The notes under the pieces were generated by a model. That model made no database searches, had not been told where the DNA came from, and worked only from the letters and a program-made list of their open reading frames with translations. Shown in pieces: positions 1 to 64,000 of a DNA stretch of 64,000 nt. Position numbers and translations under genes: made by a program. This DNA comes from an uncultured Acidobacteriota bacterium (GTDB lineage: Bacteria > Acidobacteriota > Vicinamibacteria > Vicinamibacterales > JAKQTR01). Positions within the stretch are counted from its first letter, which is position 1. Each line of letters begins with the position of its first letter. Where the stretch lies: the NCBI GenBank assembly GCA_963834645.1, contig CAWICP010000018.1, positions 2,534-66,533 of the forward strand, given 5' to 3'.

Positions 1-705
1 CGCATGCCCAGCGCCGCCTCCTGCACGTACCACTGCAGGCCTGGCTCTTCTCCGAACACTGCCGGCGGATACCCCAGCTTCGCGACCCCCTGGCTGTCCG
101 GGCCGGAAGACGTCACTCCCCCGCTTGCGACCATCGCCGGCGTCAGCAGGCGTGCCGATCTCGGGGCCGCCCCAGGGATGCGCACCAGCGCGACGGGCTG
201 CGCGGCGCTGAAGAACGCCTCCGCGCGCGTGCCGCCCGCGAAGTGCGCGCGGCCCTCGGCCGTCGCGAGGTTCAGTTCGAACGTCTCGATGCGCTGTCCC
301 GGATCGAGCGTGATCTCGATTCGCCCCGCCGGGATCTTGGTCGGGTGTGAGTCGCGATAGGCGCGGTCGAACACGTCGTCGATGTACTTGTAGTCCTGCT
401 CGGCCACTGTCCTGATCAGGTTGGCGTAGGTGAAGAGCTCCCAGCGCATGCCCGTCGGCTGGGCGCTCGTCCCACAGATCGCCCCGATCCAGCGAGAGGC
501 GCAGCGTCGAGCCGCCGCCCCACAGCAGGCCGCCCATCAGGCCGTTGCCGAGCGGCACGGCCTCGTCCCAGGTCTCGATGGGCGCAGCCAGCGTCAGGTT
601 CAGCTCCGGGCCGGGAAGGCGGGCCGCCCCTGGCAGCAGAGCGGCGCTGCCAGCCTCGATGAAGACCAGGCACGCCGACAGCATCGAGAAGCACGCCCGC
701 CGCAT
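1..705 (-). CDS. Secreted glycoside-hydrolase-like protein, N-terminal part (GH95-type N-terminal domain pattern); gene continues off the 5' edge of the window
   Basis: Minus-strand ATG at 705 preceded by GGAGG. It encodes MRRACFSMLSACLVFIEAGSA (signal-like), then APIETWDEAVPLGNGLMGGLLWGGGSTLRLSLDRGDLWDER, matching the W-x-EA-x-P-x-GNG...LW pattern. The frame changes near ~450 and continues FTYANLIRTVAEQDYKYIDDVFDRAYRDSHPTKIPAGRIEITLDPG to base 1. Confidence 0.45.
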   Translation of the reverse strand, partial: MRRACFSMLSACLVFIEAGSAALLPGAARLPGPELNLTLAAPIETWDEAVPLGNGLMGGLLWGGGSTLRLSLDRGDLWDERPADGHALGALHLRQPDQDSGRAGLQVHRRRVRPRLSRLTPDQDPGGANRDHARSGTAHRDVRTEPRDGRGPRALRGRHARGGVLQRRAARRAGAHPWGGPEIGTPADAGDGRKRGSDVFRPGQPGGREAGVSAGSVRRRARPAVVRAGGGAGHA

Positions 706-732
706 GGTCACCTCCTCGAAGAAGCGCTCGTG

Positions 733-1575
733 CTACTGCCCCGCCGCCGTCTTCCACGACCCGTACATCGGGTTCGGCAGCGCGATCCACTTCACGCCCC
801 ACATCGCTGCGTGCGCGTCGAGCAACGCCCGCCTTTCGGCCAGCGTTCCCCGGGCGCCCGCCACGAAGTCGCCGAAGTCGTCGCCGATGAGCAGCAGGAT
901 GCGGAAGTCCTGCGCCACGCGGCTGCGCCGCGACGACTTCTCGGAGGCCGCCCATTCGGGCCGCTCGGCGCGCGTGAGCACCGTGTCGCGGCCGGGGTCC
1001 AGCGGGAACCCGTACTTCGCCAGGTTGTCGCGCGTGGCCTGCTCGAGCGCGCGGTCCCGGTTCGTCACGTAGAACACCGCGACGCCCTTCGCCGCCGCGG
1101 CGCGCGTGAACTCGAGCGCGCCCGGAATCGGCGCGGCCTTCCGCTCGCTGCACCACTCGGCCCACCGCGCCTCGCTGTAGACGGTCCCCTCACGGATGTT
1201 GCGCTCTTCGCTCTCGCTGTTGTCGAGCACGGTTTCGTCGACATCCAGAATCACGGCCGGCGGCTTCGACGCGAAGTCGCCCGTCTGCTCGAGCGCCGCG
1301 GTCCATGTCCTGTCCGCCAGCGCCCGGTCCAGCATCAGCGCGGCGAGGCGGTACGCCTGCAGGGCCGTCGCCCGGTATTCCACCGACGTGCGGAACCAGA
1401 CGAGCGAGTCGGGAAGCGGGATCTTCGCGGGCGTGGCGGCGGCTGGCGGGGCGGCCGGCGCGGCCGCGGGCGGCGCCGTGCGGCTGGCGCAGGCGGCCGA
1501 GGCGAGAGGGCCAGTGCGACAGGACGGCGGACAAGGAGGCGCGTGCGTCATGCCGCCATCGTGCCACAGGCGCAC
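733..1575 (-). CDS. 5'-nucleotidase, lipoprotein e(P4) family / class B acid phosphatase (HAD-IIIB)
   Basis: Intact 280-aa ORF. HAD motifs VILDVDETVLDNS, VFYVTNR and LLIGDDFGDF are present. N-terminal lipobox-like LASAAC; the alternative start MTHAPP is at 1551. Confidence 0.8.
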   Translation of the reverse strand: MRLWHDGGMTHAPPCPPSCRTGPLASAACASRTAPPAAAPAAPPAAATPAKIPLPDSLVWFRTSVEYRATALQAYRLAALMLDRALADRTWTAALEQTGDFASKPPAVILDVDETVLDNSESEERNIREGTVYSEARWAEWCSERKAAPIPGALEFTRAAAAKGVAVFYVTNRDRALEQATRDNLAKYGFPLDPGRDTVLTRAERPEWAASEKSSRRSRVAQDFRILLLIGDDFGDFVAGARGTLAERRALLDAHAAMWGVKWIALPNPMYGSWKTAAGQ

Positions 1576-1761
1576 CGTCGCGACTACGTGCGGATGCCGC
1601 GGCGGACGAGCCGTACGAGCAGGCCGCGCACGATGGCTGGAACCACGAGCGGGCGAGGGTCCCGGCGCGCGTAGCGGTCGAGCGGAAGCGCCTCGCGGAA
1701 GCCGTCGGACGAGGAGGTCCCGGCCTGCGAGGGCCGACGCGAGCCGCGCGCGGCGCTCCGT

Positions 1762-2904
1762 CTACAGCTTCGCGCCGATCAGGCGCCGGCCGGCCGCGGC
1801 CGCCAGCGCCAGCGTGCCGAAGCGCTCGCGGTACATCCGGGCGTAGAGCCGCCCCGTGTCCTTCGGCGGGACCCGTGCGCCGGGATTCGCCGCGAGCCGC
1901 ACGGCACCCGTCGCGCACGTCGTGACGCAGAGGCCGCACCCGATGCAGCGCTCCATCTTCACGGCCGCCGGGCCCGCGTCGCAGGCGATGGCCTCCATCT
2001 GGCAGCGCGTCTCGCACACCAGGCAGCTGTTGCACAGGCCGGCGTCCACCTCGGCGTGGAAGTTGGTGGCGAAAAACGACGCGGGGTTCGGGAGCTTCTT
2101 CGCCGTGGTCAGCACGCCGCAACAGCAGCCGCAGCAGCAGCAGATAAACAGCGGGTCCTGCGTGTTCTGGGGCTGGACCACCAGGCCCTCGCCATCGGCG
2201 CGCGCGAGGAACTCGAGCGTCTCGTCCCTGCTGATGAACCGCGCGGGGCCGCGGGCGACCATCGACTCCGCCGCCATGCCTATCGTCAGGCAGTGCTCGC
2301 GATCGGCCGTCTGACGGCAGGGTTCGCCGACGAGGTCCTTGCCCTGCTGGCAGATGCAGTTCATCACCGCGAACGGACCCGGCGATGCCTGGACGAGCGC
2401 CCGGATGTCGTCGTAGCGGCCCACGGCCCGCTCGAAGGGGATCGACTCGTTGACGGGCACGGTCCGCAGCTGCGGCGAGCGGTCCGAGTGGAACGCGGCG
2501 CCGAAGGCCTCGTCGGCGTAGCGGTCCACGTCGCGCTGCAGGTCGGCGGTGAGGCGGTTGACCTGCGCCTCGTAGAAGCCCACGACAAACGGCGACTTGC
2601 CGTACATCACCCCGCGGCGCGTCGGCACGCGCTGGATCAGCCCGCGCTCGGACATCCCGTCGAGGGCCGCGGAAAGCGCCGCTCGCGCCATCGTCTTCCC
2701 CGCGCGGCGATGAATCGTGGCGATCGATTCCGGGATCGCGCTCAGGCACAGCGCCAGGCGGGCGTCCTCCGGCGAGAACAGGCGCCTGAGGATGCTGAGT
2801 TCGACGCCGGACTCGGTGGCCGGAAACGGCACCGGCATCCGGTCGAGGTGCTGCTGCAGCGACCGGTAGAGTTCGTCGTCCGGGGCGAGGGCTGGCGCGG
2901 GCAT
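1762..2904 (-). CDS. 4Fe-4S dicluster domain protein with poly-cysteine motif
   Basis: ORF 1762..2988; the likely start is MPAPALAPDDELY at 2904. Two ferredoxin-type motifs (CNSCLVCETRC and CIGCGLCVTTC) plus FICCCCGCCCGVL and NCICQQG. Confidence 0.7.
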   Translation of the reverse strand: MPAPALAPDDELYRSLQQHLDRMPVPFPATESGVELSILRRLFSPEDARLALCLSAIPESIATIHRRAGKTMARAALSAALDGMSERGLIQRVPTRRGVMYGKSPFVVGFYEAQVNRLTADLQRDVDRYADEAFGAAFHSDRSPQLRTVPVNESIPFERAVGRYDDIRALVQASPGPFAVMNCICQQGKDLVGEPCRQTADREHCLTIGMAAESMVARGPARFISRDETLEFLARADGEGLVVQPQNTQDPLFICCCCGCCCGVLTTAKKLPNPASFFATNFHAEVDAGLCNSCLVCETRCQMEAIACDAGPAAVKMERCIGCGLCVTTCATGAVRLAANPGARVPPKDTGRLYARMYRERFGTLALAAAAGRRLIGAKL

Positions 2905-2972
2905 GAGGGACCTCTCTCCCGCCATTCTAATGCGCTCCCGGCCGGCGGACGGCACCGAACCGGCCCGCGGCC

Positions 2973-3947
2973 CTACAGGGGCAGCCACGTGCCGAGCCCG
3001 CGGGCGCGGGCGCGTCGGTACACTTCCGGCGCCACGGCCATGTCGTCGAGCGCCAGGCCGAGGTTCATGGCCATCGTCCGTTCGTCCGCGCGCTCGCGGC
3101 CCGGCTTGCGGCCGCCGACCAGCTCGCCGAGGTCGGCATACGGATCCGGCGTCTTCTGGAAGTAGCCGACGCGGCGGTAGTACTGGAACTGCGCGTGATC
3201 GTCGGTGGCGATCTTGTCGATGTGCGCGAGCGCCTCCTCCGTCCAGTAGCTGTCGAAGTCGACCGCCGACGCGAAGGCGCCGGGCTTCAGCCAGTCTCCC
3301 GCAATCGTCGGAGCCGGGTGCTTCAGGATCGGCCCCGACGTCACCACGACGTCGCTCGCGGCAACCGCCTCACGCACCTCCCGGACGCCGACAATCTCGA
3401 TGTCGAGCGCGGCGGACATCTCGGCCACGAACCGCCGCTGGACCGCCGCATCGGTGTCGAAGGCATAGGCTCTCGTCAGCGGAAGCACCTCGGCAAGCGC
3501 CAGCAGGTTGGTCCGGCCCTGGAAGCCGCACGCGATGATGCCCGCCGTCGCGCTCTCGCGGCGGGCGAGGTGCTTCGCGGCGACGGCCGTCGCCGCGCCC
3601 GTCCGGTATCCGGTGATCCACGTGCAGTCCATGACGGCGTACGGCACGCACGTCTGCACGTCGTTGAGGATGATCAGCCCCGAGATGTACGGCAGGCCGC
3701 GCGGGGGGTTCGCCGGGTTCCCGCCGACCCACTTCACGCCCGCCGATTGCATCCCGGCGATGTACGCCGGCATGGCGTGGATGAAGGCGTCCGGCTGCGG
3801 GTGGATGCCCGGCTTGGGCGGCATCTCGACGCGGCCGGCGGCCTTCTCGCGAAACCCCTCCTCGACCAGCGCGATGACGGCGGCCATGTCGACGCCGGCG
3901 GCCTCGACGTCCGCACGCGACAGATACAGCAATTCGCCTTGCGTCAT
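2973..3947 (-). CDS. Ornithine cyclodeaminase / mu-crystallin family protein
   Basis: Intact ORF; likely start MTQGELLYLSRADV at 3947. Typical family stretches GLIILNDVQTCVPYAVMDCTWITGYRTGAATAVAAKHLAR and IIACGFQGR (Rossmann). Confidence 0.85.
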   Translation of the reverse strand: MTQGELLYLSRADVEAAGVDMAAVIALVEEGFREKAAGRVEMPPKPGIHPQPDAFIHAMPAYIAGMQSAGVKWVGGNPANPPRGLPYISGLIILNDVQTCVPYAVMDCTWITGYRTGAATAVAAKHLARRESATAGIIACGFQGRTNLLALAEVLPLTRAYAFDTDAAVQRRFVAEMSAALDIEIVGVREVREAVAASDVVVTSGPILKHPAPTIAGDWLKPGAFASAVDFDSYWTEEALAHIDKIATDDHAQFQYYRRVGYFQKTPDPYADLGELVGGRKPGRERADERTMAMNLGLALDDMAVAPEVYRRARARGLGTWLPL

Positions 3948-3994
3948 CGGTCTCCCGACCGCGACTGCGTCACCCGCTTCGCCAGCGGGACGGG

Positions 3995-5114
3995 CTACAT
4001 GCCTTCGCCCGTCGTGCACTCCGTCACGAACGTCCTCTTACGCTTGTTCGGGTTCTCGATGATCTCGAAGAACTCGTTCAGGTACTTCTCGGTCGACCTG
4101 ATGTGCCCGGCTTCGAGCCCCAGGGCGGCGAGCGTCGCCGGCAGCGCGAGCAGTTCCGCCTTCTTCTCCAGGAACGGTGTGAGCGCCTGCTCCACGTCCG
4201 CCTCCGTCTTGCACGGCCCGCGCCAGCGCCGCTCCCTCACCGAGCTCAGGTTGAGGTCCTTGAACGGGACCGCGTAGTGCGTGTTGACGAGGCCGGAGTA
4301 GTCGAAGTCGTACGGCACGGTGAGGCGGACGCCCTTGGCGTCATCGATCATGATCACGTTGTGCAGCGCGAGGATCGAGTAGTCCGTGTTGGCGATCATG
4401 TACTGGAACAGCGACATGAACATCAACTGGTCCTGATCGACGTACCTGAACATCTGCCGGGGCACCGACAGCTCGCGCGCGTGCATCCGCTTCGCCAGGT
4501 CGTCGATGTCCTCGAAGAACAGGCCGAGCCGCGTGTCGGGCTTCTTGCCGGGCTGGCTGTCGGCGTAGGTCACGTTCGCGAGGCGCACGCGCAGGGAGTG
4601 TGGAGTCAGCAGGTTGTGCAGGCGGTTCGCCAGGTACTCCTTGAGCGTGTACTGCAGGTAGATGCCTTCGCTCTGGCAGTGCACGCCGAGCTTGAGGTTG
4701 CCGTGCCCCTCGAAGACGCGTGCCCTTCGTCCCGTCCTTCGGGAGTTCGAGGCGCAACGGCGCGAACTCGCAGACACGCGGCTTGCGGCGGGAGTGCCCG
4801 CGCGTCCGAAGCTGCATCGGAACGGGCGTGCCCGCCGTGCCGTCCTTCACGATCGTCAGGGTGCCGGGGTAGAGCTTCTTGCTGTCGACGTCCCGGTCGC
4901 GCTGGACCGCCTTCCAGTCGGCGGTGAGGGTGATCTCGATGGGCTCCTGGCTCGCGAAGAGCGGAAGCGCCTCGGCCTCGGCCTTCCGCTTCTGGAGCGT
5001 CGCCTCGTCGGGCGGCCACGGCTTCGGGGGCTTGGCCTGCTTCTCGGCCGCCGCGGCGGCCGGCTTCTGCGCCTGCGGACCCACGGCGGCCGTCTCGGCG
5101 CCCGCCAGCAGGGC
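3995..5114 (-). CDS. CotH-like (atypical-kinase-like) secreted protein, tandem unit B; no start codon of its own, one frame break near ~4750
   Basis: GPQAQKPAAAAAEKQAKPPKPWPPDEATLQKRKAEAEALPLFASQEPIEITLTADWKAVQRDRDVD...CEFAPLRLELPKDGTKGT continues in another frame as VFEGHGNLKLGVHCQSEGIYLQYTLKEYLANRL...LFQYMIANTDYSILALHNVIMIDDAKGVRLTVPYDFDYSGLV. The N-x-D...HN...P-Y-D-F-D pattern resembles CotH/HipA-type catalytic motifs. Stop at 3995. Confidence 0.5.
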
Positions 5115-5904
5115 GTGCCGATCATGTACTGGAACAGCGACATCAGGAGGAGCGACGGCTGATCGAGGATCCTGAAGGCCAGGCCGCTGCACGCGCCTGC
5201 TCGTGCGCCTCCATGCGCTTCGCCAGGTCGTCCGACGTCCTCGAAGAAGATCCCGAGCTTCGTGAACGGCGCCTTGCCGCGCGTCGGAGTCGACGTAGGT
5301 GACGTTCAGCGAGGCGCGACGCGAAGCGAGCGCGGCGTGAGCACGCTGGAAGATGCGGTTCGCGAGGTGCTCCTTGAGCGTGTACTGCTGGTAGACGTGC
5401 CCTGGCTCTGGCAGTGCGTGCCGAGCTTCACGGCGCGCTGGCCCTCGAAGATCGTGCCCTCGACGTCGGCCTTCTGGAACTCGAGCCGCAGCGGCGCGAA
5501 CTCGCAGAGCCGCGGGTTGCGCCGGACGTTCCCGCGCGTCCGAAGCTGGATCGGAATCGCCGGCCCGGCGACGCCGTCCGTCGCGATCGCGAGCGTGCCG
5601 GGGTACAGGGTCTTGCTCGTCGACGTTCCGGTCGCTCTGCACCTTCTTGAAGTCGGCGGTGATCGTCACGTCGATGGGATCGAAGCTCGCGAAGAGCGGC
5701 AGCTCCTCGGCCTCGGCGCTGCCGCTTGCGGAGCGTCGTCCGCGTCGGGCGGCCAGGGCTTCGGGGGCCTTGACCTGCTGCTCGGCCGCCGCGGCGGCCG
5801 GCTTCTGGGCCTGCGGGCCGGCTGGGCGCGGCCGTGTCCGGCGCCAGCCAGCACGGCGGCCAGCACAACCGCCAGAGCGAGCGCCGGAAGAATCGAGTCA
5901 GCAT
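5115..5904 (-). pseudogene. CotH-like tandem unit A: signal peptide plus the N-terminal two thirds only, multiply frame-broken, ending abruptly after LFQYMIG
   Basis: GGAGG-N4-ATG at 5904 (MLTRFF). A signal-like ALALAVVLAAVLAGA lies in a second frame. Then GPQAQKPAAAAAEQQVKAP...AEAEELPLFASFDPIDVTITADFKKVQSDRNVDEQD...VYQQYTLKEHLANRIFQ...LNVTYVDS...LLMSLFQYMIG. All of this parallels unit B. Confidence 0.45.
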
Positions 5905-5918
5905 GGCGCCTCCTCGGG

Positions 5919-6699
5919 TCAGGAGCGCGGATCGCATGTGCAGCACGCGGGCTCGTGGCTACGCCTCCGCGCGTCCTCGCGCGTCGGCGTCAACGGCGCG
6001 TAATCGAGCGCGCCCAGCCCAATCCGGTACTTCGACACCGGGCTCGGCGCCAGCTTGAACGTCTCCACCAGCTGCCTGAACAGCGCCGGCACCTCGACGC
6101 GGTACTTGAGCTCGACGATGCACTGGCCTTCGATGAGGGGAAAACCCACGCCCGGGATGAACGCCCGGTCGGGCATCGGCAGCACCCGCAGGTTGGTGTC
6201 GATGGTCATCCGCATCGGTGCCCGCGCTCGCCACGCCCACGCGCGCCGTCCGGTCGTACGACATCTGGATGAGCGGGTTCAGACGGCGCAGCAGCACGCG
6301 CCGATGGAACCAGTAGCCCGGCCACGAGGCGACGGGCATCGGCCCCGCCAGGTGCTCCATCTCGGCCATCGGGACCGTCGTCCGCCGCTTGGCCAGCAGC
6401 CGGCTCGTCCTGAACTTGCGCTCGAGGAAGACGATGTCCGACTCGCCGTAGCGGCGGATGCGGAACTTGCTCCGCCCGTACGAGCCGTGGCGGTGATAGA
6501 CGTCGAAGCCCGGCGTCTCGAAGTAGAGGCTCGTCGTGGTGTATTCGTCGCCGTGGGCGCCGGCGCCGAAGTGGTCGCGGGCGAGGTGGGCGCGCGCCCA
6601 CTCGCGCAGCGCCGGGGCCTGCGCCTCGTCGACGAGGAACTTCAGCTCGCGGGCGAAGTCGCGCGTCTCGCGGGAATCGACGAGGGGGGCATTCGACAC
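5919..6699 (-). CDS. VTC-domain (polyphosphate-polymerase-like, triphosphate tunnel) protein; one frame break near ~6220
   Basis: MSNAPLVDSRETRDFARELKFLVDEAQAPALREWARAHL...YTTTSLYFETPGFDVYHRHGSYGRSKFRIRRYG...VFLERKFR, then in a second frame MRMTIDTNLRVLPMPD...CIVELKYRVEVPALFRQLVETFKLAPSPVSKYRIGL. Confidence 0.75.
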
Positions 6700-6706
6700 C
6701 TGCGCG

Positions 6707-7396
6707 TCACTCCTCGAACACGGGACAGCGTTCGACGCGCACGCTCTGCACGCCGTCGAGCCGGTTGAGCGCCCGCACGAGCTGCTCGGGCGTGCCCGGC
6801 TCCCGCAGCTTCGCCTCGTAGGCCACGTCGATCGACACGCCGTGCTTGGCCGTCTCGATCGACTGCAGCCGCCGGTGCGAGAAATACACGTCCAGCGTGC
6901 CGCCGAGCAGCGTCTCGGCGTCGTGGCCGAGGCCGATGCGGATCCGGACGAGCAGCGGCAACCGGCCGGTGATGTAGTCGCCGGTGGCCGGCGGCTTCAT
7001 CCCGATGGCCACCACCGCCACCAGCGCCAGGCCGATGACGGCCACCAGCGGCGCGCGGGCGCCCACCGCCATCCCGACCACCACCGACAGCATCACGAAC
7101 GCCGTGTCCTGGGTGTCGCGGACCACCGTCCGGAACCGCACGATCGCCAGCGCCCCGACCAGGCTGAAGGCGAGGGCGACGTTGTCGCCGATGACCTGCG
7201 TCACCATGGCGATGAGCACGGCGAGCAGCACCAGCGTCGGGGGGAATGTCGGCGTGATGTCCACTTCGTGGCGCGACCGCCGGTAGACCAGCGCCACCAG
7301 GCCGCCGAACACCGCGGCCAGACACAGGCGGATCAGGATCTCGATCGCCGGGAGCTCGGCCCCGTCAACGAACGGCCCTTTGAAGGCTTCAAGCAT
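6707..7396 (-). CDS. DUF4956 domain membrane protein
   Basis: Intact 229-aa ORF. It shows IRLCLAAVFGGLVALVYR, FSLVGALAIVRFRTVVRDTQDTAFVMLSVVVGMAVG and a C-terminal soluble domain. The stop lies 8 nt before the VTC gene start. Confidence 0.8.
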   Translation of the reverse strand: MLEAFKGPFVDGAELPAIEILIRLCLAAVFGGLVALVYRRSRHEVDITPTFPPTLVLLAVLIAMVTQVIGDNVALAFSLVGALAIVRFRTVVRDTQDTAFVMLSVVVGMAVGARAPLVAVIGLALVAVVAIGMKPPATGDYITGRLPLLVRIRIGLGHDAETLLGGTLDVYFSHRRLQSIETAKHGVSIDVAYEAKLREPGTPEQLVRALNRLDGVQSVRVERCPVFEE

Positions 7397-7616
7397 GGAG
7401 TGTCAGCCATCTTACAGCAATCCGCGGTCCGGAGCCTGCCGAACCGTCCCGGCCGCCGGCCGGCGCCGTCGCGGACATCACCCGGGTTAGACGATCGAAC
7501 CCGGACGCCTGTTCGCCGTCGCGCTCCCGCAGGCGGCCTCATTCCGGCGGATCCCTGCTACACTTCGGCCCTGGCGGCAGGCCCCCGGTCGGAAATCCCA
7601 TCAAGGAGACTGCAGA

Positions 7617-8605
7617 ATGGCACCCCATGACGAGTTCGGCCTCACGCGGCGCGGGTTTTTTCAGGGCGTCATCGGCACGGCGGTGGCCGCCACGCTCGCG
7701 TCCCGGAGCGCGGCGGCCGACACGACCAGAGCCAAAGTCGTCAGGGTGGAGTCGCCCGACGTGTGGAAAGGCGACGCACGCCGGCCCGGAGGTCGTCGCG
7801 GCGATGGTGAACGCGGGCCTCATGTCGTTCACGGGCCAGGCGAAGGCCGACGCGGCCTGGCGGCAGTTCATGAAGCCCGGCATGCGCGTCGGCTTCAAGC
7901 TGAACCTGCTCGGCCGCCCGCTGGTCATCACGGCCCGCGAGGTGACCGACGCGGCCGTCGCGGGCGCGCTGGCCGCGGGCGTGAAGCCCGGCGACATCAC
8001 GGTGTGGGACCGCAAGCCCGAGCACTTCGGGCCGGACTCCTACGAGGCCGGCACAGGCCGCCACGGCGAGCGCGTCAAGCAGGGATCGAACTGGCACGAT
8101 TCGATGTTCGCCGAGACCAGCGGCGGGCCGGCGCCCATCGAGCGCATCGCCGTCGACGAGACCGACATCACCATCAACCTGCCGGTCATCAAGGACCACG
8201 GCGGCTGCCGGCGTCACCGGCGCCCTCAAGAACATCGCGTTCGGGTGCTACCGGAACCACCGCCAGGCCCACAGCGGCAACTGCGACCCGTACATCGCCG
8301 AGACGTACGCGCACTTCATCAAGACCACGAAGGTGCCGCTCGTCATCCTGGACGCCACCGAAGGCTGCTTCGACGGCGGGCCGGCGCCGCAGAACTCGCA
8401 GACGGTGTGGCGCGAGAACGCCATCTACGTCGCCACCGACCCGGTCGCCCTCGACGTCGCGCTCCGCGACGTGATCAACGCGAAACGCCGGCAGGCGGGC
8501 CTGCCGGAGAAGGTGCGCCAGTGCCGCCACATCGAGACGGCCGCGGCCGGCGGGCTCGGCATCGGCGACCCGGCGCGCATCGACATCGTCACCGTGAAGG
8601 TGTAG
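7617..8605 (+). CDS. DUF362 domain protein with Tat signal; frame breaks near ~7770 and ~8200
   Basis: AAGGAG lies 8 nt upstream of the ATG. MAPHDEFGLTRRGFFQGVIGTAVAATLASRSAAA is a twin-arginine signal. Pieces in three successive frames (+1 each): ...FKLNLLGRPLVITAREV...ITINLPVIKDHGG / ...VPLVILDATEGCFDGGPAP...ATDPVALDVA...GIGDPARIDIVTVKV. Confidence 0.7.
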
Positions 8606-8610
8606 CGGAG

Positions 8611-10487
8611 TTGCAGCGATCGACAGGATGTTGCGAATGCGTCGCTGCCGTGCTGTGCCTGGGAACGGCGCTCGCGGCGCAGTCGCCTGCCGCGCGCGAC
8701 CTGCGCCGGACGGCGCTCGCCGGCGCCGCCCCGACCGCGGAGATCATCCGCCTCGACGTCGACGGCGACGGCCGGCCCGACATCCTCGAGCGCTGGTGGA
8801 ACGGCAAGCGCGTGCGGTGGCTGGACGAGAACGGCGATCTGTCGCCCACCGACACCAGGGGCGACCAGGTGGCGGACGTGCTCCAGGTGGACATGAACGG
8901 CGACGGCTGGTACGACGGCGTGACCGACCAGAACGTCAAGTGGGCCGACAACGACGGCGACGGCCGGCCCGACGTCCAGGCCTGGGCCACGCAGCCGCCG
9001 AGCTGGAGCGACGGCAAGTGGAGCACCAGCGAGTCGCACTGGATGCTGTTCCTCGACGTCGAGCAGGACGGCGTCCTCGGGTGGCAGGACTGGCGGACGT
9101 TCAACTTCGGCGACTCGAACTGGGACTACACCGGCACGCACGACTGGCTGCCCGACTACCACGGCGACGCGCTGTTCATGAAGATCCACCGCCCGCCCCA
9201 GGCGCTGCCCGACCCGCGCCTCAACTGGGAGAACCCGTTCGCCTTCTTCGACACCGACGGCGACGGCCTCACCGAGATGGGCATGCGGTGGCTCGACCCG
9301 ATGATGCCGGTTGTCAAGGGCCTGGCCCCGCTCTCAGGCGTGCTGAACGAGGCCTTTCTTACTCTTGATCTCGACAACGACTCGGGCAAGGGCAACGAGA
9401 TCGACTACGACATGTCGCTGCGCGGCTCGGGCGGCCCCGGCGTGCCGTACCAGTCCATGGTGACGGCCTACCCGGCCCTGCGCGGCAACCCGAAGTTCGA
9501 CGCGTGCTTCCAGTGGGGCAACTGGCGGCAGGTCGGCGAACTCAAGTTCATGCCGCACGCGCGCAGCTACGACGCGTTCTTCACGGCGGGCTGGACCTCA
9601 ACCTACCTGGTGTTCGACGAGGACGATGACGACCATCGGTGGGAACGGGTGGAGATGTACTACCCCATGCACGGGTTCGGCGGGCCCGAAGGATATCGAC
9701 ATCTGGTCGGTGAAGAAGTGGCGGCAGGGCAACTACGCGAACCTGAACATGGCCGCCGAAGGCGAGAAGCCCGGCCTCGGCGGGCACCCGCAGGCCGACT
9801 CGCTCGGCGACCGCGGCGAGTTCGATCGCGACAACTCGGGCGGCGGCAGGCTCTACGTCGGCGTCTTCGATCGCAAGCTGCACCTGGCCGGCGCGGAGTG
9901 GGGCGCATGGATCGTCGACAAGCACGCCGAGTTCCACGGCGGCTGGAAGGCGCCGTCCCCGCGCCCGCTCGCCACGAAGGTCGAGGAGGTCGTCCGCTAC
10001 ACCGACGCCGACGGCAACGGGTTCCTCGACACGGTCGAGTTCGACTACGACGGCGATCGCGCGTTCGACTTCACCGTCTCGCTCCTGGACTACAAGACGC
10101 CCGGCGGCGGCGCCCCTGATCAGGCGGCGATCATCGACACGCGGGCGGCGGGCTGGAAGGGCCTGCACGAGGCCTATACGAGCGCGGCGAACCAGTCGTG
10201 GCGGGAAGCGCTCGCCGTCTACCGCGCGGCGTGGAAGCGCGGCCTCACGACGCCCGACATGGACACGCTCGCGAACGCCGCGTCGGTGGCGGAGCGCCAC
10301 GCCAACGCCTACTGGATCAAGGAACTGGCGTTCCGCGCGATCAGGTCGCGGCTCGGCGAGGCGCGGGCGGCCGAGCCGTCGCAGGCCGCCACCCTCGACG
10401 CCCTCGAGAAGGACCTGACGCGGCTGTACCATCCTCGGCCGCTTCGACGAGTACGTGGCGGGGATTGCGCGAGTGCCCGGGGTCTGA
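8611..10487 (+). CDS. Large secreted protein with repeated DxDGDG (FG-GAP/EF-hand-like calcium-binding) motifs; frame breaks near ~9690 and ~10430
   Basis: Signal-like CVAAVLCLGTALAAQ. Motifs DVDGDGRPD, DMNGDGWYD, DNDGDGRPD, DTDGDGLTE, DADGNGFLD and DYDGDRAFD. The tail reads LYHILGRFDEYVAGIARVPGV with TGA at 10485-10487 after a +1 frame step. The start (TTG 8611 or ATG 8628) is uncertain. Confidence 0.55.
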
Positions 10488-10508
10488 CGACTCGGGACTC
10501 GGGCTCGC

Positions 10509-10564
10509 GTCGACCCTGAAGGGTCGACCTCATCCGAACTGGAGGTCGAGGCTTCAGCCTCGAC
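10509..10564. terminator. Two tetraloop hairpins between convergent genes (probable bidirectional terminators)
   Basis: GTCGACCC-tgaa-GGGTCGAC (10509-10528) and GTCGAGGC-ttca-GCCTCGAC (10545-10564). A direct repeat CTTCAGCCTCGACGG occurs at 10552-10566 and 10571-10585. Confidence 0.5.
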
Positions 10565-10590
10565 GGACCCCTTCAGCCTCGACGGCACCG

Positions 10591-11786
10591 TCAGTCGATC
10601 CACAGCACCGGGTACCGCACCGGCATGTTCCGCTGGATCTCGGTCATCACCGGGTCGGCGGGCAGGCGCTTCCACAGCTCGATGTACTTCGCCTCCCGGT
10701 ACGCCAGGCCCGCGAAGAGCAGCGAGGCGTGGCGCACGGGCCAGTACTCGAAGAACATCACGTCTCGCGGCAGCGTCCACCTCGACTTGTCGGCGATGAA
10801 GGGGAACATGAACGCGACGGCCTTCCGGAGCGACCGGCCGTCGGGCAGCGTGAACGCCCACAGGTCGTCGCCGGGCGTCGAGAGGATCTGCGCCACCGTC
10901 GCCAGTTGATCGAGCTGGAAGAGCGCGTAGCCGTAGGGCTTCGTGCGCCGCATCTCGAGGGGAAAGCTGCCGTCCTGGAACATCTGGTTCGGCAGCAGCC
11001 AGGTCTTGTACCTCGCGCGACAGTACGCCAGCTGCGGCTCGGTCGCCCAGCATGCGGGCGAACGCGGCCACCTGCATCACCCAGCACGTCCCGTGGTTGT
11101 TGCCGCGCTCGCGCTCGTCGAGGCCGTACGTCGCTCGTCGTGAGCCACGTCAGGTACTCGCGGAACCACGCCTTGATTGGCCCGGCGTCGGCGTCGGGCA
11201 GGGCGCCTCTCGCCGACATCACCTCGATGGCGGCGGACACCTCGATGAGGTGGATCGTGTCGATGATGCCCACGCCGCGGCCGGTGACCGAACCGAGGAT
11301 GGCCTGGCTGTAGAGGAGGCTCGGGTTCATCCGCGTCGCGGGCGTCACGAACCAGGCGCGCAGATGGGCCAGCGCGTGCTCGGCGTATCTCCGGTCTCCG
11401 GTGATCTTGAAGGCCGCGCCGAGCGCGCCAACGCCGCGCGCCAGCCGCACCATCGCCCATCGGTGCCGGCCGAACGTGTCGGGATTCGACCAGCCGTCGC
11501 GGTTGACGTACGGCAGGCCGTCCGGCTTCGCGGGATCGGGCCAGGAGTAGTCGGACTGCGAGAAGTAGTCGTGGATGCCGCCGGCGCTCTGCTCGGCCTT
11601 GAACGCGGTGATGGTGATCGGAGGCTCGGCGAGGAACGCGTCGGCCGCCTGCAGGACGCGCGCGCGGTCGTGGGCCGCGGGATCCACGATCGGCGCCGGG
11701 CCCGATTGCGCCCGGGCGGGAGCGGCCGCGCCGACGCACGCCGCGAGCGCGACGGCAGCCAGCCTGGAGACGGTCGTCATGGGCAT
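10591..11786 (-). CDS. Alginate lyase family (PL5-like) secreted protein; at least two frame breaks around ~10980-11090
   Basis: MPMTTVSRLAAVALAACVGAAAPARAQ is a signal peptide. Then HDYFSQSDYSWPDPAKPDGLPYVNRDGWSNPD...RYAEHALAHLRAWFVTPATRMNPSLLYSQAI...GIIDTIHL. The C-terminal piece is the ORF 10591..10983. Confidence 0.7.
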
Positions 11787-11954
11787 TCCTTTCGCGTGGG
11801 TGGTCTGACCACGCCGCATTATACGGGCGGCAGCATCGGTTTGACAGGCCCCGTGAACCTCGTGTCTACTGTCTTCCGACCGTCGCGGAAATCCGCGGCG
11901 GGCCGGCTCATTGGTCAGTCCAGTCGGTTCCCTCGCGGGATGCAGGAGGGCTTC

Positions 11955-13314
11955 ATGAAACGCTTTCTCGTCGCGGCGGCCATGCTGGCCGCGGCCATCG
12001 GCACGACGACCGCCCAGGACGGGTGGCGGCCGCTCTTCAACGGGAAGACCCTCGACGGATGGGTCATGCTCAACGGCACCGCCCCCTTCACCGTCGCCGA
12101 CGGCGCCATTGTCGGCACGACGGTCGTCGCGTCGCCGAACAGCTTCCTCGGCACGAAGGAGGAGTTCGGCGATTTCATCCTCGAGTACGAGGCGAAGCTC
12201 GACGCCCCGATGAACAGCGGCGTGCAGATTCGCGGTTTGAGCAGCCCGTCGATCCAGAACGGCCGGGTGCACGGCTATCAGATCGAAATCGATCCGAGCG
12301 ATCGGGCGTGGACCGGCGGCCTGTACGACGAAGCGCGCCGGGGCTGGCTGCACCCCGTCCACGGGCAGGAGGCCGCGCGGAAGGCCTTCAGGATGGGCGA
12401 ATGGAACCGGTTCCGCGTCGAGGCGATCGGCACCTCCATCCGCTCGTGGGTGAACGGCGTGCCGGTGGCCAACGTCGTCGACGACCTGACGCCGAAAGGG
12501 TTCATCGCGCTGCAGGTCCACAGCATCGGCAACGACGCGACGAAAGTCGGCCAGACGGTCCGCTTCCGCAACATCCGGGTCCTCACGCAGGACCTCGAGC
12601 GCCAGCGGACGCCGGACAAAGGCGACACCCCGCAGTTCAACTTCATCCCCAACACGCTGACGGCCCGTGAACAGAAGGAGGGCTGGAAGCTCCTGTGGGA
12701 CGGCAAGACCACGGCCGGCTGGCGCGGCGCGAAGCTGAAGACGTTCCCGGAGAAGGGCTGGACCATCAGGGACGGCGTCCTCACCGTCGCGGAGACCGGC
12801 GGCGGCGAGGCGGCGGCCGGCGGCGACATCGTCACCATGGACGAGTTCGAGAACTTCGAGCTCATCGTCGAGTTCAACATCACGAAGGGCGCCAACAGCG
12901 GCATCAAGTACTTCGTCGACACCGAGCTGAACAAGGGCGAGGGCTCGTCGATCGGGTGCGAATTCCAGATCCTCGACAACGCCGTCCACCCCGACGCCAA
13001 GCTGGGCGTGAACGGGAACCGCACGATGGCCGGCCTCTACGACCTGATTCCGCCGGTTGGCGTGAGAAACAACGGCGTGGGCGAATGGAACCGCGCCCGG
13101 ATCGTCGTCCAGGGCCGGAAAGTCGAGCACTGGTTCAACGGGTTCAAGACGGTCGAGTACGAGCGGGCGACGCAGATGTGGCGCGCGCTGGTGGACAACA
13201 GCAAGTACAAGGTGTGGCCGGCGCTTCGGCGAGCGGCCCAAGGGCCACATCCTGCTGCAGGACCACGGGAACACCGTGATGTTCCGCTCGATCAAGATTC
13301 GCGAACTGAAATAG
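11955..13314 (+). CDS. Tandem double DUF1080 (3-keto-disaccharide hydrolase-like) secreted protein; one extra base near 13224
   Basis: [36 protein letters not shown]...FILEYEAK...NSGVQIR...WNRFRV, and the same pattern again: [17 protein letters not shown]...NSGIKYF...EFQILDN...[19 protein letters not shown]. Removing c at ~13224 gives [32 protein letters not shown] with TAG at 13312-13314. Confidence 0.8.
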
Positions 13315-13358
13315 CCGGGCCTCAGCAGGGATCCGACAGGTCATCCGAAAGTCGCATC

Positions 13359-14780
13359 ATGTCTCAGTCACGCCGCCGATTCCTGCAGACGACGCTGGCC
13401 GGATCGGCCGGGTTGATCGTGGCGCCGTCGTTCTTCCCGGAGTCCTTCCTGCTCGGGCAGGGCGCCTCGCCCAACCGCCGCATCCAGATCGCGCAAATCG
13501 GGTGCGGGCGCATGGGCACCGAGGACATGCTCGGCACCATCAAGCACACCGACCTCTGCCGCATCGTCGCCGTCTGCGACCTCGACTCCAAGCGCGCGGC
13601 CGCCGCGAAGGCGAAGGCCGAGAAGTTCTACACCGACAAGGGCGAGACCAAGGTCGAGGTCAAGGCCTACAAGGACTATCACGAGGTGCTCGCGCGGCCC
13701 GACATCGACGCGGTGCTCGTGACGCCGCCCGACCACTGGCACGCCATCGTGGCGGTCGAGGCCGTGCTGGCCGGCAAGGATCTGCACGTCCAGAAACCGC
13801 TCACCTACGACATCAACGAGGCCATCGCGCTGCGGACGGCCGTGCGCGCGAAGAAGCGCATCCTCCAGACCGGCAGCCAGCAGCGGTCCTCGAAGCCGTG
13901 GGACACGTTCCGGGTGGCCACCGAGGCCGTGCGCAACGGCCGCATCGGCAAGATCCACACCGTGAAGATCGGCATCGGCCAGGACCGGCCGAAGGGCGTG
14001 GCCCCGAAGGCGCAGCCCGTGCCGGCGAACCTCGACTACGAGACGTGGCTCGGGCCGGCGCCGCAGCAGCCGTACATGGAAGCCCGGGTGCACCCGCAGG
14101 ACAGCCTCGGCCGGCCCGGGTGGATCACGACCGAGGATTTCGGCCTCGGCATGATCACGAACTGGGGCGCGCACCACGTGGACATCATGCAGTGGGGGCT
14201 CGGGCAGGAGCTCGGCGGGCCGCTGGCGCTCGAGGGCCGCGCGACGTTCATGCAGAACGACGTGTGGACCGTGCACCAGACGTACCACGTCGAGATGATG
14301 TACCCGGGCGAGGTGCGCGTGATTCTCGACAACGAGTTCCCCAACGGGATCCGGTTCGAGGGCGCCGACGGCTGGGTGTTCTGCGCGCGCGGCGCGGGAC
14401 TGGTGACGAGCAGCGACCCGGGCGCCGCAAAACAGGCGGAGTCGGCTCGGAAGTCGCTCGACGCCAGCAATCTCGCGATCCTGACGGCACCCTACGGCCC
14501 GAAGGACGTCCGCTGGCCGGCCAGCGACGATCACTACCGCAACTGGCTCGAGGCGATCATCGCCCGCAAGGACCCGATCGCCCCGGTGGACCAGTCGGCG
14601 CGCAGCCTCGAGGCCTGCGCGGCCGCGTGGATCGCCATGAGGCTGCAGCGGAAGCTGACGTGGGACCCGAAGCGGGAGGCGTTCGTCAACGACGCCGAGG
14701 CCAACGCGATGCGCGGCCGCAAGCCGCGATCGGCGGCCTACGACATCGACGCCGTGATGAAGAAGGCCGGCCTCGCCTAG
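13359..14780 (+). CDS. Gfo/Idh/MocA family oxidoreductase with Tat signal
   Basis: Intact within the 11052..14780 ORF. MSQSRRRFLQTTLAGSAGLIVAP is a twin-arginine signal. Rossmann IQIAQIGCGRMG is present, along with EKPL-like HVQKPLTYD. Confidence 0.9.
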   Translation: MSQSRRRFLQTTLAGSAGLIVAPSFFPESFLLGQGASPNRRIQIAQIGCGRMGTEDMLGTIKHTDLCRIVAVCDLDSKRAAAAKAKAEKFYTDKGETKVEVKAYKDYHEVLARPDIDAVLVTPPDHWHAIVAVEAVLAGKDLHVQKPLTYDINEAIALRTAVRAKKRILQTGSQQRSSKPWDTFRVATEAVRNGRIGKIHTVKIGIGQDRPKGVAPKAQPVPANLDYETWLGPAPQQPYMEARVHPQDSLGRPGWITTEDFGLGMITNWGAHHVDIMQWGLGQELGGPLALEGRATFMQNDVWTVHQTYHVEMMYPGEVRVILDNEFPNGIRFEGADGWVFCARGAGLVTSSDPGAAKQAESARKSLDASNLAILTAPYGPKDVRWPASDDHYRNWLEAIIARKDPIAPVDQSARSLEACAAAWIAMRLQRKLTWDPKREAFVNDAEANAMRGRKPRSAAYDIDAVMKKAGLA

Positions 14781-15957
14781 TCTCCGGCGGGGAGGGTGAG
14801 CGTCAGGACTGCACCCTCCCCGCGGGCCAGGCCCGATCTCCACCTGCCCGCCGTGGAGCTCCACGACCCGCCTGGCCACGGCGAGGCCCAGCGACGCGCC
14901 GTGGCCGCCGGGCCAGTCGGGCAGCGCATGGCGCGCCCGAGGCAGTCAGCCGCGTCTCGGGCGGCGCCACCAGGTCCTGGCTGAACTGAATCGCCAGCAG
15001 CCGCGTGGCGGGGTGAGTGCTGACGCGAACCCTGAGCACCGCCTCGCCCACGCCCTGGAGCAGGCCGAGCATCGCTCCGGCGGCGCCTGTCAGCGCCACC
15101 GACATGAGGCGTTCGTCCGCGACGAGCGCGCGCGTCGGCTCGTCGATGGTGAGCGCCAGCTTCGCGTTCGACAGCCGTCCCTCCGCCTCGAGCCCCTGGA
15201 GGACCCGCCCGATCAGGCTCACCGGGTTGATGCCCTTCTTCGACACCTTCGGTTCGCTGCCGAGCAGGCTGTAGGCCTCGGCGAGCCAGCGCGCGCGGTG
15301 CGCCTCGGCCCTCACCAGGCTCGACCGCCACGCGCTCCCGCAGCGGGCGATCGCGATCGAGGAAGAGGTTCAGGCACGACTCGATCGTCGCCAGGCTGTC
15401 GATGATCTCGCGCGCGGCCAGGGCCGGCACGCCCGGACGGCGGCCGCCGCGCCCGGCTCCCGCGCGCCGTCACTCCCGGTCCGCAGGTTCTCGGCCTCCG
15501 CCAGCGCCGCGCCCGCTCGTCGTCGACGTCCCGGAGCAGGCACGGCACTTCGGTGAGTCCGGCCGCGGCCGCCGCGGCGAGGCGCTTCGCGCCCGGCGAT
15601 GAGCTCGTACCGTCCCTTGCGGCGCCGACGAGCAGGGGCTGCACGACGCCGACCGACCCGATCGACTCGACCAGCGGGCCCAGGTCGTCGTCGCCGGCCG
15701 GACGGGCGCCCGTCGATGTCCTTGATCGCGATCAGGTGGACGGGCGGCGCCGCGGGCCGCGACGTCAGAGATCGACGTAGTGCGAGGTCGGCCCGCATGC
15801 GGAACGTCGGCGGCAGCCCCTCGCGGCCGGCGGCCGGCGACGAGTCGGCCTCCGCCTCGTCGCTCTCGATCTGGCCAGCGTCGCTGTCGTCGAAGTCTTC
15901 GTCGGGGGACGGCACGAACGGAATCTTGCGCAGGAAGACGCGATCGAAGTCGGACAC
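14777..15957 (-). CDS. ParB/Srx N-terminal domain protein fused to a degenerate histidine-kinase-like (GHKL) C-terminal domain; at least four frame breaks
   Basis: GTG at 15957 (VSDFDRVFLRKIPF...). ParB-N pieces: VHLIAIKDIDGRP, VQPLLVGAARDGT, YELIAG, AKRLAAAAAAGLTEVPCLLRDVDDERAR, ALAEAENL. Then REIIDSLATIESCLNLF...AHRARWLAEAYSLLGSEPKVSKKGINPVSLIGRVLQGLEAEGRLSNAKLALTIDEP...VADERLMSVALTGAAGAMLGLL...LRVRVS...LAIQFSQD. The C-terminus reads LGLAVARRVVELHGG.VEI...GAVLTLTLPAGD. Confidence 0.55.
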
Positions 15958-16099
15958 GGGACAACCTCGGGGGCCACGCGACGTAATGAAGGGACGCCTT
16001 CCGATTCTACCGCGATGTCGCGATCGCATCGAGGGACAACAGCGAGCAGCCCGGCGCCGCGCCGCGCTCAGCGCGCGTCCTGTGCTACCGTAGTGCCGG

Positions 16100-17126
16100 A
16101 TGTTCGTTGACGAAGTGGAAATCCGCGTGGCGGCCGGCAACGGCGGCCGCGGGTGCATCGCCTTCCGGCGCGAGAAGTTCGTGCCCCGGGGCGGCCCGAG
16201 CGGCGGCGACGGCGGCAACGGCGGCTCCGTCTTCTTCGCCGCGAGCCCGCACCTGAACACGCTCGTCAGTTTCCGCTTCCACCCCGACTTCAAGGCCGAG
16301 CGCGGCGAGCACGGCATGGGCTCGAACATGCACGGCCGCAACGGCAAGCACCTCGTGATCAAGGTGCCGATCGGCACCGTCGTGTACGAGGTGCCCGAGG
16401 AAGGCGGCGAACCGGTCGAGGTGGCCGACCTGACTCGAGGCCGGCACGAAGGTGCGCATCGCGGCCGGCGGCCAGGGCGGCCGCGGCAACGCCCGGTTCG
16501 CCTCGTCCACGAACCGGGCCCCTCGCCGGGCGGACCCCGGCACGCCGGGCGAGGCGAAGCAGCTGCGGCTGCAGCTGAAGCTGCTGGCCGATGTCGGTCT
16601 CGTCGGGTTCCCGAACGCCGGCAAGTCGACGCTCATCTCGCGCATCTCGGCGGCGAAGCCGAAGATCGCCGACTACCCCTTCACGACGCTGACGCCGAAC
16701 CTCGGTGTCGTGGCGCTCGGCGACGACCGCAGCTTCGTGGTGGCCGACGTGCCCGGGCCTCATCGAAGGCGCGCACCGGGGCCTCGGCCTCGGGCACCAG
16801 TTCCTCCGGCACCTCGAGCGCACCCGCCTGCTGGTGCACATCATCGACGTCTCCGGCCAGTCGGGACGCGATCCGGTCGAGGACTTCAAGACCATCCGGC
16901 GCGAGCTCGAGCTCTACCGGCCCGAGCTCGCCGGCAAGCCTGCCATCGCCGCCGCGAACAAGATGGATGCGGTGACCGACCGCGCCGCCATCACGCGGCT
17001 GGCCGCGCACCTCGCGCGCCGCGGCATCCCGCTCCACCGGATCTCGGCGGTGACCGGCCACGGCGTGCCCGCGCTGCGTCGAGGACATGTGGCTCCACCT
17101 GCAGCCCGGCCGCGACGGCCGACTGA
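16100..17126 (+). CDS. obg: GTPase Obg/CgtA; extra bases near 16436, 16758 and 17077, probably one more before the stop
   Basis: [42 protein letters not shown], then [15 protein letters not shown]...[22 protein letters not shown] (G1), then [32 protein letters not shown]. Each piece sits in the next +1 frame. TGA 17124-17126 lies one further frame step away. Confidence 0.9.
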
Positions 17127-17128
17127 CG

Positions 17129-17888
17129 ATGGCGCCCCGGACTGGCGTGCTGGGCGGCACGTTCGATCCCATCCACCTGGGGCACCTCGCCGTCGCGCGG
17201 CAGGCCGCGGACGCGTTCGGCCTCGACCGGGTGCTGCTGCTGCCCTCGCGCACGCCGCCGCACCGGCCGGTCGACCCGTCGGCGTCGCTCTTCCACCGCT
17301 TCGCCATGGTGGCCCTGGCCGCCGCGGCCGACGACCGGCTCGTCGCGAGCGACCTCGAACTGGGCCGCCCGGGCCCCTCGTACACGGCCGACACGCTTCG
17401 CGCGCTCGGCGCGACCGGCCTCGGGGCGTGGCAGATTTTCTTCCTCATCGGCGCCGATGCGTTTGCAGAAATTGCCACATGGCGCGAGTACCCGGCGGTG
17501 CTCGACCTCGCGCACTTCGTGGTCTGCTCCCGGCCGGGCGCCGCGGCCACCTCGCTCCCGGCCCGCCTGCCGGACCTCGCGACGCGGATGATCCACGTGC
17601 CAGTCCCCGGGGCTGACGCCCCGCAGGCTCGCGGTCCGCGGACCTCGGAGCCGAGCCATCGGCGACGATCCCGGCGTGAACAGCCCGGAAACACGCGTCT
17701 TCCTGCTCGACTGCGCGACTCCCGACATCTCGTCCACCAGCATCCGCGCACACGCGCGTGCAGGGCGGCCTCTCGCGGGCCTGGTGCCGCCCGAAGTCGA
17801 CGACTACATCCGCCGCCACGGTTTGTACGGCGCCGATCACGGCGCCGCGCCCGGAGGCAGGCCCGCGGCCGGCAATTTGCATGAGTAA
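17129..17888 (+). CDS. nadD: Nicotinate-nucleotide adenylyltransferase; one frame break near ~17650
   Basis: [26 protein letters not shown] (the (T/H)xGH motif)...[11 protein letters not shown]...SYTADTL...FFLIGADAF. The tail is in the +1 frame: [22 protein letters not shown]...[11 protein letters not shown], stop 17886-17888. Confidence 0.85.
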
Positions 17889-18337
17889 AACGACGAGTGT
17901 GCGCGCGAAGACGACAGACGGCCCGGCGCCCCGCCCGCGGCGGCGGACGAAGGCGGCGGCAGACGGCGCCGAAGCCAGCACCTCGGGGCTGCCGGAGGAA
18001 CTGACGCTGGCCGCCCGGATGGCCCACGAGAAGAAGGCCACCGACGTGGTGACGCTGGACCTGCGCAAGGCGCAGGCGTTCACCGATTTCTTCTTCATCT
18101 GCACGGGGCAGAACGCGCAGGCAGGTGAAGGCCATCGCCGACGCCATCGAGACCGCGCTCGCGAACGAGGGGCACAAGCCGGCGCACGTTGAAGGGTATG
18201 ACCGGGCGAACTGGATCCTGCTCGACTACTTCACCTTCGTCGTCCACGTCTTCGCGCCGGAGGCCCGCGAGTTCTACGACATCGAGCGGCTCTGGGGCAG
18301 CGCCGGGCGCATCGAGATGCCCGACCCCGCCGCCTGA
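17881..18337 (+). CDS. rsfS: Ribosome silencing factor RsfS (iojap family); one frame break near ~18115
   Basis: ATG 17881 overlaps the nadD stop. KKATDVVTLDLRKAQAFTDFFFICTGQN, then in the +1 frame KAIADAIETALANEGHKPAHVEGYDRANWILLDYFTFVVHVFAPEAREFYDIERLW. Confidence 0.85.
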
Positions 18338-18339
18338 GC

Positions 18340-19088
18340 CCCCGGGAGCCCTCGCGCGCGTCGTCGACGCGCTCGTCAGCGTCGTCATCGCGCCCGAGTG
18401 CGCCGCGTGCGGCCTGCCCCTCGACGAGCCCACCGCCGGCCCCGTGTGCCGGGCGTGCTGGGCGGCCGTCCACTGCTTCCCGCCGCGCTCCGGCTCGCCC
18501 GACCGGGATCGCGCGCAGCGCGCGCGGGCGCTCCCGTGCCTCGCCGATTCCGCGCGCCCTCGCCGCCGGCCCGTACGAGGGACGGCTGCGCGACATCATC
18601 CACGCCTTCAAGTACGACGGGCGCCGCACGCTCGCGCGGCCGCTGGCCGCGCTGATGCGCGACGCCGGAGCCGGACGTCCTCGACGGCGCGGACGCCGCC
18701 GTCCCCGTGCCGCTGCACTGGCTGCGCCGCCGCCGCCGCGGCTTCAACCAGGCCGCGCTGCTCGCGTCCGGCCTCGGGCTGCCCGTCTGCCACGCGCTCC
18801 GCCGGTCGCGCCGCACGCGCGCCCAGGCCGAGCTGCCGGCCGGCGAGCGCCACGTCAACGTCGCCGGCGCGTTCGCCCTCGCGTGGCCGTACCGATTCCG
18901 CTGGCTGGGACCCGTCACGGCGCTCGCGCGCACGCCGGCGCGCCTCGACGGGCTCACCGTGGTGCTGGTCGACGATGTGAGCACGACCGGCGCCACGCTG
19001 GACGCGTGCGCCCGGGTCCTCGCTGGCCGCGGGCGTGCGCGAGGTGCGCGCGCTTACGGCGGCCCGAGTCGCCGCGCGACCGCGCTAG
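18340..19088 (+). CDS. comF: ComF family phosphoribosyltransferase-like protein; several frame breaks, start uncertain
   Basis: N-terminal zinc-finger-like CAACGLPLDEPTAGPVCRACW. Then YEGRLRDIIHAFKYDGRR, PLHWLRRRRRGFNQAALLA, ERHVNVAGAF and the PRTase motif VVLVDDVSTTGATL. The tail AAGVREVRALTAARVAARPR ends at TAG 19086-19088. Confidence 0.7.
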
Positions 19089-19673
19089 CGACGTCGGCGG
19101 CGACCGCCTCGACGGGGCGCGCCGCGTCGATCACGATCCACAGCAGATCCTCGGCCTGGCGCCGGTAGCTCGCCCGCACGCGGCCGAGCATCGGCAGGTC
19201 GCTCTCGAACCTGTCGCGGTTCTCCGCCTTGCGGGCCGCGGCCACCTCGGGCGCGATGTCGAGCAGGATCGTCACGTCGGGCTGCGGCAGGTAGGCCTGC
19301 ACGCTCAGCAGCCAGTGCGGATCGAGTCCCTGCGCCTCGCCGTACGCCACGCTCGACGCCAGGTAGCGATCGCAGATCACGACGCGGCCGGCGGCGAGCC
19401 ACTCCTGGATCTTCGGCTTCCACTCGTGGCGGTTGGCGATGTAGCAGCAACTGGATCGTGTCGGGGCCGAACTCGCGCTCGCCGTGCAGGCCCTTCCAGA
19501 TTTCCTGCGCCGATCGGCGTCGCGTAGTCGGGAAACGCGAGCGACTCCACCTGCCGGCCGCGCGGCTTCGAACCACTGGCGCAGGAGCCGCGCCTGCGTC
19601 TGCTTGCCGCTCTGATCGAGGCCTTCGAAGACGATCGAGCGAGTCCGTGTCGATCGAGTCGTACGTCCTGCAT
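19054..19673 (-). CDS. tmk: dTMP (thymidylate) kinase; at least two frame breaks (~19450-19620), start approximate
   Basis: SIVFEGLDQSGKQTQARLL (P-loop region), FPDYATPIGAEIW..., then YIANRHEWKPKIQEWLAAGRVVICDRYLASSVAYGEAQGLDPHWLL...PDVTILLDIAPEVAAARK. Confidence 0.75.
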
Positions 19674-20926
19674 TCCGAGAGCCAGCATGTCCGTCCGAAG
19701 CGTCTGCCGCTCGCCGGATCGACGCGCCAGCGCGCCGCCGTCGACGAGCACCTCGGCCGGCATCCGGCGGCGGTTGTAGTTCGACGCCATGACGAACCCG
19801 TAGGCGCCCGCGTCGAGCACCGCGACGAGGTCGTCGACCTCGACCGGCCCGAACTCGCGTTCGTGCCCGAGCGTGTCGCTGGTCTCGCAGAGCGGCCCGA
19901 CGACTTCGCACGTCCTGCACGTCCCCCGCCCGCGGCGTCACGGCGACGATGCGGTGGAACGCGTCGTAGAGCATCGGGCGGATGAGTTCCGTCATGCCCG
20001 TGTCGAGGATGACGAACCGCGGGCAGCCCGGCGTACGCCTTCGTGTCGGCCACGCGGCCCACCAGGATGCCGGCCGGCGCCGCGAGGAAGCGGCCCGGCT
20101 CGAGCAGCAGGTGCAGGCCCGTCTGGCGCACGGCCGGCAGCACGGCCGCCGCGTACTCGGCGGGGCTGCCGTGGGCGCCGCCGTCGTAGGCGATGCCGAG
20201 GCCGCCGCCGAGGTCGATGTGCTCGAGGCGGAGCCCGGCGTCCCGCACCTCCCTGGCCAGGTCGGCCAGGGCCCGCGCCGCGCTGCCGAGCGGCTCGACG
20301 TCGAGGATCTGCGATCCGAGGTGGACGTGCAGGCCGACGAGCTCGAGGCCCGGCTTGCCGGCCAGGCGCCGCAGCAGCGGCGCGGCGGCTTCGATGGGCA
20401 CGCCGAACTTGTTGGCGCGCCGCCCGGTCGAGATGTGCGCGTGGGTGTTCGCGTCGATGTCGGGGTTCACGCGCAGCGCGACCCGCGCCTTCACGCCCCG
20501 CGCGCGCGCCAGCGCGTCGATGCGGTCCGCCTCGCCGTCCGACTCGATGTTGATGGCCTTCACGCCGAGCGCGACCGCACGGTCGAGTTCGTCGCGCGTC
20601 TTGCCGACGCCGGTGAACACGATCTGTCGACGGGTCGAACCCGGCGCGCAGGGCCGCTTCGATCTCGCCGCCGGAGTTCGCGTCGGCGCCGGCGCCGAGG
20701 CCGCGGAGCAGGCGCAGGATGGCCAGCGTCGAGTTCGCCTTCAGCGCGTAGTGCAGCGTGTGCGGGTAGCCCTCGAAGGCCGACGTCGAGCGCGGCGCAG
20801 GCGTCCCGGATGAGCGCCGGCGCTGTAGATGTAGACCGGCGTGCCGGTGCCGGCGGCCATCTCGGCCACCGGGATGCCGTCGCAGGTGAGCTGTCCGTCA
20901 CGCAGAGTGAATCCGGTCACGATCAT
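19650..20926 (-). CDS. lysA: Diaminopimelate decarboxylase; at least four frame breaks, 3' end approximate
   Basis: MIVTGFTLRDGQLTCDGIPVAEMAAGTGTPVYIYS, ...YALKANS..., FTGVGKTRDELDRAVALGVKAINIESDGE...LRVNPDIDANTHAHISTGRRANKFG...VGLHVHLGSQI...IDLGGGLGIAY, and LDAGAYGFVMASNYNRRRMPAEVLV. Confidence 0.85.
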
Positions 20927-20952
20927 GGCATCTTATCCGAGGCGCCGCGGGT

Positions 20953-20981
20953 TTGACACCCCCCACCGCTCACGGTATTCT
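20953..20981 (+). promoter_or_regulatory. Candidate sigma-70-type promoter for the sigma-factor operon
   Basis: TTGACA (20953-20958), a 17-nt spacer, then TATTCT (20976-20981), about 20 nt upstream of ATG 21002. Identified by sequence pattern only. Confidence 0.4.
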
Positions 20982-21001
20982 GCGGCGTTACTGCGTCTGC
21001 G

Positions 21002-21640
21002 ATGACCACGATGGACCCGACCACCACGCCTTCGGAACCCGACACCCTGATCGAGCGCTGCCTGAAGGGCGACCAGCAGGCCTGGGAGCAGATCGTCCGC
21101 CAGCACTGGCGGCAGGTGTTCAACGTCGCGTACAAGTTCGTCGGCCGGCACGACGAGGCGGAGGACCTGACGCAGGACGTCTTCCTGAAGATCTTCAAGT
21201 CGCTCGCCACCTTCGACCGGCGCGCGAACTTCCAGACCTGGCTCGTCAGCGTCAGCCGCAACCTCTGCATCGATCACTACCGCAGCGTCCGCAAGGAGCG
21301 GGAGACGATCAACCGCGACGTGAACGCCGACGACCTGTCGCCGCATGTCGGTCGAGATCAGCGCCGCACGTCGCCCTCGAGCGCCGCGACCTCGCCCAGG
21401 AGCTGCGGCGGGCGCTGCAGCGAGCTGCCCGAGACGCTGCGGACGGCGGTCGTGATGCGCGACATCCAGGAGCTGTCCTACCAGGAGATCGCCGACCGGC
21501 TGCAGCTGCCGGAAGGCACCGTGAAGTCGCGGATCAACCGCGGCCGGCACGAACTTGCGCGGCAGATCACGCGTCTCAGAGAAAAGGGCCTGGGCCCGCG
21601 AGCGGCCGCCGGGCAGGCCGGCCGCCGTTCCGGAGTATGA
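21002..21640 (+). CDS. ECF-type (regions 2 and 4 only) RNA polymerase sigma factor; internal out-of-frame stretch ~21345-21422
   Basis: Region 2: WEQIVRQHWRQVFNVAYKFVGRHDEAEDLTQDVFLKIFKSLATFDRRANFQTWLVSVSRNLCIDHYR. Region 4: LPETLRTAVVMRDIQELSYQEIADRLQLPEGTVKSRINRGRHEL. The stretch between reads better in the other frame (APHVALERRDLAQELRRALQ). Confidence 0.85.
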   Translation: MTTMDPTTTPSEPDTLIERCLKGDQQAWEQIVRQHWRQVFNVAYKFVGRHDEAEDLTQDVFLKIFKSLATFDRRANFQTWLVSVSRNLCIDHYRSVRKERETINRDVNADDLSPHVGRDQRRTSPSSAATSPRSCGGRCSELPETLRTAVVMRDIQELSYQEIADRLQLPEGTVKSRINRGRHELARQITRLREKGLGPRAAAGQAGRRSGV

Positions 21641-21986
21641 GCATGAAGCTGACCATCGACCGCGTCCGCGACATCACCGTCGTCCGCGTCGCCGAGAGCC
21701 GGCTGATGTACCCGCTGCTGTCCGACTTCTCGGCCGCCGTCGCCGGCCTCATCGGCGCAGGCGAGACGCAAGGTGATCGTCGACCTCACGCCCGTCGTCT
21801 ACGTCGACAGCGCCACGATCGGCTGCCTGATGGACCTGTACCGCCAGGCCGCGGCCGCCGGCGGGTCGCTGAAGCTCGCCGGCGTGCAGAAGCGGGTCGA
21901 GACGATGCTGACGATGACCGGGGCGCACAACTTCATCCAGTTGTACGCCGACGAAGCCGACCGCGCTGGCCAGCTTCGAGGGGTAG
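21637..21986 (+). CDS. STAS domain protein (anti-sigma-factor-antagonist type); extra bases near 21766 and 21961
   Basis: ATG 21637 overlaps the sigma stop (ATGA). MSMKLTIDRVRDITVVRVAESRL...GAGETKVIVDLTPVVYVDSATIGCLMDLYRQAAAAGGSLKLAGVQKRVETMLTMTGAHNFIQLYADEADALASFEG, with TAG 21984-21986 after removing two inserted bases. Confidence 0.75.
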
Positions 21987-21988
21987 CC

Positions 21989-22272
21989 ATGCGGACCATC
22001 AAGACCACCACCGGCGCCGAGATCCCCCTCGACGGCGACCTGCTGACCGTCATGGAGACGCTGTACCACGAGGTGACGGCGCGCAGGGAGCTGGAACGGT
22101 CGTTCGAGGACATGGTGCGGGAGATTGCCCACCTGATCGACCAGATGACCGACGAGGAGCGCAACACCTACCTGCAGGAGAGCCTCTTCCTGAACAGCGT
22201 CACCTACGAGAACGAGCGGCTCGGCGCCTACATGCGGAAGCTGGCCGGGGGCGCGAGACGCCTCGGCGCCCG
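21989..22272 (+). CDS. Small hypothetical helical protein (about 94 aa as read; no in-frame stop before the next gene)
   Basis: The ATG lies 2 nt after the STAS stop. MRTIKTTTGAEIPLDGDLLTVMETLYHEVTARRELERSFEDMVREIAHLIDQMTDEERNTYLQESLFLNSVTYENERLGAYMRKLAGG. I recognise no family. The stop is presumably lost to a frame error, or the ORF is an N-terminal extension of the radical SAM gene. Confidence 0.35.
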
Positions 22273-23645
22273 ATGGCGCTCCATCACCTGGCTACGCGTT
22301 TCACCTGCTCCTGGCCGTGGAGCACCCTCGTCATGCTCTGCGACGGCCGCATCGTCTGCGGCTGCGCCGACCCGTACGCGAAGCGCGTGCTGGGCGACAC
22401 CCGCACGTCGTCGCGTCCACGACATCTGGACCGGCCCGACCATCGCCGCGCTGCGCGACGACCTGAACCGCGGCGGCTCGACGTTCTGCGGCGACTGCCC
22501 GCTGAAGCTGCCGCTCGGCGAAGGACGAGGCCCCGCCGCGAGCGCGGCCTCGACGTGCCGCCCCAGCCCTCGCGCCTCTACGTCGAGTGCACGGCCGCCT
22601 GCAACATCTCGTGCTTCCAGGCCTGCTGCGCGCCGGAGACCGGCATCACGCGCACGCGCCAGGCCGGCATGCTCGACTTCGATCTCTTCACGCGCGTCAT
22701 CGACGAGGCCGGGCCCTCGCTCGGGCGCGATCGACTTCTTCAACTACGGCGAGGCGTTCCTGCACAAGCGCGCCGTCGAGATGTGCGAGTACATCAAGGC
22801 GACGTTCCCGCACATCTACCTCTACACGAGCACGAACGGCCTGGCGTTCACGGAGGAGTCGGCGCGGCGCCTGGTGCGCTCGGGCATCGACGAGGTGACG
22901 TTCTCGATCGACGGCGCGTCGCAGGAGACCTACGCGCGCTACCGGCAGCGCGGGCGATTCGACGTCGCCGTCGGCCAACCTGCGCGCGATGGCGGACGAG
23001 AAGCGGACGGCCGGCCGCGACGTGCCCGTCATCAACTGGCGCTACATCCTCTTCACCTGGAACGACAGCGACGAGGAGATGGAGCGCGCGCGGGAGATGG
23101 CCGCCGAGATCGGCGTCGATCGGCTGACGCTGGGAGATCACGGATCATCCCGAGGACGCGTTCTCGCGGCGGTTCGTGCCCGGGTACGCCCGACTACGAG
23201 CGCATCCGGCACGAGGTCTGGGACACGAACAACCTCGGCAACGCGATTCCCGGCGCGACGCCGCGGGCGCGCATCGAGGTGCCCGGCGCCGTTGCCGGGG
23301 CTGCCGCTCATCGCGCGGCGCGGGACGCACGCTCACCGTGCAGACGCGCGTCCACAACCTGTCCGACGCGCCCGTTCCCGCGCGAGGCCAGCTACGGCCG
23401 GCGCCTCGTGCGCCTCGGCGCCCAGCTGTGCGACGCGGGCGGCACCGTCCTCGAACCGCGACTACGCCCGGGCCTGGCTGCCGCACACCATCGGCGGCGG
23501 CGAGCAGGCCGAGGTGCCCATCGAGATCCCCGCGCCCGCCGAGCCCGGCCGCTACCAGCTGAAGTTCGACCTCGTCAGCGAGGGCATCGACTGGTTCGAG
23601 GCCTGCGGGTCGGAGACGACGCTGAAGCCGCTGCGGGTCTGGTAG
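22273..23645 (+). CDS. Radical SAM enzyme with an N-terminal SPASM-like Cys module and a C-terminal beta-rich domain; about six frame breaks
   Basis: MALHHLATRFTCSWPWSTLVMLCDGRIVCGCADPYAKRVLGDTRTSSVHDIWTGPTIAALRDDLNRGGSTFCGDCPLK, then the core LYVECTAACNISCFQACCAPE...IDFFNYGEAFLHKRAVEMCEYIKATFPHIYLYTSTNGLAFTEESARRLVRSGIDEVTFSIDGASQETYARYRQRG. The tail reads ...INWRYILFTWNDSDEEMERAREMAAEIGVDRL...WEITDHPEDAFSRRFVPGTPDY...GRYQLKFDLVSEGIDWFEACGSETTLKPLRVW. Confidence 0.7.
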
Positions 23646-23912
23646 GCGCCTGACGGTGCGGTTCGGCCGGCGAGCACATAGTCCACCGGACAGCCGCGTT
23701 CTGCAGGTACACTCGAACTACACTCATTGCACCCAGCCGCCGCGCCGCTTCCGCCGGCAACGCGCTGGCACCTTCATCGGCCGGCCGCGTGGCGGCTCGG
23801 ATTCACCCGTGCTGCTCGTGGCAGCCTCCTGACCGTCTTCCAGCGTCAAACGCCGATGGGTGCTGCCGGTCGTGGGGCCGACCGCCAGCACAGCCGCTCT
23901 GAGGAGCACCCG

Positions 23913-25547
23913 ATGTCTGCCGTGCCATCCTGGAATCCGGCGAGTCTTCCCTATCCGCTCCCCGGCTTCCTGCCGGACCTGCTCGAGTGCGTCGCCGAGG
24001 GCGTCATCGCCGCCGACCTCGAGGGGCGGTTCGTCCTGTTCAATTCGAGCGCCCAGCGCATGCTCGGGCTCGGGCCTCACGACGTGCCGAGCGAGCAGTG
24101 GACCGAGACGTACGGGATGCTTCCTCGAGGACACGGTGACCCCGTTCCCGCCCGAGCAGGTGCCGCTGGCCAGGGCGATCCGCGGCGAAACCGTGCAGGA
24201 CTGCCTGGTCCACATCCGGAACCCGAAGGTGCCAGACGGCCTCTGGATCAACGTCAGCGGCACCCCGCTCCGCGACAAGGACGGCGTGCTGTACGGCGGC
24301 GTGGCCGTGTTCCGCGAGGTGACCGGCGAGCGGCGGACACTCGAGCGGACCCGCCTCCTGTCCGCCGTCGCCGAACAGACTGCCGACGCGGTCGATGATC
24401 ACGGACCGGCAGGGCGTGATCGAGTACGTGAATCCCGGCGGTCGAGAAGATGACCGGCTTCGCGCCCGACGAACTGGTCGGGCAGACGCCGCGGGTCCTC
24501 CGGTCCGGCCTGCACACCAACGCCGACTACGCCGGCATGTGGGCCACGCTCATGAAGGGCGACGTGTTCCGGGGCACGCTCATCAACCGGAAGAAGGCCG
24601 ACGGCGCGATCTACTACTCCGAGCAGACCATCACGCCCATCCGCGACTCGGCCGGGCGCGGTGTCACGCTTCGTCTCGGTCGGCAAGGACCTCACCGAGG
24701 TGCCGGGCCTCGCTCGAGCGATCCAGCAAGCTCGACCTGGCCCGCTCGGTGCAGCAGCGGATGTACCCGACTGCGCCTCCCGGCGACTGCGGATTCGACG
24801 TCGCCGGCACGGCCATCCCCGCCGACGAGACCGGCGGCGACTACTACGACTATCTCCAGCTGCCCGGAGGCGGCCTCGCGCTGGCCGTCGGCGACGTGAG
24901 CGGGCACGGGTTCGACGCGGCGCTGCACATGGTCCAGGCGCGCACCATGCTGCGCGCGGTCATCCCGACGCAGTCCGACCCGGGCGCGGTCCTCGCCCAG
25001 ATGAACAGCCTGCTCCTCGACGAACTCGACGAACAACCGGTTCATCACCCTGGTGCTGGCGTGCCTGCATCCGCAGTCCCGCACGCTGCGCTACGCGAGC
25101 GCCGGCCACACGACGGGCTACCTGCTCGGCGTCGTGCGGGCGCGCTCAAGGCCGAGCTTGCGCAGCACGGGCGTGCCGCTCGGGCCTGATCCCCGGGGCG
25201 CGCTTCGAATCGGTCGCGATCGCCGCGGCTCGAGGAGGGCGATCATCGTCGCGCTCGTTCACGGACGGGATCGTCGAGAGCGTCGACCGATGACGCCTAC
25301 TACGGCCCGGAGGGCGCCCTGAAGCGACCTCAGGCGCCACCGCCACGAGCCGGCGGCGGACATCGTCCAGCACGTCTGCCAGGCCGCGCAGGCGTTCGCC
25401 CGGGGCCCGCAGACCGACGACATGACCATGGTGGTCTGCAAGGTCGGCGCCCGCCCAGGCGATCGCGGCCGATGCCCGCGTCCTGAGCCGTGCCGGCCTG
25501 TACAGACCCAGGGCCGCGGTTGCTCAGGCCGCGGCCCCGGTCTCTGA
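23913..25547 (+). CDS. PAS-PAS-PP2C (SpoIIE/RsbU-type) serine phosphatase; about four frame breaks, 3' end uncertain
   Basis: PAS 1: LLECVAEGVIAADLEGRFVLFNSSAQRMLG...INVSGTPLRDKDGVLYGGVAVFREVT. PAS 2: VMITDRQGVIEYVNP...MTGFAPDELVGQTPRVLRSG...INRKKADGAIYYSEQTITPIRDSAG. PP2C: VQQRMYPTAPPGDCGFDVAGTAIPADETGGDYYDY...LAVGDVSGHGFDAALHMVQARTMLRA...LFTDGIVES...TDDMTMVVCKV. Confidence 0.75.
25511..25537. terminator. GC-rich hairpin between the convergent PP2C gene and lpxC
   Basis: GGGCCGCGG (25511-25519), a 9-nt loop, then CCGCGGCCC (25529-25537). Followed by the polypurine tract GAAGGAGGAGGAGGGAGGAG. Confidence 0.35.
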
Positions 25548-25569
25548 AGGAGGAGGAGGGAGGAGTCGA

Positions 25570-26469
25570 CTACCCGGCTTTCACCGGGACCGCCGCCGGC
25601 ATGAACCCGGCGGCCTGCTCGGGCACCAGTTCCACCACCTTCCACGCGTCGCGCTCTTCGAGAACCCGCTTCGCGAAGGCCGTGTGCAGCGCGTGGCCGG
25701 CCCGGTGGGCCACCAGGTGCCCGATGATCGGATAGCCCACCAGGGACAGATCCCCGATGGCATCCAGGATCTTGTGGCGCACGAACTCGTCTTCGTACCG
25801 GAGCTGGTTGTTCAGCACGCCGGTCTCGCTCAGCACGATGGCGTTCTCGAGCGACCCGCCCAGCGCGAGCCCCTGCTGGCGCAGCAATTCCACCTCGTGC
25901 AGGAACCCGAAGGTCCGCGCCGGCGCGATGTCGTCGACAAACGTCTGCTCGTCAATCCGCAGCGTGTGCGACTGGTGCCGCAGCAGCGGGTGATCGAAGC
26001 TGATGCTGTAGGTGACCTTGAAGTAGTCCGACGGGTACAGCGAGATCAGCTTGTCGCCGCGCGACAGCGTGATCGGGCGCAGCACCTTCAGGTACCGCCG
26101 CGGCGTCGCCAGCGTCCGGAGCCCGGCTTCCTGGATCAGGTAGACGAACGGCGCCGAGCTGCCGTCCATCACCGGCACTTCCCGGTGGTCGAGCTCGACA
26201 ATCGCGTTGTCGAGCCCCATGCAGGTCATCGCCGCCAGCAGGTGCTCGACCGTCTCCACCACCGCGCCGTTGTGCGACAGGCAGGTGGCGTGGTTGGTGC
26301 CGCCGACATGCGCGACCGACGCCGGAATGTCGATGCCGAGGTCGCTGCGCCGGAACCGGATCCCGGTGTCCGCCGCCGCGGGCTTCAGCGTCAGGTTGAC
26401 TTTGTGGCCGGAGTGGAGGCCGATACCGGCACAAGCCACCTGGCGTCGAAGGGTCCGTTGAAACGTCAT
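25570..26469 (-). CDS. lpxC: UDP-3-O-acyl-N-acetylglucosamine deacetylase
   Basis: Intact 299-aa ORF. MTFQRTLRRQVACAGIGLHSGHKVNLTLKPAAADTGIRFRR...VETVEHLLAAMTCMGLDNAIVELDHREVPVMDGSSAPF...TFGFLHEVELLRQQGLALGGSLENAIVL...FVRHKILDAIGDLSLVG. Confidence 0.95.
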   Translation of the reverse strand: MTFQRTLRRQVACAGIGLHSGHKVNLTLKPAAADTGIRFRRSDLGIDIPASVAHVGGTNHATCLSHNGAVVETVEHLLAAMTCMGLDNAIVELDHREVPVMDGSSAPFVYLIQEAGLRTLATPRRYLKVLRPITLSRGDKLISLYPSDYFKVTYSISFDHPLLRHQSHTLRIDEQTFVDDIAPARTFGFLHEVELLRQQGLALGGSLENAIVLSETGVLNNQLRYEDEFVRHKILDAIGDLSLVGYPIIGHLVAHRAGHALHTAFAKRVLEERDAWKVVELVPEQAAGFMPAAVPVKAG

Positions 26470-26542
26470 CGTTATCTCGCCGGCTCCCCAGATGAAGCCA
26501 CCGGGAACAAAGCAATCCCCATACCGGCGACGTCACTCAGGA

Positions 26543-26571
26543 ATAATCTGCTCTAAATATATATCGAACAA
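26543..26571 (-). promoter_or_regulatory. Candidate lpxC promoter inside an unusually AT-rich ~45-bp patch
   Basis: On the minus strand: TTGTTC (26571-26566), a 17-nt spacer, then GATTAT (26548-26543). The surrounding sequence ctctaaatatatatcgaacaatatcttacag stands out in a ~70% GC context. It lies ~75 nt upstream of the lpxC ATG. Confidence 0.3.
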
Positions 26572-26707
26572 TATCTTACAGACATTACAGCCGCCTTCGA
26601 CCAACGGCAGAACGCTCGTTCTGTGGCCAAACAGCCACGGCCTCTCTGGAACAGAGTGTGGCGATTCAGCCACACCCCTGACCCATGGTACCATCCTGCG
26701 TCCGGCA

Positions 26708-29559
<2,852 letters not shown>

Positions 29560-29611
29560 TGCAGGGACAATCGGGCCGTGCCCAAACATGAAATTCTACC
29601 ATGCGGGGCGC

Positions 29612-29617
29612 TATAAT
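29612..29617 (+). promoter_or_regulatory. Perfect TATAAT -10 hexamer in the uvrA / Mo-enzyme divergent intergenic region
   Basis: gcgcTATAATcgcc lies 108 nt upstream of ATG 29725. The -35 is weak (TGAAAT at 17 nt). On the opposite strand, TAGAAT lies ~40 nt upstream of the uvrA ATG. Confidence 0.3.
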
Positions 29618-29724
29618 CGCCGCACTCCCGGCCCGCCGGCCGGGCCGTCCCCCGGGCTGCTGCCCTGAGCCGTCGAAGGGAAGCCCCGGGGCTCCATCGC
29701 CCACTTCGCCTCCGGGGTTGCTGG

Positions 29725-31871
<2,147 letters not shown>

Positions 31872-31875
<4 letters not shown>

Positions 31876-33422
31876 CCGCCGCGCATCGCCCCATCGTGTT
31901 CACGCTGAACGGGAGGCGGGTGTCGCTGCGCGTGCACCCGCTGAAGCGCCTGCTCGACGTCCTGCGGGAAGACTGCGGGCTGACGGGCACGAAGGAAGGC
32001 TGCGGCGAAGGCGAGTGCGGCGCGTGCACGGTGCTCGTCGACGGGCAGGCGGTCAACTCGTGCCTGGTGCCGGTGGCCCATGCGGCGGGAACGAAGGTGC
32101 TCACGATCGAAGGTCTGAAAGGCCGCCACCCGCTGCAGCGCGCCTTCGCCGAGTCCGGCGGGGCCCAGTGCGGCTTCTGCACGCCGGGCATGATCATGGC
32201 GGCCGCCGCGCTGGGGCCGCGCCCGACGCTCGATGAGGTGCGCACGGGCCTTGCCGGCAACATCTGCCGGTGCACGGGGTACGAGGGGATTTACAGGGCC
32301 ATCAGGAAGCCAGAAGCCAGAAGCCAGAAGACAGAAGCACAGAAGCAAGAAGCGAAGCAGAGCAAGAAGGAAGAGCGCGGACGCCCGAATCCCGAATCCC
32401 GAGTCCGCGAAGCCCGATCGGCGAAGCGCGCGGAGGCGGCGGTGAGGACCGCGGTCTCGCCCCTGGTGCTCCTGCAGCCGCGGTCGGTGCGCGAGGCGCT
32501 CCGGATGCTGCGCGACGAGGGCCCGCTCACGCCGCTGGCGGGCTGCACGGATCTCTACGTCGGCTTCAACGTCGGCGCGCTGGCCGACCGGCGGTTCCTG
32601 AACGTCCGGGGCCTCGGCACACTCCGCGGGATCGAGGTGCGCGGCGACGTGCTCCGGATCGGGGCCCTGACGACGTATCGCGAGATCATCGAGTCGGCCC
32701 ACGTGCGCCGCCGCCTGCCCATGCTCGCCGCGGCCGCGCGGGAGATTGGCGCGGTGCAGATCCAGAACCGCGGCACCCTCGGCGGGAACATCGCCAACGG
32801 CTCGCCCGCCGGAGACACCCTGCCCGTGCTCGCCGCCGCGGAGGCGCTCGTCGAGCTTCGCAGCCTCGACTGGACGCGCAAGGTGCCCTTCGCGGACTTC
32901 TACACGGGCTACCGCGCGAGCGTCCGGCGGACGGACGAACTCATCACGGCCATCGAGGTGCCCCGGGTGGAGGGCGCGCAGTGGTTCCGCAAGGTCGGCA
33001 CGCGCGCGGCGCAGTCGATTTCCAAGGTGGTGATGGCGGGCGTGCGCGCCGACCGGCCGCGCATCGCGCTCGGCAGCGTGGCGCCCACCGTCGTCCGCGC
33101 GCGTCGAACGGAGGACGCGCTCGCGTCGGGCGCGACGCTCGCCGAGGCGCAGCAGGTGCTGCAGCAGGAGATCAGCCCGATCGACGACATCCGGTCGACC
33201 GCCGCCTACCGGCGGGAAGTCGCCGCGCGCCTGCTGGCGCAGTTCTGGGCTCGAGCAGCCGCCGCCTCATGGCCCTGCTACTTCCCCAGCGCGGCCAGCT
33301 TCTCGCGCGCCTTCGTCACGTCGCGGTGGAAGACGAACAGCTTGTCCGCGTTGTCGGACTTGTCGGTGAAGTTCCAGGTCTTGCCGCCCTTCTGCTTCAC
33401 CTTCAGTTCCTTCTTCAGGTAG
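31872..33422 (+). CDS. Fused (2Fe-2S)-binding small subunit + FAD-binding (CoxM/XdhA-type) subunit, as read; the true 3' end is probably near ~33270
   Basis: 2Fe-2S: GTKEGCGEGECGACTVLVDG...NSCL and GGAQCGFCTPGMIMA...NICRCTGY. A repeat-encoded linker KPEARSQKTEAQKQEAKQSKKEERGRPNPESR follows. FAD domain: LLQPRSVREALRML...PLAGCTDLYV...IQNRGTLGGNIANGSPAGD...SKVVMAG...DDIRSTAAYRREVA. The ORF tail after ~33270 overlaps the convergent PEGA gene and looks non-coding. Confidence 0.8.
32309..32406. repeat. Heptanucleotide repeat array inside the inter-domain linker
   Basis: GCCAGAA x3 (32309-32329), GACAGAA (32330-32336), then degenerate GCACAGAA/GCAAGAA units. CCCGAAT CCCGAAT CCCGAGT follows (about 32384-32404). 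Confidence 0.7.
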
Positions 33423-34084
33423 TCGATCTCGAAGATCTCGAGCGCGGCGAACGGGAAGGCGAACGCGTCGCCCTTGTTGGCCGTGTCGTAGCGGAGCCCG
33501 TCGGGCGTGGCCACGAGCCGGCCTTCGCAGGACCTCCCCATGGCGTGCTTGTGCACGACGGGCACCGAGGCGTCGAGCCGCACCTCCCTGAACTTCAGCG
33601 TGACGGTCGTTTCGCCCGTCTCGGCGACGTCGACCGTCTGCGCCAGCCCCTCCTCGCCCGTCGCCGACGCGTTCAGCTGGTGCGAGCCTCCCGTCACCTC
33701 GGTCGTGCGAAGCGGCGTGGTGCCGACGAACTTGCGATCGACGAAGACGGACGCCCCCGGCACGTCGCTCTCGACCACGAGCGTCGGGCCGGCGGGCGGC
33801 GGCGCGGCCGGCTCGGGGGCCGGCGGCGCTTCCCTGCGCGGCCGGGGCCTTCGGGCCGCCGGTGTGTCGGCGGGCGTCTCGGGCTCGGACGGCTTCGCCG
33901 CCGGCGGCCCGGGTGCGGGCTCGGCTTGCGCAACCGGCGCGGGCTCGGGCTTCGCCTCCGGCTTCATCATCATCGTCACGCCGACGTAGGCCAGGGCCAG
34001 CACGGCGATCGCCGCCGCGCCAATCACCAGGAACCTGCCCATGCCCCCCGACTGCGGCTGCTGGTCGTGGTTCATCACCGACAT
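33278..34084 (-). CDS. PEGA domain membrane-anchored protein
   Basis: ORF 33278..34141; likely start MSVMNHD at 34084. One TM segment (FLVIGAAAIAVLALAYVGV), a Pro/Ala-rich linker, then the PEGA motif LVVESDVPGASVFVDRKFVGTTPL. Confidence 0.7.
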   Translation of the reverse strand: MSVMNHDQQPQSGGMGRFLVIGAAAIAVLALAYVGVTMMMKPEAKPEPAPVAQAEPAPGPPAAKPSEPETPADTPAARRPRPRREAPPAPEPAAPPPAGPTLVVESDVPGASVFVDRKFVGTTPLRTTEVTGGSHQLNASATGEEGLAQTVDVAETGETTVTLKFREVRLDASVPVVHKHAMGRSCEGRLVATPDGLRYDTANKGDAFAFPFAALEIFEIDYLKKELKVKQKGGKTWNFTDKSDNADKLFVFHRDVTKAREKLAALGK

Positions 34085-34107
34085 CGCCCCATCCCTCCGC
34101 CGCACAG

Positions 34108-34182
34108 TATACAAAGGGTGACACTGTCCCTTTCCGGCCAATCCGGAAAGACCGGCCGGAAATGGAAAGTGTCCCTTTATAC
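34108..34182. repeat. Imperfect long inverted repeat in a divergent promoter region; related to the 40628-40677 palindrome
   Basis: TATACAAAGGGTGACACTGTCCCTTTCCGG ... CCGGAAATGGAAAGTGTCCCTTTATA, with an inner hairpin CTTTCCGG-ccaa-tCCGGAAAG. It overlaps the putative ATG 34162 of the downstream membrane protein. Confidence 0.45.
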
Positions 34183-36241
34183 TCGCCGGGTGACAGATGC
34201 TCGAGCACCCGCCGCCTGGCCGCCGCCTGGCCCGTCGGCCTGGCCGTCATCGCCATCCTCGCCTGCGCGATCGAGCTCGGCGGGCGGCAGATCGTCCGCC
34301 AGTCGCTGCTGCAGAACCTCACCGGCGCGGCGCCGCCTCCGGCCGCCCTGCTGGTGGCGATCGCCGCGGCGGCGGCCCTCGCGGGCGCCGCCTGGCTCAG
34401 GCTGCGCCGGGCCCTCACGATGGACCGGGCCGTGGCGCTGGCGCTCTGCGCCCTCTTCGTGGCCGGCCTCGCGGCGCAGCAGCGCCTGGGCGCCCGCCTC
34501 CAGAGCGACGGGTTCTTCTACTTCGCCTTCCTCCGATCGATCGTCAACGACCACGACGTCAGCCTCGCCAACGACTATGGCCTCATCGGCATCGGCGGCG
34601 AGGCGATCATGACGCCGACCTCGACGGGGTACGCGCAGACGGCATGGTCGGTGGGCCCGGCCATCGCCTGGATGCCGTTCTACGCGATTGGCCATGCCGG
34701 CGCGAGCTACCTGGCGGCCCGAGGGGTGCAGGTGGCCGTGGACGGGTCGTCGTATCCCTACCGGCAGGCCATCTGCGTCGCCGGCCTGTTCTACGGCCTC
34801 CTGGGCTTCTGGTTCTGCTACCGGCTCGCGGCGCGGCACTTCTCCGGCGGCCTCGCCATCCTCTCGACCGCGGCCCTCGCGCTCGGCTCCTTCATGCTCT
34901 GGTACGTCGTGAAGGAGCCGACCATGTCGCACGCGACGTCGATGTGCGCGGTGGCCGCGTTCATCTACGCGTGGGACGTCACGCGCGGCCGGCGGGCGGC
35001 CTGGCAATGGGCGGCGCTCGGGCTGCTCGGCGGCCTCATGCTGGCCATCCGCTGGCAGAACCTCGTCTTCATGGCGTTCCCGGCCTGGGAGCTCGTCTCG
35101 GCGCTCGCCGCGGGCCCCGGCGCGCGGGAACGGCGCGCGTCGGTGCTGCACGGCGCGCTGTTCGGCGCCTGCGCGTTCGTCGCGTTCCTGCCGCAGCTCG
35201 TCGCGTGGAACGCGATCTACGGCTCGCCGATCGCGGTCTCTCCGCTCTCGCCGAAGATGCTGTGGCTCAGCCCCGATCCGGTGCGCATGCTCTGGTCGTC
35301 GCGGAACGGGCTGTTCTCCACCTCGCCCGATCACCTACCTGGCGGCGCTGGGGCTTGTCGTCTTCGCCGTCCGGGACCGGCGTTCGGCCGGCTCGCGCTG
35401 GCGGTGTTCGCCCTGGCCGTCTACGTCAACGCGTCGGTCGAGGACTGGTGGGGCGGCGCGGCATTCGGCGCGCGCCGCTTCGACGGCACGATGCCGCTGC
35501 TCGCGGTCGGGCTCGCGGCGGCCGTCGACGGCCTGCGGCGGTGGAACGCGAAGCGGCCGCTCGCTGGCGTCGCGGCCGTCCTGGGCCTGCTCGTCCTCTG
35601 GAACATCGCGGCCATCGCGGCCGGCGTCGCGGGCCGGTTCGGCGGGAGCGTGCCTCAGTCGTTCGCCGACCTCGCGGTGGACCAGGCCCGCACGCTCTCG
35701 CGCTGGTTCGGGCACCCGTTTTCGTACCCGGCCAACCTGGTCTACGCGGCCCGCGAGGGCGTCGCGCCGTTCCGCTACGACTTCTTCGCGTTCCCGATGC
35801 TCGGCGATCCCGAGCGCCCGTACGGCCGCGTCGACATCGGGCGCACGACGACGCGTACCTCGGCGACGGCTGGTACCAGGCCGATACGCAGCCCGACGGC
35901 ACGACGTCCCGGTGGTCGCGCGGCACGGCCGAGGTGCTGCTGCCGCTGGACCACCCGGCGCCGCTCGTCGTCCAGCTCCGCCTGAAGCCGTTCTCGTACC
36001 CCGGGGCGTCGCTCGAACCTCGCCGTGCGCGTCAACGGCCGCAGTTTCGGTCCCGTTTCCGCTGGGCGCCGACTGGCAGCGCGTGGACTTCCCGACGGAC
36101 GCCTCGGCGTGGAGGGCGGGGGTGAACCGCGTGCAGCTGGTCTGGACGGGGGCCGCCGTCCCGGCGGCGGTGGGCATGGGAAACGACGCGCGCGAGCTGG
36201 GCGGCGCGACCGACTACGTGCGGATCCAGGTGGCGCGCTGA
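34162..36241 (+). CDS. Large polytopic membrane protein, GT-C (ArnT/PMT)-like by architecture; about three frame breaks
   Basis: More than 10 hydrophobic segments. Early loop QSDGFFYFAFLRSIVNDHDVSLANDYG. The C-terminal soluble part ...DDAYLGDGWYQADTQPDGTTSRWSRGTAEVLLPLDHPAPLVVQLRLKPFSYPG... / ...FPLGADWQRVDFPTDASAWRAGVNRVQLVWTGA...TDYVRIQVAR ends at 36241. Confidence 0.5.
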
Positions 36242-36259
36242 GGCCGACGGGCCTCGGCC

Positions 36260-36787
36260 CTACTGAATCGAGAAGGTGCCGGCCGGGGCGGTGTCGTCGG
36301 TCATGGCCAGCGGCGCCATCTGCGTGGCCCAGTAGATCGTGTGGTTCGTGTTCGTGCCGAAGGCCTTGGTCCCGCCTCCCGGCGAGGGCGTGGCCGTCGC
36401 GAAAAAGCCCTGCATCGCGGCGCCCGCGGCCAGCCCGTTGCAGGTCGGCGGCGCGTCCGGCGCCACGCCGCTCGAACTGCCCACCGTCACCTGGTAGCCG
36501 CTCTTGAAGACCGTGTTGCCCGTGCTGAGGTCGGGGCTGATGAAGGCCTGGCCCCCGGCCGGCGGCGTGCCCAGGTTCGACAGCGACGGCGAGAAGAAGC
36601 CGTTGCCGCACGCGGCGGCGTAGAGCGACTGCGCGCCCGTGATGGCGCGCAGCGACCCGATGGCCGCCGTCTCGTTCCCCGACTGCCGCGCGCGCTGCAG
36701 GCCCGGCACGGCCACCGCGGCGATGACGCCGATGATGGCGACGACGATCAGGAGCTCGATGAGGGTGAAACCGCGATTGCTGCGCAT
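36260..36787 (-). CDS. Prepilin-type N-terminal cleavage/methylation domain protein (type IV pilin / pseudopilin-like)
   Basis: Intact 175-aa ORF beginning MRSNRGFTLIELLIVVAIIGVIAAVAVPGL, which is the class III signal (G/FTLIE). Confidence 0.85.
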   Translation of the reverse strand: MRSNRGFTLIELLIVVAIIGVIAAVAVPGLQRARQSGNETAAIGSLRAITGAQSLYAAACGNGFFSPSLSNLGTPPAGGQAFISPDLSTGNTVFKSGYQVTVGSSSGVAPDAPPTCNGLAAGAAMQGFFATATPSPGGGTKAFGTNTNHTIYWATQMAPLAMTDDTAPAGTFSIQ

Positions 36788-36851
36788 GCTGGTGCTCCCG
36801 GCGCGGCAGGCGCGCCCACTGCCTCAACGATGCCCCTCCGCCCCTCGATTG

Positions 36852-38409
36852 TCAAGCGGCTCGGCGCGCAGGCCCGTCGCGCCAGCCGCTTCTGCAGGAT
36901 GCTGTGGCGCATGCCGTACAGGAAGTACACCACCAGCCCCACTCCCAGCCACAGGACGAAGCGGATCCAGGTGAGCAGCGGCAGCTGGAACATCAGGTAC
37001 GAGCACATCCCGATCGCGATGAGCGGCACCCAGGGCACGAGCGGCGTGCGGAACGGGCGCGGCCGGTCCGGGTCGGACTTGCGCAGCACCAGGATCCCGA
37101 GCGACACCAGCACGAAGGCGAACAGCGTGCCGATGTTGGTGAGCTCGACCACCTCGTTGATGTTCAGGAACGTGGCGAACACCGCCACGATGACGCCCGT
37201 GAGGATGGTCGTGACGTGCGGCGTGCGGTACTTGGGGTGCACCCTGGCCGCCCACTTCGGCAGCAGGCCGTCGCGCGCCATCGAGAAGAAGATGCGCGGC
37301 TGGCCGAGCTGGAACACCAGCAGGACGCCGGTGGTGGCGCAGACGGCGCCGAAGGCGATGATGCCCGACGCCCAGGTGATGTTGTTGGCCGAGAACGCCG
37401 TGGCCAGCGGCTCGGCCGTGCCGAGTTGCGTCCACGGCAGCATGCCGGTGAGCACCATGGCGACGGCGATGTAGATGACCGTGCAGATGACCAGGCTGGC
37501 GATCATGGCGATGGGCATGTCGCGCTGCGGGTTCTTCGTTTCCTCGGCCGCGGTCGACACCGCGTCGAAGCCGATGTAGGCGAAGAAGATGATCGCCGCG
37601 GCAGCCGAGATGCCGCGGAAGCCGTTCGGCGCGAAGGGCACCCAGTTGGACGGCTCGACGTAGAAGGCGCCGACGACGACGAAGAAAATCAGGATCGCGA
37701 CGTTCATCACCGCCAGCGCCCCGGTCAGCCACGCGCTCTCGCGGATGCCCACGACGAGCACCCACGTGATGCCCATCACGATCATGAACGCCGGCAGGTT
37801 CAGGATCACCGGGACGCCGAAGACGATCGGGGCCGAGGCGAACGCCTCCGCCGCGCGCGTGGCGCCGATGCCGAGCGAGGCCACATCGCCGCCCTGGGCC
37901 TGGAGCTGGGCCAGGTGCTCGGCCGCTTTCGCCGCCGTCGGGTAGTCGATGCACAGCCAGCCGGGGATGAAGATCCCGAAGCCCGCGAGCAGCTCGCGGA
38001 AGTACCCCGACCAGGAAATCGCGACCGCGACGTTGCCGACGGCGTACTCGAGGATGAGGTCCCAGCCGATGATCCACGCCACCGACTCGCCGAGCGTCGC
38101 GTACGCGTAGGTGTAGGCCGAGCCCGAGATGGGGACCATGGCGGCGAACTCCGCGTAGCAGAGGGCCGCGAACCCGCACGCGATCGCCGTCAGGATGAAC
38201 GACGCGATGATGGCCGGCCCGGCGCCCAGGTGCGATCCGCCGCCGGCCGCCGCCGACCCGATCGTCGAGAAGATGCCGGCGCCCATGATGGCCCCGATGC
38301 CGAGCGCCGTCAGCTGCACCGGGCCGAGCGTCCGCTTCAGCTGCTGGCCCGGCGCCTCGCTGTCTCTCTTGATCTGGTCGAGCGACTTGACGGCGAACAG
38401 GTGCTTCAT
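36852..38409 (-). CDS. APC superfamily amino acid permease; 3' end uncertain (the ORF reads on to 36748)
   Basis: MKHLFAVKSLDQIKRDSEAPGQQLKRTLGPVQLTALGIGAIMGAGIFSTIG...YAEFAAMVPISGSAYTYAY...FFAYIGFDAVSTAAEETKNPQRDMP. About 12 TM segments. A TGA one frame step away sits at 36852-36854. Confidence 0.85.
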
Positions 38410-39450
38410 CAGGCTCTCCAGGGCTTCAGCCCCTTGTCGAGACGGTAGATCGTGTCGCTGCGAGGCCACGACGAGCCCGCCGCGCGGGTCGATGGCCACG
38501 CCGACGAGCGTGGCGGCCGAGACGACGAGCTCGCGCGGGGCCCCGGCGCGCACGCGGTAGAGCCCCGCGCCTCCCGCGAGCGCGTCCACCACGTACAGCG
38601 CCCCGTCGTCGTCGACCGCCAGCCCCTGGGGCCGGCCGAACTCGGACGACACCACCGAGACCGCGCCCTGACGATCGACGCGGTACACGTGATCGTAGGT
38701 GGCCATGGTCGGGCCCGTCACATACAGCGCATCGTCGGGGCCCATCGCCAGGTGGAACGCCGCCAGGCTGGGCGGGAGCGAGACGAACGGCACGACGTGG
38801 GCCGACGACCCGACGCGGAAGACCGTGCCGCCGCGATCGCCGACGAACATCGTCCCGTCCGAGCCGAACGCGATGCCGCAGGCCACGCCCAGGTCGTGGG
38901 CGACGATCTCGAACGTGCCGTCGGGCTGGACCTTCGCGCACCGTGCCGTCGTAGCGGCTCGTGACGTGCAGCACGCCGTCGAGGTCGCAGGCCATCGAGG
39001 TGGCGTTGGTCAGGTCGGTCAGAAAGGGCGTCTTGTCGCCCTCGCCGGTCACGCGGAACACCGACACCGGCACCCGCTGCCCGCGCGTGCCGCTGAAGGT
39101 GGCATAGAGCGTGCCGTCGGGGCCGAACGCCGGGTTGTCCACCTGGTGCACCCCGCTCGACCACCGGGGTGCCCACGTCGAGGTCCGCGCCTCCCGTCAG
39201 CGCCCTCCACCGTCACCGCCTGGCATCCCCGCGCGGCCGCCTCGGGCACGACGAGCGCGACGCGCGAAGGGGACGCCATCACCACCTGCGCCGGCACGCC
39301 GCCGACGCGGACCACCGGCAGGCCGCCGGCGGCGGGCGCGAGGCCCCGGCCGTGCAGCGTCACGCGGGCGCCGACCAGCGCGGAGGACGGCACGACGGCG
39401 TCGACGCGGGATGGGGTGGGTTCAGGCACGGGTGATTTCGGGCGGCGCAA
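38409..39450 (-). CDS. IPT/TIG domain + NHL/SMP-30-like beta-propeller protein; about three frame breaks
   Basis: IPT-like: RVDAVVPSSALVGARVTLHGRGL...VRVGGVPAQVVMASPSRVALVVPEAAARGCQAVTVEG. Propeller blades: FGPDGTLYATFSG, ACDLDGVLHVTSRYDG, ACGIAFGSDGTMFVGDRGG, MGPDDALYVTG, GLAVDDDGALYVVD. The repaired tail VASSDTIYRLDKGLKPWRA ends in a TGA overlapping the permease ATG (TGATG). Confidence 0.6.
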
Positions 39451-39453
39451 GCG

Positions 39454-39988
39454 CTACTCGTCCTCGAGCTCGACGTTCCAGTAGAGGTAGTCGCGCCAGC
39501 TCTCGGGGGCCTGGCGGAGCCCGATGGTGATGCGCAGCGCCGGCGCCGACTCCGGCCGCTTCGGCAGCCGGATGAGGTGCATGCCCGCGTCCGCCGGCGT
39601 GCGCCCGCCCTTGCGGCGGTTGCACCCCACGCAGCAGGTGACGATGTTCTCCCAGTCCTTCTTGCCGCCCATGCGCGACCGGCACCACGTGGTCGAACGT
39701 CAGCTCGCTGGTCGGGAACGCGCGGCCGCAGTACTGGCACGTGTGGTCGTCGCGCGCGTAGATGTTCGCCCGCGAGAACGGCACGTAGTCGAACCGGTGC
39801 CGGATGCGGACGTAGCGGAGCAGGCGGATGACCGACGGCAGCTTGAACGTGATCGAGACGCTGTGGACCTCGCGGTCGTAGACGGAGATGACCTCGACCT
39901 TGCCCTGGCACAGGAGCGTAATCGCCTTCTGCCAGTGGACGACCTTGAGCGGCTCGAACGACGCGTTGAGGAGGAGCGTCTGCTCCAT
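39454..39988 (-). CDS. Small stand-alone HNH endonuclease; one frame break near ~39670
   Basis: MEQTLLLNASFEPLKVVHWQKAITLLCQGKVEVISVYDRE...DDHTCQYCGRAFPTSELTFDHVVPV, then GGKKDWENIVTCCVGCNRRKGGRTP. This gives the H-N-H and CxxC pairs. Confidence 0.8.
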
Positions 39989-40095
39989 GCGCGCATTGTA
40001 TAACAAGAGGTCCGGGCCTCGGCCACCCGCGGCCTGCCCCGGCGCGCGCCGGCGAACTGTTTCCCCCGCGCGCGGATGCCGATACCCTGAGAGAG

Positions 40096-40631
40096 ATGAC
40101 CTCGTCTGCGCGCGTCCGGATGTTGCTGGTGGCGGCGGTGGCGGCGGCCGCCGCGTCCGCCTGCGCGGCGCACCAGCCGACGATCCGAGTGCTGCCGCCG
40201 GCGCTGCCGCCGGGCGCGTACGCAGCCCGCGCCCGCCGCACCGCCCGCGCCGAGGCCCGCCGCCGCCGGCCTCGAGACGGTGCGCATCGCGGAGACCATG
40301 ATTGGCGCGCCCTACCGCGAGGGCGGCGCGCTGCCCGACGGCTTCGACTGCAGCGGCCTGGTGACCTGGGTGTTCGCGCGCCACGGCATCGCCGTGCCGC
40401 GCGATGTCCGGCGCCAGGCCGCCTTCGGCATCGACGTGCCCCGCGGCGACGATCCTGCCGGGCGATCTCGTCTTCTTCGCCACGACCGGTTCCGGCCCGA
40501 CGCACGTGGGCATCGCGACCGGCGACGGCCGGTTCATCCACGCCCCGAAGCGCGGCGACCTCGTGCGGGTCGAGTCGATGTCGGCGAGTTACTGGGCGTC
40601 GCGGTTCGTCGCCGCGCGCGGCATGCGGTGA
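40096..40631 (+). CDS. NlpC/P60 (C40) cell-wall peptidase lipoprotein; frame breaks near ~40260 and ~40450
   Basis: Lipobox AAAAASAC. YREGGALPDGFDCSGLVTWVFARHGIAVPRDVRRQ carries the catalytic Cys. LPGDLVFFATTGSGPTHVGIATGDGRFIHAP carries the His. Confidence 0.8.
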
Positions 40632-40677
40632 CAGGTCCCATTTCCGGACATCGGGCCTGGAAATGGGACCTGTCACC
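40628..40677. terminator. Perfect 19-bp inverted repeat between convergent genes (bidirectional terminator or REP-like element)
   Basis: GGTGACAGGTCCCATTTCC (40628-40646), a 12-nt loop, then GGAAATGGGACCTGTCACC (40659-40677). The left arm contains the TGA stop of the C40 peptidase gene. Confidence 0.6.
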
Positions 40678-40680
40678 GTT

Positions 40681-41469
40681 TCAGATCCGGCGCGTCGACC
40701 CCGGCAGGAACTGGCGCATCACCAGGTCGGCTTCGGTGAAGTGCCGGCGGGGCGTGCGCTGCGGCAGCGGCACGACCTGGGCGGCGCGCGGTCCGCGGGG
40801 CTGGTCGGCCAGCCGCTCGCGGTAGCGCTGCGGGAACGCGGGGAACTCGCGGAACGTGGTGCCGGCCACGCCGCCGTGCCGCTTCACCAGCCCGTCGAAG
40901 TCGAAGGCGAGGAACTCCCAGACCGCCGGGTCGGGCCGGCCGGCCACGTATTCCCGCACGATATCCTGGACCTCGCGGAAGAACTGCGGCGTGTGCGTCT
41001 GCGCCGCGGGGCTGCCGTCGGCTTTCACGCTCCGGCGGATGCCGCCCTGGTGCGGGTCCACGTGGTAGAGCTCGTGCACGATCGTGTCGAGCTTCGCCAT
41101 CCACTCCTTCCCGCGGCCGTAGACACGCTCCTTGTGGGTGTCCTTCAGCGTCTGATCGCAGAAGCGCGGCAGCGCGACGGAGATCAGGTGGGAGACGCGG
41201 CGGCCGCCGACGCGCACCTCGGGCGATCGCGCGACGAACCACTCCGAGCGCCGCGACAGGGCGCCGGTGCGCCGGTCGCGCCAGAAGTAGTACGCCGGCT
41301 CGCTGTCGGGCAGCATCAGCGAGTGGCAGGTGGCATACGCGCCGTGCGTGCGTGTCCGGCCCAGGCGGGCGAAGACGAGGATGTTCCGCACGTCGATGTG
41401 GGCCAGGGCCGGGACTCGGGCGACGACGTCCTCCATCAGGAGGTGGACTGTGCGCGTGTAGTCGATCAT
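40681..41469 (-). CDS. Hypothetical protein with an HExxH zinc-peptidase-like motif
   Basis: Intact 262-aa ORF containing LDTIVHELYHVDPHQGGIR. I recognise no further family. Confidence 0.5.
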   Translation of the reverse strand: MIDYTRTVHLLMEDVVARVPALAHIDVRNILVFARLGRTRTHGAYATCHSLMLPDSEPAYYFWRDRRTGALSRRSEWFVARSPEVRVGGRRVSHLISVALPRFCDQTLKDTHKERVYGRGKEWMAKLDTIVHELYHVDPHQGGIRRSVKADGSPAAQTHTPQFFREVQDIVREYVAGRPDPAVWEFLAFDFDGLVKRHGGVAGTTFREFPAFPQRYRERLADQPRGPRAAQVVPLPQRTPRRHFTEADLVMRQFLPGSTRRI

Positions 41470-41566
41470 GAAGGGCCGGCGCCCATGCCGGCCCGCCGGG
41501 GCCGCGGTGGTCGCCGAAAGAGTGTGTCGGCGCCGGAGACGCCGGGCTTTAGCGCGCGGCCCGGCC

Positions 41567-42707
41567 TTACCTGCACACGGGCGGAACGCCCCGGCCTTCG
41601 ATCTGCTCGGTCACCTTGTCGAGCGACTGGGCGTGCGTGCAGCCGTTCAGCCGGTAGCGCAGGTACTCCTGGATCCAGACGACGTCGCCTTCGGCGTCCA
41701 CGCTCGTCTTCACCGCCGCGCGGGCGAGGTCGACGCGATAGAACTCCTCGAGCTGGAGGCGGAACCCGTAGGTCTGGTCGCGGGGCGGGAACGCGATGAC
41801 CGACGTCGACGCCGGTGTGCCGCACACGCCGGGCACGCCGCCCCCCGCGATCTGGATGCGGACGCGCTCGACCGACTGCTCGTGGCTGCACAGGTTGAGG
41901 CGGTAGCGCAGGTACTCCTGCACCCAGACGACCGATCCCTCGACGTCCGAGTACGAGAGGCCGGCCGGGCGGCCGAGCGTGTTCACGTACTTCGACTCGA
42001 GCCAGTTGCGGAACTCGTACGTCTCGTTGCGCGGCGGGAAGCCGATCGCCCCGCCGGTGCCCCCGCCGGTGCCGCCGGTGGATCCGCCCGTGCCGCTGCC
42101 GGGCGCCCCGTAGATCTCCTGGATCCCGGCGATGTCGTCGGTCGTGAGGCTGTCGAGGTTGCCGATCGTGCTGTTCATCATCGCGACCACGCTCTGCCCG
42201 TGGTCGTCCGGATGGCCCAGGCCGAGCACGTGGCCCAGTTCGTGGAGCGCGACGCGCCGCAGGTCGTACACGAGGCCGGGCTTGGTGTTGCCGCGATACG
42301 AGTCCCACCGCTTCGTCTGGTTGAAGCCGATGTCGGCCTCGACGATCTGGTCGCCCCTGTACCACCAGGTCGTCAGCGCGAGCGTGTCGTGCCCGAAGGC
42401 CTTGCCGTACATGTCCGTCGCGAAGAACAGGTCGTTGCGGCCGTTCAGCTCGCCCCTGGCTGTGCTGGGAGTTGTGGACGGCCTTCAGCTGGATCCGCCC
42501 CATGAAGAGGTTCCAGCGGTCGACCGCGCCCGCGGCCGAGCACGACCAGTCGGCGCACCCGTCGGTGAGCGCCGGGGATGCGCCGAATTCGAGCTGAACC
42601 GGGACGGTGCCGGAGGGCCACGCGACGCCATTGACCCAGTAGGACTGCGACGCGGCCACGGCGGCGGCGACAAGGACGAGCGCGAGCGGGATGGCGCGGC
42701 GCATCAT
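41567..42707 (-). CDS. Matrixin (M10) family secreted metalloprotease with two C-terminal ~75-aa repeats; one frame break near ~42455
   Basis: Signal MMRRAIPLALVLVAAAVAAS. Zinc site VALHELGHVLGLGHPDD with Met-turn AMMN, then a Gly-rich linker. The repeats are FPPRNETYEFRNWL...VVWVQEYLRYRLNLCSHEQSVERVRIQIAGGGVPGVC and FPPRDQTYGFRLQL...VVWIQEYLRYRLNGCTHAQSLDKVTEQIEGRGVPPVC. Confidence 0.8.
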
Positions 42708-42713
42708 GGCTGG

Positions 42714-43307
42714 CTACCTCGCCTCGCGCTGCCGCCGGATCTCGCGCGCGATTTCGCCTTCGAAGGCCTGGAGCGTCAGGGCCCGGGCCGACGACACGCG
42801 GGCCGGGGCCGTGGCGGCCCCGATGTCGCGCACGCTGGCCAGCGGCTCGAAATTGTGGCGCGCCACCGATCGGCGGCGCGTGGCGGGATCCTCGAGCACG
42901 CGGAAGCGCCCGTGCATGAAGCCCACCACCGGGCTCACCGGCTGCCCGCGCTCGTCGACAAAGAGCACGTCCTCGTCGCCGACGCGGAACCTGGGCATGC
43001 CCGGGATTTCCATCCGGTACTCGCCCACCGTGCCGCCGAGAAACTCCAGTTGCGTCTGGCCGCCGAGTTCGCCCTTGAGCGTCCGGATCACCTTGAAGGT
43101 GACCACCGACACGATGGCGCGGCCCGACGGGGTCGACTCCCACCGCGAACGGACGTCGAGGGTCTCGCCGACAAACACCACCTGGGCGCGCGCGACCATG
43201 GCGTCGAAGGTGGGCGCGATGACCGATGCGGCCCGAGGGCCGCCGGAAAGGCCGGCGACGATGAGCGCGGCGGCGATGGCGCCGCCGACACCCGTGCGAC
43301 TGCTCAC
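42714..43307 (-). CDS. Hypothetical secreted/membrane-anchored protein
   Basis: GTG 43307 overlaps the mtgA stop (GTGA). VSSRTGVGGAIAAALIVAGLSGG is signal/anchor-like. A beta-rich body follows: VVFVGETLDVRSRWESTPSGRAIVSVVTFKVIRTLKGE...FRVGDEDVLFVDERGQ. It ends 6 nt before the matrixin start. Confidence 0.5.
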   Translation of the reverse strand: MSSRTGVGGAIAAALIVAGLSGGPRAASVIAPTFDAMVARAQVVFVGETLDVRSRWESTPSGRAIVSVVTFKVIRTLKGELGGQTQLEFLGGTVGEYRMEIPGMPRFRVGDEDVLFVDERGQPVSPVVGFMHGRFRVLEDPATRRRSVARHNFEPLASVRDIGAATAPARVSSARALTLQAFEGEIAREIRRQREAR

Positions 43308-44044
43308 GGCAGACCTCCTGGGCCGCCCGGCGCCGCGGCCGCGGCGGGAGCGGGCGGTTCGACGTCGCCCATGCGCTGGCGGATCAAATCCTGCCGGCGC
43401 AGCAGGTACGTCGACGGCCGCGCCGGGCTGTAGCGCCTCGGGTTGATGATCGACGCGGCCAGCAGCGCCGATTCGTCGGCCGCGAGGGCCGAGGCCGGCT
43501 TCTGGAAGTACGACCGCGCGGCGGCCTCCGCGCCCCAGATCCCGTCGCCCCACTCTATGACGTTCAGATACAGTTCGAGGATGCGCCGTTTCGACAGCTC
43601 CGCCTCCAGGCGCCGCGCGATCATCAACTCCTCGATCTTTCTCACCGGGCTCCTCGACGGCGACAGGTAGAGGTTCTTGGCCAGCTGCTGGGTGATGGTG
43701 CTGCCCCCGCGCATCCGCTTGCCCTTCGACCAGCTGTCCTCGAACGACTTCTCGAGTTCGTCGAAATCCACGCCCTCGTGCGAGAAGAACGCCGCGTCTT
43801 CGCTCACGATCACCGCGCGCTTCAGCGAGGGCGAGATGCGCTCGTACGGCACCCACCGCTGGACCTTTCGCGGTTTCTTCCCTGCCTTATCGGCTTCCCT
43901 GGCCCGAAGCTCCATGAACGCCGTCGTCGGCGGGTTCTCCTTCCGCAGCGCCCGGACATCCGGCAGCGACAGGTAGAGATAGGCGAAGGCCGCGAACCCG
44001 GCGGCCGCGGCCGCCAGTGTCCACCTCAGGAGACGCTTCGCCAT
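43304..44044 (-). CDS. mtgA: Monofunctional biosynthetic peptidoglycan transglycosylase
   Basis: Intact 246-aa ORF with GT51 motifs AVIVSEDAAFFSHEGVD, RGGSTITQQLAKNLYL and RKIEELMIARRLE. Confidence 0.9.
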   Translation of the reverse strand: MAKRLLRWTLAAAAAGFAAFAYLYLSLPDVRALRKENPPTTAFMELRAREADKAGKKPRKVQRWVPYERISPSLKRAVIVSEDAAFFSHEGVDFDELEKSFEDSWSKGKRMRGGSTITQQLAKNLYLSPSRSPVRKIEELMIARRLEAELSKRRILELYLNVIEWGDGIWGAEAAARSYFQKPASALAADESALLAASIINPRRYSPARPSTYLLRRQDLIRQRMGDVEPPAPAAAAAPGGPGGLP

Positions 44045-44160
44045 GACGCGTTATTCACCCGCGATGACAATCTTGACGCGCTGCCCCGACGGAGGCCGGC
44101 TATCGGCCGCGAAACCGTTCACCACCAGCCAGCTCTCCTGCAGGAATCAGGCCACCAGTC

Positions 44161-44913
44161 CTATTGTACCCGTGCGCGGACCGACCACGCGGGCTCGAGC
44201 CAGTCGCCGATCAGGCTGCGGCGGGCCTCCTCGCCCAGGCCCGCCAGCTCGGCCTGCACGAGCGTGAGGTAGGCGATGGCCACGGGATTGAGCGACCCGG
44301 TCCGCCGGACGTTCCACTCGGCCTTCTTGCCCGACACCGAGATGCCCTCGCGATAGCTGGCCCTGAGGAGCAGCGGCCCGATCCCGGCCATCACCACCGT
44401 GGCATCGGCGAGGTCCTCGTCGTCGGCACCGGCTTCGGTCACGCCCGACCCTGCGGTCTCGAGGACGATGTGGGCGAACTCGTGCGCCACGATCGCGAAA
44501 ATCTCCTCATCGTCGTCGCGATGGCGGTCGGCCACCTCCACCGCGGCCCCGTTGCCGACGAGTCTCACGCGGCCCGCCATGCCCTTCGGCAGGCGCGAGA
44601 ACTTCACGGTGAAGCTCGAGAGGCGGACGCCGAGGCGATCGGCCACGAATTCCGCGGTGCGCTGGAGAAACTCGCGGCGGGTGCCGGCCACGAACGGGAG
44701 GCGGCCGATAGGATACTGGCGCGTGATGGCCGGGTCGCGGAGCGCGCGCACAGCGATTCGGGCGTACGCGTCGAGGCGCGGGCGCTGGGCCTCGAGGTTG
44801 TACTCGCGGACGATGGCGTCGCGGCGGCGCTGCAGGTCGGCCCGCGCGGTGTCGAGGGGCGTGCCCTGCGGCAGCAGCAGCGCGACGAGCGCGAAGGCGG
44901 CAACGGCGCGCAT
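44161..44913 (-). CDS. Hypothetical secreted protein with an HExxH motif
   Basis: MRAVAAFALVALLLPQG is signal-like. The body contains FAIVAHEFAHIVLE. The sequence lies inside the falsely fused ORF 44161..46035. Confidence 0.5.
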   Translation of the reverse strand: MRAVAAFALVALLLPQGTPLDTARADLQRRRDAIVREYNLEAQRPRLDAYARIAVRALRDPAITRQYPIGRLPFVAGTRREFLQRTAEFVADRLGVRLSSFTVKFSRLPKGMAGRVRLVGNGAAVEVADRHRDDDEEIFAIVAHEFAHIVLETAGSGVTEAGADDEDLADATVVMAGIGPLLLRASYREGISVSGKKAEWNVRRTGSLNPVAIAYLTLVQAELAGLGEEARRSLIGDWLEPAWSVRARVQ

Positions 44914-44927
44914 CCTCCGCGGTTCTC

Positions 44928-46084
44928 CTACCGCTCGCCCAGCACGTCGAGGGCGGCGGCCGTGCCCGCGCCGCGCGGCACCGCGGCCCCCTGCGCGCGC
45001 AGCACCGACTCGAAGGCGCCGAGGAACAGCAGGATGATGGCGGGCGTCGAACTGGCGCCCATCAGGCCCACGCGCCAGATCTTCCCGGCGAGCGGGCCGA
45101 GGCCGGCGCCCACCTCGATGTCGAACTGCTGCAGCAGCTGCTTGCGCACGGCGGCTTCGTCGACGCCGTCGGGCACGCGGATCGCGTTGAGCGTCCACAG
45201 CCGCTCCGGCTCGGGCGGCAGCAGCGACAGGCCCATGGCGCCGATGCCGGCGGCGAGCGCGAGGTGGTGGCGCCGGTGGCGCGCCCACCGCGCCTCGAGG
45301 CCCTCTTCCTCCACCATCAGCAGGGCCTCGCGCAGCGCGTAGAGGAGCGACGCGCAGATGGTGTGGTGGTACTTGCGCCGCACCCAGTAGTCCTCGAGCA
45401 GCGCGAGGTCGAAGTAGAAGCTGCGCGCCTTGACGCGCCGCTCCAGGGCGGCCGGCGAGAAGGTGACGGGCGCGACGCCGGACGGCGCGCCGATGCACTT
45501 CTGCGCGCAGCTGTACGTCGCGCCGATGCCCCACGCGCCGACATCGAGCGGATGCCCGCCGAACGACGTGACCGCGTCGACGATGGTGAGCGCGCCGTGC
45601 TCGCGCGCGATGGCCGCGATCTCGCTCCACCGGGTTCAGCACGCCCGTGGACGTCTCGGCGTGCACCACCGTGACCACGTCGGCGGGCGTCTCCTTCAGC
45701 GCGCGGCGGACCGCCTCCGGGTCCACCGCTCTCCCCCACTCGTACGGCAGGCGCGTGACCGCTCCGCCGTAGCGCTCGCTCATCCCGGCGATGCGGTCGG
45801 CGAAGTAGCCGCCCACAAGCGACAGCACCCGCGTGCCGTCGCCCACGAGGTTGGCCACCGCCGTTTCCATCGCCGACGTGCCGGTGCCCGACACGGCGAA
45901 CGAGAACGACCCGGCCGGCGCCCTGAACGCGGCGTCCAGGCGCCCGCGCAGCTCGTCCATCATCGCCATCAGGTCCGGATCGAGATGGCTCAGCACGGGC
46001 GCGGCCATCGTCCGCATCACGCGCGGCGAGACCATGCTCGGCCCGGGGCCGAGGAGGATGCGTTCAGCTCGGGAAGCGGATCAT
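44928..46084 (-). CDS. Class V PLP-dependent aminotransferase (serine-pyruvate / alanine-glyoxylate type); about three frame breaks
   Basis: ILLGPGPSMVSPRVMRTMAAPVLSHLDPDLMAMMDELR...SGTGTSAMETAVANL...VVTVVHAETSTGVLNP. The C-terminal piece reads HHTICASLLYALREALLMVEEEGLEARWARHRRHH...GKIWRVGLMG. Confidence 0.8.
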
Positions 46085-46105
46085 GGTTCCCTCGAAGAAC
46101 AGTAG

Positions 46106-46132
46106 TCAGAAGCCAGTAGCCAGTAGCCAGAC
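46106..46132. repeat. Heptanucleotide repeat (GCCAGTA family) in the intergenic region
   Basis: tcagaa GCCAGTA GCCAGTA GCCAGAC, followed by GCCCAGTCCCCAGCCCC. Same architecture as the 32309-32406 array. Confidence 0.55.
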
Positions 46133-46156
46133 TAGCGCCTGCCCAGTCCCCAGCCC

Positions 46157-47038
46157 CTACTGCGTCAGTTCCTCGAGCAGGCGCCGAAGCACCTCGCGCG
46201 CCTCGGGCTTCGCCGGGCGCAGCGGCCCCCGCACCTCGCCGCCGACGTAGCCGGCGATCTCCATGGCCACCTTCAGGCCCGGCGATGCCGTAGCCCGCCG
46301 GTCACCGCGTTCGCCAGCGGCGTCAGCCGGCGCTGCAGATCCCGCGCCTCGTCGTGCCTGCCCGGCCCGCACGAGGTCGTACAGCTTCACGCAGACGTCC
46401 GGGACGACGTTCGCCACGGCCACGATGCCGCCGGATGCGCCCACCACCATCGCCGGATGGAGCGTCGAGGCGGACCCGACCAGCACGGCGAACTCCGGCG
46501 GCACGCGCGCGACGACGCCGGCCACCTGGCCGATGTCGCCGTTCGAGTCCTTGAGCCCGACGATGTTCGGGTGGGCCGACAGGCCGGCGACCGTGTCGGG
46601 CGCCATGTTGAGCCCCGTCACGTTGGTGAAGTTGTAGAGCAGCACCGGCACCGGCGACGCGTCGGCCACCGCCCGGTAGTGCTCCGCGAGGGCGTCGGGC
46701 GTCATCTGCGACTTGAAGTAGAACGGCGTCAGCACCAGCACGGCGTCGGCGCCGGCCTTCGCGGCACGCCTCGTCGCGGCGATGGTGGCGCGCGTGGACT
46801 GCCGCCCCGTGCCGACGAGCAGCACGCGGTCGCGCGGCACGCCCTCGCGCACGGTGGCGACGATGCGCTCGGCTTCGTCCTCGTCGAGGAACGCCGCCTC
46901 GCCGTTCGAGCCGAGGGCGAGCAGGCCGCGCAGGCCGGTGCCCATCCAGCGCCCCACGTTGTGCGCCAGGCCGGCGTAGTCGACCTCGTCGTCCTTGAAG
47001 GGGGTGATGATGGGGGGATAGATGCCGGGGAGGTTCAT
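46157..47038 (-). CDS. Dihydrodipicolinate synthase (DapA) family lyase; short out-of-frame stretch ~46285-46360
   Basis: MNLPGIYPPIITPFKDDEVDYAGL...LALGSNGEAAFLDEDE...VLVGTG...AVLVLTPFYFK...NIVGLKDSNGD carries the Schiff-base Lys context. Confidence 0.8.
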   Translation of the reverse strand: MNLPGIYPPIITPFKDDEVDYAGLAHNVGRWMGTGLRGLLALGSNGEAAFLDEDEAERIVATVREGVPRDRVLLVGTGRQSTRATIAATRRAAKAGADAVLVLTPFYFKSQMTPDALAEHYRAVADASPVPVLLYNFTNVTGLNMAPDTVAGLSAHPNIVGLKDSNGDIGQVAGVVARVPPEFAVLVGSASTLHPAMVVGASGGIVAVANVVPDVCVKLYDLVRAGQARRGAGSAAPADAAGERGDRRATASPGLKVAMEIAGYVGGEVRGPLRPAKPEAREVLRRLLEELTQ

Positions 47039-47040
47039 GT

Positions 47041-47219
47041 CAGAAGCCAGAATCAGAGTCAGTAGCCAGTGAGCGAGACAGAAGACAGAAGACAGAAGAC
47101 AGAATACGGGGGACAGTATACAGCCGTGCGGCTGACGAAGGGCCCGGCGAGCGAACTGCCCCACCGGGCCCCGGCTTTCTTGTCTTCTTGCTTCTGTCTT
47201 CTTGCTTCTGTCTTCTTCC
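47041..47219. repeat. MITE-like structured intergenic element built from heptamer repeats in inverted orientation
   Basis: Left arm GACAGAA x4 (47077-47104). Right arm TTCTTGTCTTCTTGCTTCTGTCTTCTTGCTTCTGTCTTCTTCC (47177-47219), the reverse complement of GACAGAA/GCAAGAA units. Inner hairpin GGCCCGG (47141-47147) / CCGGGCC (47164-47170). Confidence 0.55.
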
Positions 47220-47220
47220 T

Positions 47221-50220
47221 CTAGAACCTGAACCCCCCGCTGAAGTAGAACGACCGCGGCGTCTGGTAGGCGGAGGCCGAGATGGCCTTGCCGAAGTCCG
47301 GCCCGAGGCTGTAGTTCACGCCCTCGACCGGCGTCTCGGTGAACGGGTTGAACGTCTTCAGCGTCGAGTCGGTGGCGGTGGTCAGCACCGTGCCGTTCGG
47401 CCCGTCGATGGCGTCGGCGTTGAACAGGTTGTCCATGATGAAGCGGAAGAAGAACTCCGCCCTCGGCCCGAGCGCCTTGAACGGCAGCGTGTAGTTCACC
47501 GAGAGGTCGGTGGTGACGATCGTGTCGCTGACGTCGATGCCGCGCCCGCCGAAGTAGTAGGTCACCGTCGTCGGCGGCGTCAGGTAGCCGGGGTTGGCGA
47601 CGTAGCTCGAGAGCATGGAGATGGCCGCGTCGCGGCTCGACGGCGTGCCGGACGTCACGTTCTGCAGCAGGCCGAGGTCGACGCGGCCCAGGCTGCCGAA
47701 GCGCAGGCCGTAGTTGACCCACAGGCGCAGCTTGTGGCGCTCGTCGATCGAGAGATCGCCGATGGGATAGTTCCAGTCCGCGTTGCGGTACTCGGGATAG
47801 TTGAGCAGGTCGCCGGTGACCGGCCCGTCGCTGGCCGTCTCGCCGTTGAAGTTGCCGTTCGACTGCGAGAGCGTGTAGTTGCCGCCGAGCTGGAAGTCGG
47901 GCGTGAACCGGTACTGGATCTGCGTCTGGAGGGCCTTGTAGGTCCGCTCCAGATCGTTGTTGTTCTCGAGCACGCCGAGGTCGAAGAGGCGGCCCCCGGG
48001 TCGGCCACCTTGCCGGTGGTCATGTCGCGCCGCTCGGCGTAGAAGTCCACGTAGGTGCGGAAGATGCCGTCCACCCGGACCGAGCCCTTCGAGCCCAGCG
48101 TCCGCGCCACGCCCACCGTGTACTCCCACGAGCTCGGCGTGGTCACGTTCGGCCCCACCTGGCGGTTGACGCCCGCGTAGGTCGGTGAGTCGCGCAGCGG
48201 CCGGTCGTTGCCGCCGTTCGCGAAGAACCAGTCGAAGACGGTCTTGAGCGCGTCCGGGCCGACGCACCAGGCTGGCCGCGTTGGCGTCCTGGTTGATCGC
48301 GGGCCCCATGGTAGACGTACCGGAACGTCGACTGGCGGCCGGCCGTCGAGCCGATGTCCACCATCGCGCTGGTCGCGCTCATGGCGTAGCGCGCCACGCC
48401 GCCGTTCACCGTCCACGTGCCGGTGGCGGTCGGGCTCCAGCGTCAGCGGCCAGGCGCGGGCTCCACACCTGGTCGTCGATCGACCTTCAGGCCCGGCCTG
48501 GTCTTTCGCGTTCGACTTGTCGAAGCGCACGCCGATGTTGAAGGTGAAGTGGTCGTTGTAGCGCCACGCGTCGTTGACGAACCCCGAGTAGGTGCGGATC
48601 TGGCTGCCCTGGCTCGTGTTGAAGATCGGGTTCCACATGATGTACGCGGCGGCCGACGACGTGGTGGTCGCGCCCGGGTTCACCACCGGGTAGAGCGTGG
48701 TGTCGGCGCCGCTGCCCGGAAGATCGTGTTGTTCGCGTAGAGCCGGTAGCCGCTGCCCGACTGCCAGTTGTCGTTCTTGCGGCTGTCCTCGTAGAGGTCG
48801 CCGCCGAAGACGATCGTGTGCGCGCCGGAGGACTGGGTGGACCAGTAGTACGACGCCTTGGCGATGATGTTCTGGTTGTTGCGCTGCTCCTCGTTGAGCT
48901 TGCCCTCGGGCGCGTTGCACACGGCGCAGAAGGTGGGCGAGTTCCAGCGCGAGCTGCTCCGCGCGCGGTCGAAGATGATCGTGCCCTGCTCGATGCTCGG
49001 TGTACCGCGAGCCGGTCCCGATGAACGAGAGCTGGCGCCGGGAGTACTGGCCCTCGACGAAGAAGTTCGGCCTGATCACGCCCGTGTAGTTCACCGACGT
49101 GAGCTTCTCGGGCGTCTCGTTGTCGTACGAGGCTCGCCAGGTCCATGATGACCGAGCTGGTGTAGTACGTGTCGTCCTGCTTCAGCATCTTGTACGTGTA
49201 CCCGGCCTTCACCGTGTGGTTCGACGTGATCGACCACGTGCCCTTGCCCTCGATGCGCTGGTCGTTGGTGGTGGTGGTGAAGGGGATGTCCGTGTAGCGC
49301 GTGTTGTTGCCGTTCTCGCTCTCGTTGTAGCGGTAGGCGGTGAAGAACCACAGGCGGTTCCGCATGATCGGGCCGCCGAAGGTGGCCTCGTAGGTCGGCA
49401 GCAGCTGGTCGGAGCGCGGGTCGCCCGTGGTCAGCGTCCGGTCGTACGGCGTGAGGCCCGTCCACGAGTCGTTGTTGGCGGTGAGGCGGAAGGACCCGCT
49501 GAAACGGTTGCCGCCCGACTTCGTGATCGTGTTCGCGACGCCGCCGGCGAACCGGCCGTACTCGGCCGAGATCGTGCCGGTCGAGGTCTTCGTCTCCTCG
49601 ATGGCGTCCTCGATGAAGAGCGCCCGCGACTGGCCGCGCAGCGTCTCGTTCAGGACGACGCCGTTCAGCAGGAAGAGGCCCTCGTACGACATCGCGCCCG
49701 AGAAGGTGATGTTGCCGTTCGGGCCGTTCGCGTTCGTGCCCGGCGCCAGCAGCACCGCCCCTTCGATCCCGCGGCCGACGGGGAGCGAGTCGATCAGGTC
49801 CGCCCGGAAGCTGGTCGCCACCGTCGACGAGTTGGTGAAGTCGGCCGTCACCGACGCGGCGCTCACGTTCACCGTCTCGGTGAGGGAGCCGATCTTCATC
49901 TGCGCGTTGAGCGTCGCCGTTTCAGCCACCTGGATCCTGATCGTCTGCTCCTGCGTGGCGAACCCGGCGAGTTCGAAGACGGCCTTGTAGTCGCCGGCCG
50001 GCAGGAACGGCAGGATGAAGTCGCCGTTGGCGGAGGTGACCGCCGTGCGCGCGCCCTGCATCGACGGCGACGTGACGGTGACGGTGACGCCCGGCAGCAC
50101 GAGGCCTTCGGGATCGACGACCCGGCCCGTCACCGTGCCGGTCGGCGTGGTCTGGGCCGCCGCGACGGCGGCCATCAGGAGGACCAGCGCGAGGCTGGCG
50201 AGAATGCGCCGGACGTTCAT
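47221..50220 (-). CDS. TonB-dependent receptor with N-terminal carboxypeptidase-regulatory-like domain; six or more frame breaks
   Basis: GGAGG lies 9 nt upstream of the ATG. MNVRRILASLALVLLMAAVAAAQ is a signal peptide. GTVTGRVVDPEGLVLPGVTVTVTSP...ANGDFILPFLPAGDYKAVFELAGF, then plug-like ...IEDAIEETKTSTGTISAEYGRFAGGVANTITKSGGN. The terminus is ...YQTPRSFYFSGGFRF (terminal Phe). Confidence 0.8.
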
Positions 50221-50225
50221 GTCAA

Positions 50226-51590
50226 CTACCTCCATGTAAGGACTGAGGATGGGGCGGTTCCCCGGCTGCCTGCCCGCCAGGAACAGGAGCGCGCCCGCGC
50301 AAAGCGCCGCCACGCCGGAGGCCAGCTGCGCGCGCGACGCGCTGCCCGCCAGCGCGACGACGATCACCACGCCCAGCACGGGCACGAGCGGCGAGAAGGG
50401 CGAGACGAACAGCGCCGCGCCCGCCCGCCCGGCCCGGCCCGGGCGCCCGAGCGCGACCGCCGCGCCGCACGACACGCCGTAGGTCACCAGCCGCGCCACC
50501 GCGCTCGCGATGGCCAGCCACGCGAACGAGCCCGAGAGCGCGAGCGCCAGCGCCACGCCGGCCGTGAACAGAATCGCGTTGACCGGCGTCCGGTAGCGCG
50601 GGTGGATCCTCGCCAGCCCGGCCGGCAGGTCGCCCTGCTCGGCCAGCGCGTAGATCATGCGCGACCCGGTCAGGATCTGCCCCGCCAGGTTGCCGGTCAT
50701 CGACGCCAGCGCGCCGAGGCCGATGAGCAGCGCGCCGGGCCCGCCCAGAAAGCCCGCCGCCGCGTCCGCGAGCGGCGTCGTCGACGCGGCCAGGTTGTCG
50801 AGCGTGCCGACGGCCACCACCTGGCAGAGCATGGTCACCGCGCCGACGACGATGACCGTCGTCACGAGCGCGAACGGCACGTGCCGCCGCGGGTCCTTCG
50901 ACTCGCCCGCCGGCACGGTCAGCACTTCGTAGCCGCCGAACACGAAGATCGTGAGGAGGGCCGCCGTCGACGCCTGCTCGAACGAGACGGACGGGAGCGC
51001 GGTGAACCGCGCGGGGCTGATGAAGAACACGCCGATGACGATGAAGAGGCCCAGCGGGACCAGCTTGGCGATGGTCAGCGCGTTCACGGTGCGCGAGCCC
51101 TGCTTGATGCCGACGACGTTCACCAGCGTCAGGATGACCGTGATGATGGTGATGACGGCGACGCGGCCGATCCCCTGCGCCGCGCCGGCCCAGTAGTAGC
51201 CGAGGGCGAGGGCGAGGCCGTTGGCCACCGACGCGTGGCTCGTGACGCGCGTGAACCACTGCATCCAGCCGACCTCGAAGGCCACGAACCGGCCGAAGGC
51301 GGTGCGCGCGTAGAGATACGGCCCGCCGGTCGCCTCGAAGCGGCTGCCCACCTCGGCCAGCGACACGGCCACGATCATCGTCACCAGCGTGCCGCCGAGG
51401 ATCGCGAACGGGCTCCACGCGCCGACCGCGGCGGCGATCTGCGAGGGCATCAGGAAGACGGCGCCGCCGATGGTCTGGTTGATGCCGATCGCCGCGAGGT
51501 CCCAGCGCCCGAGGGCGCGGCGCAGCGTGGCCGTGGCGGCGGGCGGGCGGTCCTGCGTTCAGCGGCGTGTCTCCCCGGGAGGTGAAGCAC
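50226..51590 (-). CDS. APC superfamily amino acid permease; both ends blurred by frame breaks
   Basis: TLRRALGRWDLAAIGINQTIGGAVFLMPSQIAA...GGPYLYARTAFG...VFGGYEVLTVPAGESKDPRRHVPFAL. It is falsely fused to the TonB receptor ORF in the track. A TAG one frame step away sits at 50226-50228. Confidence 0.75.
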
Positions 51591-51616
51591 CGCAGTTGTA
51601 GCACAATAGGCAGGCC

Positions 51617-53827
51617 ATGCGCGTGCGTCTTCGCTGGCCGATCTGTGCACCCGTTGCCGCCCTGACGCTGGCCGTGTGCGCCGGCGCGTCCGCGCAGACG
51701 CCGTCGCCGCTCTCCGGGGCGGTCGGCCCGCCAGCGGTCTCCGCGCCGCGGGCCTCGGTGGCGGCCGGCGCGCTCGACGAGTCGATCCGCCTCGACGGCA
51801 GGCTCGACGAGGCCGCGTGGCAGCAGGCGCCCTCCATCGACAACCTGACGATGAGCGAGCCGACGCCGGGGGCGGCGCCGACGGGGCGAACCATCGTGCG
51901 CGTGCTGGCCGATCGGAAGGCCCTCGTGATTGGCGTGCGCTGCGAGGATCCCGATCCGGCCGGCATCGTCTCCTTCACCAAGGCGCGCGACGCCTCGCTC
52001 TTGAACGAGGACCACGTGAAAGTGGCGCTCGACACGTTCCAGGACGGGCGGTCGGGATACGTGTTCGCGGTCAACCCGGGCGGCGCGCGCTACGACGCGC
52101 TCGTCGAGCCGGGCGGCGAGAGCGAGAACGCGAACTGGGACGGCCTCTGGGAAGCCGCCACCAGCCGCGATGCCGGAGGATGGTCGCTCGAGATCCGCAT
52201 CCCCGTCTCGACGCTGTCGTTCAGGCAGGGGCTCACGACGTGGAACTTCAACGTGCAGCGGCGCGTCCAGCGGCTGCAGGAAATCAACCGCTGGTCGGGC
52301 TGGAGCCGCGACTACAAGGTCACGCAGATGAGCCATGCCGGTGAACTGACCGGCCTGCCGGAGTTCGATCTCGGGGTCGGCCTCACGGTCAGACCCGCCG
52401 TGACCACCGGCGGCGGGATCCCCGCGCCGGACGCCGGCGTGGACGGATCGTTCCAGCCGAGCCTCGACGTCACGCAGCGCCTCGGCTCGAACCTCCTGGG
52501 GTCGCTCACGGTCAACACCGACTTCGCCGAGACCGAGGTCGACACGCGGCGCACGAACCTGACGCGCTTCCCGCTGTTCTTCCCGGAGAAGCGCACGTTC
52601 TTCCTGGAGGGTTCCGACATCTTCGGATTCGGCCTGGGCCTGGGCACCGAGATGCTGCCGTACTACAGCCGGCGCATCGGGCTGGTGCGGGACGCGAGGT
52701 GCCGATTCTCGCCGGCGGCAAGGTGAACGGCCGCGCGGCCGGCACCAACCTCGGCGTGCAGGTCGTCGGCACGAACGATGTCGCCGGCGTCGCGCCGGAC
52801 GCCACGATGGGCGTGGTGCGGGTGAAGCAGAACGTGCTGGCCGAGTCGTCCGTCGGCGTGATCGCCACCGCCGGCGACCCCCGCGGACGCGCCGGAAGCT
52901 GGCTCCTCGGCGGCGACGCCACCTATCAGACGTCCCGGATGAAGGGCGACAAGAACTTCCTGCTCGGCGTCTGGGGCATCGCGATGGGGCGCGACGATCT
53001 CGGCCCCGATTCGAGCGCGTACGGCGTGAGCCTCGACTATCCCAACGATCTCTGGGACACGGTCGGTGAAGTACTGGCGGGTGGGGCGCGACTTCGATCC
53101 GTCGCTCGGGTTCGTGGCGCGGCCCGGCGTGCACGCCTACACCTTCAACACGGAGTACAAGCCGCGCCCGGACTTCTGGAACATCCGGCAGATGTTCTTC
53201 GAGTTCCGCAACTCGCTGGTGACGGATCTCGACGGCCAGTGGGAGAGCTACCGCATCTGGGTGGCGCCGGTGAACTGGAGGTTCGAGAGCGGCGACCGCG
53301 TGGAGGTGAACTGGGTGCCGACTGGCGAGCACCTCGCGGCCCCGTTCGCGGTGTCGCCGGGCGTCGTCATTCCCCCCGGGTCGTACCACTGGACGCGGTA
53401 CCGCCTGGAGGCCGGCACGGCCTCGAAGCGGCGGTTCAGCGGCCAGCTCACCTGGTGGTTCGGCGGCTTCTACGAGGGCGTGCTCCACCAGGTCATCTGG
53501 ACGGCCGCCTGGAACCCGGCGCCGCTTGTGACCGTCGAGCTGACCGGGGAGTACGACGCCGGCCGCCTCGACGCCGGCGACTTCGACACGACGGTGGCGG
53601 GTGCGCGGGTGCGGCTGAACCTCTCGCCCGACCTCACGATCGCGAGCTACGTGCAGTACGACACGCTGAGCAGGTCGGTCGGCACCAACACCCGGCTGCG
53701 CTGGACGGTGAGCCCCGCGAGCGACCTCTTCGTCATCTACAACCACAACGTCCGCGACTGGATGGACCGCTGGCAGCTCGATTCGAATCAGCTGCTGATC
53801 AAGTACCAGTACGCGTTCAGGTTCTGA
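51617..53827 (+). CDS. CBM9-like + DUF5916 outer-membrane-type protein; frame breaks near ~52700 and ~53066
   Basis: Signal MRVRLRWPICAPVAALTLAVCAGASAQ. IRLDGRLDEAAWQQAPSIDNLTM...DHVKVALDTFQDGRSGYVFAVNPGGARYD...GWSLEIRIPVSTLSF. The C-terminal barrel-like part ends QLLIKYQYAFRF. Confidence 0.7.
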
Positions 53828-53864
53828 CGGCTAGTCCCGCGCAGTGCGGACGGGTCCGCCGATG

Positions 53865-54829
53865 TCAGCGCGGGGTCGAGGGCGGCGCGGCGAGGTTGAC
53901 GCCGAGCACGAGGAGGAAGATGCCGGCGGCGGGCGCCAGCGTCCACGGCGCGTCGGCCATGGCCGAGACGTTGGCGGCCTCCTGCAGCATCACGCCCCAG
54001 CTCACCGACGGGTCGGGGAAACCGAGGCCGACGTACGACAGCGTGGCCTCGGCCAGGATGAACGCGGCGACGAGCAGCGCGGCCTGCGCCGCGAGGAAGC
54101 CGCGCGCCGCCGGCAGCAGGTGGCGCCAGAGCAGCCGCGCGCGGCCGGCGCCGAGGGCGAGGGCGGCCTGGGCGTAGTCGCGCTCGCGCTCGGAGGCCAC
54201 GATCGCGCGCACGCCGCGGGCGACGATCGGCCAGCCGACCAGCGCGAGGATGCCGGCGACCAGCGCGAACACCTGGGCGGGCGGCAGCACGAGCGGGAGC
54301 GCCGCGCGCAGCGCCAGCACGACGTACATCGCCGGCAGCACGATCACGAAGTCCGAGAGCCGCATCAGCGCGTCGTCGGCGACGCCCCCGGCCGCGCCGG
54401 CCGCGCCGCCGACGAGCGTGCCGATGAGCAGGGCGCCGAGCGTGGCGAGCAAGCGCCACGGCCAGCGACAGCCGCGCGCCGTAGACGAGCCGCGCGAACA
54501 CGTCGCGCCCCGATCCGTCGGCGCCCATCGGCAGCCACGGGCCGTCGCGCCCGTCGCTCACCTGCGCCACCACGCCGCGCGAGAACCACGCGAGGGGCAC
54601 GGGGTTCGCCCGGTCCTCCTCGTACCGGCGCTCGAGCCGGTCGGCGAGGCGGATGGGATAGACAAACGGCGCGCGCCAGCGGCCGCCGGCGTCGACCACG
54701 CGCACCGGCATCGGCGGCGCGTAGGCGCGGTCCGGGAAGCGGACATCCGGCGGGTTCGGGCTGAGCGCGGGCGCCAGCACGGCCAGCCAGCGCGATGCAC
54801 GCGACCAGCGCGATGCCGGCGCGCCTCAC
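53865..54829 (-). CDS. ABC transporter permease, DppC/OppC-like; about two frame breaks
   Basis: GTG 54829 overlaps the upstream stop (GTGA). ...GADGSGRDVFARLVYGARLSL..., then MRLSDFVIVLPAMYVVLAL...SERERDYAQAALALGAGRARLLWRHLLP (the EAA-loop region). Confidence 0.8.
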
Positions 54830-55807
54830 CCGCGCACCTCCTCCCGCCCGCGCAGCCTCGGGTCGACGGCCAGCAGCGCCGCGTCCGACGCCAGCGCGCC
54901 GAGCGCGAGGAAGACCCCGCCCGCCGCCGCGCACCCCGCCACCAGGTACATGTCGCGCGATCGCAGGGCGTCGAACATCAGCCGCCCGAGGCCGGGCCAC
55001 GACGTCACGATCTCGACGACGAACGATCCGCTCAGCAGGTTGCCGAAGACGAGCCCGAAGACGGCCGCCACGCTCCGCAGCGAGGGTTTCAGCACGTGGC
55101 GCCACAGCACCCGGCCCGGCGGCACGCCTCGCGCGGCGGCGGCGGCGACAAACCGCTCGCTCCATCGTCTCGGCGGTCGCCTGCGACTGGAGCCGCTCGA
55201 TCGTGGCGCCAAGCGGCAGGGCGATGGCCAGCGTCGGCAGGATCATGTGCCGGGCGATGTCGGCGGCCGCCTCCAGCCAGCCGCGCGCCGCGGCCGCGTC
55301 GGCCGACGTCATGCCTCCGGTCGGGAGCCATCCGGTGCGCGCCGCCACCAGCACCAGGACGAGCGAACTGACAAGCGTCGGCATCGAGACGGCCGCGACT
55401 GACGCGGCGCGGATCGCGCCCGGCACGATCCCGTGCCGGCTGCCCGACACGACGCCGAGGGGCACGCCCGCCAGCAGCGCCAGCGCGAGTGCGGCCACGG
55501 CCAGCAGCAGGGTGTTGCCCGCCCGCTCCGCCACCAGGCCCGCCACCGGCCGCCCGTACATGAGCGACGTGCCGAAATCCAGGCGCGCGGCGCGCGAGAG
55601 CCACGCGCCGTACTGCGCGAGGATCGGGCGGTCCAGGCCGAGCCGGGCCCGCTCGGCCTCGATCGACCGGGCGGTGGCGCCCGTGCCGACCTGCTCCGAG
55701 GTGATGTCGCCCGGCGCGGCGAAGGTGAGCAGCATCGCCGCCGACGACACGACGGCCACGAGCAGCACCGAGAACGCGAGTCGCCTGGCGAGGTATCTCA
55801 GCATCAC
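54826..55807 (-). CDS. ABC transporter permease, DppB/OppB-like; one frame break near ~55165
   Basis: MMLRYLARRLAFSVLLVAVVSSAAMLLTFAAPGD...LGLDRPILAQYGAWL..., then FVAAAAARGVPPGRVLWRHVLKPSL...SFVVEIVTSWPGLG. Confidence 0.8.
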
Positions 55808-55904
55808 AGGCCCTGGAGCGACGCCCGCCGTATTCTTGCACGCTTTGGGACGCGTACCTCACGCGCGGCGGCCGCGGCGCCGATAAACACCCCGGTAGTT
55901 CTGC

Positions 55905-57710
55905 ATGCGACAGGTGTCTCCGGTTCCGGTCCGCTCGGCGATTGTCGGCGTGCTCACGCGCGACACGCTGGTCCTGCTCTATCTGGCCGCTCGTCGTCAC
56001 CGAGGCGCTCCTCTACTCGCTGCCGATGCTCGATCCCGGGACGCTGACGGCCTTCGGCGCCTCGCCGTTCCAGATCCCGTTTGTCACGACGGTCGCCCTG
56101 GCCGGCTTCTACGGGCTGGAGCGCGTCCAGGACGCGGGAGGAGCGGCTCTTCTGGAGGACCCTGGCATACGCCTGCGTCTTCTGGCTGGCCACGCTGGTG
56201 GCGATCGCGCTCGTGCCCGCTGCCCAGTGGCGGTGGGTGGACGATGTCTGGGTCGACGCGGCGTATCTCTTCTTCTACTCGCCGATCCTGTTCGCCGCCG
56301 AGTGCAAGCCGCACCTCGCCAATCTCGGGCCCAGGCGCGACGTGGAGCGCCAGTTGCGCTGGGCTGGCGTGACGATTCTGGTGTCCGGCTGGTTCCTGTA
56401 CTTCGTCGTCGCGCCCGCGGTGGCGGACCCGGCGTTTTTCGGCACGATGCTGCCGTCGGCCCTGCTCTTCGTGACGCTCGATGCCGCGATTGTCGCCCGG
56501 TTCGTCTGGCGCGCGTACTCGAGCGGGTCGACCCGGTGGCGGGTGCTCTACGGCGCGATCGCCCTCGCGGGCGCGTCGCTGCTCCTGACCGACACGTTCG
56601 ACGCGCTCGAAGGGCTGGGGTGGCGCGCGCTGCCCGACGGCGCGATGACCGACCTGCTCTGGGCCATCCCGCCGTTCTTCCTGCTGCTGGCGTTCCGCCT
56701 GCGCGAGGCCGACCTGCCGAGAACGGTGGATGCCGCGACGGGCGAGCGGGCCGCCTCCTCGGGGCTGGATCCCGTGCGCGTGGGCAGCTTCCTGGTGGCC
56801 AGCGCGTTCAGCTTCCCGCTGGTGCACTTCGCCCTGCATTCGTGGCTGACCTACAGCCCGCGCCTGGTGATTTACCAGCGTCTCATCGTCGTGGCCGCGC
56901 TGGTCGCGCTCGGCGCGCTCGCGGTGGCCGCGTTCCTCTACCTCGAGCGCCAGCGCGTGGCCGCCGAGCGCCGCCGCACGGCGCTCGAGGACCGCCTGCA
57001 GCGCGCGCGGGCCCTCGAAGCCGTCAGCCGCGTGGCGGGCGTGGTGGCCGACGAGTACCGCGCCACGCTCAAGGGCGTCGGCGGGTTCGTCGATCGCGCC
57101 ATCGACAGCCTCGGGGCCGGCGACCCGCTGCGCGACGACGCCGCGCGGGCCGCCGAGCACGTGCAGCGCGCCATGGAGTTCTCGCACGGCCTGCGGGCCA
57201 TCAGCCGGCAGCAGCGCGGCCGCCCCGCCCGGATCGACATCGGCGAGGCCGTCTCGGACCTGATGCCGGAGCTGCGCCATGCGCTCGGGCCGAAGGTGCT
57301 GCTCGAGCACGTGCCGGCGCGCGAGGCGTGCGTCGCCATGATCGATCCGTCCCACCTGCGCGTGGTGCTGCTCGATCTGGCCACCAACGCGCGCGACGCG
57401 ATGCCGGACGGCGGGCGCTGCCGCCTCGAGATGGGCGTGGTCGATCTCGATCCCGACGCCGCGATGGAGCTGGCCGCGCAGCCCGGCCGCTATGCGCGGC
57501 TGATCGTGCGCGACAGCGGCGCGGGCATCCCGAACGACGTGCTGCCGCACCTGTTCGAGCCGTTCTTCTCGACCAAGGGCAGCGCCGGCGGCAGCGCCGG
57601 CCTCGGCCTGGCGACGCTGTACGCGCTGGTGAGCCAGTACGGCGGGTGCGTCACCGTGACGAGCGAGCCGGGCGACACGGCGTTCGAGATCCTGCTGCCT
57701 CGCCGACTGA
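55905..57710 (+). CDS. Membrane-bound histidine-kinase-like protein lacking the H-box histidine; frame breaks near ~55985 and ~56140
   Basis: About 8 TM segments. The DHp-like stretch is ALEAVSRVAGVVADEYRATLKGV, with Asp where the His is expected. N box LLDLATNARDAMPDGG, G1 VRDSGAGIP, F box FEPFFSTK, G2 GLGLATLYALV. TGA 57708-57710 lies one frame step away. Confidence 0.7.
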
Positions 57711-57771
57711 CGTCCTGCCCTCGCACTTCGCCAACGGCCTCGCGGCCGGCTTCGGCGCGGCAGGCTTCGTC

Positions 57772-59940
<2,169 letters not shown>

Positions 59941-60086
59941 CGTCAGACTCCTTGGGGTGGCGAGACTCGACTGCACATCGACTGCCTGATCGAACCACAA
60001 TGCTCGGGGGCGAGTCCAGCGGCTGATCTGCGGCGGGCCCGTTCTTCTGTAGAATGCTCCCTCGTGCACCCTCAGAGACTCCGCGG

Positions 60087-61465
60087 ATGAGCGATCGCGC
60101 ACCTGATCTCCCCCGCACCCTCACGTTCCGCGACCTCCTCCTCTTCAAGCTCGTCGCCATCGTCAACGTCAGCCTCCTCACGCCCTCGGCGGGCCTGGGG
60201 CGGTCCGCCCTGTGGCTCTGGGTGGTGGCGTTCGCGCTCTTCTTCATCCCCGAAGTCGTGGCCGTGCTGGCGCTCTCGAAGCGGTATCCCGAGGAAGGCG
60301 GCCTCTACACGTGGGCGAACCGCCAGTTCGGGCCCACGCACGGGTTCATCTCGGGCTGGTCCTACTGGACCGGCAACCTGTTCTACTTCCCGATGCAGTT
60401 GGTCTACCTGGCCGGCGTGATCGCCTACGCCGCGCGCGGCGCCGACAGCCAGTCTGGTCGACGACAAGACGTTCGTGGCGGCGGTGGCCTTCGGCTGGCT
60501 CGCTCTCGTGACCGCCGTCAACGTCGTGGGGCTGGGCGTCGGCAAGTGGCTGCCGAATGTCGGCGCCGTGTGCACGGCCTTCACGGCGATGCTCATCGCC
60601 AGCGCGGGCGTGGTGGCATGGCAATCCGGGGCGTCTGCGCCGGCGCGGCCCGACCTGCCCGCGGCCGGCGAGATCTTCTCGGGCCTCAGCGTCATGTGCT
60701 TCGCGTTCATGGGCGTGGAGCTGGCCTCGACGATGGGGAGCGAGATCAAGAACCCCCGGCGCGACCTGCCGCGCGCCGCGATGGCGGCCGGCGCGCTCAC
60801 GCTGACCATCTACGTGTCGGTCACCTGGGCGCTGCAGCAGCTGCTGCCGCCGGGCGACATCGGCGTCATCGAGGGCATCATCCAGGGCGTGGACCTGGGC
60901 GTGCGGCGCCTGGGCCTCGAGCTGGCTCGCGACGCCGCTCGCCATCGTGATGGCCGTGTCGCTCGCGGGCGGCCTGGCGGCCTGGTACGCCGGGTCGACG
61001 CGCATCCCGTTCGTCGCCGGCTTCAACCACGCGCTGCCGGCGGCGCTCGGCCGCGTCCATCCCCGGTGGGGCTCGCCGTGGGTGGCGCTGCTGACGCAGG
61101 GCGCGCTCACGGTCGCGTTCATCGCGGCGACCATGTGGGGCTCGAGCGTGCGCGAGGGCTACCAGGTGCTGCTCGATCGTCGGTCATCACCACGCTCGTC
61201 CCGTTCGGCTACATGTTCGTCGGCCTCGTCAGCCTGAAGGACGAGCCGGCGTGGAAGCGCGCGGCCGGCGTCGTGGGGCTGGTCGTGAGCGTGGCGGGCC
61301 TGATTGCGGCCTTCGTGCCGGGCGGCGACGTGACGAACGTGGAGTGGTACTTCGCGAAGTTGCTGGCCGGGTCGCTGCTGCCGCTTGCGGTGGGCCTGCT
61401 GTTCTTCGCGCGCGCCCGGCGCCGGGCGCGTCAGGCCGCTCCCCTCGCAGACAGGCTCACGCTAG
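60087..61465 (+). CDS. APC superfamily amino acid permease; about four frame breaks, 3' end uncertain
   Basis: MSDRAPDLPRTLTFRDLLLFKLVAIVNVSLL...RYPEEGGLYTWANRQFGPTHGFISGWSYW..., FAFMGVELASTMGSEIKNPRRDLPRA..., RIPFVAGFNHALPAALGRVHPRWGSP... Confidence 0.75.
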
Positions 61466-61599
61466 CCGCGCGGCGGGTTCAGTCTGCCCACAGGGCCGGG
61501 AGATCCAATCGATCTCGTCGAACGCGATCGGCACGGCGATCTGCGACTGCGGCGCCAGGCGATGCGTCGCAATCGGCAGCGGCCGTACTCCGAGCCGGC

Positions 61600-62125
61600 C
61601 GGGCTGAACCCGGCTTCCGCGAAATGGCGGTCGAACGCGAAGGCGCGGGAGATCCCGCGCCGGCGCATCACGTCGAAGCTCACCGCATCGACGAGGCTCA
61701 GGTCACGCGGCTCGCCGCGATGATGGCGCGATCGCCAGTCGGGCGCGTCGCGGCCGATGAACTCGACCGCCGCATCGGGAGCAATCGTCGGCCAGCACGC
61801 GGACCGCCGCCTGGCCCAGACGCCGCTGCGCGAGGGCGTACGTTTCCACCAGCACGTAGTTCGGAGGTGAAGTTCGGGCTCGTCGCAGGATCCACCAGCC
61901 TCCCGGCCCGCCAAGGCCATCGTCGTACGGCCCGCCCACCTTCCGCCGAGCACCGATCCGGCCCGAACATGCCGCATCGCCGGCCGCGGCGAGGCAGTGC
62001 ACTTCGTCGCGATCGACGAGCTCTCGGCGCACAGAGCCATCGTCGCGGCAGCTTCACCGAGGCGGAATCGACAGCGCGTCGGCGCTGGGCGATCGACACG
62101 GCGGCGACCTCGTCGAGGCACGCGA
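61600..62125 (-). pseudogene. PIN-domain (VapC-like) toxin remnant, heavily frame-broken
   Basis: Pieces appear in three frames: NYVLVETYALAQRRLGQAAVRVLADD, VEFIGRDAPDW, and DLSLVDAVSFDVMRRRGISRAFAFDRHFAEAGF. The last is the typical C-terminal acidic-residue block of this PIN subfamily. Confidence 0.45.
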
Positions 62126-62327
62126 CGGCATCATGACATCGTCGCCGCACGAGGGACGTGCGCAGATCAGCTCGATCACGGCGAACGCGGAACGGTCGCG
62201 CAGGACGTCGGGGTCGGTCATGCCGTGCCGCAGGCAGTCGTCACTGCGCGCGGACTGCCAGGCCTAGGACATCAGCCTGCGCGTTCCAGGGAATTGATCA
62301 GCATGCGGTGCGACGGGCTCTGCGGCG

Positions 62328-64000
62328 CTAGCGTGACACGGTCCACCGATCGATGTCCGCGTCTCGCAGAGCAGATCGGGCGGGCGGACGGGCGCGGGCG
62401 GTTGCCTTGGCGATGCGCGCCGGCGCGTCCGCCAGTTCGGCACAGGACGTGCGCGCGCGGCACGGGCGCCTCCAGTGGCATGAGGCACGCCATGGATCGT
62501 CGTCGACCGTCCAGCAGGCTGCGCGTCGCAGACGCATGCTGCGCGGCCCGCGCGTGCTCGTGGCCACGTACACGCGCGGCACGGCGAAGTAGATGACCGG
62601 CAGGTTCTGCGCGAGCAGTTTCTGCACCTCGAGGAAGAGCTGGCGTCGCCGGCTCTGGTTGCGGTCGGCGGCCATCGTGCCCATCAGCGTGTCGATCTGC
62701 TTCTCCCACGGCGTGGCCGGCACCGCCTGCTCCATGTGCCACACGTGGGCGCCGCCCGAGCTGAGCCAGAAGTCCATGTTCATCGCCGGGTCGGTGTCGG
62801 TGGTGAGGAAGCGGAAGTAGAGGGCGTCGTAGTCGCCCTTCGTCATGCGGTCGACGAGCGCGCCCACTTCGAGCGGCACCACGTCGACGGCGAGGCCCAC
62901 CTTCTTCAGCTCGTCGCGGATGAAGGCCGCGCCTTTCTCGAGCGCCGTGTTGCCTTTCTGCGTGACGAGCGAGAACCGCGCCGGCGCGCCCGCGGCGTCC
63001 TCGAGCATGCCGTCGCCATTCGCGTCGCGCAGGCCGAGGCCCGCGAGCAGCACGCGCGCGCGGCCCATGTCGTAGGCCTCGCGGTCGATCGCGCCGTCGG
63101 GCGCGAACCAGGTCGTGTTGGACGGGGTGATCGGCCCCCACTGCGGCTCGGCCGCGCCGAGGAACACCTCGTCGGCGAACGCCCGCCGGTTCACGGCGTG
63201 CGAGACCGCGCGGCGCAATTCCACGCGCGAGAGCCACGGCCGGCCGTCGTGCGCCTTCGCGCCGGGCTTCAGGTTGAACCAGAACGCGTCGGCGTCGAAG
63301 GCCAGGCCCGCGTCCACCAGGCGCAGCTTCCCGGCCGCCGCCTCGCGTTTGAGCGCGGCGTAGTCGTCGGGCCGGATCTCGCTCTGGGTGAGATCGGCCT
63401 GCCCCGACTGCAGGCGCAGCAGTTCGGCGTTCTGATCGGGCGTGATGTCGAGCGTGAGGCGGTCGAGATACGGCAACGGCGCGCCCGCCGCGTCCCTGCG
63501 CCAGTACTTCGGGTTGCGCGCCAGGACGATGCGCTGGCCGGGCTGGTACGACTGGATCACGAACGGCCCGAGGCCCACGATGTCGGCCGGCGGCGTGGCA
63601 GGGCCCCACTGCTGGCGGAGCGTGCCGGCCTTGAAGGCCGCATCCAGCTTGTGTTTCGGGAGGATCGGCAGCGAGTCGAGCAGGCGCAGGCCCGGGCCGA
63701 ACACCGACGGGAAGGTGAGCACGACTGTGTGCGCGTCGGGCGCCGTCACGGCGATCGGCTTGCCGCCGACGAGCAGCGCGTCGCCGAGCGGGCTGCCCGT
63801 CTTCTCGTCGTACGCCGCCTGGAACGAGAACACGACGTCGGCCGAGGTGAAGGGCGCGCCGTCGGAGAAGGTGACGCCGCGGCGCAGTTTCAGCGTGCAC
63901 GCCAGCGCGTCGGTCGAGCAGGTGTACGACTCGGCCAGCCAGGGCTCGAGCTGCTGCGTGGCGCGGTTGATGCGGACCAGGCGCGCCTGGGTGAGGCCGA
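62328..64000 (-). CDS. ABC transporter substrate-binding protein, family 5 (peptide/nickel type); 5' end off-window, 3' end blurred by a frame break near ~62560
   Basis: ...LTQARLVRINRATQQLEPWLAESYTCS...GVTFSDGAPFTSADVVFSFQAAYDEKTGSPL...GLGPFVIQSYQPGQRIVLARNPKYWRRD...LDRLTLDITPDQNAELLRLQSGQADL...WFNLKPG. Confidence 0.8.
   Translation of the reverse strand, partial: GLTQARLVRINRATQQLEPWLAESYTCSTDALACTLKLRRGVTFSDGAPFTSADVVFSFQAAYDEKTGSPLGDALLVGGKPIAVTAPDAHTVVLTFPSVFGPGLRLLDSLPILPKHKLDAAFKAGTLRQQWGPATPPADIVGLGPFVIQSYQPGQRIVLARNPKYWRRDAAGAPLPYLDRLTLDITPDQNAELLRLQSGQADLTQSEIRPDDYAALKREAAAGKLRLVDAGLAFDADAFWFNLKPGAKAHDGRPWLSRVELRRAVSHAVNRRAFADEVFLGAAEPQWGPITPSNTTWFAPDGAIDREAYDMGRARVLLAGLGLRDANGDGMLEDAAGAPARFSLVTQKGNTALEKGAAFIRDELKKVGLAVDVVPLEVGALVDRMTKGDYDALYFRFLTTDTDPAMNMDFWLSSGGAHVWHMEQAVPATPWEKQIDTLMGTMAADRNQSRRRQLFLEVQKLLAQNLPVIYFAVPRVYVATSTRGPRSMRLRRAACWTVDDDPWRASCHWRRPCRARTSCAELADAPARIAKATARARPPARSALRDADIDRWTVSR

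Follow-up and report, generated by a model that had tools for sequence, protein, structure and literature searches.

The window analysed here is a 64,000-nucleotide stretch of one contig (CAWICP010000018.1, positions 2,534 to 66,533). On its minus strand a DUF4956 gene and a VTC-domain gene are followed by two tandem units of a secreted protein, and the question raised by this locus is whether that protein belongs with the CotH kinases and whether the genes form a version of the bacterial CotH/VTC/DUF4956 module. The host is a soil acidobacterium.

The DUF4956 gene (6707-7396, minus strand) was borne out as an intact open reading frame of 229 aa, and its product passed the Pfam threshold for PF16316 (E 3.3e-9; 37.2 bits against a cut-off of 30.6) and gave a weak match to MgtC. 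It is laid out as an MgtC-like transmembrane region followed by a soluble domain at the C-terminus, and relative to its counterpart on contig L001 it shows 97.8% nucleotide and 99% amino acid identity, zero indels and a dN/dS of 0.06. The gene for the triphosphate-tunnel, polyphosphate-polymerase-like VTC domain lies downstream (5959-6699, minus strand). The domain was recognised, as had been proposed for 6699-5919; a single continuous gene was not. One frame matched PF09359 over profile positions 2-155 (E 4.5e-18, 66.1 bits) and the C-terminal third was found in another frame (ORF 5919-6215; profile positions 161-232, E 2.8e-5, 24.2 bits), the whole domain scoring above the Pfam threshold across the two frames. 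By comparison with the intact 246-aa gene of L001, the closest relative, the break is a 1-nt insertion at about position 6216, and four further small indels are present in the final 30 nt; intact 246-aa VTC orthologues in relatives carry the PF09359 annotation. Intergenic gaps of 8-15 nt had been described for the set; the first, between DUF4956 and VTC, measures 7 nt, and that between VTC and the first tandem unit about 50 nt.

The tandem units had been read as two whole copies, which neither of them is. Unit 1 (5116-5904, minus strand; three-frame translation) represents the 5' two thirds of a paralogue of the family referred to below as compact CotH-like, from the signal peptide through LFQYMIG, and because it ends there the N-x-D...HN and YDFD motifs are absent from it. 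It contains 24 indel positions across 811 aligned nt and is 81.5% identical to L001 copy A, whereas its flanks are 94-98% identical; the family motifs are kept in its translation after indel correction. At about 80% it is equidistant from the L001 paralogues A and B. Of the 178 sites where A and B differ, it sides with A at 84 and with B at 77, and it departs from both at 61 of the 593 sites where they agree, a pattern that a third, equally old lineage fits as well as an A/B mosaic does.

Unit 2 (3995-5115, minus strand) encodes a nearly full-length compact CotH-like exported protein, the orthologue of L001 copy B (P0002). It is 94% identical in nucleotides to copy B with one gap (blastn) and 91% identical in amino acids to the intact 388-aa proteins P0001-P0005. 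A 1-nt insertion is present at about position 4717, and the first 16 codons are missing, which leaves the unit with neither a start codon of its own nor a signal peptide. The motif LFQYMIANTDYSILALHNVIMIDDAKGVRLTVPYDFDYSG, described for both units, was found as the predicted active-site block of unit 2 (4292-4411, minus strand) and is absent from unit 1, which stops before it. The predicted active-site residues in this block, all on the minus strand, are an Asp at 4382-4384 (family D260), the His-Asn pair at 4358-4363 (H267, N268) and Asp residues at 4307-4309 (D285) and 4301-4303 (D287). The units join out of frame at a non-homologous junction (5113-5118, strandless; blastn breakpoints): at 5115/5116 unit 1, after codon ~257, meets unit 2 from codon 17 of the intact copy. 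About 499 nt of L001 (7549-8047) are absent at this point, and only GGC-type microhomology of 3 nt is present.

As assembled, the module reads as broken, with VTC frameshifted, copy 1 truncated and indel-ridden and copy 2 startless, and the genes here are non-functional in that form. Long-read consensus errors most likely account for the scattered frameshifts of one base, and the junction may reflect either a genuine loss of 0.5 kb or an assembly error confined to that spot. A true pseudogene cluster, in which a 0.5-kb deletion joined the two kinase copies and disabled them both, with frameshifts accruing later in VTC and copy 1, is a possibility that we entertain tentatively. The density of indels would suit such decay, at ~30/kb in unit 1 against roughly 1/kb in unit 2 and the downstream genes; yet insertions and deletions in unit 1 stand at 20:4, which is unusual for bacterial pseudogenes, and unrelated neighbours (a DUF362 gene and the gene for a 620-aa secreted protein) are frameshifted too. 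The form of the junction resembles an illegitimate deletion, and a further 5.1 kb, present on contig L002, is missing from the variable downstream region. The genome, however, amounts to 3.45 Mb in 22 contigs and is nevertheless 61% complete, as is typical of an error-prone long-read MAG. Furthermore, paralogues A and B, both intact, have branches at least as long as that of unit 1 (~10%), whose dN/dS of 0.53 (0.43 in unit 2) is not clearly relaxed; the substitutions in unit 1 therefore do not resemble those of neutral decay.

The intact relatives of the units are 388-aa exported proteins, and the compact CotH-like family to which they belong comprises proteins of ~350-390 aa with a signal peptide and four invariant cysteines. 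More than 3,700 clusters at 50% identity were counted, spread over Acidobacteriota, Gemmatimonadota, Bacteroidota and Proteobacteria and including the cultured Spirosoma, Fibrella and Fibrivirga; a literature search found no published work on the family. The intact relatives had no match in Pfam, NCBIfam or PDB sequences. The repaired unit 2 protein gave no CotH match by hmmscan against Pfam, even at E<=10, and nothing meaningful in NCBIfam or PDB (phmmer/hmmsearch); weak matches to lactate oxidase and DosC were short and were judged spurious. P0002 likewise had no CotH (PF08757) match in Pfam, the gathering threshold (23.8 bits) not being reached. Among 43 diverse family members three matched PF08757 weakly (best E 2.5e-4), and CotH was the sole Pfam family matched by several members.

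The relationship emerged when alignments were compared with alignments. With hhalign, the family profile matched an alignment of canonical CotH domains (20-23 sequences) at 94.3% probability (E 9.5e-8), and larger alignments raised this to 97.6-98.8% (E 4.6e-12 to 8.8e-16). Column-shuffled controls gave at most 0.1% and a reversed alignment 1.4%. Alignments were required on both sides, a single CotH sequence giving 28.6% only. The match spans 163-355 columns, from the RxRG / basic-L-x-F motif of the N-lobe to the WDxD motif. The similarity to CotH claimed in the preliminary description thus held in profile comparison with clean controls, hmmscan itself being negative.

The N-x-D...N and (W/Y)DFD pattern on which that claim had been built also proved apt, its motifs aligning with the catalytic and metal-binding Asp residues of CotH. 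D260, H267, N268 and D285, as well as D287, are invariant in the family, the Asp/His-Asn/Asp set being constant in more than 100 sequences, and the NxD...HN and (W/Y)D(F/Y)D motifs align with the two invariant Asp residues and the HN pair of CotH; NFDGFVHN...PWDYD in the sequence of the B. cereus CotH structure corresponds to GNTD(x6)HN...PYDFD in the family. In B. subtilis CotH, the catalytic D228 and the metal-binding D251 are experimentally required (PMC7821199). The spacing from Asp to His-Asn in the catalytic loop is 3 residues longer in the family than in CotH. The near-invariant Lys of the CotH N-lobe motif K-x3-(R/K)-L-x-F aligns to the conserved F133, which raises the possibility of altered or lost nucleotide binding, and the second basic position of this motif aligns to R137. 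By secondary-structure position alone, K157 and E175 are alternative candidates.

An AlphaFold model built from a 67-sequence alignment had a pLDDT of 88 and a pTM of 0.84. An earlier model from 21 close homologues had reached a pLDDT of 62, and its fold matches were discarded as evidence. The best-ranked Foldseek matches to the PDB were almost all kinases (PI3K, HipA/HipT, PINK1 and eEF2K; probability <=0.99), although weak, with best E-values of 1e-3 to 3e-2 and TM scores of 0.24-0.40. HipA/HipT and PI3K-type atypical kinases ranked highest (probability 0.97-0.99 for HipT/HipA; TM 0.3-0.4), and the CotH structure 5JD9 was absent from the top 50. On this ranking the CotH motifs might be convergent, with the protein falling in a different clade of kinase-like proteins (that of HipA or PI3K) or having an unrelated fold, and hmmsearch of PDB sequences with the family profile indeed returned no CotH. 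We regard such an origin as most improbable, given that the profile match to CotH is long and survives its controls (E to 9e-16), that CotH alone was matched by several members in Pfam, and that the gene partners of the family are those of canonical CotH. HipA/HipT and PI3K moreover showed no detectable sequence-profile relationship to the family, are cytoplasmic and have other partners. On the profile match and the conserved catalytic residues, and with a predicted fold that appears kinase-like, the protein can be assigned to the protein-kinase-like superfamily, on the CotH branch, from whose other members it has diverged very far.

Linkage was assessed in 88 diverse family loci. DUF4956 was found within 7 kb in 29 of them by an HMM-based count and was not found within this distance in 59; all ten of the calls checked (10/10) were confirmed by Pfam. 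A count of 39 loci, obtained by single-linkage clustering of stop-to-stop ORFs, was set aside as an overcount, since high-GC DNA yields overlapping shadow ORFs that inflated it. The DUF4956 gene is co-directional with the family gene at 17 loci, with a gap below 100 nt or with overlapping stop-to-stop ORFs, and the adjacency is conserved in three phyla; near the 15 Bacteroidota family genes it was found in none. VTC was nearby in only 5 of the 88 loci and PPK1 in 14 (confirmed in L030, L033, L042, L061, L069, L077 and L085); PPK1 takes the place of VTC in Gemmatimonadota, and in L061 PPK1 and DUF4956 share one open frame. The full trio was present in L001, L002, L003, L019 and L024, in the order DUF4956-VTC-family gene on L001, L002 and L003, three independent Vicinamibacterales contigs, and in the order VTC-DUF4956-family gene on L019. 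The arrangement is not due to chance, the same order recurring on three independent contigs, and the conserved linkage expected of the proposed module was therefore found. Among 150 sampled genomes of the phylum the family occurred in only two others, in both cases at contig ends with no partner genes visible. In the genome of the window itself, canonical CotH genes have STAS-DUF4956, porin O/P and Ppx/GppA as neighbours in one setting and Metallophos in another; these partners are of the same kinds as those of the new family.

The co-directional genes further downstream, namely those for ornithine cyclodeaminase (2973-4019), an Fer4 iron-sulphur protein (1762-2988) and a class B acid phosphatase (733-1575), are present as first described, but are not part of the module. 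The long co-directional array first described is not a functional unit, being interrupted by 5 kb of other genes between the family gene and the cyclodeaminase gene in L002 and by reverse-strand glycosyltransferase genes in L003. As a consequence, the nearby acid phosphatase, earlier adduced as a sign of a phosphate theme, lends weak support to it.

With profile homology and conserved linkage both in favour, the suggestion of a divergent member of the CotH/VTC/DUF4956 module is supported, and the locus is probably a lineage-specific version of it. The cytoplasmic VTC protein would act as a triphosphate-tunnel, polyphosphate-polymerase-like enzyme and DUF4956 as the inner-membrane protein of the module, and the Pfam-recognisable CotH would be replaced by one or two tandem copies of the compact exported protein. 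Whether that protein is an active phosphotransferase on an envelope protein or glycan appears evenly balanced. The exchange of VTC for PPK1 suggests that DUF4956 and the kinase-like protein are the core pair, in agreement with the sole published knock-outs, and we consider this pairing likely. That the pair uses or senses polyphosphate provided by the synthase encoded next to it (VTC or PPK1) is conceivable, and we offer it with reserve.

A quite different reading denies the exported kinase-fold protein a kinase role and makes it a hydrolase or binding protein within a phosphate-starvation regulon, with DUF4956, polyphosphate enzymes and phosphoesterases as neighbours simply because all are Pho-type genes of phosphorus economy with separate functions. 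In 11 of the 88 loci the gene directly adjoining encodes a Metallophos phosphoesterase, PLD-like, exo/endo-phosphatase and acid phosphatase genes lie close by, and the phosphate porin O/P and Ppx/GppA accompany a canonical CotH gene in the same genome. The CotH ATP-site Lys is also unconserved; the Asp/His-Asn/Asp constellation of active kinases, however, is invariant in the family, and the adjacency to DUF4956, often operonic, is tighter than an association at the level of a regulon. Phosphate scavenging is accordingly judged unlikely, and the module reading is retained. Within the latter, it is very doubtful that DUF4956 literally exports polyphosphate to act as phosphoryl donor beyond the cytoplasm. 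The same low expectation applies to the wider proposal of a widespread system of compact CotH-like protein, DUF4956 and an interchangeable synthase (VTC in Vicinamibacterales, PPK1 in Gemmatimonadota), in which polyphosphate at the inner membrane would be handed across by DUF4956 as donor for the exported kinase-fold enzyme. If true, a polyphosphate donor would solve the phosphorylation of envelope targets where ATP is absent, and the lost ATP-site lysine would reflect the changed donor.

Compared with the CotH kinases (PF08757; the spore-coat Ser kinase of B. subtilis and B. cereus, PDB 5JD9/5JDA), the family shows remote but significant profile homology and shares the catalytic Asp, the His-Asn pair, the metal-binding Asp and the RxRG and basic-L-x-F motifs of the N-lobe; its predicted fold appears kinase-like (weak Foldseek scores). 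CotH proteins are often secreted, as is the family, and DUF4956, polyphosphate enzymes and Metallophos are partners of both. In contrast, the family scores under the Pfam threshold, is ~100 residues shorter between N-lobe and catalytic loop than typical CotH domains, differs by its three extra catalytic-loop residues, the Phe for Lys and the four cysteines, and is found outside any spore context and without FN3, lamin-tail or beta-helix accessory domains.

Gram-positive pel loci carry an accessory set of cotH, polyP polymerase and DUF4956 (10.1101/768473). In S. intermedius, deletion of the DUF4956-like or the CotH gene halves aggregation, and no phenotype was reported for the VTC deletion (PMC12345266). 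The pel-locus trios (S. intermedius SIR_1592-1594; C. perfringens NELoc-2) consist of the same kinds of cytoplasmic VTC, MgtC-like membrane and secreted CotH-type proteins, and in them too the core function appears to rest with the DUF4956 and CotH members. Unlike those loci, the present one belongs to an acidobacterium of Gram-negative type and has no pel genes in its neighbourhood, its kinase is of a different, unmodelled subfamily and tandemly duplicated, and among relatives in other phyla PPK1 stands in for VTC or VTC is missing. The yeast polyphosphate polymerase-translocase (Vtc4/Vtc3/Vtc1) also combines a triphosphate-tunnel VTC domain with a membrane component, which suggests, by analogy, that polyphosphate may be synthesised at the membrane here. 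The bacterial VTC protein, however, has neither an SPX nor a transmembrane domain, and the transmembrane domains of the Vtc proteins bear no relation to DUF4956, whose role in translocation is putative.

The CotH/VTC/DUF4956 trio itself is already known, is common in bacteria and is genetically tied to biofilm polysaccharide phenotypes; the novelty lies in the divergent kinase family and in the exchange of VTC for PPK1. This non-orthologous swap around a constant DUF4956 provides independent genomic evidence for a polyphosphate role of the module. The predicted catalytic residues have been named, so mutagenesis is straightforward, and the cultured carriers make the system testable. By profile comparison, a very large family of hypothetical exported proteins may now be assigned to the CotH kinase superfamily.

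The DUF4956 gene (6707-7396, minus strand; PF16316, E 3.3e-9) was intact, and a VTC-domain gene (5959-6699, minus strand; PF09359, E 4.5e-18) was found 7 nt downstream of it, with its final third in a separate frame (ORF 5919-6215, minus strand; E 2.8e-5). Both names given in the preliminary description were thus confirmed by Pfam. Two related minus-strand copies of an exported, compact CotH-like family follow. Unit 1 (5904 to 5116) has a signal peptide start (MLTRF...), many frame changes and an end at LFQYMIG; unit 2 (5115-3995) begins mid signal peptide (..LLAGAETAAVGPQ), has one frame change near 4717 and stops at 3995. The units are ~79% identical in DNA, with many 1-nt indels between them. 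The description as two tandem units of a secreted protein needs correcting in that the units are not both whole. The G+C content of the region is ~70% overall (63-76% across 500-nt windows).

The closest public relative was a locus of a Vicinamibacterales MAG (L001), in which DUF4956 encodes 229 aa and VTC 246 aa, and the tandem paralogues A and B (390 and 388 aa) are both intact; the related loci L002 and L003 carry one and two family copies, respectively. Window positions 10480-5116 were collinear with L001 as far as nt 7548, within copy A, and the alignment resumed at nt 8048, codon 17 of copy B. Hence 499 nt of L001 are absent from the window at the junction of the units, which is out of frame and has only GGC-type microhomology. 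DUF4956 and VTC were 97-98% identical to L001 and unit 2 was 94% identical; unit 1 was only 81.5% identical, with 24 indel positions (20 insertions and 4 deletions), in a divergent patch sharply bounded at ~5990 and ~5116. Paralogues A and B are equally distant from unit 1 (~80%). Since its private changes (~10%) are in line with the lengths of the A and B branches, every family motif is kept in its indel-corrected translation and its dN/dS is 0.53 (versus 0.43 for unit 2), the substitutions of unit 1 resemble those of a third functional paralogue; signs of damage are confined to its indels and its truncation. Real decay would account for these, and is the less favoured reading, less likely than not. 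Against it, single-base frameshifts relative to L001 also break unrelated neighbour genes at ~7787, 8206 and 9682, which suggests, along with a completeness score of only 61% for a 3.45 Mb genome in 22 contigs, that the long-read consensus is error-prone. The junction and the indel cluster of unit 1 are somewhat more likely to be an artefact than real. Frameshift errors seem to be assembly-wide and may be the cause of the low completeness at 22 contigs. In the DUF362 gene and the ~620-aa secreted protein gene after it (7617-10480), single-base indels were located at ~7787, 8206, 9682 and 10433.

Genes for ornithine cyclodeaminase, a poly-Cys Fer4 protein and a class B acid phosphatase (733-4019, minus strand) lie downstream of the units. 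In three Vicinamibacterales genomes they stay together (window 733-4019; L002 14241-17167; L003 13921-16951), with a different order in L003. In L002 and L003 other genes come between them and the module, either a TonB-dependent receptor gene among others or glycosyltransferase genes on the reverse strand. Relative to L002 (9172-14250), ~5.1 kb encoding a TonB-dependent receptor (also there in L001), a beta-helix protein and a 174-aa ORF are absent from the window between the family gene and the cyclodeaminase gene (3937-3995). Gene content varies downstream of the module, and the adjacency of the three genes to it here results from this 5.1-kb difference. The three genes are outside the module, and the long co-directional array is not a functional unit.

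Pfam, NCBIfam and PDB sequences were searched with the repaired unit 2 protein, with no match. None of its homologues (hundreds; 383-392 aa, 65-91% identity) is annotated or has a Pfam domain. When 1.84 billion cluster representatives were searched with the family profile, 3,704 clusters matched at E<=1e-3. At least 596 family loci were found in a scan of species-representative genomes, and the 80 kept came from Acidobacteriota, Gemmatimonadota, Bacteroidota (Spirosoma, Fibrella, Fibrivirga, Nibrella, Marinifilum) and Proteobacteria. Residues R121, G122, R125, C131, C162, E217, R225, N258, D260, H267, N268, D285, F286, D287, G290, Y296, R311 and G315 were invariant in diverse members, and C317 and C382 nearly so (numbering of P0002, an intact 388-aa relative). 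An N-terminal hydrophobic signal-like segment and four conserved cysteines suggest that the protein is extracytoplasmic. The public annotation of L003:9127-10406 is a 401-aa ORF on the minus strand, for which Pfam gave no match; a second family copy lies on the plus strand (HMM E 6e-111), so the public call is probably a shadow ORF.

The Pfam search for CotH, negative for unit 2 itself, gave weak matches to PF08757 in 3 of 43 diverse members (best E 2.5e-4), and CotH was the sole family matched by more than one of the 43. A family profile (139 sequences) was compared by hhalign with 23 canonical CotH domains from Acidobacteriota genomes, giving 97.6% probability (E 4.6e-12) locally and 98.8% (E 8.8e-16) globally over ~300-355 columns; ten column-shuffled controls gave <=0.1% and a reversed alignment 1.4%. 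A further alignment comparison gave 94.3% (E 9.5e-8). Paired motifs (family : CotH) were RTRG..R : R.RGnS, PLRLxF : (K/R)LxF, GNTD(x6)HN : n.D(x3)HN and PYDFD.SG : PWD.D..(F/W)G. Mutation of D228 or D251 kills the activity of B. subtilis CotH (PMC7821199). These residues are 23 apart, as are the two Asp in the B. cereus CotH chain (5JD9; QNFDGFVHNYALY...IPWDYDATWG), and on this spacing and the motif alignment family D260 and D285 were equated with D228 and D251. The family differs from CotH in that three more residues separate Asp from HN, F133 stands at the position of a near-invariant CotH Lys, and ~100 residues that follow the N-lobe and precede the catalytic loop in CotH are missing. The likeness to CotH first noticed in the motifs was thus upheld by the profile comparisons, the clean controls and the aligned Asp/HN/Asp motifs. 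An AlphaFold model (67 sequences; pLDDT 88, pTM 0.84) had only kinase-like best PDB matches: PI3K-delta (E 1e-3), HipT/HipA (probability 0.97-0.99, TM 0.30-0.40), PINK1 and eEF2K. The scores were modest, and 5JD9 was not among the top 50 PDB matches. The family is outside Pfam CotH as now defined, and is very likely a compact and divergent lineage within the CotH / protein-kinase-like superfamily.

As a gene neighbourhood the trio has been published: at pel loci of Gram-positive bacteria, adjoining accessory genes comprise cotH, DUF4956 and a gene for a polyphosphate polymerase (VTC) (10.1101/768473), and C. perfringens NELoc-2 combines CotH with VTC genes and small membrane proteins (PMC2879425). 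In a 14-genome control, VTC and DUF4956 matched the same three genomes (B. thetaiotaomicron, C. glutamicum and M. acetivorans), all with CotH too. Linkage of the new family was scored at 88 loci (33-91% identity; flanks up to 6-8 kb where the contig allowed). DUF4956 was detected by HMM at 29 of these (Pfam confirmed 10 of 10 checked), in Acidobacteriota, Gemmatimonadota and Proteobacteria, and was directly adjacent and co-directional in 17. VTC was present at only 5 of 88, all Vicinamibacterales-type and in two gene orders, and PPK1 at 14 of 88, all Gemmatimonadota and often as the next gene. The linkage anticipated in relatives was recovered for both DUF4956 and VTC, at part of the loci. With DUF4956 and PPK1 usually present once or twice in a genome, proximity by chance would be well under 1% (a rough, uncorrected estimate). 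Tandem family copies were seen in 8 of 88 loci. In a Gemmatimonadetes MAG (L061:4699-7512), DUF4956 and a complete PPK1 share one uninterrupted frame directly after the family gene; the two are either fused or translationally coupled. At four other Gemmatimonadota loci (L030:4067-7222, L033:7609-11124, L038 and L043) the family-adjacent PPK1 has a 380-500-aa N-terminal extension, the start of which gave a near-threshold CYTH match (PF01928, E 1.4e-4; 22.2 bits, cut-off 23.2); if true, a tunnel-fold domain of the same superfamily as VTC would be fused to PPK1.

Canonical CotH genes were found on two other contigs of the same genome. On contig 7 (L014, 182000-197000), CotH (PF08757, E 8e-37) lies in a second phosphate-themed cluster, along with a STAS-DUF4956 fusion, a phosphate-selective porin O/P and an HD-domain Ppx/GppA exopolyphosphatase (locus ORFs 8606-9877, 7478-8566, 5842-7299 and 4295-7120, all minus strand); a VTC gene is not present in this cluster. 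On contig 14 (L015, 245000-257000), CotH is directly followed by a Metallophos (calcineurin-like) phosphoesterase (locus ORFs 5535-6749 and 3979-5613, minus strand), a pairing matched by the new family in 11 of the 88 loci, in other organisms. These neighbourhoods indicate that the family and canonical CotH keep the same gene partners.

Gene identities, homology and neighbourhoods are established; beyond them, we infer that the function is most likely phosphorylation of an envelope protein or glycan. Genes near the L003 and L019 modules encode glycosyltransferases and sugar-nucleotide enzymes. DUF4956 and the exported kinase-like enzyme would form the core pair, and a polyphosphate synthase (VTC or PPK1) would be a frequent, exchangeable third member. 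S. intermedius agrees with such a core pair: in 10% artificial sputum medium (ASM), aggregation fell by >50% when either the DUF4956-like SIR_1592 or the CotH gene SIR_1594 was deleted, and no effect was reported for the VTC gene SIR_1593 (PMC12345266). The VTC/PPK1 swap strengthens the link to polyphosphate and is silent on translocation; literal export of polyphosphate through DUF4956 to feed the kinase is speculative and improbable. What is new is the placing of a very large unannotated family in the CotH superfamily, with its catalytic residues named, and the exchange of VTC and PPK1 around DUF4956.

Follow-up and report, generated by a model that had tools for sequence, protein, structure and literature searches.

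The locus described here contains a conserved unit of three genes, coding for an ECF-type sigma factor, a STAS protein of the anti-sigma-antagonist type and a small protein of a new family, and this unit resembles a sigma-factor switch in which the kinase usually linked is missing. The unit is these three genes and not the five that lie together at positions 21002-25547 of the window (the whole 64,000-nt stretch of DNA analyzed), the radical SAM enzyme and the phosphatase that follow being lineage-specific add-ons. The reading we prefer, with a probability of about 0.4, is that the small protein may be both the switch partner of the STAS protein and the anti-sigma factor, in a variant of partner switching.

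Organization of the locus

Once the frames are repaired, five co-directional and closely packed genes can be read at 21002-25547 behind a single sigma-70-type promoter, all of them at the positions given in the initial annotation. They are flanked by lysA and lpxC as follows.

19085-20926, minus strand: lysA (diaminopimelate decarboxylase), frame-broken, divergent left boundary; ORF pieces are the counterparts of Orn_DAP_Arg_deC in L001 and L004
20953-20981, plus strand: sigma-70-type promoter candidate, TTGACA (20953-20958), 17-nt spacer, TATTCT (20976-20981)
21002-21640, plus strand: ECF-type sigma factor, ~210 aa; Pfam Sigma70_r2, Sigma70_r4_2 and Sigma70_ECF, no region 3
21637-21986, plus strand: STAS anti-sigma-antagonist-type protein, 113-115 aa; Pfam STAS, family profile against PDB
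21989-22257, plus strand: small conserved protein, new family, 89 aa; 7286 homologs, AF2 model
22273-23645, plus strand: radical SAM enzyme, 453 aa in relatives; Pfam SPASM and Radical_SAM
23913-25547, plus strand: PAS-PAS-PP2C (SpoIIE-type) phosphatase, ~518 aa in relatives; Pfam SpoIIE and two PAS
25570-26469, minus strand: lpxC, convergent right boundary, intact 299-aa ORF; LpxC Pfam domain in L001 and L004

There are many indel errors across the window, which we attribute to assembly noise because uvrA and lysA are likewise split; pseudogenisation was rejected as the cause of the broken frames on the same grounds. The sigma gene has three internal errors with no net shift around 21340-21420 (with the clean protein of L004, the tblastn match extends over residues 4-209), and the STAS gene is affected near 21763-21770 and near 21960-21980. 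The tblastn match of the radical SAM enzyme is spread over three reading frames, with six or more frame errors by eye, and the phosphatase gene also contains many, its motifs DVSGHG, FTDG, and DDMT being legible in the window sequence. Profile-HMM searches with the frame-repaired proteins recovered all the domains that had been named at first (sigma regions 2 and 4, STAS, Radical_SAM, SPASM, and SpoIIE), and the 267-nt gap before the phosphatase ATG (23913) was correct.

The promoter candidate, recognized by its match to the consensus only, is the sole sigma-70-type match in the 4.9 kb between 20800 and 25700 (10/12, with a chance expectation of 0.2). The same hexamers occur at this site in the close relatives L011-L016, L018, and L021, and in most other loci TGnTATCAT or TATGAT, an extended -10, takes this position. 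Judged by this consensus, the promoter would be of housekeeping type and not an ECF-type autoregulated one, in keeping with post-translational control of the sigma factor.

Conservation of the three-gene unit

Of 80 species loci in the soil order Vicinamibacterales, 76 have the sigma, STAS and small genes in this order and the remaining four are truncated by contig ends; the unit always lies between lysA (syntenic in nearly all 80 loci) and lpxC (syntenic in the 80), and the arrangement is unchanged in a relative with 41% identity. Pairwise identities of 68% for the sigma factor, 72% for the STAS protein and 68% for the small protein, versus 62% for LysA and 73% for LpxC, indicate that the trio is conserved as tightly as its essential or housekeeping neighbors. 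The initial annotation had pictured a five-gene linkage; relatives do share the gene order as far as the trio is concerned, but of the 80 loci only 57 have the radical SAM gene and 3 an intact PP2C gene, with one remnant more of the latter (L015) and no trace in the other loci. Intact copies of the PP2C gene, a lineage-specific addition to the module, are those of L001, L004/L011, L012, and L014.

The sigma and STAS genes overlap or are separated by 2 nt, and the small gene lies 1-4 nt after the STAS gene (67 of the 75 scored loci), a tight spacing that suggests stoichiometric co-expression as in sigma/anti-sigma sets. The ATGA overlap reported at 21637-21640 is there in the sequence, but the start that is invariant in relatives corresponds to Met3 of the STAS protein, so the conserved start is probably ATG 21643, giving a stop-2 nt-ATG arrangement after the sigma gene. 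At the other end, the STAS stop (TAG 21984-21986) and the next ATG (21989) agree with the clean relatives, in which TAG-CC-ATG is the rule. In a mirror-tree analysis, the partial correlations were 0.33 for sigma-STAS, 0.27 for sigma-small and -0.06 for STAS-small, no better than those of housekeeping controls, an observation that speaks against the preferred reading.

In distant Acidobacteriota (L008, L091, L093, L010, and L094) the STAS and small genes are adjacent with no adjoining sigma gene, next to genes for a CDF transporter, a GT87-like protein, RecD2, and a sodium:solute symporter (SSF), and the STAS family (6141 matches) is about as large as that of the small protein (7286). In rsbV-rsbW and spoIIAA-spoIIAB the gene after the STAS gene encodes the binding partner of the STAS protein, and we have counted this classical order, together with an adjacency that is kept without the sigma gene, in favor of the small protein as STAS partner. 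The sigma-less pairs may also act on another target, which would count against an anti-sigma role, and they lead to a different and rather unlikely explanation, a self-contained output module in which the STAS protein has a target other than a sigma factor, with the small protein as this target or effector, the sigma gene being just co-transcribed or upstream in Vicinamibacterales. The presence of the pair among unrelated genes fits such a module, and so does the better conservation of the small protein across lineages (44-48% identity versus ~30% for its STAS partner), as expected of an effector. Unphosphorylated STAS proteins with a non-sigma target have been proposed likewise for SypA, RbaV, and HmpV, and the literature has examples of non-canonical STAS proteins whose targets are unknown (PMC8256260). 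However, in Vicinamibacterales the sigma gene is fixed directly upstream in the 76 loci, with no other anti-sigma candidate nearby, and an ECF sigma factor without any linked regulator would be unusual (PMC7826278; also established knowledge).

The small protein

The small ORF is a genuine independent gene, highly conserved, and represents a new family, whose members have 89-90 aa and ~90% identity among the closest. It had been described as an ORF of ~94 aa running into the radical SAM gene, and one concern was that it might be an artefact, for example the true N-terminus of that enzyme. Alignment to six relatives shows GCG-AGA-CGC in the window versus GCG-TAG-GCG at the end of the gene, and a missing T after 22255 (1-nt deletion) explains why the TAG stop at 22256 is lost; with the stop repaired, the protein has 89 aa and a ~15-nt spacer follows. 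The small gene is not the N-terminus of the enzyme, and with ~7,300 homologs it is no artefact.

No Pfam or NCBIfam family matches the small protein, nor does any PDB sequence profile below E 0.19. The AF2 model (pLDDT 88) consists of a beta-hairpin (residues 3-13) and three helices (18-33, 39-51, and 55-88), a fold for which Foldseek gave no match below E 0.8 in PDB, known anti-sigma complexes included. A model of the STAS and small proteins tethered by a linker reached a pTM of 0.58, the linker itself being modelled as a helix. The small protein is cytoplasmic and has no cysteine, and neither it nor the STAS protein carries a zinc motif or a transmembrane segment. The gene after sigma codes for a STAS protein and not for one with an anti-sigma domain (RsiW, RseA, ChrR, or NepR-like), and neither HMM nor fold searches relate the small protein to such a domain. 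This absence of resemblance weighs against an anti-sigma function; there is precedent in RsbN for a novel anti-sigma class without similarity to known ones (PMC6101532).

Sigma factor, STAS protein, and the missing kinase

The sigma factor was confirmed to have regions 2 and 4 only (Sigma70_r2, 1.7e-20; Sigma70_r4_2, 4.5e-18; plus a Sigma70_ECF match), and the Pfam search of the frame-repaired protein found no region 3, which places it among the ECF sigma factors and outside group 3 (regions 2, 3, and 4). Its closest solved relative is SigW (5WUQ, 2.4e-28), then SigE (5.6e-26) and RpoE (9e-22), the same three being its best relatives in NCBIfam. The main text of the ECF classification 2.0 (Casas-Pastor et al., 2021) describes no STAS- or RsbW-linked group, and that of a review of non-canonical ECFs mentions no RsbW-type control of an ECF sigma factor.

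The STAS protein (PF01740, 1.4e-14) is by sequence a member of the SpoIIAA/RsbV class with an intact putative phospho-acceptor serine, S58. Its family profile is closest to SpoIIAA (1TH8_B, 6e-11), a structure solved as a complex with SpoIIAB, and to RsbV (6M36_B). It is a single-domain STAS protein with the conserved acceptor position, D57-S58-A59 being invariant in 77 orthologs and the serine, as DS(A/F), being found in four divergent partners as well. Since S58 does not vary even in loci that lack a linked phosphatase, phosphatases encoded in trans are to be expected and, by the same logic, kinases, so it is likely that unlinked enzymes of both kinds act on the STAS protein. There is precedent in PknD and Rv0516c for a Hanks kinase that phosphorylates a STAS protein without being linked to it (PMC1847690).

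In 94 loci (1.17 Mb), no RsbW-type kinase was found at up to ~8 kb from the module, the sole kinase match being a hybrid histidine kinase at L018. The 64-kb window contains no SpoIIAB/RsbW-like ORF (best E 0.6 in phmmer, for a SpoIIAB query whose validity was checked on PDB 1TIL), the operons of clean contigs have no HATPase_c gene, and no anti-sigma domain protein is linked to the module in the 94 loci or the window. Frame repair brought to light neither a kinase nor a classical anti-sigma factor, in the window or in clean relatives. The lack of an anti-sigma kinase noticed at first is thus borne out, but for the neighborhood only, and an RsbW-type kinase may be encoded beyond the searched flanks, which is a point against the small protein as anti-sigma factor.

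Such a kinase would make this a canonical partner switch with dispersed genes, the GHKL protein being both anti-sigma factor and STAS kinase and the small protein an accessory (modulator, chaperone, or stabilizer), a possibility that we regard as doubtful though well worth considering. The known partners of SpoIIAA/RsbV-class STAS proteins are all GHKL proteins (PMC8256260). Besides, the kinase search spanned only ~8 kb on each side plus the window, and with a phosphatase linked in only ~4 of the 80 loci, trans-encoded partners must exist if the invariant serine is used. On the other hand, RsbW-type anti-sigma factors are known for group-3 sigma factors or sigma66 and not for RpoE-like ECF sigma factors, and a dispersed switch gives no reason for the retention of a 90-aa protein at 1-4 nt from the STAS gene in every lineage, even in those without the sigma gene.

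For the preferred reading, the small protein as STAS partner and anti-sigma factor, we infer the binding partners and the direction of control in the module as follows. The core would be a three-gene sigma-control module, transcribed from the housekeeping-type promoter, with an RpoE/SigW-like ECF sigma factor. The small protein would fill the role of RsbW/SpoIIAB as direct partner of the STAS protein, keeping the sigma factor inactive but having no kinase activity. Unphosphorylated STAS protein would bind the small protein and so free the sigma factor, and a kinase whose gene lies elsewhere would switch the STAS protein off by phosphorylating S58. In the lineage of the window, the PAS-PAS-PP2C phosphatase (SpoIIE 3.4e-45 plus two PAS domains) may have been recruited beside the module to serve as an input that senses redox state or a ligand and reactivates the STAS protein.

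The radical SAM enzyme

The enzyme has an N-terminal SPASM/twitch domain (SPASM at aa 12-76, 9.2e-08), a radical SAM core (3.8e-10) with the motif CX3CX3CX3CC (22588-22629) and a C-terminal beta-rich domain, and forms an orthologous group with 73-93% identity. It had been considered as regulated output of the circuit or as modifier of one of the partners, but the conservation data do not sustain the five genes as one conserved circuit. The gene is visibly lost in some loci, and no residue of the sigma factor, the STAS protein or the small protein was found to track its presence. We infer that it is a frequent co-transcribed accessory of the trio.

A small ORF directly upstream of a SPASM radical SAM gene is the typical layout of maturases, and here the distance is mostly -4 to +47 nt. 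The small protein could then be a substrate or partner of the enzyme (RiPP-like or protein modification), regulated by the sigma factor and the STAS protein, which we find very improbable. The STAS-small-SPASM/radical SAM order is repeated in a 45%-identical lineage (L094), and in NCBIfam the enzyme matches maturases best. Yet 21 of the 78 species with complete loci have no enzyme and the small protein is unchanged in them, no column of the small protein being conserved only alongside the enzyme. A cysteine-free protein with a confident globular helical fold is also not what a leader-core peptide looks like, and searches of the enzyme against Pfam and NCBIfam revealed no RRE/PqqD-like domain.

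With the radical SAM/SPASM maturases (tungsten-cofactor maturase TIGR04317, PqqE, anSME, and sactipeptide maturases) the enzyme shares the core, the SPASM-type Cys-rich auxiliary domain and the small ORF immediately upstream. It differs in the N-terminal position of SPASM, the cysteine motif, the extra C-terminal domain, an upstream protein that is independent of the enzyme, and NCBIfam scores far under the cut-offs, no model attaining its own (the best, TIGR04317 at 2e-28, gives 99.5 versus 380 bits).

Comparison with known switches

The module resembles RsbV-RsbW-sigmaB and SpoIIAA-SpoIIAB-sigmaF in having a SpoIIAA/RsbV-class STAS protein with a conserved putative phospho-serine, a STAS gene followed by that of its putative partner, and tight translational coupling with the sigma gene; the SpoIIE-family PP2C with sensory domains of the window lineage recalls the RsbU/SpoIIE inputs. 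It departs from them in the absence of a linked GHKL kinase, whose place after the STAS gene is occupied by the small protein (90 aa, new family), in a sigma factor of the ECF type (regions 2 and 4) and not of group 3, whose gene comes first and not last, and in a PP2C that is missing from the locus in ~95% of species. Bordetella also encodes an ECF sigma factor, BtrS, next to the PP2C BtrU and the STAS protein BtrV, but that system includes an RsbW-type kinase, BtrW, and controls type III secretion, not sigma availability (PMC8256260). It has no counterpart of the small protein.

The classical ECF pairs (RpoE-RseA, SigW-RsiW, and SigE-RseA of M. tuberculosis) contain the closest sigma sequences. 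In them the gene after sigma codes for an anti-sigma-domain protein, whereas here it codes for a STAS protein, and both downstream proteins are devoid of the anti-sigma domain, zinc motif and transmembrane segment.

In the EcfG-NepR-PhyR general stress switch of Alphaproteobacteria (ECF15), a partner switch as well, an ECF sigma factor is held by a small, soluble, helical and non-enzymatic anti-sigma factor, and an antagonist under control of phosphorylation titrates the latter. The small protein has no homology to NepR, the taxon here is Acidobacteriota, and the antagonist would be a STAS protein with predicted serine phosphorylation, in contrast to the sigma-mimic and receiver domain of PhyR, phosphorylated on aspartate. 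It is nonetheless the closest functional analogy to the mechanism that we propose.

Gene Content and Sequence Quality

The window has a G+C content of ~70% and numerous single-base indels, errors that run through its whole length in the pattern typical of an unpolished long-read assembly. Reading-frame changes affect all five genes of the putative module of the window. Two neighboring housekeeping genes, uvrA and lysA, are broken as well, and we therefore regard the frame breaks as assembly noise and not as gene decay. Proteins were first stitched by hand and later replaced by the clean orthologs of L004, a relative locus on the 2.0-Mb contig CAWEJS010000002.1 (the same stretch as L011; 721315-737584). 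The gene limits were fixed by tblastn of clean ortholog proteins onto the window.

Genes of the module (tblastn map) and its surroundings
21002-21640, ECF sigma factor
21637-21986, STAS protein
21989-22257, small ORF
22273-23645, radical SAM enzyme
23913-25547, PAS-PAS-PP2C phosphatase
19085-20926, minus strand, lysA, split across reading frames, upstream boundary of the module
26553-29589, minus strand, uvrA, split across reading frames
Minus strand, lpxC, downstream boundary of the module

The domain content proposed for the five genes in the initial annotation was confirmed by Pfam for every call. The junctions described there are also seen in the sequence and agree with the clean relatives, namely the ATGA overlap of sigma stop and STAS start (21637-21640), the TAG at 21984-21986 followed by an ATG at 21989, and the gap of 267 nt before the phosphatase gene. 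For the STAS gene, the conserved start probably lies at an ATG six bases further on, since Met3 is invariant and residues 1 and 2 are not. A different outcome was found for the small ORF, which had been described as ~94 aa running straight into the radical SAM start: its product has 89 aa and its stop has been lost in the window. Comparison of GCG-AGA-CGC in the window with GCG-TAG-GCG in the relative locus L015 indicates that one missing T abolished this stop, and in six relatives the TAG precedes the radical SAM start by 8–20 nt. All clean relatives have the TAG stop and a spacer, which rules out that the small ORF encodes the N-terminal part of the radical SAM enzyme. An Rfam search of 20500-26000 gave no match at E up to 0.1. 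Elsewhere in L004, an RHH-PIN toxin-antitoxin pair (4310-4983) is inserted between a comF-like gene and tmk, and is absent from the otherwise syntenic locus L001.

Conservation of the Module

Scanning a single genome for each GTDB species with an 8-sequence alignment gave 261 genomes containing a relative, and the 80 loci fetched from them were scored with clean reference proteins. The small gene was present in all 80, and the trio of sigma, STAS and small genes in 76, the remaining four being cut by contig ends. The position of the trio is invariably between lysA and lpxC, and of 75 loci scored for the distance from the STAS stop to the small ATG, 67 have 1–4 nt. A radical SAM gene follows the small gene in 57/80 loci, mostly at a spacing of −4 to +47 nt. 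It is missing as an intact gene in 21 species, including a Luteitalea genome, where the small gene is mostly followed at once by lpxC. Two further loci (L071, 8215-9238; L086, 3773-4099) have kept remnants of the radical SAM gene that attest to recent loss. The PAS-PP2C gene is intact in just three of the 80 loci (L011, L012, and L014) plus L001, and a remnant of it in L015 (9902-10234) also marks a recent loss. With these frequencies the conserved unit comprises three genes and not five; thus, of the five-gene linkage whose recurrence in relatives was in question, the sigma–STAS–small part recurs and the whole circuit does not.

Across 56 species the mean pairwise identity was 68% for sigma, 72% for STAS, 68% for the small protein, and 72% for the radical SAM enzyme, with LysA (62%) and LpxC (73%) as controls in the same species. 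Judged from these identities, the module is under housekeeping-grade constraint and conserved like LpxC across Vicinamibacterales. Beyond this range, one 41%-identical relative retains the arrangement of lysA with sigma–STAS–small, and members at 44–48% identity retain only the STAS–small pair amid unrelated genes (DnaB and a hybrid histidine kinase, a GT87-like protein and RecD2, a sodium:solute symporter of the SSF type, or a CDF transporter). The order STAS–small–SPASM/radical SAM appears in one distant lineage (L094). The distant STAS partners are ~30% identical to those of Vicinamibacterales (28–34%) and keep the DS motif, so that across lineages (L091, L008, L093, and L010 vs. L004) the small protein, at 44–48% identity, is better conserved than STAS. 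Since the pair persists with a divergent STAS and new neighbors, the invariant relationship is that between STAS and the small protein. In the distant lineage of L008 (3134-8560), the two genes of the pair are 175 nt apart and have as neighbors a hybrid kinase of 1000 aa (HDOD-PAS-HisKA-HATPase-receiver) and, on the opposite strand, a radical SAM/SPASM gene of conventional type.

Gene content between the module and lpxC varies from locus to locus, which marks this slot as a hot spot.

Genes found in the slot before lpxC
L016, 11024-13453, minus strand, Hanks Ser/Thr kinase with TPR repeats
L001, 9638-10372, L021, 9664-10404, and also L016, DUF1295 protein
L017, 2006-5501, B12-radical SAM and PEBP proteins
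L031, 3118-3864, TonB_C protein
L078, L082, and L090, minus (opposite) strand, second ECF sigma factor

The Small Protein

The small gene is a real gene and its product defines a new family. It has 7286 homologs of 89–90 aa, the closest ~90% identical, and those carrying a name are hypothetical proteins of Vicinamibacterales. Clustering at 50% identity reduces the family to 269 representatives, of which many are fragments, and all named sources are Acidobacteriota. One long match (P0150, 3944 aa with 29 repeats) was discarded as a compositional coiled-coil match. No match was found in Pfam or NCBIfam. The AlphaFold2 model, made from a 17-sequence alignment, is confident (pLDDT 88, pTM 0.67) and predicts a short beta-hairpin (residues 3–13) and three helices (18–33, 39–51, and 55–88). 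Foldseek of this model against PDB returned nothing below E 0.8, and the family profile against PDB sequences nothing below E 0.19. The complexes of RseA, RsiW, ChrR, RskA, and NepR are all in PDB, and therefore the small protein is not a recognizable anti-sigma domain.

STAS, Kinase, and Phosphatase

The nearest matches to the profile of the STAS family are SpoIIAA (1TH8_B, E 6e-11, a structure bound to SpoIIAB), TM1442, and RsbV. The residues D57-S58-A59 are invariant in 77 orthologs, and S58 occupies the position of the SpoIIAA phospho-serine. The anti-sigma kinase that would be expected next to such a protein was sought with two queries, a SpoIIAB and an RsbW sequence, of which the SpoIIAB one was validated against PDB, matching "Anti-sigma F factor" 1TIL over the full length (E 2e-68) and also retrieving RsbW 6M36. 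With both of them, no RsbW/SpoIIAB-like ORF better than E 0.6 was found in the 64-kb window. Among the 94 loci (1.17 Mb) the sole match was a hybrid histidine kinase in L018, which indicates that the query is able to detect GHKL domains. Inspection of the slot before lpxC for kinases gave only the Hanks kinase-TPR gene of L016, on the opposite strand and at that one locus. It follows that no RsbW-type kinase is linked to the module, and the absence of a GHKL anti-sigma kinase, already noted for the five-gene stretch, extends to all these loci.

The phosphatase contains two PAS domains and a SpoIIE-type PP2C domain (Pfam). Its second PAS (~24340-24700) matches the NifL (2.5e-17), DibA (2.6e-28), and YtvA/LOV (1.4e-8) models and has GQTPRVLRSG at the place of the LOV flavin-binding cysteine, which is missing; from these profile matches, a function as sensor of the redox or flavin type is possible. 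The 267-nt spacer between the radical SAM and phosphatase genes of the window is not conserved among relatives. Before the phosphatase gene, L011 (~9700-9760) and L012 (~4170-4230) have a TTCGTCAAATCTGAT...TAT motif in common, and L001 has TATAAT at ~10480-10500, so that the phosphatase may have its own candidate promoter. S58 is retained even in the ~95% of species that have no linked phosphatase, which implies that, if the serine is used, the phosphatases, and by the same logic the kinases, are encoded elsewhere.

The Radical SAM Enzyme

The radical SAM proteins form a tight orthologous group (453 aa, 73–93% identical) with an unusual domain order, an N-terminal SPASM/twitch domain (aa 12–76; 22273-22500) followed by the Radical_SAM core (Pfam). 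There is an extra beta-rich domain at the C-terminus (~23300-23640), and one ortholog (P0340) matches the NBR1-like Ig family PF16158. The Fe-S motif (22588-22629) reads C-TAA-C-NIS-C-FQA-C-C, i.e., CX3CX3CX3CC instead of the canonical CX3CX2C, and its cysteines are conserved in 55 orthologs. The best NCBIfam matches are maturases, far below the cut-offs. One possible role for such an enzyme would be modification of a module protein; a substrate relationship is unsupported, as the 21 species that lack the enzyme keep an unchanged small protein and none of the alignment columns of the three trio proteins was found to track the presence of the enzyme.

Sigma Factor and Promoters

The sigma protein has Sigma70_r2 and r4_2 domains, lacks region 3 (Pfam), and is nearest to SigW, AlgU-like sigmas, SigE, and RpoE. 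The promoter candidate proposed ahead of it (TTGACA-17-TATTCT, 20953-20981) held up as the sole sigma-70-type match in the 4.9 kb scanned (10/12 positions, against a chance expectation of 0.2 matches). The same scan predicted no intrinsic terminators. By consensus match only, most loci have a promoter of the housekeeping type, frequently one whose −10 element is extended (TGnTATCAT or TATGAT), and no obvious ECF-type promoter is seen in most of them. Such promoters would fit constitutive transcription with post-translational control.

Proposed Mechanism and Comparison with Known Systems

Overall, the earlier interpretation stands as regards a conserved trio with no linked kinase, and falls as regards a five-gene circuit. 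In the most economical reading, the small protein would take the position of RsbW/SpoIIAB as direct partner of STAS, holding the sigma factor and having no kinase activity. Enzymes encoded away from the module would control the phosphorylation of STAS, and in the lineage of the window the PAS-PAS-PP2C phosphatase would have moved in as a local input. We tentatively propose that a STAS partner switch needing no GHKL kinase for the anti-sigma role operates in Vicinamibacterales and, in a reduced version, in other Acidobacteriota. In it, a new-fold protein of 90 residues would bind a SpoIIAA-type STAS as its obligate partner and also serve as anti-sigma factor for an RpoE-like ECF sigma. The probability we assign to this reading is roughly 30%.

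Several lines of possible evidence for a direct interaction gave nothing in its favor. Candidate natural STAS–small fusions (Rosetta-stone) were frame-error artifacts (P0137, P0130, and P0141, whose reading frame is not kept across the junction) or a chimera (P0477). The tethered AF2 model of STAS-linker-small was built on the frame-error chain P0137, in which the small protein lacks ~15 residues at its N-terminus, and had a pTM of 0.58 with the junk linker modeled as a helix. Mirror-tree partial correlations of the module proteins were within the range of controls and no better. MAFFT twice placed IPLDGDLLTVMETLYHEV from the small-protein N-terminus on VYIDSATIGCLMDLYRQA from the STAS phospho-loop and helix alpha2, a similarity that was not significant by hhalign (probability 0.1%, E 0.53), and mimicry of this STAS region by the N-terminus is unsupported.

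Vicinamibacterales are among the most abundant soil bacterial orders and are poorly studied; a literature search on sigma regulation in Vicinamibacteria returned no paper. The module probably governs a core stress or physiological program. If the proposal is true, the small protein would bring the structural classes of ECF anti-sigma factors to four, the sigma would be the first ECF type under STAS control, and a function would be gained for a family of ~7,000 members annotated merely as hypothetical. What we describe is a housekeeping-grade, uncharacterized sigma-control module around a new protein family that is directly testable, the trio being small enough (~410 residues in total) for co-expression, pull-down, and structure determination.

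ECF sigma factors are normally held by dedicated anti-sigma-domain proteins, and control of a sigma factor by STAS is not known without an RsbW-type kinase. Since neither a linked GHKL kinase nor a group-3 sigma factor was found here, we class the module as a new partner-switching variant that lies outside the RsbV/RsbW family. An RsbW-type kinase is part of every characterized single-domain STAS system, whether canonical or not (PMC8256260). For partner switching, the ECF classification (main text) and a review of non-canonical ECF sigmas list EcfG/NepR/PhyR alone, and STAS is mentioned in neither. There are precedents for an anti-sigma class devoid of sequence similarity to known ones, RsbN (PMC6101532), and for STAS phosphorylation by a Hanks kinase (PMC1847690). 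The proposed role of the small protein would resemble the titration of NepR by PhyR in the EcfG system. The Bordetella BtrS/U/V/W system is similar to the module in having an ECF sigma with PP2C and STAS proteins, but it possesses a kinase, BtrW, and regulates secretion. An ECF sigma–STAS–small unit with neither an RsbW-type kinase nor an anti-sigma-domain protein would add a new type of wiring to both fields.

Follow-up and report, generated by a model that had tools for sequence, protein, structure and literature searches.

In CO dehydrogenase (CoxLSM/CutLSM), in 4-hydroxybenzoyl-CoA reductase, and in xanthine dehydrogenase of the PucCDE type, a 2Fe-2S, a FAD-binding, and a molybdopterin-binding subunit are encoded side by side as separate proteins. 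In XdhA from Rhodobacter capsulatus (1jro chain A; protein family TIGR02963), the 2Fe-2S domain and the FAD domain are fused, in this order, into one chain. Contingency loci, as known from Haemophilus, Neisseria, and Campylobacter, rely on simple sequence repeats (SSRs) which drive phase variation. Heptamer SSRs have been described as well, with the unit GGGAATC in Xanthomonas and GGGGA(C/T)T in Nostoc (Rehm et al., 2015, PMC4692102).

The window, a stretch of 64,000 nucleotides from an uncultured Acidobacteriota bacterium of the order Vicinamibacterales, carries on its forward strand genes for an enzyme with the same domain content as the three-subunit enzymes. The gene for the molybdopterin-binding large subunit (L, positions 29725–31875, 716 aa) belongs to the xanthine dehydrogenase family, with the Pfam domains Ald_Xan_dh_C, MoCoBD_1, and MoCoBD_2 (PF01315, PF02738, and PF20256). 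Its best NCBIfam match is PucD-like with a score under the cut-off, and none of the proteins from this operon reaches an NCBIfam equivalog cut-off which would specify the substrate. The L stop codon overlaps with the start codon of the next gene in the sequence ATGA (31872–31875). This next gene codes for the 2Fe-2S small subunit (S), the conserved domain part of which extends from 31872 to 32305 and ends with ...CRCTGYEGIYRAIR. It carries the domains Fer2 and Fer2_2 (PF00111 and PF01799) and the cluster motif CRCTGY. The FAD-binding medium subunit (M, 32442–33422, with the conserved part extending to about 33250) carries FAD_binding_5 (PF00941, 1.3e-42) and CO_deh_flav_C (PF03450, 1.4e-14).

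As assembled, S and M form a single ORF (31872–33422, 516 aa), in which the Pfam matches cover residues 10–145 (S) and 200–461 (M) and the junction is translated as ...CRCTGYEGIYRAIRKPEARSQKTEAQKQEAKQSKKEERGRPNPESRVREARSAKRAEAAVRTAVSPLVLLQPRS.... The Pfam results thus bear out the preliminary description of the locus, made from the sequence alone, in that a 2Fe-2S domain is followed by a FAD domain in one assembled ORF. At its other end, the M ORF is devoid of a stop codon at the conserved position and continues into a convergent gene coding for a PEGA protein. The M proteins of relatives terminate in FWAATQ or FWLDTR, directly followed by the stop codon.

The assembled chain has the fused domain order of XdhA, and the best PDB match of the fused ORF is XdhA from R. 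capsulatus (1jro_A), with residues 8–457 aligning to residues 3–444 in one stretch. With respect to subunit size (about 160–190 aa for 2Fe-2S, about 273 aa for FAD, and 716 aa for molybdopterin), the locus resembles the three-subunit enzymes, and the split layout found in its relatives (see below) is identical to theirs. It differs from them by its gene order, which is L-S-M, and because both junctions are 4-nt stop/start overlaps which are preceded by hypervariable tails with heptamer repeats. We consider it likely that the locus is an ordinary three-gene L-S-M operon for a molybdoenzyme of the xanthine dehydrogenase family.

Two heptamer arrays are located between the conserved parts of S and M. 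The first has the consensus GAAGNNA (32306–32353; TRF period 7, 6.7 copies, score 73, 4% indels) and consists of three copies of GAAGCCA, followed by GAAGACA, an irregular 8-nt unit GAAGCACA (32334–32341), GAAGCAA, GAAGCGA, and finally degenerate units. The second, located in the distal part of the S tail (32384–32417; TRF period 7, 4.7 copies, score 45), consists of two copies of CCCGAAT and one of CCCGAGT. A potential hairpin at 32376–32409 was dropped from consideration as it is not conserved in the closely related contig L043. Downstream of the arrays is the Shine-Dalgarno sequence GGAGG (32432–32436), which is separated by a 5-nt spacer from a GTG codon (32442–32444). A block similar to GGAGG also precedes the M start codon in relatives. 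The GTG is in frame 0, which is the S frame, and overlaps with a TGA (32443–32445) in the +1 frame, so that the two together form the sequence GTGA (32442–32445). The +1 frame is open from 32233 onward and the resulting ORF (32233–32445, 70 codons) is closed by this TGA, which is positioned exactly 89 nt ahead of the PLAGCTD motif of M (32532). Of these details, the repeats, the GGAGG, the in-frame GTG, the overlapping TGA, and the open +1 frame that ends in GTGA had been correctly listed in the preliminary description.

Because 7 and 3 are coprime, the 7-aa repeat encoded by a pure heptamer array does not depend on the frame (EARSQKP for GAAGCCA, PESRIPN for CCCGAAT), and the GAAGNNA array codes for an EARSQKP-type repeat whichever frame is read. 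A frame change within such an array alters only the sequence downstream of it. At this junction, one of the two wrong frames results in an S-M fusion. The other results in read-through of M, as the third frame is an ORF (32270–34612) that runs for hundreds of codons through this gene.

The S-M junction was compared among 19 genomes from the same genus, family, or order that have both the CRCTGY and the PLAGCTD motif. The distance between these motifs ranges from 155 to 635 nt; it could be measured for 18 of the genomes and equals 2 (mod 3) in all but one of them. In 16 of the 19 genomes, the TGA of S overlaps with the M start codon as ATGA or GTGA, and the M protein begins with M/V-R-T-A-(I/V)-S. 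A metagenome scan resulted in 80 further loci, 67 of which have both motifs. Not a single S-M fusion was found among the 89 related loci with both motifs, and in 61 of these the S stop codon is exactly 89 nt ahead of PLAGCTD within an [A/G/T]TGA sequence. Stand-alone M proteins form more than 100 clusters with 72%–94% sequence identity and a length of 258–300 aa (mostly 271–275 aa), starting with MRTA or VRTA. The contig L029 (NCBI GCA_974425115.1), which codes for an M protein with 94% sequence identity, is syntenic (L, S, M, the convergent PEGA gene, and a membrane protein), and its S (190 aa) and M (273 aa) genes have a 4-nt overlap.

The preliminary description had proposed to survey orthologous loci for fused versus split genes and for the presence of the repeat. 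In this survey, the genes are split at all 89 loci, and a period-7 signal was detected in the S tail of 38. Signals with a period of 5, 6, 8, or 9 were not detected in the S tail at any of the 89 loci. The sequence comparison indicates that the orthologues have a split architecture like that of CoxS/CoxM.

The canonical overlap is kept at 36 of the 38 array-bearing loci. The two others have an earlier stop codon, which is TAG; none of the 38 is fused and none uses the third frame. The closest relatives are the JGI metagenome contigs L043 (97% aa and 94% nt sequence identity), L045, and L044. These have S tails of 192, 126, and 108 nt, respectively, and their M proteins are 94%–97% identical, which indicates a fast turnover of the tails; the number of heptamer units differs greatly between close relatives. 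The S tail is thus conserved neither in sequence nor in length, yet it remains in the frame whose stop codon coincides with the M start codon. Because 36 of the 38 array-bearing relatives keep the overlap, selection appears to act on the frame of the heptamer-array tail rather than on its sequence. The L-S junction is organized in the same way: the L tails are hypervariable and often heptameric, and L ends on an ATGA or GTGA overlap in 16 of the 18 relatives for which the L end could be located.

In the window, the distance between CRCTGY and PLAGCTD is 267 nt and thus 0 (mod 3), which corresponds to a surplus of one base or a deficit of two. The distal tail DNA is shared with L043 (...AAGAAGGAAGAGCGCGGACGCCCG.A.CCCGAATCCC.AGTCC...). 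The S frame of L043 reads the distal tail as RRKSADARNPNPKS, and the block homologous to the CCCGAAT array (CCCGAATCCCAAGTCCCGAATCCC) is read in this frame as well. The corresponding region of the window is read as RRKSADARIPNPES in the +1 frame and as KKEERGRPNPESR in frame 0, so that the L043 reading equals the +1 reading of the window. Because L043 reads the distal tail in this frame, the frame break relative to this contig is positioned inside the GAAGNNA array or just after it (32306–32365). From the AAG after ATCAGG up to the AAGAAGGAAG block, there are 57 nt in the window versus 74 nt in L043, and the 17 nt by which they differ cannot be divided into complete heptamers. Counted from 32306, the array of the window consists of 8 units plus 1 nt. 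At the position of the 8-nt unit GAAGCACA, L045 has exact 7-mers (GAAGACA). If one base is deleted at 32334–32341, S becomes a protein of 190 aa that ends with ...RRKSADARIPNPESAKPDRRSARRRR (ARRRR, followed by the stop codon); this is the length of S from L029, and the Arg-rich end is like that of relatives. The 8-nt unit is therefore our candidate for the site of the extra base. MAFFT and manual alignments of the array to L043, L045, and L029 yielded different gap placements which are equally good. The conserved domain of S is free of window-specific indels when compared to four close relatives.

The reliability of the assembly was estimated from six long housekeeping genes. The genes for RpoB and RpoC are absent from this incomplete genome (3.45 Mb in 22 contigs, 70% GC, rated 61% complete), and those for UvrA, SecA, GyrA, and IleS were taken as yardsticks. 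All six genes are split between reading frames. Together they span about 14.6 kb and contain 10 frameshifts (about 0.7 per kb): two in the uvrA gene from the window, one in a second uvrA, four in secA, one in a second secA, and one each in gyrA and ileS. In the uvrA gene of the window, each of the two frameshifts is due to the insertion of a single base that is not part of a homopolymer run, with GCAGGGCGCCATC in place of the expected LLAGAIAPW and CATCTTGATCGAC in place of the expected HLIDL. An alignment to L029 revealed a compensated indel pair in L (31806–31819), about 500 nt upstream of the junction, with one C too many at 31807 and one G too few at 31819, which alters the motif PATPERVMAAP, which is conserved throughout the genus. 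The S tail would be corrected by taking out one base, which is an indel of the type seen elsewhere in this assembly. When the PEGA protein and the product of the fused ORF were looked up for exact matches, an identical protein was not retrieved from any other assembly.

The absence of fusions from all 89 related loci, the intact overlap site, the L043 reading in the +1 frame, and the frequency of about 0.7 frameshifts per kb lead us to consider it likely that the apparent fusion represents two overlapping genes which are joined by one extra base and is an assembly artefact. The preliminary description had offered two alternatives, and it is the second one, a single-base error which hides an ordinary two-gene arrangement, that we favour to this extent, also because the GTGA is found at the conserved distance of 89 nt. 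It had described the repeat as the linker of a fused subunit. This is probably wrong; more likely, the repeat is translated as the hypervariable C-terminal tail of S.

Our reading of the extra base as an error, and not as a mutation, is indirect, and several observations argue for caution. Within about 3.2 kb around the junction, uncompensated window-specific indels are missing from the conserved parts of L, S, M, and the PEGA gene, so that the local error density is not extreme, and only about 0.1 indel errors are expected in a tail of 140–180 nt. This expectation was weighed against a frequency of real fusions that is below about 3% (0 of 89 loci). The array difference between the window and L043 is 17 nt and permits several alignments, so that the exact extra base is not fixed, and an M ORF without the conserved stop codon may point to real local divergence. 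A fused 2Fe-2S/FAD chain is functional elsewhere, so that a genuine mutation could be tolerated.

A real fusion in this strain would be due to a genuine one-base insertion or to a net change of the array. It could result in a single XdhA-like chain whose linker of about 45 residues would be encoded by the repeat, and the change could be neutral or tolerated. The order of the domains, 2Fe-2S to FAD with a flexible linker in between, matches that in 1jro_A and in full-length TIGR02963, and by this analogy there is no obvious reason why a fusion would inactivate the enzyme. The very fast evolution of the tail (192, 126, and 108 nt) implies that frame-changing events must occur. The databases also contain a few fused proteins with 52%–66% sequence identity (P0001–P0003, P0084), but several other long hits which seem to be fused look like frameshift artefacts (P0004 with a garbled M start; P0089 and P0108 with a partly shifted frame). 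The TIGR02963 score is 321.2 bits and thus well below the cut-off of 467. The relatives are unfused throughout. In addition, the "linker" is a microsatellite with an internal Shine-Dalgarno sequence, a start codon, and an out-of-frame stop codon, all of which are intact at the conserved position, and not a conserved linker. Both the score and the lack of conservation among orthologues argue against the fused XdhA type. With about 0.7 frameshifts per kb as the likelier source of one extra base, we regard a real fusion as unlikely.

The repeats at the junction are more than a chance occurrence, as they are part of a genome-wide family of heptamer repeats. TRF detected 274 arrays with a period of 7 in the 3.45 Mb, compared to 2, 19, and 9 arrays with periods of 5, 6, and 8, respectively. 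About eight main unit families cover 239 of the 274 arrays (CCCGAGT, 58; GAAGCCA, 46; AGCCAGT, 40; CCCGAAT, 25; AGCCCCT, 25; plus others). The DNA of the S-M linker matches 44 other places in the genome. The placement of arrays relative to genes was assessed by a method based on the GC3 frame signal, as an ORF-based classifier proved too crude at 70% GC. Only 17% of the arrays, versus 63% of random sites, are flanked at both ends by a coding signal no more than 15 nt away. Among 310 gene-array pairs, the upstream stop codon is positioned before the array in 196 cases and inside the array in 50 cases, while in 26 cases the gene reads through the array to a stop codon within 90 nt. The array at 32306 is among the minority which are inside an ORF, where it forms the tail.

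These arrays share many characteristics with the Xanthomonas and Nostoc heptamers (Rehm et al., 2015, PMC4692102): they are tandem 7-nt units, with hundreds of arrays per genome which belong to few unit families, they are mostly outside genes and near stop codons, and their copy number varies between relatives. They differ in that the main unit is GAAGCCA, which is A/G-rich, lacks G-tracts, and is not of the GGGNATC type. This G-quadruplex-capable unit is represented neither by GAAGCCA/GAAGACA nor by CCCGAAT (complement GGGATTC). Nothing useful was retrieved from the literature on heptanucleotide repeats of Acidobacteria or on the STRR of cyanobacteria. The junction repeat thus belongs to a known class of bacterial heptamer SSRs, in which it is unusual in being translated and frame-locked.

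The first alternative of the preliminary description was a contingency locus, in which slipped-strand changes of the unit number would reversibly switch between the split (S + M) and the fused (S-M) state. The arithmetic of this proposal is correct: a unit of 7 nt cannot be divided by 3, and a one-unit change hence shifts the frame. As in contingency loci, a tandem repeat with such a unit is found inside a reading frame. Unit numbers vary greatly among close relatives, and one of the two out-of-frame states results in a plausible fusion instead of a truncation. The comparative data do not support the proposal: among the 38 array-bearing relatives, 36 have the split frame and not one has an alternative frame. 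The array of the window does not consist of whole heptamers (8 units plus 1 nt), which speaks for a point indel instead of a change in unit number. The repeat is at the 3' end and would change a gene junction, whereas a contingency locus switches a gene off. The product is a subunit of a cytoplasmic metabolic enzyme and has no surface or restriction function, and the third frame runs wrongly through M for hundreds of codons. Phase variation has been judged unlikely for heptamer repeats of this kind (Rehm et al., 2015, PMC4692102). We thus consider a contingency locus highly improbable.

As a further possibility, programmed +1 ribosomal frameshifting within the repeat could yield a separate S protein. 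The open +1 frame which ends on GTGA is compatible with this, and nothing further points in this direction. Relatives do not need frameshifting, a conserved slippery site or a stimulatory structure was not found, and even where the overall nucleotide identity is 94%, the array sequence is not retained. The likelihood of such a mechanism is, in our opinion, close to nil.

Returning to the interpretation that we favour, two overlapping genes joined by one extra base, S and M would be separate genes, as they are in all relatives, and would be translationally coupled. S would end on the TGA, and M would start on the GTG of the same GTGA (32442–32445), behind its own GGAGG. The region between the S domain and the stop codon would be a spacer-like stretch without sequence conservation, which has been colonized by heptamer microsatellites that occur throughout the genome and is translated as a charged, low-complexity C-terminal tail of S. 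This tail would be a tolerated, disordered appendage. Its frame would be kept since M expression or stoichiometry depends on termination of the ribosome at the overlap, and we infer that it is this translational coupling that maintains the frame of the tail. In the window, the tail would be one base too long (mod 3) due to a single-base insertion error inside the GAAGNNA array. As a consequence, S would read through the GTG and would look as if fused to M.

The S-M fusion as originally posed is of little relevance, being most likely a single-base error in a draft genome with about one frameshift per 1.4 kb, and the 516-aa "fusion" is best annotated as two genes. There is a small chance, which we rate as rather remote, that the frame-locked translated microsatellites in the tails of S and L, the arrays of which would lengthen and shorten freely while selection holds the end of the upstream ORF on the downstream start codon, have been subject to a real frame change in this strain, which made a natural S-M fusion. 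Unstable repeats would then now and again turn a three-subunit enzyme into an XdhA-like one of two subunits. If true, this would be a live example of the interconversion between fused and split architectures in this enzyme family. Within this family of Vicinamibacterales, a 4-nt stop/start overlap is found at either junction of the operon, each time behind a tail filled with fast-changing heptamers. These findings extend the poorly understood heptamer repeats of bacteria into translated sequence. That nearly all array-bearing relatives are in the frame which preserves the overlap points to selection on the reading frame alone across a microsatellite.

The gene uvrA (26789-29544 in the window, minus strand) is distributed over three reading frames, which cover HMM positions 2-304, 301-900, and 899-924. 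Both frame breaks are one-base insertions, located near 28640-28660 and 26860-26870, and neither is found at a homopolymer run. Across the genome, all long housekeeping genes inspected (6/6) carry a frameshift, at a rate of about 0.7 shifts per kb. The same caveat is thus due for any ORF anomaly of this genome. The frameshifts may also be partly behind the completeness figure of 61%.

The long-read MAGs of this genus seem to be indel-prone in general. In locus L024 (genome G002, which has few contigs), the gene for the FAD subunit (M) is frameshifted and reads PLAGWYSTS in place of PLAGCTDLY. Among database proteins, P0004, P0089, and P0108 appear as fusions of the 2Fe-2S subunit (S) with M, and have stretches resembling a shifted frame or a garbled start of M. 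Several such database "fusions" look like frameshift artefacts.

At the 3' end of M (33245-33422), the stop is absent from its conserved position (relatives finish with FWAATQ* or FWLDTR*), and no stop was found near the expected end in any frame of this region. The ORF continues for another 50 codons and overlaps the 3' end of the PEGA gene, which is convergent to M and lies at 33278-34084. The M-PEGA spacer of L029, a syntenic contig with a 94%-identical M, contains a CCCCATG x3 array; the window has about 20 different bases at this place. The departure of the window in this region may be either a sequence error or divergence.

In the gene for the molybdopterin subunit (L), the genus-wide motif PATPERVMAAP is replaced by an altered stretch of 11 residues (31806-31819) due to a compensated indel pair, with a C added at 31807 and a G missing at 31819. 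The L tail preceding the ATGA overlap with S (31820-31875) is likewise hypervariable when compared with loci L012-L027 and L029. In relatives, it is made of heptamer arrays (GGCGAGA, GGGATTC, GGGACTC/GGGGCTC, GGGGCAA), and in the window it has GGGGACC x2. In some relatives (e.g., L013), the GGGATTC units of the L tail are reverse-complementary to the GAATCCC units of the S tail, so that S is flanked by inverted arrays.

Arrays of the same heptamer families occur elsewhere in the window: CAGTAGC x4.4 (46100-46130), AGACAGA x4.1 (47076-47104), and TGTCTTC/TTGCTTC (47181-47217), which reads GAAGACA/GAAGCAA on the opposite strand. The second and third of these arrays form an inverted pair within a single spacer.

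In L028 (genome G033, an order-level relative), the S-M spacer contains a gene for a 137-aa protein of the PD-(D/E)XK nuclease superfamily (2360-2773, minus strand; PF13366 PDDEXK_3, E = 5e-42), and the distance from the S cluster motif CRCTGY to the M motif PLAGCTD is 635 nt. This indicates that the S-M junction is also able to acquire a small gene, which is possibly selfish.
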